From: an uncultured virus (IMG/VR IMGVR_UViG_3300001450_000027) | Lineage: Duplodnaviria; Heunggongvirae; Uroviricota; Caudoviricetes | DNA: 64,000 nucleotides | Virus record (IMG/VR): IMGVR_UViG_3300001450_000027 | Coordinates: 1-64,000 of that record | Strand: one strand, 5' to 3' | Part shown: piece after piece, positions 1 through 64,000 of the stretch | Layout of the letters: the number at the start of each line of letters is the position of its first letter | Position numbering within the stretch: position 1 is the stretch's first letter | The notes under the pieces: generated by a model | Told to the model about the DNA's origin: nothing | Seen by the model: the letters and a program-made list of their open reading frames with translations, nothing else | Databases searched by the model: none | Made by a program: the position numbers and the translations under genes

Positions 1-1179
1 AGCAGTGGCAGCAGCAGCGGCTAAACCAGAAAAAACTTCAACTGATTTGTCTCCGTAAACTGCTAGGGTTTGTAAAGAGGCGTTAAGGCCCTTGGCAAAC
101 TTACTAGCATTTATTCCCATTTGTTTTCCCATCATGGCAACGTTCTTAGTTAACTGGGCTGACTTTTCAGCAGAGTGGCCCATACCTTTTGCGAAAAAGC
201 TCATCAACTGTCCTGAATCTTGTGCAGAAACACCTATTTTAGCCAACTGGGCGGCTGATTGAATCATGACGTCTTTGGTCTTCGCACCCATCGTCATGAA
301 GCCGCCAAAGTTATCAGTCAAGCCTTGGATGGCTTTTCCCACTTGGGCTGTTGAGATTCCGTTTATCCTGTTTGCAGCGGAAAGTCTACCTATGCTTTCT
401 GTTGCTCGATCTCCGTTACCTGTGTACGCTGCCAAGCTTGATGCAGCATTATCTATTTCAGTAAAAAACAGCGTCGTATTGGAAATCATTTTGGAGAATA
501 TGGCAGCGGCTGCGTTTGCGACATTAATCGTTGCTCTAAATGCTTCAACCAGACCCTGCATTCCTTTCGGAGTAGAAGCGATCGCCCCTATTTCTGCCAT
601 TTTTCCAAAAATGGAATTTGCATATCCGTTTGTGGATACTCCCATCATTCTTCCAAGGGCACCAAAGTGCTTTTTACCTGCTGCCAGTCCTTTCTCGTGT
701 AGTGGCCCAAGGGTCCTGTATTGATCTGACAGGGCTTTCATTCTATCAAGCTCTTGCTCTGTAATCTCAATACCTCTTTCGGCTGCAAGGGCTCTTATCG
801 TAGCCGCTTTCTTTTGTTCGCCCCCAAGTTTGCTTGCTGCGTCTGCGCTCATTCCCAATTGTTCTGAGATTCGCTTGATATTTCCCTCGTTATCTTGGTA
901 AGCTTCTTCTTCTAATTTGCTATAGGTCATATATTTATCATGGGCTGCTTTTCTCGCGGCTGCTGAATCGTTATAAAGTCTTGCTAATCTCTCTTCTTGG
1001 TCAGCCAACGCCATAGCATCTTTTATCATTTGCTGGGTCTGTTTGGAGTCAAGGCCTGCCGTATTTAATACATTTGACGAATCACCCCCAAAAGCTTTTT
1101 GGAGCTTTTTATAACCACTGGGGTCGTTTATTTTTAATTCTTCTATTGCTTTTAGCAGTTCCGCAGCAGATATTGCCAT
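1..1179 (-). CDS. Tape measure protein, N-terminal part (runs off the window's left edge)
   Basis: ATG at 1179 (MAISAAELLKAIEELKINDPSGYKKLQKAF...). Absent from the ORF track, consistent with no in-window stop. Ala/Lys/Gln-rich helical sequence, directly after the tail tubes and chaperone. Confidence 0.75.
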   Translation of the reverse strand, partial: MAISAAELLKAIEELKINDPSGYKKLQKAFGGDSSNVLNTAGLDSKQTQQMIKDAMALADQEERLARLYNDSAAARKAAHDKYMTYSKLEEEAYQDNEGNIKRISEQLGMSADAASKLGGEQKKAATIRALAAERGIEITEQELDRMKALSDQYRTLGPLHEKGLAAGKKHFGALGRMMGVSTNGYANSIFGKMAEIGAIASTPKGMQGLVEAFRATINVANAAAAIFSKMISNTTLFFTEIDNAASSLAAYTGNGDRATESIGRLSAANRINGISTAQVGKAIQGLTDNFGGFMTMGAKTKDVMIQSAAQLAKIGVSAQDSGQLMSFFAKGMGHSAEKSAQLTKNVAMMGKQMGINASKFAKGLNASLQTLAVYGDKSVEVFSGLAAAAATA

Positions 1180-1215
1180 TATATAATCCCTCTATCAAAC
1201 ATAAATAGTTTAAAT

Positions 1216-1239
1216 AAAAAAATGCCCTCATTCGAGGGC
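1216..1239 (-). terminator. Intrinsic terminator after the tail chaperone genes
   Basis: mRNA UGCCCUC-GAAU-GAGGGCA followed by a U run. Confidence 0.8.
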
Positions 1240-1243
1240 ACTC

Positions 1244-1437
1244 TTATCTTTTCTTCATTGATTTGTCCATCTGTTCCTTTTCTTCCTTAAAGTGCTTCTG
1301 TAGTCTTTCTGTGAACCAGTTTCTTAGTCCAATCGGGAGGTTATACATCTCAATGAATGACCAGCCACCGAAGTGCTTTAAAATAAAGAATTGTTCGTAA
1401 ACGGATTTTTGGTATTTATCGGTCAGGCCAAAAAAAA
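1244..1437 (-). CDS. Tail assembly chaperone C-terminal extension (T-like / gp51-like ORF), probably expressed by frameshift
   Basis: FFGLTDKYQKSVYEQFFILKHFGGWSFIEMYNLPIGLRNWF. Overlaps the end of the upstream ORF at a T8 run, has no convincing start/SD of its own, and lies directly before the tape measure. Confidence 0.65.
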
Positions 1438-2267
1438 TCCGCGCCAAACGGAACCTCCATTCCTTCTTCGAAACCACACGAAGGACATGTGAACTGATTC
1501 GCAACCTTGACATCAGGGTTGGCGAGTTTATAACAAACTCTCAAGTGCCTTGAGTCTAATGTTGGCATATTGTCAACATACTTGTTAACGATGTTGCGGT
1601 CTGAGTGACCTTCAATCTCAACGATCAGTCGTTTCATTTGATCAGTGAGAACGGATTCTTGTAGTTTGCCTTTTCTCTTATTATTCATAAGTTTAGCAAG
1701 ATACATTTCGTCTTCTCCTTTAAGGAGTTTAAATTTAATTTTAAACTTTGAAAAGGGCATTAAGGTTTGAAATAATCCATCTTCAGCATGGGTCAGATTT
1801 AGATCTTCGCTAACCTCCGTTTGATGTATTTTTTGATCGTTTAAGTCAAATTCAAACTTGCTGCTTTTCTGACAAGAGGGGCAATTTACCTTTGTCTCGT
1901 AATCAGAGCCGTATCCAGAGATACGAGCGGCGATGATAACAGCGTTTCGATCACCAGTAAGCACATCTTTCGGCTTAATATTCTTATCAAGCAAAATACT
2001 TTCAATAAATCGCTCGATAACAATACCCTTTTTGATCAAACTCTGGGACGCTAAAATGTCTTCTTCCTTAGCGGTCATAAACTTGATTTCCACTGTTTCT
2101 TTATTGTGCAGTGGATGGTTTGCAGGGTATCCCTTTCCTTTTGATGGTAAATCAACCATTTCCGTTGGAGCTACAAAGCTCAAAGGGTTGAAGCCACTTT
2201 CTGCCTGTTGCATTATTGGGGCATCGGCAGGTGGCGCCCCAGTTCTATCCATATTATTTCTTGACAA
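1416..2267 (-). CDS. T4 gp26-like baseplate hub / tail assembly chaperone
   Basis: VDLPSKG, MTAKEEDIL, GDRNA..IAARISGYG, two CPSC motifs, ends ..DFFWP. TTG start with GAGGTG SD. Sits between tube and tape measure. Confidence 0.8.
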   Translation of the reverse strand: MSRNNMDRTGAPPADAPIMQQAESGFNPLSFVAPTEMVDLPSKGKGYPANHPLHNKETVEIKFMTAKEEDILASQSLIKKGIVIERFIESILLDKNIKPKDVLTGDRNAVIIAARISGYGSDYETKVNCPSCQKSSKFEFDLNDQKIHQTEVSEDLNLTHAEDGLFQTLMPFSKFKIKFKLLKGEDEMYLAKLMNNKRKGKLQESVLTDQMKRLIVEIEGHSDRNIVNKYVDNMPTLDSRHLRVCYKLANPDVKVANQFTCPSCGFEEGMEVPFGADFFWPDR

Positions 2268-2284
2268 TTTTCACCTCTTTTAAA

Positions 2285-2761
2285 TTATTTAAATTCTGCC
2301 CAATCATAGGCAATAGTCATTGACATCTCAACCAGTTCATCATCACTGTAGCTGAGATCTCCAAAATTAACAGTCTTTATTGTAACATTGTTTAAAATCC
2401 ACTCTTCAATAGTTTTTCCGCTAGCATCCATTTGATAAATCTTTAAATCGCTTTTATCGCCTTTTTTGATTCCGCCAAATCCGCCTGTTGTCGAGCCGGG
2501 GGCACTATACCCCATATCTTCGAGTTTATCATACAATTCTTTAGTTTTTTTGCCAACATCAACAATCGTGAGAGTTACATCATTCCAAGTAAGTATTCCC
2601 GGATACTCAATTGAGTGATTAATAGCAGTGTATCTGTTCGTGGAGATATCAAAGCTTGGTTTGGTAACTGATTTTGCCCACCACAAGACGACACCGCCAA
2701 GTTCAACGAGGAAGCGATGTTTTCGTGTTGGTTCTAAATCGGAAGCACTCCAAAAGGTCAT
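2285..2761 (-). CDS. Tail tube protein, paralog 2 (gp19-like)
   Basis: W..V.LT..D, W.L.N......FGDL.Y..D....I.YDWA pattern; paralogous to the adjacent ORF. Confidence 0.8.
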   Translation of the reverse strand: MTFWSASDLEPTRKHRFLVELGGVVLWWAKSVTKPSFDISTNRYTAINHSIEYPGILTWNDVTLTIVDVGKKTKELYDKLEDMGYSAPGSTTGGFGGIKKGDKSDLKIYQMDASGKTIEEWILNNVTIKTVNFGDLSYSDDELVEMSMTIAYDWAEFK

Positions 2762-2777
2762 TTAAACTCCTATTAAT

Positions 2778-3344
2778 CTATACCCGTTTGAACTGTCTTT
2801 CTGGGGTCCCACTGGCTCCGCCTATTTCGCACTCTGCCCAATCATAACGGATTGCCATTTCTACAGTTCTAAGATCGTCACTTGAGTAATCCAAATCGCC
2901 ATATTTAGCTGATTTAAGAAACGGGTTCCTGAGATACCAAACTTCTATATCCTGACCGTCCGCGTTTACAACATGAATTGACATACTTTTAAAACCAGCA
3001 TTAGTGGCTTTAGCCTTAGATATCGTAGCCTTTTGATTTGCACTCGCGCCATTGCCATTCATAGGGATATTATAACCTGAATCAATTAACAATTTGTTTG
3101 TCAACTGAACAGCATCCGGTGAGATAGGATCAACAAGAGTCAAAGTGACCTCTGACCAACTTACACGTCCGGGATAATAATATTTATTATCAAAAAAATT
3201 GTGTTCGACTTCGGAAACATCATATGATGGAACCGTTACGGTCTTCGCCCACCAAAGAATGTTGTTTCCACCGAAACCATCTAAGATGACCTTCCATCTA
3301 TAATTTCTCTTTGGTTCTACGTCTGCGCTACTCCAAAATGCCAT
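2778..3344 (-). CDS. Tail tube protein, paralog 1 (gp19-like)
   Basis: YYPGRVSWSEVTLTLVDPI, YGDLDYS, IRYDWA; directly downstream of the sheath gene. Confidence 0.85.
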   Translation of the reverse strand: MAFWSSADVEPKRNYRWKVILDGFGGNNILWWAKTVTVPSYDVSEVEHNFFDNKYYYPGRVSWSEVTLTLVDPISPDAVQLTNKLLIDSGYNIPMNGNGASANQKATISKAKATNAGFKSMSIHVVNADGQDIEVWYLRNPFLKSAKYGDLDYSSDDLRTVEMAIRYDWAECEIGGASGTPERQFKRV

Positions 3345-3387
3345 TTTATAATACTCCTATAAATCTTATATAATTAGTTGGCTGTTA

Positions 3388-6300
3388 CTAAAATTCAATT
3401 CCGCTTCTCGTTACAATAAAGTCGATAGCGATGAATTCGATTGCCCTAGCAGGCTTGATAAACACTTTAGCATACAAAATGTTTTGATCAACCAAATCTG
3501 CTGTTGTGGTTGTTTCATCCAAAACAAGCTGATATTCTGTAATTCCCAATCTGGACTGAGCGTCTCTAAGGATCAAGTCAGCACCAGCTTTGAAGCGTGA
3601 CCATGTTGCTTGAACATTTTGGTCAAACAATACAGTTTCAGCTACTCTTCCGACTCTCTTCTTAAGGAAGATCATCAATCTGCGAACGTTAATTCTATCA
3701 AGTGCAGATTTGGTTTGTTGAAGAGTTTTTTGACCGAAAATAACGGTCTCACCGATTGCAGGGAATCGAGCAACAGGGTTAATGTTTCTTTGGTAAAGTT
3801 CGTCTCGGTTAGATTTTGAAAGCTGCTTAAAAGCTCCAATAACTTTTGGACCTTGAGGTCCACCAAGTTGTGACAGTCCACCTCTGTTAAATCCAGCAGG
3901 GGCGAACCATGGAGCACCAGTATCTGAGTCTGAGAATGCCAAGGCTCCAATCGCGGCTACAGAAGCAGGAGCGATAACCATATCGCCATTTCCAGAAAGA
4001 GAATCTCTCATTCTTACTCTTGGGAAGTATGTAGCAGCATAACTTGTATTATAATCTCTACTGTCAGAATTAGATTTAACTGAAGCGAGAGTACCACCAG
4101 TTCTTGTTCCATTGTTCTCATATGTCTCAAGATAACCATCATCAAGATCGATGATCGCCAAAGCATCAGCGCGTTCTTCAACCATTCTGATTAGATCGTT
4201 AGTCAAGCTTTCGTTAGTTAAGCCCGGTATTGAGATCACATCATATTTAACTGATTCTGCGGTGTTACACATATCAATTGCTCTTGATACACTATTATAA
4301 GCATAAGATGTTGATTCTGCTTTAGATGCAAGGGCAACAGCGCTTGAGAATGGATCAGCTTTCGTGATATCAACTCCGTCAAATCCACCAAACATTGGTA
4401 CAGCAAATTGACGAACCTTGTCATCGATTAGTTGTTGAGATCCGGACCCTGCTGTGACTGCTCGTGTTTGAGTGCCAATAGCGATTGTGTGAGAGCCAGA
4501 AGCCCAATAGTATAGACCGTTTGCGTCTCTAGCTATTTCGTCCATTGAGAATACAAAACTATATTCTGTAGCATTTGCTGTTGTGTGGACGTCCATAGAG
4601 CCACCTTGAAATCTTGTAAGATCAAGATAATCTCTCTTAGGTGCAACACCCTTTTCATTCTTAGAAGCAAATTTGTGCCTTACACCAAACATGTCAGTGT
4701 TTTTATAATTTGCTGACGCCTTATTGGTGCTTTCTTCAGTAAGCTTTAGCCTTGGGAAGTGAATCGATGCTGACATTATGGTTGGCATCTTTGCAAATTG
4801 TGCTGCATCACCACCAGAATGAATAACGTTGTTATTACCTTTAACATATACATGGGCCAAGTTTGATGTGTCTGTACCAGCAGTTACAGATCCAAGTGCC
4901 TGATGGGTCGAATCGTCACCACTCTCACTCATTGTAAATGTATAATGAGCCCCGGGCCCAACAGCAATAATTGTTACAACACCCCCACTATCTGCGGCAG
5001 TATAGCCTTCCATTAAATTAAGAGCTTCAGCAACTTTATCTGCATACTTTGTATGATTATTACCAGTTCCGGAACTATCTTGTGTATCTACAGTCCAGAC
5101 GTAGACTCCTGATGTTAATGTCCACGCAGTAGAGTTAGCAGTAGCGGCCGCTCTAACTTCGTATGCGAAGCCGTCAGGGTGATTAAATATTAATTTTCCG
5201 CCATCATCGACGTGGTCACCAGTATATGTAACTTGTGCCGTAGCAACAACACCAGCATCTACTGGATCTACTCCGGCAGCAGGAAGAGCCTGTACTCCGG
5301 TGGAGCCTTCTAACATAGTAAACCCTTTAGGTCTAACTGGCCCAAAGAAGCCCCATGGAAGCATGTATGAATCATCGATTCCAGACTTCCAGTCATCACC
5401 CATTTCAATTCTAATATAGTCAGATTGGTTCATGTAATCACCAGAAATATCAAATACCATGTTGGTAGTATTCCAAGTTTGACTCATATCTCCAATTTTC
5501 TTTCCGACAAAACTATCAGAAGATTCGTCTAAGTTACAATTTGAAAATTGCTCTACAAGTTCTCCATTTTGCCCAGTCTTTCTAACACTAAGAGTGAAAG
5601 AGGAATTGGGATTGGTAACAGTACCGAGCTTAAGATCTTCGATAGTAACATAATAATTCGCTTGGAACCATTCTCCATCATGGAGAGAAACCACGCGGAA
5701 AAGCTTCTTTAATTGAGAGGCATCGAAAGCTGATGAATTCAATTGTGGTGTTGGGTCTCGGTTAATAATCCAACCAGACTTGGCTGGTGTGGCTGCTTCT
5801 TGGTGTGTTACCATGTTAGAAGAACCACTAACCAATGGAAGGATTACACCGTATTGAGCCCCAGCAGTAGAGCCAGAAACTAATGCCTGAACTGCCTCTT
5901 CATAAGTTTCACCTAAAAAGTACTTCTTTGCATTCGCAGAGCCGTAGTTCGTAGCAAAAGTCTTAAGAGGGTTAGTGTTCAATACATTTCTAATATAATT
6001 ATCTTTTTGATCAGGATCAAGATGAAATACGTGCTTCTCAACAACGCTAGACTCGGTGTATGAATCTCTAATTTCAAGCGTAAAGGTGTTTCCTTTGCCA
6101 CCTGTTGAAATAGACTCGATCATACATCCAGCGGAGGATGTAGTGGCAGAGGAATTGATGGTGTTTTTTAGACCGCCAGCCATTGTACCACTAAGAGTAA
6201 CAGCAGCACCAGTTGCATAAATAACAGCAGCCAATGTTCCAGTTACGTTTACTGTGGCTGATGCTGAGGGCATAATAAATAACCCGTATGCGGTAACGTT

Positions 6301-6711
6301 TGTTGCATGTGTACCGGTATCGGCAGTTAAATTGGCACCATCCAGATTCCAACCAGCCTTAATATATCCGCTGGCTTGGTTATCTGCATCTTGACCAAGC
6401 AGCCTTATAAAGGTAACTGGTGAGGTTTCTGATGCTAGCCACGCTTGGGCTGCATAAGCTCCGTATGTCGGAGATTGGTTATTCCCATCTCTCCAAACAT
6501 CATTGTTAGCGGTTCCTTTACCACTAATCGGGTCGCCGAAAACAGCAACAAAGTCTCTTAAACTTTTAATCTTGGTGGGTTGCATGGCTGGTCCAGCCTT
6601 TGCTCTTCCAATAATTAATAAACCGTCATCAGTTACTGGCGCCTCAATAATACTCTCATCAATCTCTTCAATAGAAATACCGGGCGATACAAAATCAAAT
6701 TTTCTAGGCAT
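3388..6711 (-). CDS. Tail sheath protein (gp18-like), enlarged (1107 aa)
   Basis: N-terminal FVSPG..EID; C-terminal PWFAPAGFNRG, INPVARFP, GQKTLQ, ALDRINVRRL, IKPARAIEFI. Confidence 0.95.
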   Translation of the reverse strand: MPRKFDFVSPGISIEEIDESIIEAPVTDDGLLIIGRAKAGPAMQPTKIKSLRDFVAVFGDPISGKGTANNDVWRDGNNQSPTYGAYAAQAWLASETSPVTFIRLLGQDADNQASGYIKAGWNLDGANLTADTGTHATNVTAYGLFIMPSASATVNVTGTLAAVIYATGAAVTLSGTMAGGLKNTINSSATTSSAGCMIESISTGGKGNTFTLEIRDSYTESSVVEKHVFHLDPDQKDNYIRNVLNTNPLKTFATNYGSANAKKYFLGETYEEAVQALVSGSTAGAQYGVILPLVSGSSNMVTHQEAATPAKSGWIINRDPTPQLNSSAFDASQLKKLFRVVSLHDGEWFQANYYVTIEDLKLGTVTNPNSSFTLSVRKTGQNGELVEQFSNCNLDESSDSFVGKKIGDMSQTWNTTNMVFDISGDYMNQSDYIRIEMGDDWKSGIDDSYMLPWGFFGPVRPKGFTMLEGSTGVQALPAAGVDPVDAGVVATAQVTYTGDHVDDGGKLIFNHPDGFAYEVRAAATANSTAWTLTSGVYVWTVDTQDSSGTGNNHTKYADKVAEALNLMEGYTAADSGGVVTIIAVGPGAHYTFTMSESGDDSTHQALGSVTAGTDTSNLAHVYVKGNNNVIHSGGDAAQFAKMPTIMSASIHFPRLKLTEESTNKASANYKNTDMFGVRHKFASKNEKGVAPKRDYLDLTRFQGGSMDVHTTANATEYSFVFSMDEIARDANGLYYWASGSHTIAIGTQTRAVTAGSGSQQLIDDKVRQFAVPMFGGFDGVDITKADPFSSAVALASKAESTSYAYNSVSRAIDMCNTAESVKYDVISIPGLTNESLTNDLIRMVEERADALAIIDLDDGYLETYENNGTRTGGTLASVKSNSDSRDYNTSYAATYFPRVRMRDSLSGNGDMVIAPASVAAIGALAFSDSDTGAPWFAPAGFNRGGLSQLGGPQGPKVIGAFKQLSKSNRDELYQRNINPVARFPAIGETVIFGQKTLQQTKSALDRINVRRLMIFLKKRVGRVAETVLFDQNVQATWSRFKAGADLILRDAQSRLGITEYQLVLDETTTTADLVDQNILYAKVFIKPARAIEFIAIDFIVTRSGIEF

Positions 6712-6770
6712 TAAAAAAATCTCCTTATAATCTTTCTCAAAGTAAATAGTATCTTATAACGCTAATGACA

Positions 6771-7604
6771 CTAATCTCTGTAATCGCTGTCTTTATCCTT
6801 CCAAGGAATTTTGTCTCCAATAATAACTCTTTCTCTAGAAATTCTCACTTTTGTTCGGTTTTCTCTGATTGTTACCTTTGGCTTTTCTCTGTTGTCTCCC
6901 TCTCCGACCAGATATCCTTGTACTCTAATCTGGACCTTTGTCTCGAACATCCTTTCTTCCTCCCCTAGGTTATCCAAATTTTTACTTTCACTAAAATCCG
7001 GTTGTATGAAGGCTTCATAGCGATAATTGTCGTTTTTAAGCATAAAACTGTTGATATTGCCGGTTTTTGTCATAAAAGGCTGAGCAAGTGAGTTCATTTG
7101 CTGCTGGTATTCGGTTCTAAGGGTAATAGTATACATCACAGCTACATAAACCGGTGCAGGCATGACAATCTCTTGGTAAACAATGTTAGAACTTGTAACT
7201 CTGCCTGTCTCGTCTCCATTCTTTGACCCTCTGTTTCTTTTTGTGTTAACAAAGTTTCTTGTTTTATCTTGTTTGATCCTTCTTGAGACAGTTATGGCTC
7301 CACCTTTGTAATCTGGGTGTTCAAACACGTTAGCTTGAAAGGCGCCTTTAAAAGCAGGATCTTTAGAGATTGAATCCCTGCTTACCACTATAAGAGGTAG
7401 TATCAATTTACCAGCAGAGTCTCTTAGTTCTTTATTGTTTTTGATTTGAAATGCTCTTTCCGCGCCTAACCAAAGAACCTTAGCTTTATTATAGCCATTG
7501 TTGGTGTTGGCGTGAAGGTTCAATTCTTCATCAATATATTTAAACATCGCTGTATCTATAGATTCTATAGACGATGGTTCAAATGGTTCATGTTTAATCG
7601 GCAT
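6771..7604 (-). CDS. Tail completion / terminator protein (gp15-like)
   Basis: LILPLIVV.R and P.PV...Y.I motifs; lies between neck and sheath; start taken at MPIKH. Confidence 0.55.
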   Translation of the reverse strand: MPIKHEPFEPSSIESIDTAMFKYIDEELNLHANTNNGYNKAKVLWLGAERAFQIKNNKELRDSAGKLILPLIVVSRDSISKDPAFKGAFQANVFEHPDYKGGAITVSRRIKQDKTRNFVNTKRNRGSKNGDETGRVTSSNIVYQEIVMPAPVYVAVMYTITLRTEYQQQMNSLAQPFMTKTGNINSFMLKNDNYRYEAFIQPDFSESKNLDNLGEEERMFETKVQIRVQGYLVGEGDNREKPKVTIRENRTKVRISRERVIIGDKIPWKDKDSDYRD

Positions 7605-8085
7605 TAAATAACCCATCCCTTGCTCTTATGCAATCTGCTTGTATCTCGAACCTAGATTCGGGCTGCCCGAAGAGGAGCTTAGGTTCATTAAGTTTTACAA
7701 TTTCGTAAAAGATTTCTCCGTATCTAACAAAGTCCCCTTCCCTAACAAACAAGTCTTGATCTTCGGTCAAGCGTCTTTTGTGAAATTTGACATTTATTTT
7801 GGTCAGTTTGTCAACTCCAATACCGGCCATATAGGTACTTTCTATGCCTTGGTACTCGATGAGGGCATGAACCCTTATCGGTGGCAAAAAAGTCTTCTCA
7901 ATCGCCTCTCCATACAGCGGATGATAGTTCGTGTGGTCTATATCAATGGCGAAATAAAGAACTTGTTGCCCAACGACTCTTTCGATGATTTCGTCGTTGA
8001 TTTGTTTAACAAGGTCCTTCTCTTTTTTACCAAGAAAGAGTGGTGGGGGTGGTTGATCTGGTTTTTTCCATTTGTTATCTGACAT
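7594..8085 (-). CDS. Neck / head-closure protein (gp14-like)
   Basis: GQQVLY, LYGE, EGDFV..GEIFYEI; follows the gp13-like gene. Confidence 0.7.
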   Translation of the reverse strand: MSDNKWKKPDQPPPPLFLGKKEKDLVKQINDEIIERVVGQQVLYFAIDIDHTNYHPLYGEAIEKTFLPPIRVHALIEYQGIESTYMAGIGVDKLTKINVKFHKRRLTEDQDLFVREGDFVRYGEIFYEIVKLNEPKLLFGQPESRFEIQADCIRARDGLFNAD

Positions 8086-8089
8086 TCAA

Positions 8090-9361
8090 TTAACCTACAA
8101 ATATCTTTAGTGGAACTTCTGACAAGATAGCTTTAGAATTGTCAGATACTTCCTTATCACTAGCAATAAGCTTAGGATATGTGACTTCATCAAGCTGTGT
8201 CTTAAGTTCTTCTCTAAGTTTTTCTTGCTCTGTTTGGGCTTGTGACAACAAGTCTGAAGCGTTTAAGGTGATATTGTCTCCCGGTATTGGGATCGCTCCA
8301 CCGAATTTGCCTCTAATTTGCCCAAGAGTTTCCTTAGATAGTGCCAAAGAGAATCGTCGAATCCACTGTTTCCCGATCGAATTGATATTTTCATAAGCAA
8401 TATTTTCGAATGGCAAGGTGTTCATATTATTGATACCGTCTTGGCCTATATCTTTATCATCCGTCCAAGGGTCCTGCGATACAGAGAACCTAAAGAAAAA
8501 TTTGTCTGGTGACTGCGAAGTGGGAGCCGGATATAATAATAAAGTATTATCGACAATCTCGTATGAGTAATGACTGGTTCTGGTATACAGGTGATCTTCG
8601 TATTGCATGGCCTGTATTTTGTTCTGCCATGCTGGGATAACTTGAAACGAGGAATCGTCAGCATACTGTCCATATGTGCTCATATCACCAGTAACGTTTA
8701 GGCCGCCATAATAGCCGAAAAATCGCCACATCTGTCGAGGGGACACGTAGTATACTTGACGTATAAAAACTCGTTTATTTCCCACTTCTCCGTAGAATGG
8801 TGAGTTAGAATCGCCTGTATCGATGGCAGACACAATGCTCTGTAAGTCATACTCTTGCTGGTTGGTCACCGAATCGAAAGAAGCAGAGTAAATTGGTGTG
8901 TTCCCGCCGACTGTAGCCTCTGTGGAAAACGCATCTGATACCCTAAATGCTGTTTCAAAACTAAACTTAGGATATTTTAATTCGATATTTTTAGTACCAC
9001 TGTCTGTTCTTTCGCCTTTGTGATTAAAAGAACCAGTGGTAGACCCAAGAGAAGACCCTAGTATATTTTTTGACTGGTGTAGGTTTACAATATAAGAATA
9101 TTCTAAGACAGCCTCTTCGTAGTTCGCGAAAACGCTACCAGAGGTCAACTCAATGTCTAAGACATCTCCGCCAAGTTTCTTATAAGTGTAAGCTACTTGG
9201 GCAACTGCCCCAGAGACAAAATTGACGCTAGCTGTGTAATATCCTATGGGACAAGCATCAGAAACGTGTGAGTTAGCCGCAGTTGAGCCGTTAAACGAAG
9301 CCGTTTCTGGTAAAACAATAGCGCTAGTTGTTGAAGTCGGTGTTAAGGTTGGTAAAGACAT
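8090..9361 (-). CDS. Neck / head-tail adaptor protein (gp13-like)
   Basis: LGGDVLDIEL, WIRRFSLALSKETLGQIRGKF..IPIPG..ITLN..L...Q.EQEKL.EEL. Confidence 0.85.
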   Translation of the reverse strand: MSLPTLTPTSTTSAIVLPETASFNGSTAANSHVSDACPIGYYTASVNFVSGAVAQVAYTYKKLGGDVLDIELTSGSVFANYEEAVLEYSYIVNLHQSKNILGSSLGSTTGSFNHKGERTDSGTKNIELKYPKFSFETAFRVSDAFSTEATVGGNTPIYSASFDSVTNQQEYDLQSIVSAIDTGDSNSPFYGEVGNKRVFIRQVYYVSPRQMWRFFGYYGGLNVTGDMSTYGQYADDSSFQVIPAWQNKIQAMQYEDHLYTRTSHYSYEIVDNTLLLYPAPTSQSPDKFFFRFSVSQDPWTDDKDIGQDGINNMNTLPFENIAYENINSIGKQWIRRFSLALSKETLGQIRGKFGGAIPIPGDNITLNASDLLSQAQTEQEKLREELKTQLDEVTYPKLIASDKEVSDNSKAILSEVPLKIFVG

Positions 9362-9397
9362 TCATGAAACCTCCAATCAATGTAAATAGTCTTATAT

Positions 9398-9847
9398 CTA
9401 TTGTTTGGCTTCAATGGCTTTGATAATGTTTGCCTTGTTCATAAAAGTAGAGACTTTGACGCCATTGGCTTTTGCAAATTCAATCAACTTTTTCTTTGTC
9501 ATTCTCTTAAAGTTGGGTAATTTTACTGTCTTTTCTTTGACCTCTGGTGCTAGTTGGGCGGTCTTGGTTTGTGGAGCTAACTGTGTTGCCTTAATCATTG
9601 GCACGTGGACTTCAACCTCTTCTTCAAAATCGATCTCGTCGTTTTCCGCCATTGTATAAAAGGTTTGTAAAAGATTGTCACAAATACTTGAGACGTTGTT
9701 CATCTTCTCCAGCATGACAGAATTATCTTCAACGATCTTGTTGACCTTTTGCTCTGGTAGTTCTTCTGTGTTACGTGTTCTGTTGTACCTATTCCATGGC
9801 AATGCTTGAAATTTTCTTTTTACCATCTTTCTTCTTCTGTTTCCCAT
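9398..9847 (-). CDS. Hypothetical protein with basic N-terminus and C-terminal Rho_N/HeH-like helical domain
   Basis: C-terminus MTKKKLIEFAKANGVKV...KANIIKAI. Confidence 0.5.
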   Translation of the reverse strand: MGNRRRKMVKRKFQALPWNRYNRTRNTEELPEQKVNKIVEDNSVMLEKMNNVSSICDNLLQTFYTMAENDEIDFEEEVEVHVPMIKATQLAPQTKTAQLAPEVKEKTVKLPNFKRMTKKKLIEFAKANGVKVSTFMNKANIIKAIEAKQ

Positions 9848-9931
9848 TTTTAACTCCTATGGTTCGGTATAATTAGTTTAAAATCTGAAAATTGGCCCGG
9901 AAATAAATTTTGGGATCTTGGATTTTCAAAT

Positions 9932-9960
9932 AAAAAACCCCCAATCCGAAGAAAGGGGGC
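9932..9960 (-). terminator. Intrinsic terminator with UUCG tetraloop
   Basis: GCCCCC-UU-UC-UUCG-GA-UU-GGGGGU then U run. Confidence 0.75.
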
Positions 9961-9984
9961 TTAAATATAATACCTTAACTATTC

Positions 9985-10764
9985 TTAAGCAGCGAAAGTC
10001 ACAGCAATAGTTCCACCAGTTGTGCGAATACAGCCTTTAACCGCTGTTACATCAGTAGCATGGTGAGAATGGAAGTACAAGTAAGAACCTGCGAGAATTG
10101 TACAGTCACCAGTATCAGTAAGAATGATCAGGGTGTCGTCATCATCGGCCACGGTAACACGGCTCATAGCGTCAGTTCCGTCAGCAGTAACAAAAACCTC
10201 ACATGATTCTGCATCGAGTGCTCGATCATCATGAAGGCCCAACTTTAAAATACCGCTTGAAGCGAATGTATTTCCTGTGAATAATATCAAAGTCTCGGTG
10301 TCTTCAGCGGCCATATCAGCGGCATTTGTCATCACAACAGTTCCGGAAACATTACCAGTTAGTCTAGAAATTCTTTGATCAACCATTGGTGTCTGTCCGG
10401 GAGTACCGGTGGTTCCAATTGCGACATCAACTCCCAAAACACCGGTTCCACCAAATACTTTAGCAGCGATGGCGGCTGACGGAACATCAGTTGCCGAAGC
10501 TATATTTTCTAGAACCCTAGAACATTTTAAAGCTACGATTGGCTCAGTCAATACGTTTGCTGTCGTAGGTGCTGTGGCTAGACCTGCGATTTGGTCTCCT
10601 CCAAAATTTAGAGTCCATGGGTGTGCCAGCCCTTGTAATTCAAAAGGCACGTCTTGGTCAATTGAAATTCCATTCAATTTTGCCCCATCTCCGAGATTCA
10701 AATCTCTTTTTAAATTTTCAATTAGGGCCTCGATTCTAGCGAGACCTATTCTTTTTGTTCCCAT
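9985..10764 (-). CDS. Putative capsid decoration / virion protein
   Basis: Directly after the major capsid gene; Gly/Thr/Ala-rich beta-type C-terminus; AGGAGG SD. Confidence 0.45.
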   Translation of the reverse strand: MGTKRIGLARIEALIENLKRDLNLGDGAKLNGISIDQDVPFELQGLAHPWTLNFGGDQIAGLATAPTTANVLTEPIVALKCSRVLENIASATDVPSAAIAAKVFGGTGVLGVDVAIGTTGTPGQTPMVDQRISRLTGNVSGTVVMTNAADMAAEDTETLILFTGNTFASSGILKLGLHDDRALDAESCEVFVTADGTDAMSRVTVADDDDTLIILTDTGDCTILAGSYLYFHSHHATDVTAVKGCIRTTGGTIAVTFAA

Positions 10765-10889
10765 GTTAAAAACCCTCCTTTTATAATCATGTTCCTTTAT
10801 CGGTTTATTTCAGCGATAATAGGAGGCAAGTCAAGCCTGCCCGATAACAATGGATGAACGATATTCTCATTCACAGGTAAATAGTTTAC

Positions 10890-10926
10890 AAAAAATAAAC
10901 CCCCCGACCAACAAAGGAAGGGGGGT
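10890..10926 (-). terminator. Terminator after the major capsid gene
   Basis: ACCCCCC-UU-CC-loop-GG-UC-GGGGGGU then U-rich tract. Confidence 0.75.
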
Positions 10927-10954
10927 CTAGTTTAACCTATAAGGTTTCTATGAT

Positions 10955-12769
10955 TTAGCTAGTTGCACCAGCTTCACCAAGGAGACCACGAACGATAACA
11001 ATACCGTACATATCAGGACGAACCATTTTCTTAGCGTAACGAGTCATTACTCCTTTACGAGGAACGAAGTCCTCTACACCGAAGATGGTAGGTGTGGTTT
11101 GTAGAGGCACATAAGGTGCATATACATAACCGCTTTCAAGGAAAGAGTTACCACGACGACCGACAAGAACAACATTACGGGGGAAGTAAGGATCAACCAT
11201 AACGTCGAATTTACGGCTCAAAGAACCAGTCTTAACAGCACCGATGTCGCCTTTATCAGCGTCAGCAGTAACGTTAGCACGGAATCCAGCAGTAAACTCA
11301 AGAATGTTAGCAACTTCAGGAGAACAAACTACAAAGTTAGCTCCACCACGAAGTGTCTTTCTGTGAATTTGAGCAGAAACATCATTGATGGTTTCAATAA
11401 GAGTTTCATACCATTCGCTAACAGTTCCGGTGAAGTCAGGAGCAGCAGAGCTAGCACCTTGCTCAGCACCAGTTTGGCGGTTAACGAAAAGACCGGGTGA
11501 ACGAGACCAGTAGAATCTACCAGCAGTTGCACCGTTTACAAGATCAGCAAGGATCTCACGGTCAATTTCAAGAGCGATTTGCTCAGAAAGAATAGAAGTC
11601 AATTCAACTTCAGCATCAAGGTTGTGATAAGCATTCAAATCTTGACCAAGCTCAGGAGTCCATTTAGCTTTAAGCTTCTTGGTTTGAGCGGTGATCGCGA
11701 TTGAATCGACCTTGATGTCGATCTCTGGAATGTTAGCATTCTTTTCAAGTTCATAAAGATCACCAACAACTCCACCAACAGCAGTGGCTGGATCAATTTG
11801 ATCTTTCACAGGGAAAATCAATCTGTTTGCAATAACTGCGGTAGTACTGGCCAAATCGGCAGCAGTTACAGTTGCAGCAATAAAGACAAGACGAACAGCT
11901 TTCAAAGTGGTCGCAGCATCAGCAGCAGAAGCTAAAGAAGTCAAACGACGAATTTGAGTAGGTGTAGAACCGAGAGCGTCAGAATAGGATTGAGCAGAAG
12001 CAGCGATCAAAACAAAACCAGAAAGGTTATCAAAATCAGGGTCGCCTTCGCTAACTTTAGCACTAATTTCTTCTTCTTCAATATCAATAACAACAATACC
12101 TTGGCTACTATCTGTGATAGAAAGAAGATCTGGATCGTACTGAATAAGTTTTTTATTAGCTTCAGATACGGAACCATCAAGAACAAAAGCTGCTTTCATA
12201 TCCATGCCACCAGCACCATCAGTCAATGCGGCATTATTACTTCCACTTGGAGAAGAATAAGCATAACCAGTCATTCCACGAGGGCCTGATTGGTCGGCCT
12301 TGGTTGTGGCATCGACAATATTAACACCGTCAACAACTGCACTAGCAAGAGCATCAGTACCGTAAATGGAAGCGGTACCACCTTGAGTATTACCAAGACG
12401 ATCACCAGAGACAGCAGAGCCGCCTTCTTCATCACCAAAAGCAAAATCAAGGAAGAAAATAAGTCCACTAGGTAGACTCATTGGTTGAACGCTAACAAGC
12501 TCATTAGCGATAAGTCCGGCGAATACACGACGAACAATTGGGAATGCGACAGCGGCGAAACCTTCGACGTCACCAGCACCCATTGAAGAAGCTTCACGAA
12601 GAAGTTCTTTAGCTTGGTTTTCGAGCAATCTAGCCATATTATGCTGAGAGCGCTCTGTTTTAAGGCCTTCAAGTAAACCAGTTTGTTGCCATTTATTCAA
12701 AAGAGCTTGCCCTTCTGCTTTCATGTCACGGTTTATGATGCCTTCAGTTAATTTCTGAACAATAGACAT
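10955..12769 (-). CDS. Major capsid protein (T4 gp23-like)
   Basis: LLENQ, P.VRRVF, VQPM..PSGLIF, KLKAKWTPELGQDL.AYH.LDAE.EL, EIDREI, YAPYVPL, PRKGVMTRY. Confidence 0.97.
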   Translation of the reverse strand: MSIVQKLTEGIINRDMKAEGQALLNKWQQTGLLEGLKTERSQHNMARLLENQAKELLREASSMGAGDVEGFAAVAFPIVRRVFAGLIANELVSVQPMSLPSGLIFFLDFAFGDEEGGSAVSGDRLGNTQGGTASIYGTDALASAVVDGVNIVDATTKADQSGPRGMTGYAYSSPSGSNNAALTDGAGGMDMKAAFVLDGSVSEANKKLIQYDPDLLSITDSSQGIVVIDIEEEEISAKVSEGDPDFDNLSGFVLIAASAQSYSDALGSTPTQIRRLTSLASAADAATTLKAVRLVFIAATVTAADLASTTAVIANRLIFPVKDQIDPATAVGGVVGDLYELEKNANIPEIDIKVDSIAITAQTKKLKAKWTPELGQDLNAYHNLDAEVELTSILSEQIALEIDREILADLVNGATAGRFYWSRSPGLFVNRQTGAEQGASSAAPDFTGTVSEWYETLIETINDVSAQIHRKTLRGGANFVVCSPEVANILEFTAGFRANVTADADKGDIGAVKTGSLSRKFDVMVDPYFPRNVVLVGRRGNSFLESGYVYAPYVPLQTTPTIFGVEDFVPRKGVMTRYAKKMVRPDMYGIVIVRGLLGEAGATS

Positions 12770-12792
12770 TTTAATACCTCCTACAGTATGTT

Positions 12793-14004
12793 CTATTTAA
12801 TACCAGCCAATTTTCTCATTCGCTCTGCAAATGAAAGTTCTTGGCTTGGTTTCTTTTTTCGTGGCAGTATGCCTGATAAATTAGATCTACGCTGCACTGA
12901 CTCGCTCAGTGATTTTGGTCCACTTCTTTTCGTGGAACCCACTGTCGCCCTAAGAGTCTCTTGCATAGTCTTTGCGTCATCTGGTGTACTTGCCGTAGCG
13001 ATGGCTTCAACAATCTTTCGTTTTTGTCGCTCATTCAAGGAGGCATCGCCTAATGTTTGATTGCTATAAAGCAATTTAGCATTTGATAGGAGAGTTTCAC
13101 TTAGAACCTCTTCCATCTTTTCAATAATGTTTTTAAATTCTTTTGTTTGGTTCTGAGACTTATTAAGAGATTCGTCGAGTTCTTCTAATCTTTTTTGCAA
13201 AAGCTCGTTCTCTTCTTTGTGTGAGTCTGCTTCCATTCTGGCTAATTCCATTTCTTTGTTATAGCCTAAAGTAGCTTCGCTCGTTTCGAACGTGCCGTTT
13301 TTGTGTTCTCCGGCCATATCAACAACAAGCTCTTCTTCTAAAACTTGATCATCACCAATCTCATTCAATATATTCATGATTTCTTGAAGTGCAAGCTCGT
13401 CTTCCTCTGGGCCTTCGGCAGATAGATCACCCCCTAAATCGCCAAGGTCTCCTAAGAGGTCTTCTTCGTCACCCAAGGGAGCAGCATCTGCCTCTCCACC
13501 AAGGATGTCACCCGTCTCTTTTTGGGTCTCAGAATCTTCTAAATCTTCGAGGTCCACGCTAAACATGGCAGGATCAAACTCGAAAGTCATATTTACATCT
13601 ACAGATTGATCAGGACTCAAATCAGCATAGGCTGACGGTGCTTGGTATGGGCTTGGGACAGCAGCTTCGACTCCACCGCCAAGGGCACCCTCTTCCTCTT
13701 GTAGGATATCAACTTCGCTTGACTCTTCAAGCTCTGATTCCATGACCAGATGTGTTTTATCTTCGCCCACAAGTGCAATTCCTATTTTGCCATTATCACT
13801 TTCAGTTGTAACTCTAGCAAACCTACCCTCATGCCTAACAACGTCACCTAGGTTGAAGCTTCTCTGGTCATTTTCCAGAAGTGAATCAACGGCTGCTTTG
13901 ATTTCAGGGGCATATTTATCAATTATTGATTGTTCGGCATTTTTGAGGGCCGCTTCTCTAAGCGCTGCGGCATCAACTATCGCTTGTTCTAACATTGAAG
14001 ACAT
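12793..14004 (-). CDS. Prohead core / scaffold protein (gp22-like)
   Basis: Acidic coiled coil directly upstream of the capsid gene; NAKLLY.N; ends RMRKLAGI; start MSSMLEQ with AGGAG SD. Confidence 0.75.
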   Translation of the reverse strand: MSSMLEQAIVDAAALREAALKNAEQSIIDKYAPEIKAAVDSLLENDQRSFNLGDVVRHEGRFARVTTESDNGKIGIALVGEDKTHLVMESELEESSEVDILQEEEGALGGGVEAAVPSPYQAPSAYADLSPDQSVDVNMTFEFDPAMFSVDLEDLEDSETQKETGDILGGEADAAPLGDEEDLLGDLGDLGGDLSAEGPEEDELALQEIMNILNEIGDDQVLEEELVVDMAGEHKNGTFETSEATLGYNKEMELARMEADSHKEENELLQKRLEELDESLNKSQNQTKEFKNIIEKMEEVLSETLLSNAKLLYSNQTLGDASLNERQKRKIVEAIATASTPDDAKTMQETLRATVGSTKRSGPKSLSESVQRRSNLSGILPRKKKPSQELSFAERMRKLAGIK

Positions 14005-14087
14005 TAAGTTTTCTCCTAATAATACTATTATCAAATGTAAATAGTGTTAATAACAAGAAAAGGACGAGTTTATGGCCTACAGGGATA

Positions 14088-16988
14088 TTATCCAGCCTGT
14101 AAATCTCCACCAGTCAAGAACCAAGCGCTTCCATTACTAACAAAAGTTACTATTTCGCCCGGCATGATTGTATCATTATCAGTGTTTGTTGCTGTTAAAG
14201 CGGTACCACCTGTTGCGTGAAAAGTCACATTCTCTCCACCAGCGTTTTCAACAATTAAAAATTGCCCTGCTGTGCCGGCTCCACCGAATCTCATACCGGT
14301 TCGGCTAGATCCAGCAGCATCTATTCTTACATATGTAGCTGTTATTGGTATAGCTGCGCCTGTATCATTACCTGTAAAGTTGTGAGTACTAAGCGGAGTA
14401 TATACAGTTGTTGATGTCACAGTCAGACTACCCTTGATAGTGGTCATAGAGCCAGATTTCTTTCCGATTTCTACATCAATTTCGTCTTCAGAATCACCGT
14501 CAGTTAAGGTTAAGCCGTAATTAAGTTCGCCGTCATGTGCTGCGACCCCTAATCTTATTTGGCCGCCTTCTTCGGAGTTACTCGCATCTGCGACTCTAGC
14601 CTGAATTGCAGCAAAAAGAACTTGATCTTGGTTATCGTCATCGCCATAAAACTCAATAATCCCAATCTCATCATTATCTGCACCGGCTGCTCCTTTATCT
14701 TTGACAAACCGAAGTCTAGCTCCGTTTGTATCATTAGTAGTATTCTTAAGCTGAAGCAACGGAAATGTAGATCCTGTAGACGCAAGAACCAGCCCTGAAT
14801 CAGGTATATGCGTCAGGGTAATATCTTGATCATTACCGAATTGAATGGTTCCTGCATCGGCAAGAAACAAATCGGACCAGCCTTTAGAGCTGGAACCCAA
14901 AGCGATTCCGTCATTGGTAGTTGGGGAAAACTCATTTGCCTCTAGTGCGATCTCGTCAACATTGGCCACTCTAAATGTAACCTTGTCGTCTGTTGAAAAA
15001 TCAATTAAATTGTGGGCATCTCTACCAACTTTCCTTCCAGCATTAAAGTCAGTTGTAATTGCTGTCTGAGCACCAGCGAGTAGAACTGCTGTACCTTCAA
15101 CAGCAATAGCACCAGACCCTGTACGAGTGATGGTTGTGTCACTAGCATGCCCAAGCTCAATGCCGGTAGTAACTTGAATACTCCCAGCGACCGTTGTGGT
15201 CGAACTCGCCCCAGCAGCGATTGTTACATCAATTTCTCCGTCAGTAGCATGCTCACCTTCCAGTACTAGCCCTGCTGTAAGGGCTGTGTTAGTTCCATCA
15301 CTCTCAGCAACAAAGAATGATAATTTCCCAGCCTCATCGGTCTCATCAGATTCAGAAATTTGAGCCACAATTTTGGCAAACATTGTATTGTTGTTTCCTT
15401 CGTCTTCTCCGTAGAATGTGATCTGACCGAGGACTTCGCCGTCCTCCGTATCGGCAGCATCTTTTAAGAATTGTAATTCTCCAGATGAACCTTCAGTTGT
15501 GTGAGTAGTTTTCAAAGTCAATACTGGTTTGCCTTCGGCACTATCAGCAATAGTTACCGCTGGTCCGTCAATAGTAACAGCGGTTGATGCATTGATATCA
15601 ATAGTGGGCGCAGTCATATCCAGAGTTGTACCAGAATTGACTTCCAAGTGTCCGTTCGAAGAAGCAAAGATTTCTTCCCCTCCACCAACATCATGAAATT
15701 TCAGCTTGGTTGTTAACAACAAAGCTAGCTCGTCCTCAGAAGCATCATAAAGTACACCTTCGTTATTAGTGGCACTGAATATCCTGACATCAGAACCTAC
15801 ATCATTAACACCAACTGTTACAGCGCCACTAACGTTTAGAGCGCCACCAAATACAGCGGCCCCAACTGATTGTAATGTGCTAGAACCAGAAAAAGTCGTA
15901 GTCAGCAAACCACCAGCAGTAACAGATCCTGTAGATGCAATGGTAGAACCGAATGTTGCAGCACCTACTGAATGTAATGTGCTAGAACCAGAAAAAGTTG
16001 TGGCTTTAATTGTTGACTGGGCAGCAGCACCGATAGTAGCTCCGTCAACAGAGCCTCCATTAATATCTACTGTGGTCACAGTACCAAGGTTTGCTACAGT
16101 ATTACCAGCATTGGTCCAGTTGGCATCGAAATGATCAATTGTTAAACCCCCGTCTGCTGCAATTACTGTGGCATTTCCGGGACCGAAGTTGGCTGCTCCA
16201 ACAATGTTTAACGCACCAGAACCAGAAATAGTTGTTGAAAGAACTCCACCACCTGCTGTAATCGATCCTGTAGATGCGATAGTTGAGCCGAATGTTGCAG
16301 CACCTACTGAATGTAGTGTGCTAGAACCAGAAAAAGTTGTCCCAATAATACCACCAGCAAATGTAACATTATCATTAGTGTCGAGTGTCATTGTAGCGCC
16401 ACCGTCAGATGCTTGAATTACATTTCCGCCAACTTTCAATTTACCAGCCAAAGCAGTTACCGAATTTGTAACAGTACTGTTGGGAGTTATAGTCACATGA
16501 GCGACAGAAGAACCAGCAGATGCAATATCGTTTCCAATTGTAAAAGTATGGTCAGCATTTGCAACAACCGTCCAATCATCCCCTGCGTCGTCGCTTTGAT
16601 CCGCTTTTAGTAATATTGTAGCTGCTCCGCCTTCTGCTCCTTCGACTGTAACATTACCAGAGACATGAAGTTTCGTTGCTGGGTGTTGTGCGCCAATACC
16701 TATTCGGTTATTCGCGGAATCTATTACTAATGTGTTGGAATCAAAATTTAAACCATTAGCAACTGATGCTGTTGCTGCGTTAAACGTCAGAGTGTCTGAT
16801 GCGGCATCTCCAAAAGTCATTGTGTTTGCTGTGACCTTGAAATCTAATACATTGGCATCAAAAGTACCAGTAACGGTTAAGTCACCTGTTATTATGGCTG
16901 AACCAGAGACTATCAAGCCCTGCGAGCCAGAAACCGTTACAGTATTTCCTGTTGCTGGACTAATATTGTTTACGTATAAGTTACTCAT
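14088..16988 (-). CDS. Fibre-like virion protein (966 aa) with internal repeats
   Basis: G/S/T-rich; NNRIGIG..P..KLHV motif; repeated TTFSGSSTLHSVGAATFG; duplicated PxL.LK..G.I.FYG.D module. Confidence 0.65.
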   Translation of the reverse strand: MSNLYVNNISPATGNTVTVSGSQGLIVSGSAIITGDLTVTGTFDANVLDFKVTANTMTFGDAASDTLTFNAATASVANGLNFDSNTLVIDSANNRIGIGAQHPATKLHVSGNVTVEGAEGGAATILLKADQSDDAGDDWTVVANADHTFTIGNDIASAGSSVAHVTITPNSTVTNSVTALAGKLKVGGNVIQASDGGATMTLDTNDNVTFAGGIIGTTFSGSSTLHSVGAATFGSTIASTGSITAGGGVLSTTISGSGALNIVGAANFGPGNATVIAADGGLTIDHFDANWTNAGNTVANLGTVTTVDINGGSVDGATIGAAAQSTIKATTFSGSSTLHSVGAATFGSTIASTGSVTAGGLLTTTFSGSSTLQSVGAAVFGGALNVSGAVTVGVNDVGSDVRIFSATNNEGVLYDASEDELALLLTTKLKFHDVGGGEEIFASSNGHLEVNSGTTLDMTAPTIDINASTAVTIDGPAVTIADSAEGKPVLTLKTTHTTEGSSGELQFLKDAADTEDGEVLGQITFYGEDEGNNNTMFAKIVAQISESDETDEAGKLSFFVAESDGTNTALTAGLVLEGEHATDGEIDVTIAAGASSTTTVAGSIQVTTGIELGHASDTTITRTGSGAIAVEGTAVLLAGAQTAITTDFNAGRKVGRDAHNLIDFSTDDKVTFRVANVDEIALEANEFSPTTNDGIALGSSSKGWSDLFLADAGTIQFGNDQDITLTHIPDSGLVLASTGSTFPLLQLKNTTNDTNGARLRFVKDKGAAGADNDEIGIIEFYGDDDNQDQVLFAAIQARVADASNSEEGGQIRLGVAAHDGELNYGLTLTDGDSEDEIDVEIGKKSGSMTTIKGSLTVTSTTVYTPLSTHNFTGNDTGAAIPITATYVRIDAAGSSRTGMRFGGAGTAGQFLIVENAGGENVTFHATGGTALTATNTDNDTIMPGEIVTFVSNGSAWFLTGGDLQAG
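15925..16340. repeat. Two ~77-bp near-identical intragenic repeats (15925-16001 and 16264-16340), with a partial third copy at ~15865-15897
   Basis: Shared GAATGTTGCAGCACCTACTGAATGTA.TGTGCTAGAACCAGAAAAAGTTG. Confidence 0.85.
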
Positions 16989-17071
16989 ATGTTTTCTTTT
17001 CCTTTAATTTGTTGCTGTTAACTACAGATAAATAGTCTTTTTGTTTTATTATGGATTATAATTTTATAAAT

Positions 17072-18526
17072 TTACACATCATCAAAATCTTTTATTTTTA
17101 CCTTCGCTGTATCTGCTATGGTAAAACTACCATTGGCGCTTACTGTTATCGGTCCATATAAAATAGAATTGTTATTAGCAGGAACAGTTAATACGTTAGA
17201 AATAATTGTGTTATTGCTTAAAACCATCCCAGATATCGACCCATGTGCAAGTAAGGAGCCGGATGTTTCAATTGATCCTGCTTGCAATGTTGAAGAAGCA
17301 GAAACGGTTGTAGCTGTTATTGCTTCACCGGATACAGAAAGAGTTCCGTTGGTTGCTGTTAGGCCTGTGCCTGCCATGTTACTAACTACATCTGCCCATT
17401 GCTCTCTTTTGGTGGTGCTATCAGAATTTTTCAAAAATGTGATATGGTCATTAGCCAATGTCATGTTGGCGTCAGTCAATTCACTAAGATCTAGAGCAAC
17501 ACCACCAACAGCGTCAACAGACCCACTATAAGACAACCCAATACCTGCAAAGGAACCGGATATACCAAGCTTGTCTGAAGCGATTTTGAGCGCTCCGGAC
17601 ACATTAATGTCAAAATCCCCACCTGTGCCATTAAGTCCGTCACCGGCCATAGCGGCTGCAAAATTGGCGAACGTTACCTTTTTAGTGATAGAGTCGTCTG
17701 CGTCTAAAAAGTAAACAGAATCAGCCCCTATGGCAGGAGAAGCAGCCGCAACACCATCTAGGCGAACTGTGCCTCCAATTTGAAGGTTTGTCGAGGCCGA
17801 CAGGGCACCAGTGATTGCTAAAGAGTTTCCTCCAAAGAAATTTAAATTTCCTGCTCCTGCTATTTCTGTTCCCCCTGCTCCTATCAACACTTTGCTAGCA
17901 CCCTGAGTTCCATAAGCAGTAACAGCAGCGTTATTAGACAGTATGTTAGTAATAGTAGCATATTTGACACCGCTCTCATCAATCCAGACTTTAGAAGATC
18001 CGCCCGGTGAATTTTGGGCTGTGACTCCCGAAGTTGATAGAGTCAAGCCACTAGAGTCAGCAAGACCACCGCCGCTAGCTAGGCCCACTGCGCTTCCGGG
18101 AACACTAGAAAGCCCTGTTCCTGCTCCATAAAATGCTGAACCTGATATATTACCAGAACCAGAAATAGAACTACCTTTAAAATCTAGCGTGGAACCATCG
18201 AATGTCAAGTTGGATTCGACCGTTGCTTCATCTGCATCTTTAAATGTTAACACGCCATTTGCTGTAGAGCCGTCAAAACTAATATTACCGACATTATCAA
18301 GAGTGCTACCATCTCCGTAAAAGAAAGAAGCCGATATGTTGACAGAGGCACTGACATTTCCCAATACTGTTAAATCGTTGGCAACTCTACCAACTGATGC
18401 GGATAACGAAAGAAAGTCTTTACTACCAGTTATTGATTGGCTACTGTGGGTGTCGACCATGTTTTCTATGCTACCAGACGTGTCTCCTTGGAAATTGACG
18501 TTTTTATTAAGAATATTATATGACAT
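17072..18526 (-). CDS. Fibre-like virion protein
   Basis: G/S/A-rich; ESNLTFDGS, AGDGL/AGTGL fibre-type repeats. Confidence 0.6.
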   Translation of the reverse strand: MSYNILNKNVNFQGDTSGSIENMVDTHSSQSITGSKDFLSLSASVGRVANDLTVLGNVSASVNISASFFYGDGSTLDNVGNISFDGSTANGVLTFKDADEATVESNLTFDGSTLDFKGSSISGSGNISGSAFYGAGTGLSSVPGSAVGLASGGGLADSSGLTLSTSGVTAQNSPGGSSKVWIDESGVKYATITNILSNNAAVTAYGTQGASKVLIGAGGTEIAGAGNLNFFGGNSLAITGALSASTNLQIGGTVRLDGVAAASPAIGADSVYFLDADDSITKKVTFANFAAAMAGDGLNGTGGDFDINVSGALKIASDKLGISGSFAGIGLSYSGSVDAVGGVALDLSELTDANMTLANDHITFLKNSDSTTKREQWADVVSNMAGTGLTATNGTLSVSGEAITATTVSASSTLQAGSIETSGSLLAHGSISGMVLSNNTIISNVLTVPANNNSILYGPITVSANGSFTIADTAKVKIKDFDDV

Positions 18527-18561
18527 TTAGAATCCTCTTCTTTTGTACATAAGTAGATTTC

Positions 18562-18599
18562 AAAACGAAAAAGGGCGGGAACCCAAAAGGGAACCCGCC
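18562..18599 (-). terminator. Intrinsic terminator
   Basis: GGCGGG-UU-CCC-UUUU-GGG-UU-CCCGCC then U-rich tract. Confidence 0.75.
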
Positions 18600-18629
18600 A
18601 CAAATACATATATGTAAACTATTTTGTGA

Positions 18630-20114
18630 CTAGAATACTTTCCATGTGTTTGTAGTAACATATACCAACATAACAGCAGCATTTGGAGATTCAAGAATAA
18701 TCGAGGTTAAACCATCGATTGTATGAGACCCCTGCTTGTTTATTGTCAGTGTGCTAGAAGAAGAGCAGTTGTTTGGAGCCTTAACATAAACAGTATCGCC
18801 AACGTCAGGAGACGCTGGAAGATTTGCCGCTTCATTTCCGTCAAGATCTGCAAAATAATTGATACCGTTAACAAGGGTGTTGCCATCATCTTTAAGAGCC
18901 ACGTTCATGCTGTTGTCAGCAAGAAACGTTTTGATATCAGAAGCAGGAATTTTCTTCATTACTCCACCATCATCAACAATAATACCGTCAGAATCTGCCA
19001 ACGCAATTGAAGAACCAACAGCGGTTCCCCCGTCAAGAAGATTAAATTCAGCAGCAGTAGCAGAAACCAAAGTTCCTCCTAAGCGTAGACCATCAGAAGA
19101 ACCATTATGACCCTGTATGTTTAAGCCATTTGCAACATGAACACCACCAGCAAGGCTATCATTGATATCCATAATCTGGGTTTCAGATCCTGCAACAAAG
19201 GCAGTAAAACGTATCCCCCCATCTTCAGTACCATCAGTTACATCCTTGGAGAGAACCTCTATCTTTCCATATTTGACCTGCTCATCAGTACCAGCCTTAA
19301 CATTCTGACCAAAAAACTGTAAAGCCCCGAGAACATCATTATCGCTAGCTTCGCCGTCCCCTTGGACCTGAACAATATTTATGATCGGGCCATTGGCGTT
19401 GTTACCACGATTTACCAAAGAAAAAGAAGGCAAAGCAGTGCCAGTTCCTGTCTGTTCAATACGAATACCAGCATCAGGTCGATGATCCATACGGATCTCG
19501 CTATCTGCGCCGAAATGAATAGCAGAATCATCAGACTTCAAGAAGAGGTCATCCCCAACTTCAAGATCGTTTGCAACAGCAACACCACCAGAAATAGTGC
19601 TATTGATGTCTAACAAAGTGGTATTTCCGCTACCACCAACGATTGCATTAAAAAAGAAGGCTCCATCTTCTGTTCCATTTGAAACATCAACAGATTGAAC
19701 TTCAAGTCTAGCATACTGTACTTGTGCATCAGATGAATCGTCACCGTAGAAGTTAAGAAACCCCATGATGTCTCCATCACTTTCACCAGCACCATTATCA
19801 ATAACAAGGTTAAGACCCGGCCCTGAACCAAAATCACCTCTGTTTACCAAAGATAATACAGGTTGCCCGCTAGTTTCAGAACCACCTTCGATTCTAAAGC
19901 CACCGCCTGTTTGTGTGATCCAAGTATCTTGTTCATTACCAAACAAAATCCGTCCACCATCGGCAAGATATAAATCTGCCCATTCTTTTGTAGCACTACC
20001 AAGAGCAGCCCCATCAGCATTCAGAGGTGTGATCCCCCCAGATGACTGGATCGACCCCTCCTGTATAAGGGAACCACTCAAGCGAGCATCCCCTAATTGA
20101 AATTTATAAGCCAT
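18630..20114 (-). CDS. Fibre-like virion protein, paralog of 20235-22091
   Basis: N-terminal MAYKFQLG; two internal GxxDxDxxG.L.F.G modules; C-terminal LPASPDVGDTVYVKAP...ESP..AV.L.YV..N.W domain. Confidence 0.65.
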   Translation of the reverse strand: MAYKFQLGDARLSGSLIQEGSIQSSGGITPLNADGAALGSATKEWADLYLADGGRILFGNEQDTWITQTGGGFRIEGGSETSGQPVLSLVNRGDFGSGPGLNLVIDNGAGESDGDIMGFLNFYGDDSSDAQVQYARLEVQSVDVSNGTEDGAFFFNAIVGGSGNTTLLDINSTISGGVAVANDLEVGDDLFLKSDDSAIHFGADSEIRMDHRPDAGIRIEQTGTGTALPSFSLVNRGNNANGPIINIVQVQGDGEASDNDVLGALQFFGQNVKAGTDEQVKYGKIEVLSKDVTDGTEDGGIRFTAFVAGSETQIMDINDSLAGGVHVANGLNIQGHNGSSDGLRLGGTLVSATAAEFNLLDGGTAVGSSIALADSDGIIVDDGGVMKKIPASDIKTFLADNSMNVALKDDGNTLVNGINYFADLDGNEAANLPASPDVGDTVYVKAPNNCSSSSTLTINKQGSHTIDGLTSIILESPNAAVMLVYVTTNTWKVF

Positions 20115-20155
20115 TTAATTTGTCCTCCTATAAAAATTAAAAAAGCATTTATTTT

Positions 20156-20192
20156 AAAAAAAAAGGCGAGCCCCCAACGACAGGGGCCCACC
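20156..20192 (-). terminator. Intrinsic terminator
   Basis: GGUGGGCCCCU-loop-GGGGGCUCGCC followed by U9. Confidence 0.8.
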
Positions 20193-20234
20193 AAATATTA
20201 TTAGAAAATAACTATATCGCAACCAAGGTTGGGA

Positions 20235-22091
20235 TTAGTATACTCTCCAAAGATTGTTAGCTACGTACATAAGGTTAACAGCAGCAAATGGTGATTCAAG
20301 AGTAATAAAATCAACACCATCAACTGTTTGAGAGCCAGCTTTCAGAATCTTAATACCATCAGCATGAACAGCAGCAGGCGCCTTAACATGAACAACTTGC
20401 CCAAGCTCCGGAGAAGCTGGAAGAGTCCAAGTACGAAGAGCAGTAGTATCAGCATTACCGTAGTTGAAACCAACTACTAAAGTTCTATCTGCATCTCCAT
20501 GCGCTGTGATAGCCTGTGCAACAGCACCTTCAAGATCACCGATGAATTTGTTAGCTTTGATATTAGAGAATGATGCACCTTTTTTAATTTGCATTTGGTC
20601 ACCAGCATGGTTCCAAGAAAAGGTCACATCATCAGCTCCCATCTCAATTGTCATACCAGCACCATCAGCAGCAGCAGAGTTAGCAGCGCCTTTGGCAACC
20701 TTAATATTCAAATCTTCTACTTCAAGAGTACTAGTGTTAAGAATAGTGTTGGTTCCGTTAACAGTCAAGTCACCACTAACAATTAAGTCACCAGAAAAAG
20801 TTCTGTTACCAGAGATAGTAGACTTAAGATCAAGACCATCGCCATCAACTTCAAGAGCACCAGCAGATCCTAAACGAAGAGCAGCAGAAATCTGACCGCC
20901 AGAATAACTCATATCCATTGAGTTACTATCAGCAATACTAAGATGCGCTCTTAATTCAGCAACACTCATTTGAGTGAAGGTATAAGCACCATCGTTATAA
21001 GCGATAGAACCTTCAGCTTTACCACCAGTGGTAGCAGCACTGAATTTACTCTTTGCATAAGTTGCAACACGAGACATAGCAGATTTTCTGTTTGTTCCGT
21101 CTGCGCCATCGTCAACGATGAACAAGTCAGCGTCTACAAGAGCAGCACCGATATCAGTTCCGCCGTCCATATCAAGAGCAGCAAGATCAACCTTGTTAGC
21201 AGTTGAGATTTTCAACATTTTGCTATCAGCAATAGAACCAGAAAGCATAGCGTTGGTAATACCAGCAGCTTTTACTCTAAGAGCATCAGAATTGATTTCG
21301 ATTGATGAAGCGTCAACTCCAACAGCAAGAACACCAGCAGAAGCAGCAATACCAGCACCAGCGATAGCGGCAGCGTAATCAGCCATAGATTCTTTTCTAA
21401 CGGCAGTTGCATCATTATCCCAGAAAGCAAAAGAGTCGCTAGCAACAGCAACATCAGCACCAGTCAATCCGCCAAAATCAAGCTTAACATCGTTAGCTTG
21501 AACATCGATACCACCATTAGCGGCACCAACAACAGCAAGAACACCAGCACTGTGAGTTAAACCAGCACCAGCAACAGCAGCTTCAAGACGAATACCAGAT
21601 CCGCCATTAAATTCAAGACCACCAGCGCCGTCAAGAACAACCTGAAGATCTGAAACAGCAGCAGCACCAGTATAAGCGCTCATAGCAAGACCTTTGTTGC
21701 TAGCAACATTAAGAGCATCAAGGTTTGCACCAAGAGCCTTACCAGAAATTGTAGAGTTAGAAAGCTTTCCGTTAGCGATAGAACCAGACAACATAGCATT
21801 GGTGATACCAGACGCTTTAATACGAATAGCAGATGCAGCAGATCCATTGAATGCAGAACCAGCGCTGAATTCGATAGAAGAGTCATCAACGGAAAGAGCA
21901 TCAAGGGCTGTACCAAGAGCTTTTCCAGAAATTGTAGTAGCAGCTAACTTAGCGATTGGGATTTCACCCGCATCGATTTGAGCTACAACATTAGCAGCGG
22001 TCGCATCATCGACGTCAGTTCCGACGATACCATCCTCTGCTTTGAATGAACCAGATGCAATCATTGCACCTAATTGAAATTTATAAGCCAT
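20235..22091 (-). CDS. Fibre-like virion protein
   Basis: MAYKFQLG; repeated GITNAMLSGSI and TISGKALG..LDAL; GDLTVNGT; C-terminal LPASPELG domain. Confidence 0.65.
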   Translation of the reverse strand: MAYKFQLGAMIASGSFKAEDGIVGTDVDDATAANVVAQIDAGEIPIAKLAATTISGKALGTALDALSVDDSSIEFSAGSAFNGSAASAIRIKASGITNAMLSGSIANGKLSNSTISGKALGANLDALNVASNKGLAMSAYTGAAAVSDLQVVLDGAGGLEFNGGSGIRLEAAVAGAGLTHSAGVLAVVGAANGGIDVQANDVKLDFGGLTGADVAVASDSFAFWDNDATAVRKESMADYAAAIAGAGIAASAGVLAVGVDASSIEINSDALRVKAAGITNAMLSGSIADSKMLKISTANKVDLAALDMDGGTDIGAALVDADLFIVDDGADGTNRKSAMSRVATYAKSKFSAATTGGKAEGSIAYNDGAYTFTQMSVAELRAHLSIADSNSMDMSYSGGQISAALRLGSAGALEVDGDGLDLKSTISGNRTFSGDLIVSGDLTVNGTNTILNTSTLEVEDLNIKVAKGAANSAAADGAGMTIEMGADDVTFSWNHAGDQMQIKKGASFSNIKANKFIGDLEGAVAQAITAHGDADRTLVVGFNYGNADTTALRTWTLPASPELGQVVHVKAPAAVHADGIKILKAGSQTVDGVDFITLESPFAAVNLMYVANNLWRVY

Positions 22092-22163
22092 ATTTTATTC
22101 CTCCAATATAGACTGGGAGCCCGCAGGCACCCGTTTATAAATAGATAGAAAAGATCTAATCGA

Positions 22164-23816
22164 TCAATATATGAAGTACTTATTATCTCCATTTGTGTAG
22201 ATATTAACTGACGAATACGGACTTTCTAATGTAATAATTCCGTTTCCATCAATTTGGTCACCATTCGACGCACTTATTACAATATTGTGGGTGTGACAAT
22301 TTCCACCCTCATCCTTAAAAATAAATGTTTGACCGGCTATACAAGCAGTAGCATCTGGTAAAGTCAACTTAACTGAAGCTGTTAAGGTATCGCTCTGCAC
22401 TCCTATCATATAATCTGTTTTTAGAACTTGATAATCCCAAGAAACAACTTTTCGTTTATAAGCCACACCACCATGAAACTGCATTTGGAAAGCTTTCATT
22501 TGAAATATTCTGTTGGGGTCCATCACGATCCCACGATCAAGCAGATGCATATGCCCGATATGGAAGCCCTTTGTAGCGCTACCAGAGCCGAACTTTAAAC
22601 TTCCTTCTGCAACACTTAGTGCCTCTCCACCAAAATAAACAGTGCTACTTGATACATAGAGTGATCTCCATTGTTTAGTTGGGGAACCTAAATCGTACAG
22701 ACTATCGGCACCCGGTAACAACGAGCCCGTCACAGTTAGTCCTTCCCCACTACTACCGCTACCGGATATTTCTGTCCACTTATTAAGTGTTATAGAGTGG
22801 TGTCCACCCACCGGTTCCGAAGTAGATATAGTACAGTGCTCCCCCAGATGCACAGACCCTGTCCCTACATGGATGGAATCCCACCGATTTGTTGGCGAAC
22901 CAAGAGAATAAATAGCAGAGCCAGATGGGTAAATGGAGCCAGTTATTGTCATAGTTCCTGATAAATTTAATGTAGAACCGTCAAACGTAAGGTTGTCAGA
23001 GCCACTAAGGACACCGGAGCCTGAGTGGAACTGTATCGCGTTGCTAGACCCAATTCCAACGTCTGAAACGTTCCCCCATGAACCTCCATTATTTTTGAAT
23101 TGTAAAGCCCCTGAGTTGTCCCTAAACCCATAACCACTACTACCAGTCGTAATCCCCCAGTTTATATATGAACTAGAAGAGAGGATTAAACCCCCCTCGA
23201 TAGAAAAAGGCTTGTTAACAATGATCGTGCCTGAAGCTTCACTAGTTTCGATCTTGCAATTGGGCCCCAGATGCACAGACCCAGTCCCAAGATACAGTTC
23301 GTTCCATCTTCGAGTCGGTGACCCTAAATCATAAATAGCAGAACCAGACGGATAGATTGATCCAGTTATAGCAATCGAGCCAGTTATCCTTAGCTCTGTC
23401 CCAACCAGTGTTACAACAGAGGACCCACTGATTTCCCCTCCACCGGTGTTGAATTGTAGAGAGTTGACGGGGCCCGCACCGGCAGCAGATGAGGTTATCA
23501 CCATATTACCACTGCTGTCTATACCCAAAAAACTTCCAACACCAGCAAGGGTACCAGAAATAGGATTAGATAATTTTATCCCAGATGAAGAAGTCAGAGC
23601 AGGAACAGCTAAGGCACCATTTTGGAAATTAAAACCACTATTTGAATCTAAGGCATAGTCGCCTTCGTGTGTTTTGTAGAATGGAATTAAAGCTACCGCT
23701 TCATTAAAAAGCTCAAACTGCTTTACATTTTCAAGGCCTGCTCCATCTCCAATGAAAGATCCACTAGATATTACACTGGTTGACGAGACACTTCCGCTTA
23801 AGACATTGTAACCCAT
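22164..23816 (-). CDS. Fibre-like virion protein with internal repeats
   Basis: Three GS..P.....Y.LGSPT..W units; SLQFN/AIQFH; C-terminal TLP...GQ.FIFKDE.G....IDG domain. Confidence 0.65.
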   Translation of the reverse strand: MGYNVLSGSVSSTSVISSGSFIGDGAGLENVKQFELFNEAVALIPFYKTHEGDYALDSNSGFNFQNGALAVPALTSSSGIKLSNPISGTLAGVGSFLGIDSSGNMVITSSAAGAGPVNSLQFNTGGGEISGSSVVTLVGTELRITGSIAITGSIYPSGSAIYDLGSPTRRWNELYLGTGSVHLGPNCKIETSEASGTIIVNKPFSIEGGLILSSSSYINWGITTGSSGYGFRDNSGALQFKNNGGSWGNVSDVGIGSSNAIQFHSGSGVLSGSDNLTFDGSTLNLSGTMTITGSIYPSGSAIYSLGSPTNRWDSIHVGTGSVHLGEHCTISTSEPVGGHHSITLNKWTEISGSGSSGEGLTVTGSLLPGADSLYDLGSPTKQWRSLYVSSSTVYFGGEALSVAEGSLKFGSGSATKGFHIGHMHLLDRGIVMDPNRIFQMKAFQMQFHGGVAYKRKVVSWDYQVLKTDYMIGVQSDTLTASVKLTLPDATACIAGQTFIFKDEGGNCHTHNIVISASNGDQIDGNGIITLESPYSSVNIYTNGDNKYFIY

Positions 23817-23829
23817 TCATGAAGCCTCC

Positions 23830-24438
23830 CTAATAGATGAACCACTTTGACGTGCCGTCACTATAAAGAGTTAACGCGGCACTATCTCCACTTATACAGT
23901 AAGTAGCAGTATGGTCTATTGTTTCTCCACCAGATGCTGATACTGCTATTTCGTTGGCGCTAGATCTAGTCGAACTCCACTCGTCTTTAATAATCAGTAC
24001 CCGCCCAAAACCAGCAGCAGCAGCCGATGGTAATTGTATCGCTACGTATGCACTAGAACTGACACCTATAATCGAATCATAAGCCGCAACTGTATGGGTT
24101 GCTCCGGTAAGTTTGTAATAATGTTGCCTAAGACCACCAGATACAATCGATACTGACCCTGTGAAGACATGAGTGTCTGTAGCGTCATCACCAAAGTTCG
24201 TACCACCACTAGATGAAATTTCAACTTTCGTTGTTTGGATCACATCAAGGGTATGTGCGGATATTGTACCACTTACTATAACAGACCCAGAAACAAACAA
24301 GGTATTAGAGCCAGTCGCAAAAGTAAAAGTATTACTACCACTAAGCTCGCCATTTTCAGTCTTGAGATACTGTATTGACTCTCTAGGTCCTTGACCTGTC
24401 ACTGCTCCTGATAAATATGCCCATCCAAATTCTGCCAT
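23830..24438 (-). CDS. Short fibre-like virion protein
   Basis: SSGGTNFGD..TDTHVFTGS; C-terminal LP.A...GR.LIIKDE...TID...LYSDG..KWFIY shared with its neighbour. Confidence 0.6.
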   Translation of the reverse strand: MAEFGWAYLSGAVTGQGPRESIQYLKTENGELSGSNTFTFATGSNTLFVSGSVIVSGTISAHTLDVIQTTKVEISSSGGTNFGDDATDTHVFTGSVSIVSGGLRQHYYKLTGATHTVAAYDSIIGVSSSAYVAIQLPSAAAAGFGRVLIIKDEWSSTRSSANEIAVSASGGETIDHTATYCISGDSAALTLYSDGTSKWFIY

Positions 24439-24453
24439 TATTAAATCCTATTA

Positions 24454-27400
24454 TTAGTCGTGTGTCGTGTCAACAAATAGCTGCCAATACCACAATGTTG
24501 CCCTGACTACCCCAGCACTGGGGGTGCCATTTAAAGTTAAACGAAGATGTTGTGCGGTGCCGATTCCAGCAGCCCCACTAAAGTTGTCGTTTGACCCGTG
24601 AACCGCAAATGTAAGAACGTCGTTTTGCTGCTCTAAAACATTATCTCCCAAATCCGAACCGCCAGTGTTACCGACGAGGCCGGGGAAAGTACTTGTTCCA
24701 ATTTTAATAATATGTTTGTTACTATCAATTTGAGTAGTAACCAAAATTGATATTGCTAAAGGAATAGCATTTGCTGGGAAAAAGCCGCTTGAATCTGTAG
24801 TAGTAGCGTCAGTGGCTAGTGTTATAGACACTTCTTTCATTTTTAGTGACCATCCAGCCCCGTTAGCACCATATAGTGCTTTAATAATGTCACCAGTTGA
24901 ATCTTGGTGAACTAGAAGCGGAACAGTACCAGTCGAGCTAGCATGGTCGTTTTTAATATGAACAAGATTATTCACATCGCTACCTGTGTTTCCACTGGCA
25001 TTTACGCTGACAAGTGTTCCATCATCTAAAGCAGTACCAGTACAAGTAATGTCTAAAGCGGTACCGCTTGTTAGAGCATCTGCGCTAAGCTCCAAAGCCT
25101 TACCAGTGGTAACTCCGTCTGCATTTAATTCGACTACAACTCCTGTTGTTTGTTCTGAATCAATTTTAACTGCGCGAGCGGCAGTACCAGCCGTTGCGTT
25201 AAAATCAACATCCAAACCAATGATTGCATTTGAGTCAGAAGCGTTAGAAGTTGACTTTTTGATTCTTACCATGGTGTAATCGTCTGTTGAAGTGCTATCT
25301 GCTTCAATATCTAAAAGTTTTGCACCGTCAAGGTTATTGCTCGAACTTTTAACTTCAACCGACTTGCCAGTTGTCAAAGCATCTGTGCTGATTTCTAATC
25401 CTTTACCAGTAGTCACACTGTCTGCTGTCAACACCATTGCTTTTTTGGTTGTTTGAGATGCAGATACGGTAATCCCGTTAACAGTAGTATCAGCCCCAGA
25501 GGCAAGAGTAATTCCACCAGCGGTAGACGTTATACCAATGGCAGCAGCGTTTGTGCCAGCATCGTTAAGCATTCTAATTGTTTGCGAGGTCCCAGCATCT
25601 GCGTGTAACAAAATACAATCTGCTGCATCTTCGTTTGCAACTACAATTGCTCTACCGCCCTCGGCCCAGAGATCTTTGGAATCATTCCATGAAAGACCTA
25701 TCCCTCCAACGTCTGAGAGAAGTTGTATAGCACCAGCAGCCGCTGCGCCATCAACTGTACTTTGATCTGCTTTAATAATAATCGTTTCGTTAGCTCCACC
25801 GTCAGCTTCAATCTGGATAGCACCAGCAAGATTTGATGTAGTTCGGAGACCGATACCACCAGCCAATGCTGTCAATTGAACTGCTGCGTCAGAGTTGGTA
25901 TCAGTCATTACGCCAGTAAGGCCAGTTGCCGTGATACCAACACCGCCGACATCAGAAACTAATAAGATAGAGGAGTTTTGGTGATCTTCACCAGTTCCTT
26001 GGTTAGAGTGAATTACGATTGTTTCGTTAACTCCGCCATCTGCTTCAAGTCTTATAGCGTTATCGCCATTAAAAGCAGAGCCCAAGCCAACCCCACCAAC
26101 GTCAGATACTAGCGCGATTGAGGCATTTACGACATTGGCAATATCTGCGGTTGCAACACCGGTTCCCTGATTGGAGCGAATTTGAATTGTCTCATTCGCA
26201 CCACCATTAGCTTCAAGGGCAATAGCGTTGTCAGCGTTGATTCCAGAATAAAGACCTATACCACCAGCATCAGAAATTAGATTGATTGATGCGTCTGTCG
26301 ATCCAGCCTTTGCGTTTACACCAGTTCCCTGATCTGAGTGGATTGAAATCGTTTCATTAGCTCCACCATCAGCTTCGATCTGAATAGCCCCTTCTAAGTT
26401 TGCGGTTGATCTGATACCAACACCACCAGCAGCAGCATGCATCTGAATGGCTGCATCGGAATTTCCGTCAGTCATTACACCCGTCAACCCAGTGGCTGTA
26501 AGGCAAATACCACCCACATCTGATACTAACTCAACTGAGGCATTTGCATTACCTTCACCAGTTCCCTGATCTGAATGAATTACGATTGTTTCGTCAGTAC
26601 CAGCGTTCGCTCTTAAATAAATTGAATTAGTGACATTGTGGGCACTTGTAAGAAGAAGTTGACCACCATCGATGGATACATCCTTGGCGTCATTACCAAC
26701 AATTGCGATACCACCATCATCAGACTGAACCACGATTGAAGCACTTTCTCCTTCGCCCGTTCCTTGATCGGAATGAATATTAATTGTTTCGGATGAGCCG
26801 CCATTTGCTCTTAAATAAATTGCGTTCGCGGCATCCTCTGTAGCTGTAAGGTTAATTGAAGCTGCTGAAGATATATCAATATCCTCTCCTGCTGCATTCC
26901 CCGTTGCTGTAATATCAATTCCACCAGCAGAAGTGCTAATCTGTAAAGCGTCTGCACCTGTACCAGTTGAGGATAGGATCAGGCTTGAGTCTGTGGCACC
27001 TGCTAAAGAAATAGTAAAGTCCTCAGCGGCGCCGTCTGTTGTAGATGTTATGTTTGCTGCGATCCCTGCCGAGTCAATAGACAAACCAACAGAATCAATG
27101 GTGACCAACCCAGAAGCATCAATATCAAGAGTTGAAGAATCAATGTCGAGTGCGACATCAGAGTCGCCACCAATTGTAATTGCTGAGCCGTCTATTGTTA
27201 CCGCTCCCGCAGCATCAATATCAAAAGCCCCATCTACAACAAAACCAACATTCGCAGCGGTTCCACCTGCATCGACAGTTGTCACTGTGAGTGTTCCATT
27301 CGCCCCGGCAGCAATTGTTGCTGTATCGCCAGAAGAAGGAGTCATCACAATCGAATCATCAGTTATAACTGTTGATCCAACTGTTACACCAGCATCACAT

Positions 27401-27951
27401 GTGAGAGTACCAGCACTATCTAATGTCATTTGCTCCGTCAAGGTCCCGTTAAGGGAGGTTGAAAACACCATATTGGAATCTTGCGTTCCTGCTGTTGCTG
27501 TAAATGCCGCTTCTTTCTTTACGGCTATTTTAGCAGCGTCAACAGCGGTTCCACCAGTGTCTTCAAGATCAAATTGTATAGAGACAATACCAGTAGTGTT
27601 ATTAGCGTCACTCTGATTCACAAGCTTGAGGGCAATAAGTTCTCCATCTGTATCTTTAGAGACTACCTGTCCTTCTGTAAAGGTGTTGGCAGTGCCCGTG
27701 TCGGCTCCACCACCAGATGAAACACTAGCCCAGACGCTCTTTGAGCCATCCCATTTAAGGAAATAGCCGCTTGTTGAGGTCGATTGGCCTAGCTTAGTAA
27801 CGTGACCAGAGCCATCGACTGTGATTGCAGCAACACCTCCGGCTTCTTTTATTGATCCACCGTCATCTAATGTTACGTCTCCGTCAACAGTAATATTGGT
27901 AACTGTTGCGCTAGCGCCTAATGCCGATGGTGATGCTTTAAAATTTCCCAT
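24454..27951 (-). CDS. Long repeat-containing fibre/spike protein (1165 aa)
   Basis: About 6-7 tandem AI.L.A.GG.NETI.IHSDQGTG...SI.L.SDxGGI units; C-terminal TTGKAL repeats suggest a beta-helix. Confidence 0.65.
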   Translation of the reverse strand: MGNFKASPSALGASATVTNITVDGDVTLDDGGSIKEAGGVAAITVDGSGHVTKLGQSTSTSGYFLKWDGSKSVWASVSSGGGADTGTANTFTEGQVVSKDTDGELIALKLVNQSDANNTTGIVSIQFDLEDTGGTAVDAAKIAVKKEAAFTATAGTQDSNMVFSTSLNGTLTEQMTLDSAGTLTCDAGVTVGSTVITDDSIVMTPSSGDTATIAAGANGTLTVTTVDAGGTAANVGFVVDGAFDIDAAGAVTIDGSAITIGGDSDVALDIDSSTLDIDASGLVTIDSVGLSIDSAGIAANITSTTDGAAEDFTISLAGATDSSLILSSTGTGADALQISTSAGGIDITATGNAAGEDIDISSAASINLTATEDAANAIYLRANGGSSETINIHSDQGTGEGESASIVVQSDDGGIAIVGNDAKDVSIDGGQLLLTSAHNVTNSIYLRANAGTDETIVIHSDQGTGEGNANASVELVSDVGGICLTATGLTGVMTDGNSDAAIQMHAAAGGVGIRSTANLEGAIQIEADGGANETISIHSDQGTGVNAKAGSTDASINLISDAGGIGLYSGINADNAIALEANGGANETIQIRSNQGTGVATADIANVVNASIALVSDVGGVGLGSAFNGDNAIRLEADGGVNETIVIHSNQGTGEDHQNSSILLVSDVGGVGITATGLTGVMTDTNSDAAVQLTALAGGIGLRTTSNLAGAIQIEADGGANETIIIKADQSTVDGAAAAGAIQLLSDVGGIGLSWNDSKDLWAEGGRAIVVANEDAADCILLHADAGTSQTIRMLNDAGTNAAAIGITSTAGGITLASGADTTVNGITVSASQTTKKAMVLTADSVTTGKGLEISTDALTTGKSVEVKSSSNNLDGAKLLDIEADSTSTDDYTMVRIKKSTSNASDSNAIIGLDVDFNATAGTAARAVKIDSEQTTGVVVELNADGVTTGKALELSADALTSGTALDITCTGTALDDGTLVSVNASGNTGSDVNNLVHIKNDHASSTGTVPLLVHQDSTGDIIKALYGANGAGWSLKMKEVSITLATDATTTDSSGFFPANAIPLAISILVTTQIDSNKHIIKIGTSTFPGLVGNTGGSDLGDNVLEQQNDVLTFAVHGSNDNFSGAAGIGTAQHLRLTLNGTPSAGVVRATLWYWQLFVDTTHD

Positions 27952-27955
27952 AGTC

Positions 27956-28399
27956 TTACTCCGTTACCCCAGATCCAGTCAAATGATACATTGACCCTAC
28001 CGGGATTGATGTTAATTCAGCGAAAATTTCATATGTCGAACCATCAACGGATGAAAGGTACACGTTCTTTGATTTTACATCTAGTGTAACAGAACCATCA
28101 CCTTTTGGAACAGTTACGAAGTGAAATGTTGCAAAAACATCACAGGCAGAATCAATAGTTTGCTCACCAGTAGCACCGGGAACGGTAATTGCCGTTGTCC
28201 CAGATCCACTTTGAAAATGTATTCTCATATCGTTAGTCGCACCAGTATTGATTACTGTTATTGATCTACAAACATATGGGAACTCAATTAGTTGGCATTT
28301 GTTTGCTCCGATGGTTGAGCCACTCATAAAAGGGTGGCCTGAAATTTGATAGGACCCAACATTTCTTAGCCCGCTTGTGTATTTAAAATTTGATGACAT
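27956..28399 (-). CDS. Small virion protein (hypothetical)
   Basis: GLRNVGSYQISG.P; first gene after a putative late-promoter motif, at the head of the fibre cluster. Confidence 0.5.
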   Translation of the reverse strand: MSSNFKYTSGLRNVGSYQISGHPFMSGSTIGANKCQLIEFPYVCRSITVINTGATNDMRIHFQSGSGTTAITVPGATGEQTIDSACDVFATFHFVTVPKGDGSVTLDVKSKNVYLSSVDGSTYEIFAELTSIPVGSMYHLTGSGVTE

Positions 28400-28441
28400 T
28401 GATCATTTTCTCCAATTCTTTTGAAATTCTTATATAAATAG

Positions 28442-28648
28442 TTATCTTTTTTGTTTTGCGAGTTCTTTTGCTCGTCTTCTGTCGGAGCGCTTTTTGGCTC
28501 TCCTTCTTTTTTCAGAGGGCTTCATGTAACTTTGCTTATCTCTGTAATCGTCGAGAATACCAAGTTTTTTTATTTTCTTGCTAAATCGCTTGATAACTCG
28601 TTCTATATTTTCATTTCGCCTTGGATAGACGACTAGATTTGTAGCCAT
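28442..28648 (-). CDS. rpsU: Ribosomal protein bS21
   Basis: 68 aa; V..R.NENIERVIKRFSKKIKKLGIL.DYRDKQSYMKPSEKRRR matches the bS21 pattern (E.xE.AL+RFK+, Y.KPS..R+). Confidence 0.9.
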   Translation of the reverse strand: MATNLVVYPRRNENIERVIKRFSKKIKKLGILDDYRDKQSYMKPSEKRRRAKKRSDRRRAKELAKQKR

Positions 28649-29076
28649 TATTTCTTTCCCATCATTTTGTTAAATATTGTAGAAGATTTGTTTCCAAATA
28701 TATTTGATATATCAACCCCCGGATCTTTTGGGTCTAAACCAGATAATGCCCCCTGATTACCATTTCCAGCAGGAGAAGGCGCAGGAGTTGTACCTTCAAA
28801 AATGTTGATTCCACCGTATGCTTCAGCGCCAATTGCGTCTAAAAGTTTCTTCTTATGCTCTTTGAGAGCGTGATTGACTTTCTTCCGTGAAGTGTATTCC
28901 GGCTGTAGGTTCTTTTCCGGCAGTGATTCTGTTACCACTTGTTTTTTAGTTAAATGTAAGCCGTCAACAACTTCACTTATTATATGTGATAAGGCTCCCT
29001 TTTCTTCGAATACAACTTCTTTTATGCATTCTTTGATTAAAGGCTTTAGTATTTTTTTAATTTCGTTTTTATTCAT
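28648..29076 (-). CDS. Hypothetical head-module protein
   Basis: LKPLIKECIKEV.FEE, FEGT.P, DPGVDIS; coupled to the protease and bS21 genes. Confidence 0.6.
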   Translation of the reverse strand: MNKNEIKKILKPLIKECIKEVVFEEKGALSHIISEVVDGLHLTKKQVVTESLPEKNLQPEYTSRKKVNHALKEHKKKLLDAIGAEAYGGINIFEGTTPAPSPAGNGNQGALSGLDPKDPGVDISNIFGNKSSTIFNKMMGKK

Positions 29077-29699
29077 TAGTCTCTCAAAATTTTGTTAAAC
29101 AAATCATCAATAATTAGATCACTCTTCCGCTTTATTTTGCTTTCGTACATCTTTGGTGACTCACTTTGTTGGTTTTTAGGATACATATAAGCGTCAGGTG
29201 TTGAAGGTTCGGATACAATGTCGAAACAAATTAGTTCAAAATCTTCTTGAACAATGGTGCCTTCACGGCTTTCCTTTACAGAGCCGAGGCCCCGACTTGA
29301 TATACCAAGCTTTATACCAGACTCGACAAGTCCTTTTAGAATATTACCAGATGGTGTATCAAGGATCTTTATCTTACCCATTACATCTTTTCCTTCCCAC
29401 CACATGTCTGTTATAACGTGGGATACGTTTCTGAGGTTGATTATGGAATCATCTGGGTGGTCTAATTCTCCCAAGGCCCTGTTGTCTTTAATAACATTTT
29501 GATAATTTTGCACTTCTTTTCTAAGAACATCGCAAGGATAAATTCTCCCATTACCGTTTTTCATTTCACAGGTTTGCATTCTCCCTGATAGATAAACGGT
29601 ACCATTGGACACTTCTCTCTTTTCTCGCTCAGTTAAAAGATCTTGGCATATACCATCTTTGCAAAGTTCGTAAAATTCTGTTAAAAGTTTTTTAGCCAT
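29076..29699 (-). CDS. Prohead maturation protease (T4 gp21-like)
   Basis: KNGNGRIYP, RALGELDHP, SH, ILDTPSG, LGISSRGLGS, D.VSEPSTPDA. Confidence 0.95.
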   Translation of the reverse strand: MAKKLLTEFYELCKDGICQDLLTEREKREVSNGTVYLSGRMQTCEMKNGNGRIYPCDVLRKEVQNYQNVIKDNRALGELDHPDDSIINLRNVSHVITDMWWEGKDVMGKIKILDTPSGNILKGLVESGIKLGISSRGLGSVKESREGTIVQEDFELICFDIVSEPSTPDAYMYPKNQQSESPKMYESKIKRKSDLIIDDLFNKILRD

Positions 29700-29708
29700 A
29701 GTATTCTC

Positions 29709-30080
29709 CTAATTGCCACGATAATAGGTTTGTGGGCTCAACACCTCTTGCTTTCCATCTGAAAATACGACTTCAATTGTACCACCGTGCATTGGAATAA
29801 TTTGTGTTATTTTTGGCACATCATCACCGATATTCCAGTTCGGGTGAAGTTTATAAAGTTTGCGAACCATTTTCAAGCCAAGGTTCAAATCCATAAACTC
29901 TTTATTTGTCATTCTTGCTAGATTCTCAAGCTTTTGCCAAGGTTCTACGACTACCGGGGGACTCTCGGGGGAGGGAGATACTGGCTGTACCTTGGTTTCG
30001 CCACCGAAAAGGCCTTGTTGATATGCCTCTTTTAATTCTTTTTTAATCATTTCTCTCAATAATTTTGCTGTTAGTTTCAT
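29709..30080 (-). CDS. Hypothetical protein with N-terminal MKLT...IKKEL helix
   Basis: Clean ORF; N-terminal motif shared with other ORFs in the window. Confidence 0.6.
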   Translation of the reverse strand: MKLTAKLLREMIKKELKEAYQQGLFGGETKVQPVSPSPESPPVVVEPWQKLENLARMTNKEFMDLNLGLKMVRKLYKLHPNWNIGDDVPKITQIIPMHGGTIEVVFSDGKQEVLSPQTYYRGN

Positions 30081-30094
30081 TTTGGGGTTCCTTA

Positions 30095-30123
30095 AAAGTA
30101 AAAAGTGGGGGCGCTACCCCCAC
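30095..30123 (-). terminator. Intrinsic terminator
   Basis: GUGGGGG-UAGCG-CCCCCAC then UUUUUACUUUU. Confidence 0.8.
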
Positions 30124-30126
30124 GAG

Positions 30127-30180
30127 TCAGCTTCCGCTACAGCAACGTCTTACTGGTTGAAGCATCCATTTCTTAGTCAT
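30127..30180 (-). CDS. 17-aa peptide MTKKWMLQPVRRCCSGS
   Basis: AGGAG SD upstream of ATG 30180; overlaps the upstream stop; terminator immediately follows. Confidence 0.5.
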   Translation of the reverse strand: MTKKWMLQPVRRCCSGS

Positions 30181-30358
30181 GACCAACTCCTATATGGTTA
30201 ATATTTATGCCTTCATCTTTTACAGTCATTGATAGAAAGTAGGAGGTTCCGGCTGAGATGCATCCGCATATAAACATATTTGCGATTGAATACTCGAAAG
30301 TAAATAGTTCAGTGAAACCATTTATCAAAAATAAGAAACACCCAACCCAAAAACCTAA
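30173..30358 (-). pseudogene. Displaced 3' half of the membrane-protein gene 31168-31473 (still an open frame)
   Basis: ANMFICGCISAGTSYFLSMTVKDEG vs ANMFLMGCLSAGTSYFLSMVVKDDG (20/25 identical); begins LGFWVG at the endonuclease stop. Confidence 0.75.
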
Positions 30359-31122
30359 ACTTTCCAAATTTCATAACGGCATATTTTACCAACGTGGCCC
30401 GTTTGAAGGTTAAATTTTTGTGCTATATCTTTTATTTTCATTTTCTCTTCCTCTCTCAGTCTTCTTATCTCGATGACAGCCTCTTCATTTAGTTTAGACT
30501 TGTTTCTTCTTGTTTCGATACTGGCTTCTGTTATTTTATCGATATGTTGTTTTGTTTTTGGTTTATATTTTTTTCTGGGTGTTTCAGATATTTTCTTTCT
30601 TGTTTCAGCAGAATGCCTCTTGCCATAAAATGGATTTCCTTTCCCAGAATTCCTTTCGGACATTTTCTTCTTTTGTTCTTTTGAGTAAACATACTTATGC
30701 ATGGGATTTCTTTCTCCCATTTTTGATAAAGACATCTTTCTCCTTGTTTCTGAGGAAATCTTTTTGCCCTTGTTGGCCATTGAGACCTTTCTTTTCATTT
30801 CATCCGTGTGTTTTACTCCCAACGAAGAGCCTGCTGTGGGACTAATGTTGTATCCAAATTTTCTATCATATGATTTGAGCCTATCTATATGCCTTTGCTC
30901 TTCAAAAATTAAATCTTTCTTATTTGCTACCACTTGTAGCACTTCAAAAGAAAAGTTATCTTTTCCATACTTGTTCCAAGATCTCTGTAAATGCTCTGAG
31001 TGGTGTTTGTTTTTGTTGAGTTGGTGTTTGTGCCTTGTCCACCGCTTCTTGATGGAAACAGCACTTCCTACATAAACTTTACCATTTAGCAAATTTTTAA
31101 TAATATAAATACCAGACTTCAT
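30355..31122 (-). mobile_element. Free-standing GIY-YIG homing endonuclease with NUMOD3 repeats and C-terminal HTH
   Basis: GIYIIKNLLNGKVYVGS..I.KRW..H, YN, NUMOD3-like KHTDEMKRKVS / NPFYGKRHSAETRKKIS, KLNEEAVIEIR...IAQKFN. Confidence 0.9.
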
Positions 31123-31167
31123 TCTCAAACCCTCACAATAGTAAATAGTCTTTGGTTGGGTTTTTAC

Positions 31168-31473
31168 TCAAGTCTTTTTTATTTGTATTCCATCGTCTTT
31201 AACTACCATAGATAGGAAATAGCTTGTGCCTGCCGACAAGCAACCCATTAAGAACATATTAGCAAAAGTAATTTCATAATTCCAAAGACTCGTGTACGGC
31301 GACAAGAGTACTAACAACCACCCCACATGGAAAGAAACACATAAAGGGCAATGCCACAAAGTATTCCACTTTTTTGTGTAATCTTTCTTGGGTCGAATGT
31401 CTTCAAATATCTTGCCGTATACCAACATAAATGTCATACCGTATGCAGCAAGAATAAAATAGATTAAGTCCAC
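31168..31473 (-). CDS. Small membrane protein with CPxC motif (DUF1360-like)
   Basis: Three hydrophobic segments, IFEDIR, HCPLCVSFHVGW. Confidence 0.65.
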   Translation of the reverse strand: MDLIYFILAAYGMTFMLVYGKIFEDIRPKKDYTKKWNTLWHCPLCVSFHVGWLLVLLSPYTSLWNYEITFANMFLMGCLSAGTSYFLSMVVKDDGIQIKKT

Positions 31474-31481
31474 TTAGTCTC

Positions 31482-32060
31482 CTAATATATGTATCTGCCG
31501 TACATGTAAGGGGCAAACAAGCCATGCTGCTTAATGGAGCCCTTCTCTTCTTCGTGTGGCACTTCGCCAAACTCTGTTGACCTTTCGTCATTCGGGTCTA
31601 GAACGAAATCGTCCATCATATCATCATGGCCTTTGGACGATTTCATGTATGGTCTTTCGCTATCAATCCATTGACTTATTTCGTATAAAGTGGCTTTAAT
31701 ACCGTCAGCTTTTTTAGCCTCATGAATCTTCGCCTCAAGGGAACCATAAACGTTTCCACCTTGTATAGAATCGTAAGCGATAATCCCTGTCTTTTTTAGG
31801 TGGTCAAATAAGCGACTCTCTGCGCCATATACGATTTCTGTCATTAGGTCTTTAGCAAAGGCCACAACTTTTTTCTTTTCAGTCATAACAACGATATCGA
31901 TGTCAGAGTGGTCAAAGATCATAAGATCTCCATTTAACGCTTCCCTCATCATCAATTGAAATTCAAGCATTTGTTTGTTGCTATTTTGTATATTAATTTT
32001 AATCGTTTCTTTCACTTTAATATTAACATCATCAGAGTTTATATTTACCTTAACTGGCAT
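31482..32060 (-). CDS. Hypothetical head-module protein
   Basis: Start MPVKV with GGAGG SD; IQGGNVYGSLEA; in the portal operon. Confidence 0.65.
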   Translation of the reverse strand: MPVKVNINSDDVNIKVKETIKINIQNSNKQMLEFQLMMREALNGDLMIFDHSDIDIVVMTEKKKVVAFAKDLMTEIVYGAESRLFDHLKKTGIIAYDSIQGGNVYGSLEAKIHEAKKADGIKATLYEISQWIDSERPYMKSSKGHDDMMDDFVLDPNDERSTEFGEVPHEEEKGSIKQHGLFAPYMYGRYIY

Positions 32061-32871
32061 TGTTTGATACCTCCGCAACAAGATTCTGAATTAAAAATAC
32101 ATCCTTAACTACTTCTTCTGTAATTGGAGTGTTTTTAAAATTCTCAAGTTTATTCAAAACTTGCTTTGTTTTGGCTAAAAACGCCTCATTTTTTGCTATT
32201 TTTTGCGTTTTGGTACATTCGTGTAGGTTAATCTTAAGACGCGAAATTTCCTCGTTTAAGAACGATTTAAGACCCAAGCCGTTATCAGAGAATGAAATAA
32301 TATAATTCATTAAAAGATCTTTCTGCTCTCTTCTTAGGCTATTGCCATAAGTTTTATTAAATTTATTAGTAAATGTCTTGTATGTGAGGTTGTCGACATG
32401 AGAAAGATCGCGTTTTTCGCTTTTCTCCGTTGACATCGATTGAATCAAGCGGCCTTCAACAAGAATACGATTCTTCGCTTTAAGTTTGGAGTTTAGATAT
32501 GCCCCAATTGATGCCATATCTTTGTAGTTTGAGATAAAATTAGCAAATGCTGTTGGCGACAGTGTCTCGTTAATCTCTTTAATTAATACAGTTTGCTGGT
32601 TGAAGACCATTTTTCTATCAATGTTTTCGAAATCTTTCTTCGTTTCAGCAAGAAGTCGTATCGCGAATTCTTTGCTTACTTTTTTACCCTCAAGAATTGA
32701 TCGGTAAATATCCAAATCTTGCTTAAGGACAGAGTCTTTTTTAAAACTCTCCTTTATAATCTTAATAATGTTTTGCCGCTTTTGTTTGTCCTTGCGAACA
32801 ATTGCTTTTGTGAGTTCTTTAACAAGACATTCATAAAGAAAAGCGGTATTTCTTTTCTTATTGTGCTTCAT
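32050..32871 (-). CDS. Hypothetical helical protein downstream of portal
   Basis: MKHNKKRNTAFLYE, ISNYK..ASI, FNKTY..L..EQK.LL..YI; overlaps the portal stop. Confidence 0.7.
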   Translation of the reverse strand: MKHNKKRNTAFLYECLVKELTKAIVRKDKQKRQNIIKIIKESFKKDSVLKQDLDIYRSILEGKKVSKEFAIRLLAETKKDFENIDRKMVFNQQTVLIKEINETLSPTAFANFISNYKDMASIGAYLNSKLKAKNRILVEGRLIQSMSTEKSEKRDLSHVDNLTYKTFTNKFNKTYGNSLRREQKDLLMNYIISFSDNGLGLKSFLNEEISRLKINLHECTKTQKIAKNEAFLAKTKQVLNKLENFKNTPITEEVVKDVFLIQNLVAEVSNNAS

Positions 32872-34765
32872 GATCTTTTTTCTCCGTTTTTATAAGGCCT
32901 TCTAAAAGTTTATCAATTTCATACTTTGTATTAAATAGTTTGTTTTCTTCAACTTTGTGTGATTCCGTAATACCTTTTGATAATTGTCTAAGCTCTGTAG
33001 AGCCCATGGGCAAAGCAGTCCTTGCTGTGTTGCCGTATTCTCCGGTGGCTTGGTTTTTGAAATTCTTCTTTCTGCCGCCTTTATTATAATTCATCTGGTG
33101 TCTTTTATACTTGCCTCGTTTATATTGAGAGCCGTCATCTCTCTTGGCTGGTGGCTCTGCTAATAAAACATCGTCTTCTTCATCGCCACCGGCTGGTTCT
33201 GCGTCTCCTTCGCCGCCCAAGTCAAGGTCACCACCAAGGTCATCTCCACCAAGGTCACCACCAAGATCACCACCTAGGTCTCCACCCAGACCACCACCTT
33301 CTCCTTGTCCTTCTCCGCCTTGAAGTTGTGTTGCGAATTTCATATCATGAAACATCTCTCTTTGATTTCTGATGAATTCATCTTCTGATATACCAAGCAT
33401 GTGCTCTGCCACCCAACGTTTAGAAAAATAACCTTCTGTTGCTGCGCTCGCAGCTTCAAACTTGCTTTTCCAGTGCTCAAGCTCTTGCAGTTCAGCAATC
33501 TTAGAAGGGTTGTTGAGATGAAGAGAGAATGAAAGAAGGTCATCCCCCCTGAACCCAAGAGTGAATAGATGTATAATACCAATCTTTTCAAGCTCCGATA
33601 TAATAACACGCTGTAGACGTTGAATGGTTCTTGAAAAGCGAATATCTTTCTGTGCAAGGGTCGTCTTATCCTCCATGGCACCCTCACCCATTGTAAGGTA
33701 AGCTTGCGGAATTTTAATCGCAGCAAAAAGCTTGTCTTTGAGATATTTAACATCTTCTACTGTTCCCGTGAATTGTCCACCGGGCAAATTAGTGATCTCA
33801 GACGCAGATCCACCGCGAACAGGAATAAAATAATCCTCTTCTATTGATAGTGGGTTGTAGCGAAGATCAACACGACCAGTACTAGGATCGACAACTTGGT
33901 GACGCTTCATCTGGGTCATGACTTTCTGCATATACTGCTCTACATCTTGAGGGGCTATATTGCCAACATCAATTTTAAATACTCTCCTTTCTGGTGACCT
34001 GACGATACGATAGGCCATCATTGCGTCCTCAAGAAGGGTGAGTTGTCTCCAAATACGACGAGCCGGCTCAAGCACAGAGGTTCCATAAGGAACGTTTTTA
34101 TCGTTCCCTAACACTCTAAAGTGAGCAACCTGCCAATTCTCAAGCGTGAGACCAGCAGAGTTCCATTGGTATTGAACGTAATTCGGATTACTTTCGTCTT
34201 CCCCCTCAAGTCTTTCGACTTCTTGAGGGGGCAGCCCAATACAGTTTCTAATCCCAGCGTCTTCATCCATATCTAAATAAAGAAAGAGGTCACCGTATTT
34301 ACACATAGTTCGAGACCAACCAAATAAATTGTGGTTGATGTTAAGAACATTAAAATACAAGGATTCAAGAACTGACTTGATTTCATCATTTGCACACTTG
34401 ATTTGCAACATTGGGTTCAAACTTGAGTGGGTCGTCATCTCGTCTGCGTAAATATCTAATGCCGAAGCAATGATAGGTTCGTATTCCATTTGATCAAAGT
34501 CGACATAACGCTCAGATCGGTTTCTGTTGGAAATCATATTGACCGCCATAACGTTCATGGGGTTGTATTCAGTCTTTTTAAATTGTTTACCGGAGGCTGA
34601 CTTAAATCGATTAGCATATATATCGAGATGTCTTCTCCGAATCTCCCTACCCGTCTGAGTTCTGCGATTGACTATTGGTCCAGAAAACAGTCTTGTAAGT
34701 GACTTGAACAGCTTGTTCGTTTCATTATAGGGGTTATTCCCTTTTCTTCCATATTTTTTAGCCAT
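32858..34765 (-). CDS. Portal protein (T4 gp20-like)
   Basis: ALDIYADE, LEDAMMAYRIVRSPERRVFKIDVGN, EDYFIPVRGG, EITNLPGG, KIP. Confidence 0.97.
   Translation of the reverse strand: MAKKYGRKGNNPYNETNKLFKSLTRLFSGPIVNRRTQTGREIRRRHLDIYANRFKSASGKQFKKTEYNPMNVMAVNMISNRNRSERYVDFDQMEYEPIIASALDIYADEMTTHSSLNPMLQIKCANDEIKSVLESLYFNVLNINHNLFGWSRTMCKYGDLFLYLDMDEDAGIRNCIGLPPQEVERLEGEDESNPNYVQYQWNSAGLTLENWQVAHFRVLGNDKNVPYGTSVLEPARRIWRQLTLLEDAMMAYRIVRSPERRVFKIDVGNIAPQDVEQYMQKVMTQMKRHQVVDPSTGRVDLRYNPLSIEEDYFIPVRGGSASEITNLPGGQFTGTVEDVKYLKDKLFAAIKIPQAYLTMGEGAMEDKTTLAQKDIRFSRTIQRLQRVIISELEKIGIIHLFTLGFRGDDLLSFSLHLNNPSKIAELQELEHWKSKFEAASAATEGYFSKRWVAEHMLGISEDEFIRNQREMFHDMKFATQLQGGEGQGEGGGLGGDLGGDLGGDLGGDDLGGDLDLGGEGDAEPAGGDEEDDVLLAEPPAKRDDGSQYKRGKYKRHQMNYNKGGRKKNFKNQATGEYGNTARTALPMGSTELRQLSKGITESHKVEENKLFNTKYEIDKLLEGLIKTEKKDHEAQ
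33213..33300 (-). repeat. GGDL low-complexity repeat in the portal C-terminal tail
   Basis: GGGLGGDLGGDLGGDLGGDDLGGDLDLGG; imperfect 12-bp period. Confidence 0.8.
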
Positions 34766-34771
34766 ATTATA

Positions 34772-36358
34772 TTATCCTTTGTAAATCCATAAAAAATCTT
34801 TTGTTTGCTCAATTTCATCCCTGTATTTGTCTTGGGTTGTTTGAGAGAAAGTGTCCATTCCTTTAATTGCTGTATTTAGTTTGGTAGTGTTCATATACAT
34901 CGAGTTCATCATTGCTTTTTTATATTCTTGTTCTTTTTTATTAACTTGCAGGGCCGTATCTCGAACCCAACAAGCAATTGCTAATGACATAACTAGGTCA
35001 TCGTTGTAGCTTCTCATAGATTGTGGTTTCCCGTTAGCCCATATAAAAGTTTTAAATTCATGATAAGATCTACTAGAATAAATCTTTACCAACTTGTTTC
35101 GTATGAACTCCTCTAGTTTAGCAACAATTAAAGGTCTTGTCTTGGTTGACGTTGTAAATCCTGCGATTGCATTATTCATGTTTTCGCCTTGAATTTGACT
35201 AACAAACTCATGTGTTGACTTAACAGAATAATACAAATTAGAATATCCCAAGTTAATTAGTTTTTCCAAAATTGATATACCAATACCGTTGTTCTCTACG
35301 ACCAAAAGGCAATTTCCAAATTCAGAACCAGCAGAAAACAACATCTGTGAGTACATGTCCAAACTTGGCTTTCCTTGGTATTCAGCAATCACCTCCATAG
35401 TCTCTAATTTTATAATATGAAAAACAGAATTATCTGCACCGTCACCCCTTGCTACATCAGCAACAAGCAAGTACGTATTGTTTTCATTATATTTCTCCCA
35501 AAGCCAAAGATTGCGATCGTGCCCGGTTCTATATTCTGGGTCCTTCAGTAATTTACTGAGCCATGTCAAATCGTCCGGATGAATAACAGTGTCACCAGAA
35601 GTATTAAAGTTACACAACAATTCCTGTGCAACTTGTCTCTTGGACATGTTCTTGGTCTCTCTCTCAAACCATGCTTGGTCTCTCTCCGGGTGTACGTCCC
35701 ACATCAAATCGATAGGGTTGAACTCGTTCTCGCCGTCGACAGCGCCAACATAGGTTTTGTGAAACCAGTTTCCCGTGCCCTTCGGGGTGGAAAGGGCAAT
35801 ACATCTACCACCTGTCGCCAGCGTAGAGTAGACAGAAGTCCATATATCTGTCATCTTTTCAACATGTGCAGCCTCGTCGATGACAAGCAGAGACAGAGCC
35901 TCTGAACGACCTGCGTCTTCTGATGTTGGCACCGCTTTGATAATGGAGCCGTTAGATAGCTCAAAGGACGTCCTGTTGTCAATGGAGATCCGAGAAACCT
36001 TCATCCAATCCGGAAGGTTCTTCATCATACTTTTTACTTTTTTAACAAGGTTCGAGGCTGTGCTAAATTTAGTAGCGAGCACAACAATATTCTTTTCTTT
36101 GTGAAAAAGCATAAACCAAACGCAATAAGCAGCGGTGATCGTAGAGATCCCCAACTGCCTTGCTTTTAAAATAACGTTAAAACGAAAATCATTATAATCG
36201 TCTAACAAGTCGTCTTGATACGGATATGTCTTAAATTGTATTAGTCCCTTCATGGGGTGACTAATACGACAATAGTTGTTAATAAAGTAGGCAGAATCTT
36301 TACCTGATTTGATGATCTCTTTTATAATGTCTTGCTTGGAAAGACGATATGGTTTCAT
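34772..36358 (-). CDS. Terminase large subunit (T4 gp17-like)
   Basis: YPYQ, LKARQLGIST (Walker A-like), LLVIDEAA (Walker B), STPKG, ADVARGDG.D.S, VENN, DDLVMS. Confidence 0.97.
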   Translation of the reverse strand: MKPYRLSKQDIIKEIIKSGKDSAYFINNYCRISHPMKGLIQFKTYPYQDDLLDDYNDFRFNVILKARQLGISTITAAYCVWFMLFHKEKNIVVLATKFSTASNLVKKVKSMMKNLPDWMKVSRISIDNRTSFELSNGSIIKAVPTSEDAGRSEALSLLVIDEAAHVEKMTDIWTSVYSTLATGGRCIALSTPKGTGNWFHKTYVGAVDGENEFNPIDLMWDVHPERDQAWFERETKNMSKRQVAQELLCNFNTSGDTVIHPDDLTWLSKLLKDPEYRTGHDRNLWLWEKYNENNTYLLVADVARGDGADNSVFHIIKLETMEVIAEYQGKPSLDMYSQMLFSAGSEFGNCLLVVENNGIGISILEKLINLGYSNLYYSVKSTHEFVSQIQGENMNNAIAGFTTSTKTRPLIVAKLEEFIRNKLVKIYSSRSYHEFKTFIWANGKPQSMRSYNDDLVMSLAIACWVRDTALQVNKKEQEYKKAMMNSMYMNTTKLNTAIKGMDTFSQTTQDKYRDEIEQTKDFLWIYKG

Positions 36359-36903
36359 TTTTTCCTTGTATCATTTCGTGGTCTTTTGTTCTTGTTATCT
36401 AAATCCATAAACTTACGCCACGAATCTTCGATTTTTCTATTCTCTGATCCGCCCGCATCAGGATCTACTTTGATTCCTGAGATGTTGAAATATTGGTATG
36501 CTTGTACGAAACTGCGAACTCTAGATACAGACGAAGCAAGAACGGAAACATCACCTTCTTTAGTAAGAGTCACATTGTTTCCAGTTATGGATTTGTACTC
36601 TTTCTGTAAAAACTTTTTTACTTCGCCTATCATACGTGACATCTCGTTTTCAAAGTCTCCACCGTATATCTCTTTAAGCCTTATATCAGACTGGTAATGG
36701 ATAGCAATTTGGTTTCCCATAAATTTTATACTGAAACCATCGTTTACCCTCTGGTCCATAATCGGACAACCTTCTTCTCTTTTGAGTCCTACCTTTTTAG
36801 ACTCACCATCACGAACAAAACGCTCGTCATGGGCACCGTCATAAGCGTTTGAGGCTGCCTGTGCAAGCCCTTGAACGATTTCTAAAATATTTGATTCAGC
36901 CAT
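36355..36903 (-). CDS. Hypothetical protein upstream of terminase
   Basis: Start MAESN; GLKREEG.PI.D.RV.DGF; ATGA overlap with terminase. Confidence 0.6.
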   Translation of the reverse strand: MAESNILEIVQGLAQAASNAYDGAHDERFVRDGESKKVGLKREEGCPIMDQRVNDGFSIKFMGNQIAIHYQSDIRLKEIYGGDFENEMSRMIGEVKKFLQKEYKSITGNNVTLTKEGDVSVLASSVSRVRSFVQAYQYFNISGIKVDPDAGGSENRKIEDSWRKFMDLDNKNKRPRNDTRKK

Positions 36904-37273
36904 TATTAGGTCTCCATCCTTGTTTCCATCTATCTTCGCGTCCTTCAACCCATTGTATATAACACTTCTCACAACATTCAAATTTAGACATATAGAGATC
37001 ATCGTTTGATTTAAATGAATATGTATTACAAACCGGGCAAGAGCGCTTGGATTCTCTTTTAAGTAGTTTCTTGGATATAAAAACTCCATTTACTTGCTCC
37101 TCACCGTAGTCTATGTTACTAGTGGAATCGTAAACTGTTTTTAATTGCTTAAGGTATTCTTTTTCTTTTTCGCTTGTCCAGTTGGCCTTTGGGCTTTGGA
37201 CTGCATCGTCTCCATATTTTTCTGCAATTGCCTTTTCTACCTTAATTGCGTAATTGGGATCTTTGTTTTTCAT
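36896..37273 (-). CDS. Hypothetical protein with CxxC...CxxC zinc finger
   Basis: CPVC...CCEKC; ends GWRP. Confidence 0.6.
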   Translation of the reverse strand: MKNKDPNYAIKVEKAIAEKYGDDAVQSPKANWTSEKEKEYLKQLKTVYDSTSNIDYGEEQVNGVFISKKLLKRESKRSCPVCNTYSFKSNDDLYMSKFECCEKCYIQWVEGREDRWKQGWRPNNG

Positions 37274-37279
37274 AAAGCC

Positions 37280-37699
37280 TCACTTCACCGCATGCATAAT
37301 TGCTATAGATGTGCCAACGCCTGCAACAAATCCACCTGCAAGCCACCAAGAGTTTTTGCTTGGCTTAACAAGTCCATTGAGCTTGTCTATTTCATCTTGT
37401 TTGATTGTTAGCAAATCAGTCAGACGCTCGTCAGCAGACTCGCATTTGGCTGTTAAAAGGTTATAATTATAATTCTCCTTCTCTACCGCTCTGCTAACGT
37501 GGTACTCTATTTGGATATCGCACTGCTCTACCATTAGTCGGTTTTCGACAATCAACTTTGAAACAGCCGCATTGTTAAATAGCCTACCTTCGAATGGGGC
37601 CTTCTGGCCTTGGTTTAATTTTGTAAATTTTGGTTTTTGCTCAAATGCGTGGGCTGCATTAGACCATGTCATTAGAAACCCTAATAAGAAATATTTCAT
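37280..37699 (-). CDS. Secreted coiled-coil protein with C-terminal membrane anchor (possible spanin-like)
   Basis: Signal peptide ending AHA, central coiled coil, hydrophobic WWLAGGFVAGVGTSIAIM. Confidence 0.5.
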   Translation of the reverse strand: MKYFLLGFLMTWSNAAHAFEQKPKFTKLNQGQKAPFEGRLFNNAAVSKLIVENRLMVEQCDIQIEYHVSRAVEKENYNYNLLTAKCESADERLTDLLTIKQDEIDKLNGLVKPSKNSWWLAGGFVAGVGTSIAIMHAVK

Positions 37700-38859
37700 C
37701 TTCTTCTCCTTGCAATAATTCCCATAAGCGGGATTAAAAAGAAACTATACGGAGTCGGTGCGACACTGCACCCACCCTTTACTGGATCTGTCACTTCTTG
37801 GCTAAGCTGTGGTAGTTGCGAAAGCTCTTCGGTCTCCTCTTCACTGTAAGTACCCTCAGAGGACTCCTCTTCTTCATCTGTTTGTGGGTCCCACTCTTCT
37901 TGCTCTTCTTCCGTCCACGTTTCCTCTTCTGTCCAAGTTTCTTCTTCTTCAGCTTCGTAGAATGGGGCTGAAATTTCAATGTTTGAAAGAGTAACCCCAA
38001 TCTCGTGAGCGCCACTCCAAGGCCACCAAGAAGAATCAAAAGCGGATGAGATGTTGAGTTCGTCTATGGTAAAGGTTTGACCTTCTTCAACTTGGATACT
38101 CATGAAATACTCGTGATACACACTCTCTTCAGATCTTGCTTCTAAGTTGAGATAGGTATCCCAAGCCATCATTCCAGCCTGACCATTAACATATACATCC
38201 CATTCATAAAGAGTGACTTCATATTGGGTTTGGACACGGTAATCTGAGCTTAAAAATCCCTTGGTTTGTACATTGCCAGCAGCTTTAACGCTCCCATCTT
38301 CCGTGATGGGATATTCACCATGAGCCATTACAGCACCCTCAGCATCAAGGCCAAGCCCGTAGCTGTTGGTAAAGGTTACTTGGCCATAGGCATCAATTCC
38401 ATAGTTCTCAAAAGGCACTGACCAATCCCAGCGGAATGCACCATTTTCACGGGTTAAATCGGTGAGGGCCTCAACGGAGAGTACTGGTGGAGAACTCCAA
38501 CTCCAATCGTTCCAATCGGTAACCCAAAGCTCATCGTCTTGTGCAGGTATCCCGCGAGCCTTAACAATCGCTACATAAAAGTCGGAACCGCGATCGATGG
38601 AAGACTGAAACCAAAAGAATTCAACGATTGCATTGATGGAGTTTCCAGCTTCATCTGAGTTTCCAATATACATTGTATTACCGGAAAAGTATGCGTATGC
38701 ATTTGGATTTTGGTCTGCATCAAATGCATTCACTTCGTCAAAAGTTACATCCACTTCGCCTTCAAGCATCGTAGCGCCTATATATGAGGTTTCGGACTGA
38801 CTCATATCATCGGCATTAGCATAGTTCATCAAGAACATGCTTAATAAGAAATATTTCAT
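37682..38859. repeat. 18-bp direct repeats (37682-37699 and 38842-38859) bounding the MYXO-CTERM-like gene
   Basis: Minus strand ATGAAATATTTCTTATTA (MKYFLL) at both gene starts. Confidence 0.85.
37696..38859 (-). CDS. Acidic surface protein with MYXO-CTERM-like C-terminal sorting signal
   Basis: Signal peptide (ANA), acidic body, TEEETW spacer repeats, ends KGGCSVAPTPYSFFLIPLMGIIARRRR. Confidence 0.75.
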   Translation of the reverse strand: MKYFLLSMFLMNYANADDMSQSETSYIGATMLEGEVDVTFDEVNAFDADQNPNAYAYFSGNTMYIGNSDEAGNSINAIVEFFWFQSSIDRGSDFYVAIVKARGIPAQDDELWVTDWNDWSWSSPPVLSVEALTDLTRENGAFRWDWSVPFENYGIDAYGQVTFTNSYGLGLDAEGAVMAHGEYPITEDGSVKAAGNVQTKGFLSSDYRVQTQYEVTLYEWDVYVNGQAGMMAWDTYLNLEARSEESVYHEYFMSIQVEEGQTFTIDELNISSAFDSSWWPWSGAHEIGVTLSNIEISAPFYEAEEEETWTEEETWTEEEQEEWDPQTDEEEESSEGTYSEEETEELSQLPQLSQEVTDPVKGGCSVAPTPYSFFLIPLMGIIARRRR

Positions 38860-39263
38860 TTACCCTCCATGGTTATTCCTAATTCTTGTTGTAAAATTCT
38901 ATCGATCTCGTTTGGATCGTTTTCTGCTTTTTTAACTAATTTTTTAATTTGTTCTTTCTTGCTTTTTGTCATACTCTCTTTTTCTTTTTCATATTTCTCT
39001 TCAATCTTCTTTACTGCTTCGCTGTAGTTTCTTTCGGCTTCTTCTCTTTTTTTAATTTCCAACTCGTGCGCTCTTTCAATCGCTTCTTTCTCTTTTTTAT
39101 ACTGCTGTCTTGCAAGGTTGGCCTGTAACATTATGCCATTAGCGCTCTGCTTACCAAGTGTATAAACGATTACAAAAGCCACAACAGCGACAAGCCATCG
39201 CCAATGTTGACGACAGAAGACGGCTGTAATCTTAAGATACTTTAAAAGAGTAAGCCAAATCAC
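38856..39263 (-). CDS. Membrane-anchored coiled-coil protein (i-spanin-like)
   Basis: N-terminal TM WRWLVAVVAFVIVYTLG then K/E-rich coiled coil; next to the holin-like gene. Confidence 0.45.
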   Translation of the reverse strand: MIWLTLLKYLKITAVFCRQHWRWLVAVVAFVIVYTLGKQSANGIMLQANLARQQYKKEKEAIERAHELEIKKREEAERNYSEAVKKIEEKYEKEKESMTKSKKEQIKKLVKKAENDPNEIDRILQQELGITMEGK

Positions 39264-39577
39264 GCCCTATCGCCATACTTGTATGTCTTAACTGCATCGA
39301 TAACCGACTGGCCACCGACATAAATAACTGCGATTAGTCCCCACGTCTCAGCGTCTAGCTCAGAAAGGTATAGTAATACTGTCGCTGTTGAAAACACAAG
39401 AAGCTTACGAGACATAAACTTTCCCATAAACCTGTCAGCCCAACCCAATTTGTTCTCGACTTTATTGTCGCCTTGGCAATCTTTATTACAACAGACCTCT
39501 TTACAGCGGCAATCTTCTTTGCAGCAATCTGCATCACAGCATAATTCTTTTTTTTCAATATCATTTTGTTCACTCAT
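39260..39577 (-). CDS. Holin-like two-TM protein with Cys-rich N-terminus
   Basis: SRKLL motif then two hydrophobic segments and Y.GGQS..D; 9 Cys in the N-terminus. Confidence 0.45.
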   Translation of the reverse strand: MSEQNDIEKKELCCDADCCKEDCRCKEVCCNKDCQGDNKVENKLGWADRFMGKFMSRKLLVFSTATVLLYLSELDAETWGLIAVIYVGGQSVIDAVKTYKYGDRA

Positions 39578-39993
39578 TATTCCTTAACCTCCCTTTGTAT
39601 TTCTTCAGATTGTGGCAAATTAGTTCCACACATCGGATATTTTTTAAGCCAATTCGTGACACCGGCCTGTGCTTGTCCGGGCATCATACCAAAGGAATTA
39701 AAAATGCTTTGCAACCGATTGGAAAAATCACAAGGCCTCATTGCACCACCAGCAACTCCTCTGAACTCTAATCCCAAGCTGGGTAGGTTTAGCCTGTCTG
39801 ACTCCTTCGGGTCTCTAGTTTTTAGCATTGGTATAAGCCTCCCTAGGTCTTTTCCAAGAAGTTTCATATCTTCAGCAAATTTAGGATCTTCTTCGAATCT
39901 TCCCTCTTCGATAACGAACGGGGATTGTTGATCGAGAACAGCTTCTAGCTCTTCTTTAATAATTCGCGTTAATATTTCTTTTGTTAACCTCAT
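39577..39993 (-). CDS. Hypothetical protein with N-terminal MRLT...IIKEEL helix
   Basis: ATG 39993 with AGGAG SD. Confidence 0.6.
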   Translation of the reverse strand: MRLTKEILTRIIKEELEAVLDQQSPFVIEEGRFEEDPKFAEDMKLLGKDLGRLIPMLKTRDPKESDRLNLPSLGLEFRGVAGGAMRPCDFSNRLQSIFNSFGMMPGQAQAGVTNWLKKYPMCGTNLPQSEEIQREVKE

Positions 39994-40006
39994 CAGCACT
40001 CTCCTT

Positions 40007-43000
40007 TTATGTATTGACTTTCGCGTAACCATCAACCTTTGATATGTCGATTGTGGTATCAACAACGTCTTTTAAAGAATCAAGATGCGAGATTAATATT
40101 ACAGTCTTAAATTGATTTTTAATTAATCTTAAAAGATTTGTAAAACCTTCCATGTGATCTTGATCTAAAGCAGTTGCTGGTTCATCAAGAATAAATAGTT
40201 CACTCTTTGGCAAATTCGTAACAGATATCAGTGCGAGTCTTATAGCCATTGAGGCTAGAGTTTTCTCTGCTCCGGAGCCCATAGACAGGGGGCGAGGATC
40301 ATAAGACGGGTGCTTAATCATAATGTCCAATGTCTTGTCGCTGTTAATAAAGAACACCTCGAAATCAACAATATTTTCAAGTATTTTACTGATCTCCTCA
40401 TTTAAGAGGGGAAGGCGCTTTTTGATAATTGCATACGGAATACCATTGGGGTGCATACACTGGATGAACAAATCATATGCTGTCCAGTCCTTCTCCACAT
40501 CTTCCATCTCTGCCTTTCCTTCCTTCAGGGTTTTGAGTATCTGCTTGGTAGCGCTCTCTTCTACAAGGAGATCCTGAAGTTTCTTCTTACACTTATTGAG
40601 TCTAACTTTTTTATTTTGTAAAGAATCAACTAGACCCTGCTTTTCTTCTATCAGGGCTTCAAGATTTTCAATAGCCTCACGATTATCTTCATACTCTGTA
40701 ACTTTTACATCTAGTGCTGAAACTTCGTTGATTAACAATTTAATTTTATTTTTGTTTGAAACCAAGGTCAGACTTTGAGTCTCGACCACCCTATTGGACT
40801 CTCTATGTTTGGAGATAAAAACATTATACTTCTCCATTTGATCTTCTACCGAGGATATATCTAGATCGCCTATTTCGCTCAGTAAATCGCCCCTCACAGT
40901 GTCTAGGCGCGATATACGCCCTTCAAGGTCAGGAAGGTTTTTTGCAGCAATTTTAGCATCTTTAACAAATTTGTTATCAGAGCAGTATTCGCAGTCCGGA
41001 TCGTATTTGTGATTATGAAGCATCTTTATCTTCTTTTGCAAATTGTTACGTTCTTTCGTTAATGAGGTGGCCTTAGCCTTAACATTGTTCAATTCCAAAT
41101 CCATACTTGCTTGTTGTGCTTTCGCATACTTTAAAGCCTCTATGTTTGTGCTCTTGATAATCGTCTCGCAATTTTTTATTGCTTTTTTAGCTTGCTCTAT
41201 TTTACTAGAAATATCTAAATTATTTTCTAGTAAAGTCTCTTTGTTCTTGTTCTTTTGAATTATAAGGCGGTTAACTTTATTGATATCAATAATTTCTGCC
41301 GGGATTTTGTCAATCTGGCTTGTCAACGCCAAAAAGCTAGCATTTAAATTGTTGGATTGTTCTGACAATTTATCACACAAACTATTCTGGGTTTGTCGAT
41401 CTTCTTCAATCTCTTTTATTATTTCTTGATTTTTGGCAATCTGTCGGTCCCATTGTTTCTCTTGCATTCTCTTCATGACACCACGCATCTCTGCGGCATC
41501 TTTCTTGGCCATCTTAAACTTTTTGTCAAAAATCTCAAGATCAAGAAACTTAGCAAGAATCTCTTTTCGCTTTGTTGAGCCCTCTTTAACAAAAGAGAGA
41601 GAGTCAAGTTGAGATGACATTGACGTTAGGAGGAAATCTTCAATGGTACCAAACCTCTTACGGATATTGGCATCTGTTTCATTTCGGGTAGTTCCGTTCA
41701 AACTCTCGTTGCTGGAAATTAGAGAAAAGTCCAAATCAACCTTGGCCTCTTGCGTTTCTTTACCCTTTAGTCGTTTTGTGTATTTTTCTATATTACGACA
41801 TATCTGGTATGTGTTTTCCCCAATTTGAATTTGAATTTTGCCATTGGCTTTCTGTTTGTTTTGGTTAATTATGTGTACGTTCTTTCGCTCGCCTTTCGAG
41901 GTTGAATTAAACAACGTGAATAAAAGGCTGTCAACAATACTAGACTTACCGGAATAATTACGGCCGAAGACACCAACAAGCCCGTTGAGTCTCTCAAAAT
42001 TGATTTTATTTTTTTCTCCGTAATTAAACAAGTTATCCCACTCGACTTCTTTGATTTTCCAAACAACATTTCTTGATACCTCCTCGTTTTTCTGTGCTAT
42101 AATATCGTACTTTTTATTGTGATCTAGAACTTTGTCAATTACCGAATTGTCCAGTTCCATCCCTGATAAATAGTCTTTTATATATGTTTCTTGAACTCTA
42201 ATATCTCTTAAGTTTTCCTTAAGAACTACATTGGCATATGTACCATCGTTTGAGGAAAAAGATTCTTTTCCATTTAATGTAGTAATAGAAAAAGGTCTCC
42301 AATTTGCTTCTGCTATTGCTCTTGCTTTACGGAGTTTATCCGACGGCAAGTTGGTAGACGAGACGAGACGAAGGCGGCAATTTCTTGGAACGTGTACCTC
42401 TTTTGGAATAGTCCCATCTTTATTTAGGCGTATTGTAATAAAAGGCCTTGGGTTAGATAGGTGTACCTTTTTAACCTCAAAGTCGTCTTTTGAGGTTATG
42501 TTCCACAACAAATAACCTTTCAGTGGACTTTCGCTGAACTTTTGTTGCACTAAACTCCCAGAGTAACGAACCCTCCCTTCAGGATCTAATTTTTGCTCCC
42601 GATGGATATCACCAAGCATAGCAAAGTCAAAATCTTGGAATATACTTATGTCATCGTCGCCGTGGTCCATCGCCCAATTCGCACCAGTCATACTACCAAC
42701 CATCGCACCGTGATATAAAGCGATGTTGATATCATCTGAGCTTGAGGGTTTGACCCAATTATCTCGATCAAAAATCGAAAGTACGTTGAAAATAATACCA
42801 GCGGCTGGTTTAAACTCACCAGAATCTTTTAAGTAATGAAGGTTCGGATGCTTAAGTGCGTTAACAATAGGTGTTATTGCATCTTGGCGGTCTGCATTCT
42901 TAAGGTTACCATCATGGTTGCCGGCAATAACAATTGTTGGTGCTATATTAGCAAGACCAAGCAAATATTCAGTGCAGAGTTGAAAATACTCTGGGCTAAG

Positions 43001-43156
43001 TTGGGTCTTCGTATGGGCGATATCGCCACAGACCGTAATATAATCTACTTGCTGTTCGAGTAGAGATTCATACATTTTGTCAAAGACCGCCCTGTATTCA
43101 TCATGATATTTTAAGTTCCGGATATGAATATCCGCCATATGTGCAATTTTAAACAT
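40007..43156 (-). CDS. Fused SbcD(Mre11)-SbcC(Rad50) nuclease/ATPase (gp47+gp46-like)
   Basis: ADIH, GD, GNHD, LGDIH phosphoesterase motifs; GRNYSGKSS Walker A; CEYC zinc hook; SGAE signature; ILDEP; ISH. Confidence 0.93.
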   Translation of the reverse strand: MFKIAHMADIHIRNLKYHDEYRAVFDKMYESLLEQQVDYITVCGDIAHTKTQLSPEYFQLCTEYLLGLANIAPTIVIAGNHDGNLKNADRQDAITPIVNALKHPNLHYLKDSGEFKPAAGIIFNVLSIFDRDNWVKPSSSDDINIALYHGAMVGSMTGANWAMDHGDDDISIFQDFDFAMLGDIHREQKLDPEGRVRYSGSLVQQKFSESPLKGYLLWNITSKDDFEVKKVHLSNPRPFITIRLNKDGTIPKEVHVPRNCRLRLVSSTNLPSDKLRKARAIAEANWRPFSITTLNGKESFSSNDGTYANVVLKENLRDIRVQETYIKDYLSGMELDNSVIDKVLDHNKKYDIIAQKNEEVSRNVVWKIKEVEWDNLFNYGEKNKINFERLNGLVGVFGRNYSGKSSIVDSLLFTLFNSTSKGERKNVHIINQNKQKANGKIQIQIGENTYQICRNIEKYTKRLKGKETQEAKVDLDFSLISSNESLNGTTRNETDANIRKRFGTIEDFLLTSMSSQLDSLSFVKEGSTKRKEILAKFLDLEIFDKKFKMAKKDAAEMRGVMKRMQEKQWDRQIAKNQEIIKEIEEDRQTQNSLCDKLSEQSNNLNASFLALTSQIDKIPAEIIDINKVNRLIIQKNKNKETLLENNLDISSKIEQAKKAIKNCETIIKSTNIEALKYAKAQQASMDLELNNVKAKATSLTKERNNLQKKIKMLHNHKYDPDCEYCSDNKFVKDAKIAAKNLPDLEGRISRLDTVRGDLLSEIGDLDISSVEDQMEKYNVFISKHRESNRVVETQSLTLVSNKNKIKLLINEVSALDVKVTEYEDNREAIENLEALIEEKQGLVDSLQNKKVRLNKCKKKLQDLLVEESATKQILKTLKEGKAEMEDVEKDWTAYDLFIQCMHPNGIPYAIIKKRLPLLNEEISKILENIVDFEVFFINSDKTLDIMIKHPSYDPRPLSMGSGAEKTLASMAIRLALISVTNLPKSELFILDEPATALDQDHMEGFTNLLRLIKNQFKTVILISHLDSLKDVVDTTIDISKVDGYAKVNT

Positions 43157-43164
43157 TTATCCTC

Positions 43165-43377
43165 CTATCGGATTGTTATGCGACCGTCAGTACCTGATGC
43201 TCCACCAATATGGTATTCAAGCCTATACGTGTCTATGATTTTCGCTACAAGTCTTTTCATCTCATCTGACTTGCCTGTTACAATTGTCATCCGTTTGCCC
43301 CAGTTCTCGTTTATAAACCGGTGACATTTGATGACAACTTCTTCATAATTCGCTCCATGTAAATCTAATTCTCTCAC
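43165..43377 (-). CDS. Standalone Smr-domain protein
   Basis: LDLHG and IVTGK motifs; 70 aa. Confidence 0.75.
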   Translation of the reverse strand: MRELDLHGANYEEVVIKCHRFINENWGKRMTIVTGKSDEMKRLVAKIIDTYRLEYHIGGASGTDGRITIR

Positions 43378-44312
43378 ATTATCCTCCTAAGCTCATCCAT
43401 CAAAAAATAATCATCATGGTCAATCGCTTGTGCCATTTGCTTTCGAGATGCAAAAATCCGTGGCGGCATTTCGGCAATGTCCTCAAAGCCACTCGTATCA
43501 ATCTTGTATAACTCAATATCATAGTATAGCATATTTTTAATGATTTGTCCAGTCTTTTTTTCAACATCTTGATCAAAAGCTAGATAAACCGGGGTGTCGT
43601 TGAGAGCGATTGCTTGGAATAGCTTTGCTTTGTCTCGGAGAGTAGAGCCCAACACAGGGATGGCGTTTTCCCCGGCCGAAATAGCATCAAAAACCCCTTC
43701 TACTAAGACTATCGGTTCATCCCAGTCTACATATAATTCGTTGAAAATTATGTCCCTTTCTGCCGGAGGGTTGAGGTACCTCCATTTGTGGCCGACGTAA
43801 GATCTGGCGATAAAATAATTTATGTCCCCTTTGTTATTGAAGGAAGGTATGATAGTGCGACCCCCGTAACGACCCTCGGGACAGTAGCCAATCTTCCATC
43901 GCAGAATCTCTTTCTTACCGATATCTCTGCTTTTGAGGTAATCGAGAGCTTTCTTCGAAGACCGAGGCAGATGCTTGTTGCAGAGCGAAATGAATTCCTC
44001 TGGTAAGGAGATCACCTGCTCTTCTTCTATGTTGTTGATTTCATTGAAGATTTGGTCAAACTCTGATAGGTCGAGTCTGCCTTCAAGCTCAAGCCACTTC
44101 TGTCTTTGTTGGTAGGTTCCGAACTTGCGGACGATACGATAAATACTTTTACCAGTGCGATCACAAATCCAACATTTGAAAAAGCCCTTCTTATAATTCA
44201 GGGACATCTTCTTCTTATGATGATTACAATACGGGCAATGATATAAAAATTCGGAATTACTTTGCCTTGGGCTTCCTAAGATTTCAGACATTATTTTAAT
44301 CTTTTCTTCCAT
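43374..44312 (-). CDS. DNA primase (zinc finger + TOPRIM)
   Basis: CPYC...CWIC, YL..R, IIP, YLNP, LVEGVFDAI, FD.D. Confidence 0.85.
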   Translation of the reverse strand: MEEKIKIMSEILGSPRQSNSEFLYHCPYCNHHKKKMSLNYKKGFFKCWICDRTGKSIYRIVRKFGTYQQRQKWLELEGRLDLSEFDQIFNEINNIEEEQVISLPEEFISLCNKHLPRSSKKALDYLKSRDIGKKEILRWKIGYCPEGRYGGRTIIPSFNNKGDINYFIARSYVGHKWRYLNPPAERDIIFNELYVDWDEPIVLVEGVFDAISAGENAIPVLGSTLRDKAKLFQAIALNDTPVYLAFDQDVEKKTGQIIKNMLYYDIELYKIDTSGFEDIAEMPPRIFASRKQMAQAIDHDDYFLMDELRRIM

Positions 44313-44478
44313 CTATCACCTCCAGTCTTTCTGCTTGTGTGGTTGTGTAATACCATTGTCCGTTGATATCATCCCACACCACCACAACATGCCCGGTTTT
44401 TTTTATTTGCTTTATGGTTCCAAATGCTTCATCGTATTTCCACATAGGGGACATTCTAACTCTATCACCGACTTTCAT
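44296..44478 (-). CDS. Small SH3/KOW-like protein, array member 3
   Basis: MKVGDRV...G.I....VVVVW.....LEVI. Confidence 0.7.
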   Translation of the reverse strand: MKVGDRVRMSPMWKYDEAFGTIKQIKKTGHVVVVWDDINGQWYYTTTQAERLEVIDGRKD

Positions 44479-44632
44479 TTATCACCTTCAAGTATTTCTT
44501 TTCTTCGAATTCTAGTCTTGGCATATCATCACAAAACCATTTGACAACGATCGTTTCACCTAATAGATGTACTATCTTTCCTTCGCCTAACGCAGGTTTC
44601 CACTTTCTTATAACACTATCACCGATTTTCAT
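44465..44632 (-). CDS. Small SH3/KOW-like protein, array member 2 (55 aa, below the ORF-track cutoff)
   Basis: MKIGDSVIRKWKPALGEGKIVHLLGETIVVKWFCDDMPRLEFEEKKYLKVINESR; GGAGG SD. Confidence 0.75.
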   Translation of the reverse strand: MKIGDSVIRKWKPALGEGKIVHLLGETIVVKWFCDDMPRLEFEEKKYLKVINESR

Positions 44633-44804
44633 TTATTACCTCCAAGTATTCTGATTCGTAGCTTTGTGAATAATCACCGTCTGACCATAGTACAGCTACA
44701 AACGATTTTATAATTTTGCTCTCTCTAATAAACCTAATGGGATCTGAGACTATAATCCCTATTCTTCCTGAATATTTACCTTTAACCAGATCACCAATTT
44801 TCAC
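44619..44804 (-). CDS. Small SH3/KOW-like protein, array member 1
   Basis: GTG start at 44804 with GGAGG SD; (M)KIGDLVKG...GIIV...VLW....YLEVINENR. Confidence 0.75.
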   Translation of the reverse strand: MKIGDLVKGKYSGRIGIIVSDPIRFIRESKIIKSFVAVLWSDGDYSQSYESEYLEVINENR

Positions 44805-45265
44805 TGGGGCCTCCACCAATTTGGTGGCTGTGTTTTCCACTTTGCAAAGCGAGCCTTCTCGCCATGATAATAGGCACGATACGCAGTCACAGCACAAGGA
44901 TTTTTGTACTCTACTGGCATTGCTTGCGCGAAGGGCAACAGACCTGTGCTTGGAAGGTTGATGGTAAGAGAGCCGCACCACTCAATATGTTGCTGTGATT
45001 TATGAATCTTGCCATAGCGTTTAGTGTATTCGTGGCATAGTGCCATACCATGTTTAACAAGCCAATCCCAATTTTGCTTGGACTTAGCAGCCCACAGCGT
45101 ACAAGGATGTTTTTTGTGTGTGGCTTTGTATGGGGCGGTGAAGTCATTAGCATGTGCAATGGTGCAAAGCATTTGTGCTGTCTCAAGGATCATTTTGACA
45201 ACGTGCTTATCACATTGCATTTGGGCTGCAATACTTGGATCTGTATGTAAAACAAAAATATTCAT
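44801..45265 (-). CDS. Pyrimidine-dimer DNA glycosylase / endonuclease V-like family protein
   Basis: MNIFVL..DP..AAQ..CDKHVVKM.LE.AQML, H..HPCT.W, EY..RYGK.H, AYR.YY; true start 45265 with GGAGG SD. Confidence 0.75.
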   Translation of the reverse strand: MNIFVLHTDPSIAAQMQCDKHVVKMILETAQMLCTIAHANDFTAPYKATHKKHPCTLWAAKSKQNWDWLVKHGMALCHEYTKRYGKIHKSQQHIEWCGSLTINLPSTGLLPFAQAMPVEYKNPCAVTAYRAYYHGEKARFAKWKTQPPNWWRPQ

Positions 45266-45287
45266 GGTACCTCCGATGTACTCTTGG

Positions 45288-45315
45288 AATATAACACGTT
45301 TGTTAAACTTGTCAA
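45288..45315 (-). promoter_or_regulatory. sigma70-type promoter
   Basis: TTGACA-N16-TATATT with TG extended -10. Confidence 0.65.
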
Positions 45316-45320
45316 ATAAC

Positions 45321-45923
45321 TTATTTGCTCTTTGGGGTAACACCGCTTCTAAGAGCGATCTCGCAAATATGCTCCAATCTCTCGATATGCTCAAAAGCAT
45401 CCCATGGGTTTTTTCCCACTGAGCACACACCGTGAGCGGCTTGTCCAACAATATCATAGATAATTTTGCGGTCCTTAGTCATGGCACCATACGTTGCAAA
45501 AGCCAATTCGGAACTCGTTACAGGCAAAACAGGAACTGAGGGACCCACCCTCGTATACCTGCTGACTTCAGGAAACTCTGCTGCTAGTATTTGAAGATCC
45601 CAGCCGGCATACATTGCTGCAATGATATTTGTTGGGTGAAGATGTACAACCGCCCTTGTAGCTTTGTAACTTCTCTGTAGCATCAAATGCATCTCCAATT
45701 CACCGGAAGGTTTAGAGTTGTTTTCTCCAAGAACATAGTGGTCAGTGTTGTCGAACGCCACCTTTAACATGTGTTCTGGGTGTATAATCGTTTTGCGCCA
45801 ACCTGATGGTGTAATGTACATGGTGTCTTTCCCATGACGACAAAGAGAGATGTTGCCATCTCTCGTGGTTATCCAGCCCTTCTCATACGCTGTTCTCATC
45901 ACATCGCCCATTGCCGTTAGCAT
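45321..45923 (-). CDS. Class II aldolase/adducin-family metalloenzyme
   Basis: DGNIS, YITPSG, KPSGELEMH, VVHLHP, HGV; start MLTAM. Confidence 0.85.
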   Translation of the reverse strand: MLTAMGDVMRTAYEKGWITTRDGNISLCRHGKDTMYITPSGWRKTIIHPEHMLKVAFDNTDHYVLGENNSKPSGELEMHLMLQRSYKATRAVVHLHPTNIIAAMYAGWDLQILAAEFPEVSRYTRVGPSVPVLPVTSSELAFATYGAMTKDRKIIYDIVGQAAHGVCSVGKNPWDAFEHIERLEHICEIALRSGVTPKSK

Positions 45924-45925
45924 TT

Positions 45926-46345
45926 TTAGTTTCCTTTGTTCTTCTCTTGCCACTCATGCGATATCTCGTCTTTTGCGATTGGGCCGCCTTTCGCCCACGT
46001 TCTACAAGCACGAGCACTATGGCACTTGAAATGGTGCATCCAACAATACCCCAGCCTACCGTCGTCATCTGATACAGGGCCGGGCATACACTTGTCCATT
46101 CTTGGGCTGATGTCGAAAGCGACACAGTTGCCACAAAGAGACTTTTTTGCTGCTTCTTCTTCAGTATTCCAATAATCCGCGATCTCTTTCCAGTAGCTGC
46201 CGGGCTGGTCAACGTTAAGAGGACCGTACTGTATGTGCTCGGCTTTGATTGCTGCGTCTCTGTTTTTAGTATTCAACTCAAGATCTTGGGTTGCTTCCGG
46301 GCATAATATCTTTTTTATTGCTTTTATGATTTTAACTCTTATCAT
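45926..46345 (-). CDS. Cys-rich hypothetical protein
   Basis: YGP.N, CGNC.AF, GYC...FKC...R.C..W. Confidence 0.65.
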   Translation of the reverse strand: MIRVKIIKAIKKILCPEATQDLELNTKNRDAAIKAEHIQYGPLNVDQPGSYWKEIADYWNTEEEAAKKSLCGNCVAFDISPRMDKCMPGPVSDDDGRLGYCWMHHFKCHSARACRTWAKGGPIAKDEISHEWQEKNKGN

Positions 46346-46348
46346 GTT

Positions 46349-46909
46349 TTATTCCTCAGCTACTGATTTAGAACCACGGCACTTCCATTTCTTTCTGGAC
46401 AGGGTATTGGCACAAGGTGGGTTTTTACATTTTTTAATTTTTGCGGATCTCGCACAGTAGGCATCACCCTTCTTTGTGCCGGGTCTGATTCTATCTCCCC
46501 CGCCTTTGGCTTGCCCTTTTTGTCCGAATGAGCGACACTTACCGTCAACCCTTTTTGCGAAACGTTTGCCCTTAGAAGGTTTACAAGCCTTCTTTTCTTC
46601 TTCATCAAGCTCGTCTTCTTTTAGGACCTTGTCAATCCTATCGGCTTGGCCTTTATGCATTTTCGAGGCATTCTTCAACTCGTCCTCAATATCTTCGAGT
46701 TCGCCCTCCTCATCATCGGTCACCTCTTCCTTTACATCTTTCCAGATTTCGCCCTTGCGGCACCTAACAACGGCGCCAGAGGCGTAGGCAGAAGGCCACA
46801 CATCATATTTACGTTTAGCAATACGAGTACAGCGATCATCCTTCTCGGAAAGGACCGCGCTTATCTCTTGCTCTATAATTCTTGCTACTTCTTCGCTTGT
46901 AAGATTCAT
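46349..46909 (-). CDS. Modular basic/acidic protein, putative head cargo
   Basis: IIEQE helix; WPSAYASG module; SFGQ.G...YCAR module. Confidence 0.6.
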   Translation of the reverse strand: MNLTSEEVARIIEQEISAVLSEKDDRCTRIAKRKYDVWPSAYASGAVVRCRKGEIWKDVKEEVTDDEEGELEDIEDELKNASKMHKGQADRIDKVLKEDELDEEEKKACKPSKGKRFAKRVDGKCRSFGQKGQAKGGGDRIRPGTKKGDAYCARSAKIKKCKNPPCANTLSRKKWKCRGSKSVAEE

Positions 46910-48165
46910 TTTTTCTTCCCCCATTTTTTACCTTTACCTTTTGTTCCGCATGCTCCCGGCGTAGGCCTGCATGACGGATACTTAGATCTTTTTTCACCAT
47001 CTTCTCTACCACAGGACTTACAAGTTTTTTTACCTGTCTTTTTGTCCTTTCGGCAAGTGTTACAATCAACCCACCCTTGTGATTTTCCTTTACCGCCTTG
47101 GCGAGAGAACCAACCGTGTAGACCGGAGTCCTTCTCTTTAGAATAATCAGTCTTCTCTTCTAAGGATGCTTCAGACTCTTGTTCGTTTGTCTGCTTCCTA
47201 CAGGAACCCCTTTCACCTTTGGCGACTTTCGGGTTTCTTTCGTATCCGGGCCAACACTTTTCAGAAAGTGCTTGTTGCATTTCCTCTCCGATGATCCTGT
47301 CAAGATCTTCTAGTGTTATTTCTGTATCTTGAGATATTCTCGGGCCTCGGAGTTGAATTGCTTCAACCTGACATTCTCCGAAAAGCAGAAACTCTGACTC
47401 AACGCTGGCTGGGTTCAGTTTCTTGATTCCATTATCTTTTTTGTATTCTCCACCCTTATACTTAGCAAACGGCTGGGTGTTCATAAACAACCCACTGTTG
47501 CATTTGGCGTATACAATACAAGATATCTCTCCACCCGGATTCTCTGTCGATGCAAATGTCTTTGCGATTCTCTCTGTTGGTGTCCAAGAACTAACTCCAC
47601 CATATTTACCTTGTGATTTGTATGTAAAGTTAACTGGAAAGGGCTTGTTATAATTAAGAATTTCCGTGTCTGGTGACATTGCCTCAAGGGCCCCGGATGC
47701 ATTCTTCTTTACCCACTCCAAAGGAACATACATACCGCGCAACATTGTGGCTTCCGGGTTACCACATTTCTTAAAATCATCGGCATATGCACCAGATGAT
47801 AATATAGATTTCAAAGCTTTAATACTCTCCTCGTCAAGCGGGGGCTCATTTTCTTTAACCCAGTGACTTGTTGTATTAAAGTGTTTGTGGAGTTGTAGGT
47901 AAAGCTTTCTTTCTATCTCAGTGTCTGGTTCGCCAAATATATCCAAATCATTTGCGTACATGGGGTTGGCTGATGGCCAGACATACTTACCTAAAATACC
48001 TTGCTGCTCTGTGACATTTCGTAAGCCTTGGTGTTTTGATCTTTCTACGTGGCCACAGTGTTCGTCTTCTGGGCTTATGTTTGCGTGTGAGTGACCAAAA
48101 GAACCGGCAGTCGAATACATCTCGTCTAACCCCTCATCGGCCTTTCTTTTTATTTTAACTTTCAT
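46906..48165 (-). CDS. Modular protein with putative ADP-ribosyltransferase (R-S-E) domain and basic Cys-rich modules
   Basis: LRG, VSSWT...IA..FA, ESE; then IIGEE helix, KCWPGY, LHGWF..WVDC, YPSCRP. Confidence 0.55.
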   Translation of the reverse strand: MKVKIKRKADEGLDEMYSTAGSFGHSHANISPEDEHCGHVERSKHQGLRNVTEQQGILGKYVWPSANPMYANDLDIFGEPDTEIERKLYLQLHKHFNTTSHWVKENEPPLDEESIKALKSILSSGAYADDFKKCGNPEATMLRGMYVPLEWVKKNASGALEAMSPDTEILNYNKPFPVNFTYKSQGKYGGVSSWTPTERIAKTFASTENPGGEISCIVYAKCNSGLFMNTQPFAKYKGGEYKKDNGIKKLNPASVESEFLLFGECQVEAIQLRGPRISQDTEITLEDLDRIIGEEMQQALSEKCWPGYERNPKVAKGERGSCRKQTNEQESEASLEEKTDYSKEKDSGLHGWFSRQGGKGKSQGWVDCNTCRKDKKTGKKTCKSCGREDGEKRSKYPSCRPTPGACGTKGKGKKWGKKK

Positions 48166-48192
48166 GTATAGTCCTCAAGCTATACTAAATAG

Positions 48193-48513
48193 TCACTCCG
48201 GCTCAAATGCAGCAAGTAGGGGGTGTTCATGTGCTTTAGCAAGAGAAACAACTTGGTGGGTCTTGGTCTCTGCTATTTCCCTAGAATATATTCCAGCTAT
48301 TCCGCGTTGTTTGTTGTGAACATGAGCAGTTATTGCTTTCGCAGTTGCAGCGTCTTTATGAAAGATCTCAATTAATAGCGCTGTTACAAACTCCATTGGG
48401 GTGTAATCATCATTATAAAGAACAACTTTATATTTTTTTGGTGGCTCAACTTTGCTTTTTTGTTTGTCCATGAGACCAACGTCACCTTTTTTATCTAATC
48501 CTTTTTTCGGCAT
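48193..48513 (-). CDS. clpS: ATP-dependent Clp protease adaptor ClpS
   Basis: PPKKYKVVLYNDDYTPMEFV...F.....A......VH..G.AG.Y..EIAETK...HPL. Confidence 0.92.
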   Translation of the reverse strand: MPKKGLDKKGDVGLMDKQKSKVEPPKKYKVVLYNDDYTPMEFVTALLIEIFHKDAATAKAITAHVHNKQRGIAGIYSREIAETKTHQVVSLAKAHEHPLLAAFEPE

Positions 48514-48527
48514 ACTGCCCTCCCGTT

Positions 48528-48704
48528 TTATTGACTGTTTAACACTTCCAGATTTCCTATATCAACCGCTTCCACTATATCATATCGAGTCCAGTGTACC
48601 ATAACATAATTTTCATTTAATGTTATAACAACAACCCCATGTCCATATAATACTTCAGGGGCCTTATGGGGGTTAACATCTAACACAAGATCACCTATTT
48701 TCAA
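48528..48704 (-). CDS. Small SH3/KOW-like protein, same family as 44296-44804
   Basis: (M)KIGDLV....G.GVV....VMVHW.....LEVLN; TTG start inferred. Confidence 0.6.
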   Translation of the reverse strand: MKIGDLVLDVNPHKAPEVLYGHGVVVITLNENYVMVHWTRYDIVEAVDIGNLEVLNSQ

Positions 48705-48716
48705 TGGACATTCTTT

Positions 48717-48745
48717 AATATAATACATTCTAATTTCTTTGTCAA
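48717..48745 (-). promoter_or_regulatory. sigma70-type promoter
   Basis: TTGACA-N17-TATATT. Confidence 0.7.
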
Positions 48746-48746
48746 A

Positions 48747-48887
48747 TTATTTTTGTAAATAAGCTGCCAAGCAAAGACCTGCTGAAATCGAAGATAACGC
48801 TAATGCACCATACCCCAATTCAATTGATACACCTACCATAAACAACAATATGTTCAAGCAAAAACATAAAAAATAAATCGCTTTCAA
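48747..48887 (-). CDS. 46-aa two-TM membrane peptide
   Basis: TTG start with AGGAG SD; MKAIYFLCFCLNILLFMVGVSIELGYGALALSSISAGLCLAAYLQK. Confidence 0.55.
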   Translation of the reverse strand: MKAIYFLCFCLNILLFMVGVSIELGYGALALSSISAGLCLAAYLQK

Positions 48888-48895
48888 AACAACTC

Positions 48896-49420
48896 CTATT
48901 TTTCAATAAGTAGTCCCGCTCTTGCAATTATGATTGAATCTGCTTTATCATCAGTTCCCGGCTTGGGGTTTCCATATCTTGTGTACTCAACAATAAAATC
49001 TTTTGGATACTCTTTTTGAACCCACTCAATAGCCTTAAGTTTTGTTTTTTCTCCACGTTTTATCTTGAGGCCTACAAGGCCTCTAGCTTTATTCGCAGCG
49101 ATTGAAACAGCACAAATGCCATACAAGTTGCGAACCATCCAACATACCATACCATTGAATCTCTGCAATTTCGCCATTGTCATAGCAGTTGTCTTTCCAC
49201 CAGAGAACATAATAAATGGGGCCTCAATAAATATTTCTTCTATATGATATTTATTATAATTAACTTGCAAGTATCTTTCTATCTGATAACATCTATCTTC
49301 TAATTTATCTTTAGAGTTTAGCTTAATTACTTGACAATCAATCAAACTTGTGTTAGAATCTAAAATAGTTATACCAACCCTACTTGTGCTAACATCTAAA
49401 CCTAAAATAACTTGTTTCAT
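48896..49420 (-). CDS. RuvC-like Holliday junction resolvase
   Basis: ILGLDVST..G, IFIE, L.RFNG, DKADS...A. Confidence 0.85.
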   Translation of the reverse strand: MKQVILGLDVSTSRVGITILDSNTSLIDCQVIKLNSKDKLEDRCYQIERYLQVNYNKYHIEEIFIEAPFIMFSGGKTTAMTMAKLQRFNGMVCWMVRNLYGICAVSIAANKARGLVGLKIKRGEKTKLKAIEWVQKEYPKDFIVEYTRYGNPKPGTDDKADSIIIARAGLLIEK

Positions 49421-49428
49421 AATATAAT

Positions 49429-49457
49429 ATTATAACATATAATATATTAAATGTCAA
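49429..49457 (-). promoter_or_regulatory. Consensus sigma70 promoter
   Basis: TTGACA-N17-TATAAT with TG extension; ATG 8 nt downstream of the -10. Confidence 0.8.
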
Positions 49458-50607
49458 GTTTTATTTTAAAAGTATAATCATGATCTTCTTGTTTTCTTAC
49501 TGGGGTTGCCATCTTGGCGATCCCAATCAAATTCTTGTCTTTATCATAAATTCCAATTTTACTGATATACACTGTCTTTTTAAACTTCGGGACTTCATCA
49601 GCAAACTGTGTGTTTACAATATTTTTAATCTTCGGAGGAGTCTCCATATATAAGAAAGACCCAGTCGCTATTTGGAAGGCGTCAGACGAGGTTATATAAG
49701 TCGGATTATTGGAGTAATTTAATTCACCGTATTTCGCATGGGCTAACATCGTCATTGTCTGTATGTGGGTGGTACCAGAATATTCCATTAAAAAACTTGA
49801 TGATAGGGATGTTAGGCTTGGGGTCGTGTTACCATCATTTGCACCGTAACCAAAATAAATCCACTTAGAAGTGTCAGATGCGTCATAAACCAGTGTTTCA
49901 GTATTTAGTGACCATGACCCGGTCAGTGCCACAAACCCTTCGTTATATAAAACCACTCCTGCTACAGAGCCGGAACCTGTTGAGCCTACAGGTCCTATCT
50001 GGATTAACTCGCCATTTTGATTTTCATCTTGCAATTCGCCAATTAAAGTACCAGTCATATAATATCTTAATCTGACCGACCCTTTCTTTATTGAAGATCC
50101 AAACAAAATAGATGGAATAGCAATTAAATTGGCTGCTTGTGTGGCCTTGTCCCCAAAGGATGAAGAGTATTGGTAAAATGGGCTCAGATAAGCGTAGTGG
50201 TTAAACGTGTTTTTCAGGGGCTTTAAGTATGTCCTACTTGCCTCCGCAACAGTTGTTGGATAATATATTCTTGTTATACTAGCTGACATGTTATATGAGG
50301 AAGTTATCGTGTTGCCATGTAAATTGCGAGCTTGATAATTTATTCTCGTTTCTTTCTTGAAGGTATTCCGGACCCCGTCTTTAAAAACAAACGGATAAAT
50401 CTTACCTGTTGTGCTCCTGTCTATGTTATACTCATACAGCGACACAAATCCCTTTGGTACACCAATTATATTATCAGAGTACGCACCAGAAAGTGTTGGC
50501 GTATCATCAATATAGACTGAGGAACTTTGTATATAAAATTTATACTCAGGATATGCTTCAACCGTATTGTTAAACAAATCGTCTTCATGAAATTTGAAGA
50601 AAGACAT
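49447..50607 (-). CDS. Virion structural protein (baseplate/collar-type)
   Basis: IKKGS, NYSNNPTY, YISKIGIYD...LIGIAK...P..K; paralog of the next ORF. Confidence 0.6.
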   Translation of the reverse strand: MSFFKFHEDDLFNNTVEAYPEYKFYIQSSSVYIDDTPTLSGAYSDNIIGVPKGFVSLYEYNIDRSTTGKIYPFVFKDGVRNTFKKETRINYQARNLHGNTITSSYNMSASITRIYYPTTVAEASRTYLKPLKNTFNHYAYLSPFYQYSSSFGDKATQAANLIAIPSILFGSSIKKGSVRLRYYMTGTLIGELQDENQNGELIQIGPVGSTGSGSVAGVVLYNEGFVALTGSWSLNTETLVYDASDTSKWIYFGYGANDGNTTPSLTSLSSSFLMEYSGTTHIQTMTMLAHAKYGELNYSNNPTYITSSDAFQIATGSFLYMETPPKIKNIVNTQFADEVPKFKKTVYISKIGIYDKDKNLIGIAKMATPVRKQEDHDYTFKIKLDI

Positions 50608-50609
50608 TT

Positions 50610-51719
50610 TTAGTAATCCAATCTAACCCTAATCGTAAATTCATTATCTGGGGTCTTCTTGAGCGGTTCACTCAACTTAGAAACTGCCATCAATTCGTTG
50701 TTGTCATTATAAAGACCAACAGTTGTAATATATGAAACAGGCAAGTCTGTTGTTTTGGTTTTGACTCGAAGCTTAGATCCAGAAAGATAAGTCGGATTAG
50801 AAGAATAATTATACTCATTGTGATTTACACGACAGAAATAAACTGTCGAATTTAATTCTACTGTATTGTTGAATTGTACATTATAAATTCTACTTCTAAT
50901 TGCATTTGCCGAAGCAGAAATTTCAGAACCAGTAACAAAATTAAGTCCAGTTACTCCTGACGTTTTGCCAAGGGCGCTGGTGGCTGTAGCATTGTTGAGA
51001 ATACCACCGTCAGCAGCATCTGTGAAAACAGATCCAGAAATAAATGCTATACCAGCTTGATAGAATAATAATCCAACAGCATATGATTGATTTGCTGCTA
51101 GCGTGTCAGTATTCAAAACAGAGGCAGTAGCATAGAGAATTCCGTACTCGCCAACTGGTGAATTTACCAAATAGCCGTCTGACCCGCTAGAGTCTGTTAT
51201 TTTTACTCTCTCCGCATGGAGTGTTCCCGCTTCTGCAAACGCTGAAATAACTCCGAGTTCCATCTCAAACGAACCTTTCTTAATCTCGTCTTTAACCAAA
51301 AGTCTAGAAAAGTTCATGAAGAACCCATCATCAATTTTTGTGCCACCGGCAAGAAGATCACCGTCGGCGTCAAAACGAAGAATAGAGCCAGTAGCATCGT
51401 ATCCCATAAGGACTTGAGCCATTTGATTGTAGATATTCTTCTTCTTTGATTTTTGACTGGTAACTGAACCATATAACGCTGAGTTCGCCCCGACGCCAAT
51501 CGTTATATCGAATATGTGATTAGCAGAAGAACTTAAGTATGGATAGTCATATACAGACTGAAACATACCGTGACTATAGTCTTTGATATTATGTTCGGTG
51601 GTTCCTGCGTTGTAAGTTCCACTCACGATTGTACCCGTTAAAGGGATTGCTTCGTGAAGCAATGTTCTAGTATTGACGATATCTCCACTAGAATTTAAAT
51701 TTTTATAAAAATTAGCCAT
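50610..51719 (-). CDS. Virion structural protein (baseplate/collar-type)
   Basis: IKKGS, YFCR....NYSSNPTY, YITTVGLYNDNNELMAVSKLSEPLKK, VRLDY. Confidence 0.6.
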   Translation of the reverse strand: MANFYKNLNSSGDIVNTRTLLHEAIPLTGTIVSGTYNAGTTEHNIKDYSHGMFQSVYDYPYLSSSANHIFDITIGVGANSALYGSVTSQKSKKKNIYNQMAQVLMGYDATGSILRFDADGDLLAGGTKIDDGFFMNFSRLLVKDEIKKGSFEMELGVISAFAEAGTLHAERVKITDSSGSDGYLVNSPVGEYGILYATASVLNTDTLAANQSYAVGLLFYQAGIAFISGSVFTDAADGGILNNATATSALGKTSGVTGLNFVTGSEISASANAIRSRIYNVQFNNTVELNSTVYFCRVNHNEYNYSSNPTYLSGSKLRVKTKTTDLPVSYITTVGLYNDNNELMAVSKLSEPLKKTPDNEFTIRVRLDY

Positions 51720-51736
51720 ATTTTGTCTCTCTTTTG

Positions 51737-52684
51737 TTAGCTAGTAACTGTTTTAATAAACCTGATAGGTACATCAATTGAATAACCTGTTGACATGCCC
51801 GTAACTCTGACAGTGGAATCAATGTATCTTACACTTTGAGTTCCCGCTGTGCCGTCTTTTCGAACCATGGTGGTTGTTCCACCAAGCTGGTTAAATAAAT
51901 AGGTACTCGTTTGCAATTGAAGTGATGCTTCAATTTTAAATTCAAGCATCGATCCACGAGGACCAGAAATAGTTTGGGTTGTAGAATTAGAGTCATCGGT
52001 GTTATCTAATACAATCCCGTCTGATGCGTCTACCGTATAATAAGCGATATTGTCATCATCAATATAATCTTCAGAAACCCTGTCGCCGCCAGACGTTACG
52101 ATTCGTCCAAGACGATTATCAATTTGCATAATATACGATGCCTCAATCATGTCCCGAATCGAACTTCTTTGTTTAGGAGAGACCTCAGTAGTATCAAGGC
52201 CTTGATCTATCCTTATATAATTTGTGCCTTCTAGACTTTGGCCAAACATTATCCCTTGGACTGCGTCAGTCCCGATATAGCCAACAGCCGCACCAGTTTG
52301 GGCAGCATCTGTTCCTTCTGTTTCTCGATCAACCGCAACCATATGAGATCCTGAACCGTGTTGTTTCGTGTTTGTTAAATTTGTGTTTAGCTTGAGAACT
52401 GGCATGTATAACAGGTTGTTGTTACCCATCGTAACAAGTTTTGACTTCATTGATGAAGCATTATTTGTGAATGCCTCAAGAACCGGAACTTGTAAAATTT
52501 CCAAATCATAGTAAGCCGAGCCGCTAGCGTGGGAAGAATTATATAGAGAATAGTCGATTTCTTCATCCCCAAGAGCAAACTTGGTTATTTGGAAAGACCC
52601 ATCTCCCTTTGCCAAAACCATCCTTCCGTGGTCTGTTAATACTGCATCGAGGATTATATCCCCACTATTGTCTAAAAATGCCAT
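51737..52684 (-). CDS. Virion structural protein
   Basis: DAVLT..GR..LA.G..QITKFALGD.EIDY.LY; N-terminus related to 57824-58795. Confidence 0.6.
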   Translation of the reverse strand: MAFLDNSGDIILDAVLTDHGRMVLAKGDGSFQITKFALGDEEIDYSLYNSSHASGSAYYDLEILQVPVLEAFTNNASSMKSKLVTMGNNNLLYMPVLKLNTNLTNTKQHGSGSHMVAVDRETEGTDAAQTGAAVGYIGTDAVQGIMFGQSLEGTNYIRIDQGLDTTEVSPKQRSSIRDMIEASYIMQIDNRLGRIVTSGGDRVSEDYIDDDNIAYYTVDASDGIVLDNTDDSNSTTQTISGPRGSMLEFKIEASLQLQTSTYLFNQLGGTTTMVRKDGTAGTQSVRYIDSTVRVTGMSTGYSIDVPIRFIKTVTS

Positions 52685-52723
52685 TTTTTTCTCCTAAAAA
52701 GGTTTTCTTCTATAATTAGAACA

Positions 52724-54703
52724 CTATTTCAAATTTTCTTCTGATTCTCTTTTTACAATGTCAAAAATTATATTAAAATCTATTTTACGACCAGTATTCG
52801 TGGAAGTAATCCTAAATTTAAATTTTCTACCCCAAACTGGTTCCGCTGCATATCCTAAACCAAATTTTGGTAGTAATTTTTTATATGTTTCACCGCTGTA
52901 CTCGGGAGGGTATACTATTTGCGACTGGGCGAACGCGGGAAGGACATGAAGAAATTGCCCGAACTTTACATCAGGCTGGAACCGTAAATCTATTTCGTTA
53001 TTAACTTTAATTATATTAACAATTATTTTAGAATCATCTGAATCCTTTAATAACTCAACTTCGTATATAGGAGACGGATTTGAGGGTAAACCAAAATCGT
53101 TTATAGTTCTAAAAAAATAATAATATTTTCTGTTTGCTCTTATCTTTTCGTCTATTACAACATACGGCATGCCTACCGCATTCTCAGCTATGAAAGAAGT
53201 GTCATGCCTATTATAATTTGTAATTTTACTAAATGATTTGAATATTTCAAATTTTCCGGGATGTTCAGAATATTCAAACTCTATGTCTTCATCTTCGTTA
53301 ATACCCGGAATGAAATTCATTATTTGACTATCTTTCTCGTGCACTGATACGAATTTAGAAGCTTGCTCACCTCTTTGTAGATCCAATAATATTTTTATTT
53401 TACTTTTCGAATTTGATTTATTAATAAATTTTACATACGGAGGTATTGGGGGTTTCTTAGTAACAAACACTGACTTTCGAAAAAGTGGAAGCTCTAGAAT
53501 TTTCATAGATGGCTTGATTACAACATCAATTTCAAATCTCACTTCTTCCTCTGATTCTCTTTTATCCGCTAATCTATAAGAATATTCCGAGCCTTTTACT
53601 AAGGCGTAGCCCATAACAATATAAGTATATTGCTCCATAGGCTTGATTTGGGTATCTGCTAAAATAACATCACCAGTGGTATCCGCCACTATATAAGTTT
53701 GAACAGGAGATACATTTGTATTATCACCTGCGTATTTTTCAATTTTAAAAAATAACCACTCGTATTCCGCTAGCTCTTCATCATATATTTCTCCAAGGTT
53801 TCTGGTAGCGAGTAGCGCCGCTGATTTTATATTAAGGTTTGCGGCCCATCTTGCTGATTCTTCTTCCATTGTAGATTTTTCTTCGTAGGGTGGCATAACA
53901 AGCATTTGGTCGTTCGAGAAAGAGGAGTTACCTTGGCCTATAAGATTAAATAGGTCGACCGAGTGGGCCTCTCTTTCAACTCCTCCTATTTCAAATGTAG
54001 TTCCTGATTTGGGATATTCTATGTAATCATTTACTATTTTGTCGTAAAGGTCGATTCTTGGGTCCTTCAGTATGCTCAAAATTGTTTGTTCTTTTACAGC
54101 AGAAAAAATAATTTTGTTGTGGTAAGGAAACTCAGATAATGATGAGTTACCGATCCCAAAGCTATATTCCGAACCGAAGAAGACTCTAGAGCGCTTTTGC
54201 ACAATAGCCCCGTCAGAGCCGACGTAGTGAGACTCAAGGTCTGTATTGAAGTTCTTTATCTTTTTAGAATTGATGCTAGTTGAGAATGGGGTAAAATTAT
54301 CAACTTCTTTCATGTTCTGCGAGCTAACAGTAGATAAATAAACCGTTGGTATCATCCTGTGGTCTTTATCTGCAATGAACGTATCGTATTCAATAGAACT
54401 GTAGAGGTAGTCATTATTAATTTTAAAAAAATTAGTTTGCTTATGAAGCTCCATACCACTCAAGAAAGAAATATCAGTAGGCATGTCAAACGTAGCATTA
54501 TGGTTATAATATGTAGGCCCGAAAGCCATAATACTTGTTATGTCGAAACCTTTTACTGTTGTTGCTACGATTCTTTGTACAACTGTGTTTTCTTCAAAGT
54601 CATATTTTTCTTCTTGAAAGCTAAGTTCACGAATTGCATCGCCTCCGCCATTTAACATCAACTCATCTATTCCCATATCTGCTATTCTTAGTTTGGTAGA
54701 CAT
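52724..54703 (-). CDS. Large hypothetical protein, probably virion (Fn3-like D..I.....Y.Y motifs)
   Basis: DTQIKPMEQYTY, DEKIRANRKYYYFFR, KFRITS..TGRKID. Confidence 0.5.
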   Translation of the reverse strand: MSTKLRIADMGIDELMLNGGGDAIRELSFQEEKYDFEENTVVQRIVATTVKGFDITSIMAFGPTYYNHNATFDMPTDISFLSGMELHKQTNFFKINNDYLYSSIEYDTFIADKDHRMIPTVYLSTVSSQNMKEVDNFTPFSTSINSKKIKNFNTDLESHYVGSDGAIVQKRSRVFFGSEYSFGIGNSSLSEFPYHNKIIFSAVKEQTILSILKDPRIDLYDKIVNDYIEYPKSGTTFEIGGVEREAHSVDLFNLIGQGNSSFSNDQMLVMPPYEEKSTMEEESARWAANLNIKSAALLATRNLGEIYDEELAEYEWLFFKIEKYAGDNTNVSPVQTYIVADTTGDVILADTQIKPMEQYTYIVMGYALVKGSEYSYRLADKRESEEEVRFEIDVVIKPSMKILELPLFRKSVFVTKKPPIPPYVKFINKSNSKSKIKILLDLQRGEQASKFVSVHEKDSQIMNFIPGINEDEDIEFEYSEHPGKFEIFKSFSKITNYNRHDTSFIAENAVGMPYVVIDEKIRANRKYYYFFRTINDFGLPSNPSPIYEVELLKDSDDSKIIVNIIKVNNEIDLRFQPDVKFGQFLHVLPAFAQSQIVYPPEYSGETYKKLLPKFGLGYAAEPVWGRKFKFRITSTNTGRKIDFNIIFDIVKRESEENLK

Positions 54704-57700
54704 TAGTACGAACCTCCTGTTGTAGCTGTCGTCGTGCCACTAGTTAAAGTGGGAGTTGCTGTGGTTGTTGTGGTTGTTGAAGTGGGTATAGCTGTGGAAA
54801 TTGTTGTAGCCTGTGGCCGGCCTGAAACAAAGTTGTTGATTTGGGTTACTATATTACTAGTCGCCTGTGACATGTTGAAATCAATACTGTTAGAATATTC
54901 ACTGATAACTAAGTCAGAATCAAGATCATCACTTTGGCCATCTGCCAAAGAGGGATCGTATAAATCACCTCTGGAAATAAAAAAGTATTTATTTGTAAAT
55001 GCTAGATTGGTCCTGTCGTCTGTTCCAATTCCGAGTTCTTTGTCTACGTGATAAACCATCTTACAGAAATAATAGCCTGTCATATCGAGTAAACTATCTG
55101 GGTCCAACATATCCCAAATGGGCTTGTTTAATAGCATTTCTCCCGTTTCTTTTATAGCTTCATAACCTACCAGAACCTCGACCTTAACGATAGTAAAATA
55201 CGAAACCTTGCTAAGCAATTCAGTGTCTTTAGCTACTAATCTATCTTTCCGCTTGAACAGGTTAATTTTTGATGATTTACCTTTTGATAAAAACAGGGCC
55301 TTCATATGGTTTGGCAAGTTTGCAACTCTTGACGAAAATGCTTCAGGGGTTGAATTGTTCTTAATCTTATTTAAAATATTTTGTTTGTTATCAATATCAA
55401 AAGTATTTTTTGACACCACCCTGCTTGGTGGGGCTATCGAAAGTTGGCTACTTATCGCAGACATACTTTGCTCCGGAATAGGCTCCAATTTAAAAACAAG
55501 GTCCTTGTCATACACGACGAAAGAAGAATCATTACCTAGATATTCTTCCGAATTAATAGTTATTTCTTCTTCTGCGGTGTCCTCGAAGTTCATAGGGATA
55601 GGGCTAAGTATAGAAAACTTAGGAGACAAATTTAAATTTGAAAATTTTCTTTTTCTTGTCCTTGACTTTCTTGTTTTTTTTCTTCTTGTCGGCCTCTCTG
55701 GTGGAATCCTCTGAACATTATCAAATAATTTATTAAATTTGTTTACATCAATAGATTCTGGTTCTTTTAGGTCAAACCGGACTCCTTTATCCCGAACGGA
55801 CATTGGGCTTATATAGCCGTAAGAAAAACCAGTAGTTTGTACAAGACCAGATAATGTGTCAGGATCAACAGGCTCTTGGGAACTATAGATTGCAGGGCCG
55901 TCTGTAAACAGCTTGCTTCTTTCTTGGGACAGTCTATTTAAAAATTCCTCGGGTTGTATCTTCGGCACACCCGAGGTGTAATTTGGTTCTATAAAGTTGT
56001 AGCGCTTCCTATTTTCAAAAGGCAAGAATATTTTTTCGAATCTGTGGCTGATTTTAACCAAAGTTGATCTTGGAGTGTTCTTAGGAAAAACCTTAAGACT
56101 GTTTTCTTTTATTTGGCTTGGTGAAAAAGAAAAATAATTTATCATTTTGTGAATCATTCTATCCATCTCTTCCAAAAAAGAGCTAGCACTTTTAGTTGTT
56201 GCAAACCTAGGGTTTAATTTTGAAGTATTGCTTTGTAGAATAGTCGACAAGTCAGCCTGTCCCATGTTGTACATGTAAGAATACATTTTAGCCAGCACCA
56301 AGGGTCCCTGAACCCATGGGGCAGATGAGTAATTTTCTTGATATTCGAAATCTTGATTATCAAAAAAGTTGTCTCTTGTTTGGTCCATGTCATAGTTGTA
56401 ATTTTTCTTAGAAGACAACATATCACAATAATCCGTGACCCTCTTGAACGTTTCTAAAATGTTATCAAAAAGACTTTGTACAAATGGTATTGTTGGGTCT
56501 TTAAACGATAACTCTACCTCATACATATATTCGCCTACCCTGTTATCGTTAATGAGAAAATCTTCAAATTCAAAAAATCTTATATTATTTTCGCCTAGAA
56601 ACATCTCCTTGATGCTTCCATCAATATTATAATCTTGTAAATTGTTTCTATAAAATTGACCTGACAATGGCTCCTCTCCGGCAGTTAAAATTGGCAACTC
56701 TTCTATAACCATATCATAATAAAAATCTTTGTTTTTCGATAATCTAGTTAATGGCTTTATAAGTTTGTTTTCGTCATAAGAGGTTATAATATATTCTTTG
56801 CTAACTGAATCTCGATAAGTCTCTATCGGACTTCCGATCTTGTTAGTTCCATAGGCTAATTTAATCCTGTCTCTTATTATCGTAAGGTTGTTTATTTTAA
56901 AATTAGACATAATAGAGTTTAATACAACGGGGTTTAGTCCTTCTAGTGTTCTACCAAATTTAGTTTTCCTTAACAACATGTCCCTGACGTTGATTCCAAA
57001 CAATGCAGAAATATTACCGGAATATGTGACCGTATCGTATAACTCAGTAAAAGGAGTATAATTGTTGTCTTTTTTAATTTGGCTTTCTCTGTTGTAACTG
57101 TCGGGTTTCATTTCTCTATAATCTTTTATTTTATAGTTAAAAACCTCTAATGTTGTAAGTTTAGAGTGAGGCACATTCTTGTGGTAAGATCCTGCCATAT
57201 ATCCCCCTTCGTGCATATGAACTGGTCCTATATATTGGGTACCGTTAGAGTTTAAGAATACCGTTGTCGTTCTGTTTATGTTTGATTTCTGAAATACGGT
57301 CTCTGATGATACGGGGCCGTAATACGACATTTCCGGGATAATTTTTATAGAACCACCAGTCGCGGATGCTTTTGCCTCATCTAGGTAAACAGCGCTGAAA
57401 ATTTTCAATTCTGATTTTAACAAATTGTGTTTGAAATCGAAAGTGAAATTGAAATACTTATAACCATCATCGATAGATGTCTCCACCTTCGAATTAAATG
57501 TTTTGTTAATTATTGTTGGGAAGACAAAATCTATAATGTTGCTTTGCAAACTGTTTGCCCTTTCGCGGATTGCTCTTTCAGAAAAATCTATATTTCCATC
57601 TGTTATCAAATCTCCGATTTCTTCTTCACTACTTGCTACAAATAGAATAGACATTGCGGTTGTAAGTCGGTCGTTATCAGACCACAGTTTTTTAACCCCT

Positions 57701-57831
57701 AAAGAAGAGGTATCAACAATGCAGACATGGGCCCTAAGAGATGCATTGTCGTCATTGTGTCCTTCGAGGATTTCTATGCCCTTTATATAAACATTGGGCA
57801 ATAACTCGTTACCAACTAAAAAATCACTCAT
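54703..57831 (-). CDS. Large hypothetical protein (1042 aa), probably virion
   Basis: LPNVYI, Y.GPVH.H..GYMAG, Thr-rich C-terminal tail; coupled operon. Confidence 0.5.
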   Translation of the reverse strand: MSDFLVGNELLPNVYIKGIEILEGHNDDNASLRAHVCIVDTSSLGVKKLWSDNDRLTTAMSILFVASSEEEIGDLITDGNIDFSERAIRERANSLQSNIIDFVFPTIINKTFNSKVETSIDDGYKYFNFTFDFKHNLLKSELKIFSAVYLDEAKASATGGSIKIIPEMSYYGPVSSETVFQKSNINRTTTVFLNSNGTQYIGPVHMHEGGYMAGSYHKNVPHSKLTTLEVFNYKIKDYREMKPDSYNRESQIKKDNNYTPFTELYDTVTYSGNISALFGINVRDMLLRKTKFGRTLEGLNPVVLNSIMSNFKINNLTIIRDRIKLAYGTNKIGSPIETYRDSVSKEYIITSYDENKLIKPLTRLSKNKDFYYDMVIEELPILTAGEEPLSGQFYRNNLQDYNIDGSIKEMFLGENNIRFFEFEDFLINDNRVGEYMYEVELSFKDPTIPFVQSLFDNILETFKRVTDYCDMLSSKKNYNYDMDQTRDNFFDNQDFEYQENYSSAPWVQGPLVLAKMYSYMYNMGQADLSTILQSNTSKLNPRFATTKSASSFLEEMDRMIHKMINYFSFSPSQIKENSLKVFPKNTPRSTLVKISHRFEKIFLPFENRKRYNFIEPNYTSGVPKIQPEEFLNRLSQERSKLFTDGPAIYSSQEPVDPDTLSGLVQTTGFSYGYISPMSVRDKGVRFDLKEPESIDVNKFNKLFDNVQRIPPERPTRRKKTRKSRTRKRKFSNLNLSPKFSILSPIPMNFEDTAEEEITINSEEYLGNDSSFVVYDKDLVFKLEPIPEQSMSAISSQLSIAPPSRVVSKNTFDIDNKQNILNKIKNNSTPEAFSSRVANLPNHMKALFLSKGKSSKINLFKRKDRLVAKDTELLSKVSYFTIVKVEVLVGYEAIKETGEMLLNKPIWDMLDPDSLLDMTGYYFCKMVYHVDKELGIGTDDRTNLAFTNKYFFISRGDLYDPSLADGQSDDLDSDLVISEYSNSIDFNMSQATSNIVTQINNFVSGRPQATTISTAIPTSTTTTTTATPTLTSGTTTATTGGSY

Positions 57832-58795
57832 CTTCGCATACCTCTATGTCATTGTTTCCAGTAGAATATATATTAACATCTAAAGCTTCCTCTTTATCCA
57901 GCAAATCATCGCAATCGTAATCTTGCAAATCAACAAATATATCTTTTGCACTCAAGGATCTTATACCCTCACATATTTTGATTCTTGACACCTCGGAATC
58001 AATCATGAGGTCAAAGTATTGCTCGACCGTGTCAGCATCGACACTCTCTTCTGGTTGTTCGAAAATGCCATCTTCACTTCCGGGGGTTCTTAATCTAAGT
58101 ATGTCATTTTTTATTTCGTTTTCATCAATATCCCTAGAAAGAAATTTAAGCTTTTTATATTCAGCTTTATCCTCTTCGTATAAAAAGACATCCATTGTGT
58201 AATTGTCACTAGTATTAAATCCGTTCTTTTCACTAAGATATATTAACATTTCCTGCTCTTTTACTCGTATAAAGCTTGCATCGTCTGCTCCCATATCCGG
58301 GCTATAATCAATGTAATTTGAAGTTGGCATGCCACCTTGCCTAACATCACCAATTGACATCGTAAAGTTCAACAAACTATTAACTTGAGGAATTTTGATA
58401 TTTTCGTTTGTGTTGGTTGTGTAATTATAAGAAAAAGTATCAGCCTCACCCTGTAGTATGTAGGCTTCCCAACCAACCGCATCTTGGTCAGAAAAATTGT
58501 TAGTTCCAATCGCATAAGTCATCGAATCGTTCTTGTCTATCGACAAAGAACTCTTAAGCCCAGTATCTACCCCACGGTGAGTTGTTTGTGGTCTTAGCGA
58601 CGGAGTTTCTGACAAAATTCTAGTTTTTGATTGTAAGTTGGTTTCCGTAAAGCCTCCACGTTCTGAATCATAAATCACATCATCATCAAAAAAAGCATAA
58701 AACTCTGGTTTTAGTTTTCCTTGCGACAGTAACTTTCTACCGTGAGGAGTCAACTCTATCTTAATAACATCTTCCTTTTTATTAAAAAAAGTCAT
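57824..58795 (-). CDS. Virion structural protein
   Basis: FFNKKEDV..IELTPHGRKLLS.GKL.P.FYAFFDDDV.YD. Confidence 0.55.
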   Translation of the reverse strand: MTFFNKKEDVIKIELTPHGRKLLSQGKLKPEFYAFFDDDVIYDSERGGFTETNLQSKTRILSETPSLRPQTTHRGVDTGLKSSLSIDKNDSMTYAIGTNNFSDQDAVGWEAYILQGEADTFSYNYTTNTNENIKIPQVNSLLNFTMSIGDVRQGGMPTSNYIDYSPDMGADDASFIRVKEQEMLIYLSEKNGFNTSDNYTMDVFLYEEDKAEYKKLKFLSRDIDENEIKNDILRLRTPGSEDGIFEQPEESVDADTVEQYFDLMIDSEVSRIKICEGIRSLSAKDIFVDLQDYDCDDLLDKEEALDVNIYSTGNNDIEVCEDE

Positions 58796-61700
58796 GATGT
58801 TTTATCTCCTGCTACCCATTTTGTAGAACCATCGCTGTATGTGATCTTGGTAGACCCAGCGGCACTATAATATGTTCTATTGGTCTCCATAAGAGCTTCA
58901 GTCGATGTATCTTGATCGGCTTTCTTCGGGATATTTCTCATTATAGCTTGTGTTGCGCTTTTCATTATACCACCAGTTTGAGGAAGTTTGGACTCCTCAC
59001 TAAACTTGACATTAGCTTCCAACTTAATTAGTTCAACCAACGAAAAGAAATCATAAGGCCAATTGAATGAAATTGGTGGACCCGAGTCGTTGCCGGCCTT
59101 TAATAAACTCTCGAACGAATCCGCTATATCTTGGTCAACATTAGCTATCGCTCCTTGTGAAGCATTCCCCACTTGTTTAATAATACTCTTGTCGTAAAAA
59201 TTTACCTTTGCTCTCTGTTTTACCTTAAAGATCATCCACCGAAGACGATCAGGTATGTCGCTGTTTTGCCCGAGAAGCTCTTCCTCTAGCAGACTATGAC
59301 TGCTATATGCCGTTGCCTCTTCATGGGAAATTCCAATGTTTGGTTGAACCCCTTGCCACATATCTGCCAAGTCTTGTTTTCCAAATTTATGTTTAAATTC
59401 AAAAATATACATCGCAATCGGGTCAACTGACCTTAAATCGTTATAGAAGTCCATTGGGGGTGGAAAAACATAATGCTTCATCTTATCAACCATGTTTTGG
59501 ACACTTTCTGGTATTTCTTCAGGAAAGCCTTGGTTGATTAAGGCTAAAGCACTTTTCCCTTTCGAGCGCTGTATCGCGACTCGGACTTCCTTTTCATCTA
59601 ATTTGAAAAATTTTCTTCTGCCTTCTTCTTCGATAAAAGGAACAGCAACCACTGCTTCTCTTACTTCTTTGGTGTCAGCCAACTGTCCCATTTTAACTGG
59701 GGCACTATTGAATCCGCATAGGTCCATTAGCGAGCCTGTTGTGGAAGTGGTGGGGTCTTTAGCAGAAGACTCTGGAACTCCTCCATTTATAATTTCAATA
59801 TGTCTGTCTGGAACATCCGTGACTTGCATAAATATTCCTTTGGATGGATCTTCCTCGATTCTTCCATATTGGTGCCACATTCCTCTTGGCACGGACTCGG
59901 AGCCGTTTAACGGCAAAGTGATAGAAGTCGAAGCAGACAAATGATTAAAGTTTAACATTGGTGATTCAAAGTGTGGTTGTATAACCCAGTGTTGGTCATC
60001 GTTTGCCGTTGTAGAGACCACGATTGTTTGCTCATTTGCGCCTTGCCCAGTAGTACTGACGGAGGCTTTCGTGAAGAGGTTTAGCGAGGCAGAAAGTTGA
60101 AGAAATGTATCATTTGCTTTGTCCCCAATGGTTTCTTTGTTTCCATAGCTGGGCGATAAGCCAGCCAAAGAGTTTTCGTCAATCCACCGAAAATACTCAA
60201 CAGTGGATTGGTTTACTATCTCATTTATAGTATATTTTTTAGTTTCGCTTGGCTGGAATCTGATATCAGCCCATCCCTCACCATGATAATAAGGAGGAGT
60301 AAAAGGATAATTATAACCTTCTCTCGAATCCTGAACTGTTTTGACATTCACTCCGTTTGCGTGTCTCCAAATACTTGGAGGACCAAAGGCGCTAGGCCTA
60401 GAATACATTGTAAAAGTTTCGAAGTTGTTGACATCCGTAATCTGCGGAGTTTCTACCCCGATATCAGTTGCAACAGCGAGTGGACCCTGAGCAAAAGTAC
60501 CAGACAATGTCGATTTAAACATCTTCACTCTCATCATATATGTGTGATCCTTTCTAGCGTTCCCCACTGTTGGATCGCTTGATTTTTTAGATGCAATTCT
60601 AGAAAATTCTTTCCCTTTCAAAAAGAACTCTGGGATTTCTGCCAAATAATTATGTATCATTAGCTTGTATAGTGGCCCGGACTTAGGAGAAAAGAAAACA
60701 GAAGCTGATACGTTTCCGCTGGCATGTGGTTCTTGGGTGGGGATTGAATAACTTGACAAGTGTCTTGCAGGCTCGATCAGCGCTTTAAAGGGAACTCTCT
60801 TATCCCAGTTGACTATCCCGTCAGTCGACGCATCGTATTTGAGTCTTATCATGTATTGGTCAGCATCTAGAGTTGGGTGCGACAAAATCGCATTTAGATT
60901 TTCATTTGACCCCTCGGTTCCCGATGCCATATAGGACCCCGTTACGATGGGGTAATCAACTGCTACCCCGGATTTTATTGAATTGTATAATACTCCGGGA
61001 GCAAACATCGGAGCAAGAACATTTTGCATTGCAAATTCTGGTTTGTTGCCCGTACCCCAAGAGGTGCTACTAGCGGTAACCGTGAAAGATCCCGAATATG
61101 ATTGGAAAAACTGCTTTGCTACCTCGACAGATCGCTGAACGGGATAAAAACCGTCATAAGGTAAGAACTTTTTAACCGCTTTGCACTTTAACATAAGCCT
61201 GCTTGGTTTAACAAAATCCTTATGTTCTTCTTTGACAAATTCAAAATGTTCCATAAAGTCAGTATTTGTAAAGATTTTATAGAAATTAGCCTCTGCTGAG
61301 CCTGTGGTAGAAGCAAGGCCTCCTGTTAGCTCAAAAATACTCAAGTTTTGTTCAATAGAACCAGTTGACTGGTAAGCTTTTACGTGATTGGACATTCTAA
61401 ATTCTGGAATTATAGAATAATCTTTGTATTTGCTTTTGAGATCTACGTGGTACAAATTATATGTGTCATAAAATGGAGCACGACCAGATTGTGATGGGGT
61501 GTCCCATGCTGCTTCGCCCTGTGGTATATGTTCCATCGCTATATCACCAAGCGTTGTTCCATATCTAATTCCCTCTATAGGCATACCACATGGAGAAACT
61601 ACTGACTCTGATTGTATTAATGTATGTCTTCGGGCATATATTGGAGCAGGGGCGAAATGAGTATTTATAAGGCCAAAGGTCAAATAAGAGGTATTGTTTT

Positions 61701-62745
61701 TATTAAAACTACTATATCTATTCCACAAGATACCGGGATTAGTATTGGAGCCCTCTGTTAGACCAAAATAAACTTCGTTCGGGGCGCTGCCGAGGGCAAG
61801 CCTAGATGCACCTACTATCGTTGTCGCCCAATTTTCCGTTACGTCCAAGGGCCATACGCTTTGGGATACAGGGGCGGTACCAAACCCATTGGATATTTGC
61901 CCATTAGAATTTCTGTTTGTTCTCTCATATCTCCACGGGAAAGAGAAAGTGGTTCTTTGTCTCTTGAAATGCCTATATGTGTATTGCTTTTGTGGAAACA
62001 CTACCTCCCTATAGGTAAATGATTCAAATGAATCAACTAAGCTGCCATCGCTATCTAATCCACCATTGAGGTATTCTTTTTTAATTTGATTAAACTCATC
62101 GCTTTCCTTGTCATTAAAGTCATAATAATTATTTATTTCTGGATTTGTAAAGCCAGCTATTGCATTTCCGTATGAGGCTTTTATTCTAAAACGACTCAGC
62201 GAGTCTCCCTGAATGCTCCCAACAGAAACCACAAATGGTTTATATTTTGATGTAACCGGACTTTCGTGGTACGCCTCAATTGCTCCATATTTGCTTCTTA
62301 AGGTGTGTTGTTTGCCTGCCATTTTGAAAGAAAACTCTTCTCCGGGCTCTCGAACAAAGGTGAAAATGTTGCTCTTCTTTTGTCTACGAGTGAGGGGATT
62401 ATCGCCAACCCTGATTTGTTTCCACGTTGGAAAACCATAAGGACCATTGCGATGGAGTATAAGAGCAGGAAAAAACGATGCAGTTGCCCGAAGGAGACCA
62501 GCGTCATTAGCTGCATGGGCTCCGGTCTGTGGGTCGACCAAGTGTGCTGGGAAATCAAAATTTTTAACATATTTAAGATCGTTTGGAGTGGTTCCGCCCA
62601 ACGTCGACCCAATATGGTTTTGTTTAAACTGAACAAATGACCCGAAAGATACAAACTCCCGTGCCAGTTGAGCGTCTTCGTCATAACCAACCGGTTCATA
62701 AATGAATGTGTTCAATCCTACATAATCTAAATAATAATTCGCCAT
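58792..62745 (-). CDS. Very large virion protein (~1317 aa)
   Basis: Start MANYY with GGAG SD; PFYD, SIIPEFR, NSIKSGVAVDYP, FNWPYDFFSLVEL; S/T-G-S rich. Confidence 0.55.
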   Translation of the reverse strand: MANYYLDYVGLNTFIYEPVGYDEDAQLAREFVSFGSFVQFKQNHIGSTLGGTTPNDLKYVKNFDFPAHLVDPQTGAHAANDAGLLRATASFFPALILHRNGPYGFPTWKQIRVGDNPLTRRQKKSNIFTFVREPGEEFSFKMAGKQHTLRSKYGAIEAYHESPVTSKYKPFVVSVGSIQGDSLSRFRIKASYGNAIAGFTNPEINNYYDFNDKESDEFNQIKKEYLNGGLDSDGSLVDSFESFTYREVVFPQKQYTYRHFKRQRTTFSFPWRYERTNRNSNGQISNGFGTAPVSQSVWPLDVTENWATTIVGASRLALGSAPNEVYFGLTEGSNTNPGILWNRYSSFNKNNTSYLTFGLINTHFAPAPIYARRHTLIQSESVVSPCGMPIEGIRYGTTLGDIAMEHIPQGEAAWDTPSQSGRAPFYDTYNLYHVDLKSKYKDYSIIPEFRMSNHVKAYQSTGSIEQNLSIFELTGGLASTTGSAEANFYKIFTNTDFMEHFEFVKEEHKDFVKPSRLMLKCKAVKKFLPYDGFYPVQRSVEVAKQFFQSYSGSFTVTASSTSWGTGNKPEFAMQNVLAPMFAPGVLYNSIKSGVAVDYPIVTGSYMASGTEGSNENLNAILSHPTLDADQYMIRLKYDASTDGIVNWDKRVPFKALIEPARHLSSYSIPTQEPHASGNVSASVFFSPKSGPLYKLMIHNYLAEIPEFFLKGKEFSRIASKKSSDPTVGNARKDHTYMMRVKMFKSTLSGTFAQGPLAVATDIGVETPQITDVNNFETFTMYSRPSAFGPPSIWRHANGVNVKTVQDSREGYNYPFTPPYYHGEGWADIRFQPSETKKYTINEIVNQSTVEYFRWIDENSLAGLSPSYGNKETIGDKANDTFLQLSASLNLFTKASVSTTGQGANEQTIVVSTTANDDQHWVIQPHFESPMLNFNHLSASTSITLPLNGSESVPRGMWHQYGRIEEDPSKGIFMQVTDVPDRHIEIINGGVPESSAKDPTTSTTGSLMDLCGFNSAPVKMGQLADTKEVREAVVAVPFIEEEGRRKFFKLDEKEVRVAIQRSKGKSALALINQGFPEEIPESVQNMVDKMKHYVFPPPMDFYNDLRSVDPIAMYIFEFKHKFGKQDLADMWQGVQPNIGISHEEATAYSSHSLLEEELLGQNSDIPDRLRWMIFKVKQRAKVNFYDKSIIKQVGNASQGAIANVDQDIADSFESLLKAGNDSGPPISFNWPYDFFSLVELIKLEANVKFSEESKLPQTGGIMKSATQAIMRNIPKKADQDTSTEALMETNRTYYSAAGSTKITYSDGSTKWVAGDKTS

Positions 62746-62746
62746 T

Positions 62747-64000
62747 TTATACTCCAAAAATCTCTGAGGCTGTGGGAAAGGTTATCGCATCGTAAACAGT
62801 GTACGAAAATAAAGTTGTAAATGATAAATTAGCAGCATCAGTAGAATTTCTACCGTTACCTGAAATGTCATAAAAGTTACTTGTTGTGTCTTCACTAAAA
62901 CTTTCCAGCGTAAGCCCCTTGTAGCTTCCTGCGCCCATTCTGTAATACAATTCCATGTTTGTCCTATACGCGTATTCCCTGAATCTATCACCATCGTTAT
63001 ATAGGGTGGTTACATTCGCTTGCGATAACCCATCGCTAAAGATTGCAAAGTTATCCAAATTTCCCCTAAATGCTTCGTTCTTAAAATAACTATTTCCTAT
63101 GTAACAATTTTGTCCAGATAAGGGCACAAGGCTTCCGACTGGGGTTGCCGTTTCATCGAAACCATTCGCTAGGGCTCCATCAATATATAGTACCGGATCA
63201 TTCGAAGTTGCACCACCATCATACATAAGAACTATGTGGTACCACCTGTTGAGTTCAAACGTCTCCTTGGAAATCCAAACCCCATCTGTTGTAGACCAGT
63301 CTGCCTCGAATCTAAATTTGTTTTCGAACAAAGATAATTGCAAATCTCTATATGAGAAGGAAAGAATTCTTTGATAGTCGTATGAGACAGTATCTGTTGT
63401 TCTTTTAAACCAGAAAGCGCAAGCCATTGTTCTATTGGAACTTCCTTGGCCAACAATACCGTTCCACAGAGTATCCGTGCCTATCTCGATAAAACTAGTG
63501 TTACTTGAAAAATTAGCACTTTGATCCAAGTCTGTGTTTACTAATTCACCATCCCTTGGGAGGTAACCATAAACCCGTTGTTTTCCACTTCTGATTCCAT
63601 AGTTATAGTTTAAAGATGAGGTAACCCAACTATATTGGTAATCACTTTGCGGAATTGGACTCTGAAAAAAGGCGTTGTTATGGTCCTCATTAAAAACAGG
63701 AGATAATAATTGAGAAGTACTGGTTGGTTTTCTGCTAACATTTCTTGGTATTTTATGAAACGAGGGAACAGTGACATACTCTGTCGAGGTGACGGAGCCC
63801 ACTCCTGAATCGCTTCCAAATTTACCACTATGTCTTTGTAGATGTGTTCTTAAGCCTGATCTGTTGCCATGTATATCTATAGCCCTAATCGTACCAGACT
63901 CGCCTGAACCAGAGCCTCTAACTGTCAGATTTCTATATGGCAGTGCATTGTGAACAGAATATTCGTGAGAGTATGCATCTAAATACCCCTTGCTTTGCAC
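62747..64000 (-). CDS. Large virion protein, C-terminal part, with LamG/ConA-like domain (5' end outside the window)
   Basis: T.AFWFK, NRWYHIVLMYD, LYIDG, IG...F.G.LDNFAIF...LS...V..LYN. Confidence 0.75.
   Translation of the reverse strand: MQSKGYLDAYSHEYSVHNALPYRNLTVRGSGSGESGTIRAIDIHGNRSGLRTHLQRHSGKFGSDSGVGSVTSTEYVTVPSFHKIPRNVSRKPTSTSQLLSPVFNEDHNNAFFQSPIPQSDYQYSWVTSSLNYNYGIRSGKQRVYGYLPRDGELVNTDLDQSANFSSNTSFIEIGTDTLWNGIVGQGSSNRTMACAFWFKRTTDTVSYDYQRILSFSYRDLQLSLFENKFRFEADWSTTDGVWISKETFELNRWYHIVLMYDGGATSNDPVLYIDGALANGFDETATPVGSLVPLSGQNCYIGNSYFKNEAFRGNLDNFAIFSDGLSQANVTTLYNDGDRFREYAYRTNMELYYRMGAGSYKGLTLESFSEDTTSNFYDISGNGRNSTDAANLSFTTLFSYTVYDAITFPTASEIFGV

Follow-up and report, generated by a model that had tools for sequence, protein, structure and literature searches.

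Proposed replacement of a gene half by a mobile homing endonuclease cassette in a marine T4-like phage

How does a homing endonuclease come to lie inside a protein-coding gene that still reads through to a stop codon, and why does a second version of that gene's 3' half lie behind it? To our knowledge, the recognised routes of phage homing endonucleases into genes all rely on some help: a self-splicing intron or intein, an intergenic position, or a rare tolerated split. The question is raised by a locus of an uncultured Caudoviricetes virus, in a stretch of 64,000 nucleotides (positions 1 to 64,000 of IMG/VR record IMGVR_UViG_3300001450_000027; hereafter the window). An initial annotation of the bare sequence had described an intact membrane gene, a GIY-YIG endonuclease gene and an orphaned half of the membrane gene, and had proposed that the endonuclease invades without splicing by carrying a replacement 3' half. 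The observed layout is confirmed by the window sequence, BLASTP and Pfam, and the proposed gene-half replacement by a mobile endonuclease cassette is largely supported. We consider it quite likely that such a cassette colonised the membrane gene of this marine T4-like phage by homing, bringing a replacement 3' half with it.

Anatomy of the locus

The locus lies within a T4-like head module on the minus strand of the window, identified by Pfam matches to a portal protein (Portal_T4, E 3e-79) and a prohead protease (Peptidase_S77, E 4e-35). Between these two come, in order, a 273-aa gene, a 199-aa gene, a 101-aa hydrophobic gene, a spacer and a GIY-YIG/NUMOD3 gene, followed 3' of the endonuclease by an orphan open frame, a 17-aa micro-ORF, a hairpin terminator and a 123-aa gene (Table 1).

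Table 1. Features of the interrupted membrane-gene locus, in window coordinates
Feature	Position	Strand	Source
199-aa gene	32081..31482	minus	
Intact 101-aa membrane gene (...WHCPLC-VSFHVGW...SAGTSYFLSM...stop)	31473..31168	minus	
Resident 5' part (codons 1 to ~38) of the membrane gene, starting with GTG at 31473	31361..31473	minus	
Donor-derived co-conversion tract upstream of the junction, codons ..LWHCPLC, the last being Cys45 TGT (31341..31339)	31339..31360	minus	
Carried (foreign) 3' half, V46..T101 and stop TGA, in frame with the resident 5' half	31168..31338	minus	
45-nt spacer with a Shine-Dalgarno-like GAGGG (31134..31130)	31123..31167	minus	
Free-standing I-TevI-like homing endonuclease gene, 255 aa	30355..31122	minus	Pfam, PHROG, PDB 1mk0/1ln0
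Right junction; base 30360 is the element's last, resident sequence from 30359	30359..30360	minus	
Orphan resident 3' half, L46..D106 and stop (LGFWVGC...SAGTSYFLSM)	30173..30358	minus	
17-aa micro-ORF (MTKKWMLQPVRRCCSGS), start overlapping the stop of the resident gene (now the orphan)	30127..30180	minus	
GC-rich hairpin and T run resembling a terminator, at the end of the unit	30105..30123	minus	

The two 3' halves, one carried in frame by the membrane gene and one orphaned, are identical at 30 of 55 amino acids (BLASTP, E 1e-20), with 20 of 25 identical in the core of the same alignment, as first annotated. The homology of the orphan frame to the second half of the membrane gene is far above chance. 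At the DNA level only 93 of 165 positions agree (56%), and most synonymous sites differ, again as annotated; because these sites are saturated (pS 0.81), the two halves must have diverged long ago and do not stem from a recent tandem duplication. The orphan frame opens within the last codons of the endonuclease, in a different frame from it, and has no convincing start codon or ribosome-binding site. From the junction alignment, the endonuclease's own last codon and stop, GTT TAG (30360..30355), are made of resident target sequence.

The endonuclease carries a GIY-YIG domain (PF01541, E 3.4e-10) and two stretches of NUMOD3 (E 3.2e-18), together with a C-terminal HTH_7 match that is weak and below threshold (E 0.0084; 16.7 vs. 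23.8 bits), and homing-endonuclease families in PHROG match it as well. Residues 1-95 align with the full-length catalytic domain of I-TevI (PDB 1mk0/1ln0, E 4e-18). The GIY, YVG, Arg, Glu and Asn (GYN) positions are all aligned with their I-TevI counterparts. We take these aligned Tyr, Tyr, Arg, Glu and Asn positions to be the catalytic residues of the GIY-YIG domain, and by this comparison the window's enzyme looks intact. Its start is likely the ATG at 31122, which has the GAGGG 7 nt upstream, rather than the TTG at 31128. No second copy of the endonuclease is present in the window's 72.8-kb record.

A promoter-like motif at 31142 had been part of the initial annotation, both as a feature and as a component of the mobile unit. 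It did not hold up: a sigma-70 scan returned four sites where 4.7 are expected by chance, all of them outside the spacer, and the T4 late-promoter motif TATAAATA is absent from the 45-nt spacer. The endonuclease is probably co-transcribed with the membrane gene and translated from its own GAGGG ribosome-binding site.

Which half is foreign

Searching IMG/VR with the 101-aa protein yielded 127 relatives; the best 80 were taken, one of these being the window's own phage. None of the 79 other loci among these best 80 of 127 has an endonuclease at the membrane-gene site. In all 78 of the 79 that were translated, the allele is a single gene reading CPxC-x-GF(W/H), with no tandem paralogues, which had been the prediction for endonuclease-free ("empty") relatives.

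These empty alleles tell the resident half from the foreign one. The window's 5' half is identical at 44 of 44 amino acids to the empty alleles L002 and L003, and its in-frame 3' half matches only 29 of 52 amino acids in the 3' half of L002, its best 5' neighbour. L003 reads as the window's 5' half joined to a near-identical version of the orphan in one gene. The orphan and the 3' half of L003 differ by one amino acid and agree at 170 of 183 nt (93%), the differences comprising 12 synonymous changes and one non-synonymous change, and the distinctive C-terminal tail of the orphan is present in L003-type empty alleles too. DNA similarity to five empty alleles ends after the Cys45 codon and resumes at 30360. 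The orphan is therefore the resident half, as had been supposed. Its frame is still open and nearly all of its differences from L003 are synonymous, which fits a recent insertion, and the orphan may yet retain some residual function.

A tree of the 3' halves (63 rows, 52 columns) points the same way, and the separate phylogenies of the halves disagree as the replacement idea had predicted. The carried halves form a clade of their own, comprising the window, a second occupied allele (L124) and the proteins P0002, P0003 and P0004 (support 96/85). The window's orphan nests instead with L002, L003, L008, L011 and L029 (97/91), and the orphan of L124 falls among the empty alleles local to it, those of L046/L047 type (100/99). 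P0002 and P0003, 101-aa proteins from other sources, carry this type of 3' half on other 5' halves, that of P0002 matching L046 at 41 of 44 residues and that of P0003 matching L037 or L073 at ~39 of 44. Between the window and L124, 43 of 168 nt differ in the carried halves and 50 of 360 nt in the 3' parts of the endonucleases, with a dN/dS of 0.27 in each comparison. From the value for the carried half, the chimeric gene appears to be under purifying selection.

The residues next to the junction also separate the two kinds of allele. The initial annotation had drawn attention to the carried SFH in place of GFW. Its serine stands out as claimed: glycine follows CPxCx in 78 of 78 empty alleles (among the best 80 of 127 relatives), and serine takes its place in 4 of 4 chimeric alleles. 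The histidine does not, being a natural variant, with GFH in 19 of 78 empty alleles of the same set. On this distribution, the Gly-to-Ser change is a candidate for a self-immunity change. A donor genome, to which the carried half would be native and in which the endonuclease would adjoin it, was not found; P0004, which has glycine and a tail ...IQIKT, may be a native allele of the donor lineage. IMG/VR contains no close relative of the endonuclease: L124 and the occupied contigs from runs X2 and X3 (described below) aside, the closest is only 43% identical. The exact junction string of the carried half was found only in the window's own phage.

One might instead suppose that the orphan is in use, either as one of two tandem partial paralogues or gene pieces that both function, or because an intron- or intein-like element is removed and the halves are rejoined. 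The intact orphan frame, with its ratio of 12 synonymous differences to one, would suit such a function. A few short contigs from an oligo-dT RNA run (X17) match 30117-30267 and 30373-30523, two of them at 100% identity, including the match to 30117-30267; since DNA carry-over is possible in this library, these contigs are no evidence on transcription or splicing. Against use of the orphan stand its want of a convincing start codon or ribosome-binding site and the single gene found in the empty relatives (78 translated, among the best 80 of 127). The insert also begins with coding sequence homologous to the gene and has no intron structure. A group I intron or intein was rejected on three grounds: a search of Rfam over 29000-32500 gave 0 matches at E<=1, and hence no intron RNA family, in agreement with the intron-free reading first proposed; the carried half is closed by a stop codon; and the endonuclease forms an ORF by itself, in a frame other than the orphan's. 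We regard a working orphan as highly improbable, and prefer to read it as the half that the cassette displaced.

Occupied and empty alleles

A second occupied allele, L124, comes from a single metagenome scan. Its 5' half is identical at 44 of 44 amino acids to L047, which belongs to an empty clade other than the window's, and the 3' half that continues its frame belongs to the carried type (...MSFHVGW...IQIKKT). It keeps the last 120 codons of the endonuclease, 86% identical to the window's in nucleotides, and has lost ~449 nt equivalent to the spacer and the catalytic domain, so that only the window's type is potentially active. The right junction falls at the same position as the window's to within one nucleotide. 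Across 2,265 nt upstream, L124 and the empty L047 are 99.4% identical, and the remaining differences are strikingly placed. To the left of the junction there are four SNPs within 47 nt, of which the three nearest (-4, -7 and -16) match the window's version of the tract; to the right of the insertion, five SNPs fall within 46 nt and the next 77 nt are identical. Repair of a double-strand break at this site would be expected to leave just such short SNP tracts on either flank.

The same locus can be followed in seawater. Logan contigs of four other marine runs were compared over 29700-31900, where the uncovered parts in X2-X4 carry no information. Run X4 (record 23) gave a 1,740-nt contig whose two flanks, of 661 and 540 nt, are ~97.5% like the window and differ from it at 14 positions each, and that skips 1,000 nt from 30360 to 31361, with 20 other letters between. 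These 20 letters, in place of 31341..31360, encode ...L-W-Y-C-P-L-C in frame with L-G-F-W. The contig is a near-isogenic empty allele, and the 20 differing letters mean that the last 20-22 nt before the window's junction are of donor type. Run X2 contains a 1,122-nt occupied contig that spans both junctions with 26 differences, along with a 198-nt empty-form contig of a more distant relative, and run X3 contains a 942-nt occupied contig. At base 30360 (minus strand) the window has G, and L124 and the X2 and X3 occupied contigs have T, and we therefore assign this base to the element. Samples dated 2017 and 2024, which belong to different studies, thus include the occupied form as well as empty ones.

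Together, the empty and occupied alleles show how the locus is built, which of its halves is foreign (its polarity), that one fixed site is occupied in some genomes and empty in others, with occupation seen in at least two phage backgrounds, and that co-conversion tracts lie on its flanks. They also amend the first description of the mobile unit as a new 3' half, a promoter and an endonuclease inserted right after CPLC. The 3' half and the endonuclease are mobile together, as described; the promoter finds no support, and, by the X4 contig and the L124/L047 SNPs, donor-derived DNA begins ~20-22 nt farther upstream than had been proposed.

We propose that the mobile cassette is ~1 kb long and would consist of ~22 nt of donor sequence, the foreign 3' half with its stop, the 45-nt spacer with its ribosome-binding site, and the endonuclease. 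During a mixed infection the enzyme would cut the unoccupied allele near the ...CPLC-xGFW... codons. The break would then be repaired from the occupied genome, the homology needed being supplied on the left by the conserved 5' half and on the right by the orphan 3' half. The DNA of the carried half, which shares only 56% of its positions with the resident half, would be too diverged to recombine with it, and the whole cassette would be copied. The outcome would be a complete chimeric gene made of the resident 5' half and the carried 3' half, with the resident 3' half staying downstream as an untranslated orphan and the target site split in two. Three points of this scheme are inferred: the role of the window's enzyme in making the break, the position of its cut, and the immunity of the occupied allele. 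I-TevI cuts 23-25 nt upstream of its insertion site. By analogy, the length of the donor tract (~22 nt) would place the cut of the window's enzyme ~20-25 nt upstream of the junction.

Two histories without a targeted break deserve weighing. In one, an illegitimate duplication or insertion happened once and was inherited vertically, and the empty alleles arose by later precise loss. The first creation of the composite did need one non-homologous joint, and the right junction is fixed, with the stop codon of the endonuclease supplied by the target sequence. Yet the same cassette and junction lie beside two different resident 5' halves and two orphans, each nesting with its own empty alleles, and all 78 translated alleles of the 79 other loci (best 80 of 127 IMG/VR relatives) are empty. 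Precise loss restoring an intact gene in many lineages would be far less parsimonious than gain, and we give this history very little credence.

In the other, a real cassette passes horizontally between phages, but ordinary homologous recombination is all that moves it, and the endonuclease, inactive or cutting at some other place, just travels with it. Co-infecting phages could exchange the cassette by general recombination with no targeted break, phage recombination is frequent, with mosaic boundaries common near nuclease genes in the excerpted text of Barth et al. 2023 (PMC10448857), and in L124 the cassette persists even though its copy of the enzyme is catalytically dead. Set against this are the complete I-TevI-like catalytic domain of the window's enzyme, the short SNP tracts on both sides of the insertion in the otherwise 99.4%-identical L124/L047 pair, and the replacement of an invariant glycine beside the junction in 4 of 4 chimeric alleles. 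Recombination unaided by the enzyme is accordingly unlikely in our judgement, less so than a single insertion followed by losses, and we favour homing by the cassette's own endonuclease.

Known systems and wider occurrence

Intronless homing is known from the free-standing T4 endonucleases SegF, SegG, SegE and MobE, whose genes sit between genes. The locus described here resembles these systems in that a free-standing endonuclease of a T4-like phage presumably cuts a conserved neighbouring gene where the endonuclease is absent, and the occupied genome then serves for repair, with co-conversion of flanking markers. It differs in that the T4 elements are intergenic and have no duplicated fragment, whereas the cassette lies within a gene and brings a replacement half. 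The T4 mobA/gene 60 cassette is an instance of a phage homing endonuclease within a coding region. In Aeromonas phage Aeh1, nrdA is split by mobE, and the polypeptides reassemble via tails, according to the excerpted text of Crona et al. 2010 (PMC3045599). Both cases share with ours an insertion into a coding region without splicing, in which sequence borne by the element rescues the host gene. In Aeh1, however, the gene stays split, whereas here it is made whole by the carried half and the old half is discarded. The likeness to I-TevI itself lies in the alignment of the catalytic domain, the NUMOD3 linker repeats and, by analogy, a ~22-nt donor tract that resembles the spacing between the I-TevI cut and its insertion; unlike I-TevI, the window's enzyme is not encoded by an intron.

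The closest analogue is the C-terminal replacement by mobile ORFs (mORFs) of fungal mitochondria. In Glomus, the atp6, atp9, cox2 and nad3 mORFs comprise a foreign C-terminus, an endonuclease ORF and the native C-terminus downstream, and the native C-termini are closer to endonuclease-free relatives than the carried copies are (91% vs. 64% of nucleotides in atp6), as given in the excerpted text of Beaudet et al. 2013 (PMC3630166). An Allomyces atp6 case (Paquin et al. 1994) is cited in the available parts of PMC3630166 and PMC3045599, and partial C-terminal duplications of atp6 and cob flanked by endonuclease genes appear for Endoconidiophora in those of PMC6279837. As in the mORFs, the endonuclease ORF of our phage lies inside a coding gene, behind a foreign in-frame C-terminal segment that completes the gene, and the native segment is kept downstream and is nearer to the empty alleles than is the carried copy (93% vs. 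56% of nucleotides). Unlike the mORFs, which are organellar, the cassette has a bacteriophage host, and its endonuclease is an I-TevI-like GIY-YIG/NUMOD3 enzyme with its own ribosome-binding site, unfused to the gene, whereas most Glomus cases are LAGLIDADG. Beyond what the mORFs provide, the phage locus offers near-isogenic empty and occupied genomes with mapped co-conversion tracts. A search of freely accessible full-text literature found no gene-end replacement in phages and returned mitochondrial or unrelated cases, and the excerpted texts of Barth et al. 2023 (PMC10448857) and of Rephine.r (PMC8351571) describe none. As far as these searches show, a mechanism known from fungal mitochondria is apparently new for phages.

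Gene ends are also duplicated around some related endonucleases. We screened 105 loci with relatives of the endonuclease, representing 69 distinct genes, for protein similarity between the upstream and downstream flanks; 14 more were skipped for their short flanks. Flank duplications were present at 4 of the 69 distinct loci, those of the window's phage and three others. The screen undercounts, since it missed the known positive L124. At L103/L191, the tail of a helicase gene is repeated 3' of the endonuclease. The 79 helicase relatives of L103 are only 55-75% identical, and neither tail is clearly resident, the orphan scoring higher in 8 of 79. At L082/L125, a second copy of the first ~30 codons of a radical-SAM-like gene precedes the endonuclease; the endonuclease-free, single-gene allele L281, the sole relative of L082, is 76% identical and too diverged to tell which copy is resident. 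At L116, the first ~20 codons of a large structural gene are joined in one frame to the endonuclease and recur behind it, and a search for relatives found none. That gene-end replacement, at the 3' end or in mirror image at the 5' end, is a general phage route into coding sequences for I-TevI-like free-standing endonucleases is a tentative idea, to which we give slightly less than an even chance.

If true, such endonucleases would need neither an intron nor an intein, and the termini of proteins would be swapped horizontally between phages. The present locus itself points to a further route for phage elements, in which the element mends the gene that it interrupts by delivering a foreign half-gene. 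The endonuclease would then be a vehicle for sub-genic exchange, producing chimeric proteins in one step. For this locus the evidence is drawn from natural populations: genomes that are near-isogenic yet differ in being empty or occupied, tracts of co-conversion, one degenerate copy, and occurrence in samples of both 2017 and 2024. Orphan fragments left behind in this way will be misread by annotation pipelines as small ORFs or paralogues. The locus may also serve as a defined, easily synthesised pair of target and enzyme for studying the origin of the cassette and its avoidance of self-cleavage.

The membrane protein that hosts the cassette has three hydrophobic segments and matches no family in Pfam or PHROGs at default thresholds. 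Among named phages (INPHARED), neither blastn of 29000-33000 nor tblastn of the membrane protein gave a match. Sub-threshold matches to DUF1360 (PF07098) occur in 4 of 6 alleles (14-17 bits vs. a gathering score of 21, E 0.005-0.047) and span the CPxC region; the window's chimeric protein has no PF07098 match. Language-model neighbours are DUF1360-annotated clusters (score 0.94). At best, the product of the host gene would be a distant relative of DUF1360.

Downstream of the gene, a 17-aa micro-ORF ending in ...LQPVRRCCSGS recurs, with synonymous variation, in 73 of the 76 related loci that could be evaluated, and a peptide containing LQPVRRCC had indeed been predicted to follow the empty gene. 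The insertion splits this micro-ORF from the translated membrane gene, which may carry a cost.

Gene-end duplications beside related endonucleases

At three further loci, a relative of the window's GIY-YIG endonuclease is accompanied by a duplicated gene end. In L103 the endonuclease gene (2495..3349) comes after a 600-aa helicase-like gene and before a second helicase tail, a diverged copy of the last ~30 codons of the helicase-like gene. In layout alone, this is the same 3'-replacement arrangement as that of the window's cassette. L082 and L116 present its mirror image, with the start of a gene rather than its end duplicated: the first ~30 and ~20 codons of the downstream gene, respectively, are also found upstream of the endonuclease, and in L116 these codons form an in-frame fusion with the endonuclease ORF. 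An allele of the L082 gene without the endonuclease is represented by L281. Upstream of the L082 cassette lies a 400-aa ORF (711..1913) whose product, including a putative C-terminal zinc ribbon, appears to be of the TnpB/IS605 OrfB type.

Features at the window and related loci
Feature	Locus	Coordinates	Strand	Remarks
GIY-YIG endonuclease gene, 38% identical	L054	1902..2627		Upstream of membrane gene, another phage
5'-end duplication and endonuclease	L082	2404..4325		Same contig as L125
5'-end duplication and endonuclease	L116	2399..5621
Helicase, endonuclease and repeated tail	L103	640..3431		Same contig as L191
Micro-ORF	window	30180..30127	-	17-20 aa among loci, ends ...W(M/V)LQPVRRCCSGS
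Portal gene	window	34765..32858	-

A variable region upstream of the membrane gene

Across the relatives L002-L080, the membrane gene is separated from the homologue of the 199-aa gene by anything from ~10 nt to >2 kb, which marks this region as an insertion hotspot. Here the occupied locus L124 carries a 150-aa gene (2253..2705) that is absent from the 99.4%-identical L047. The L054 endonuclease gene also lies in this region, and the flank-duplication screen found no duplication around it.

The downstream micro-ORF and the portal gene

The micro-ORF following the membrane gene is kept in 73 of the 76 related loci that could be evaluated, and it shows synonymous codon variation. Its start overlaps the membrane-gene stop, mostly at an offset of -14 or -8 nt, suggesting that the two are translationally coupled. 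In the occupied allele, the coupling partner would then be the untranslated orphan 3' half, not the membrane gene.

Near its C-terminus, past the Portal_T4 domain, the window's portal protein contains a Gly/Asp-rich repeat (GGDLGGDLGGDL...; 33160..33320, minus strand).
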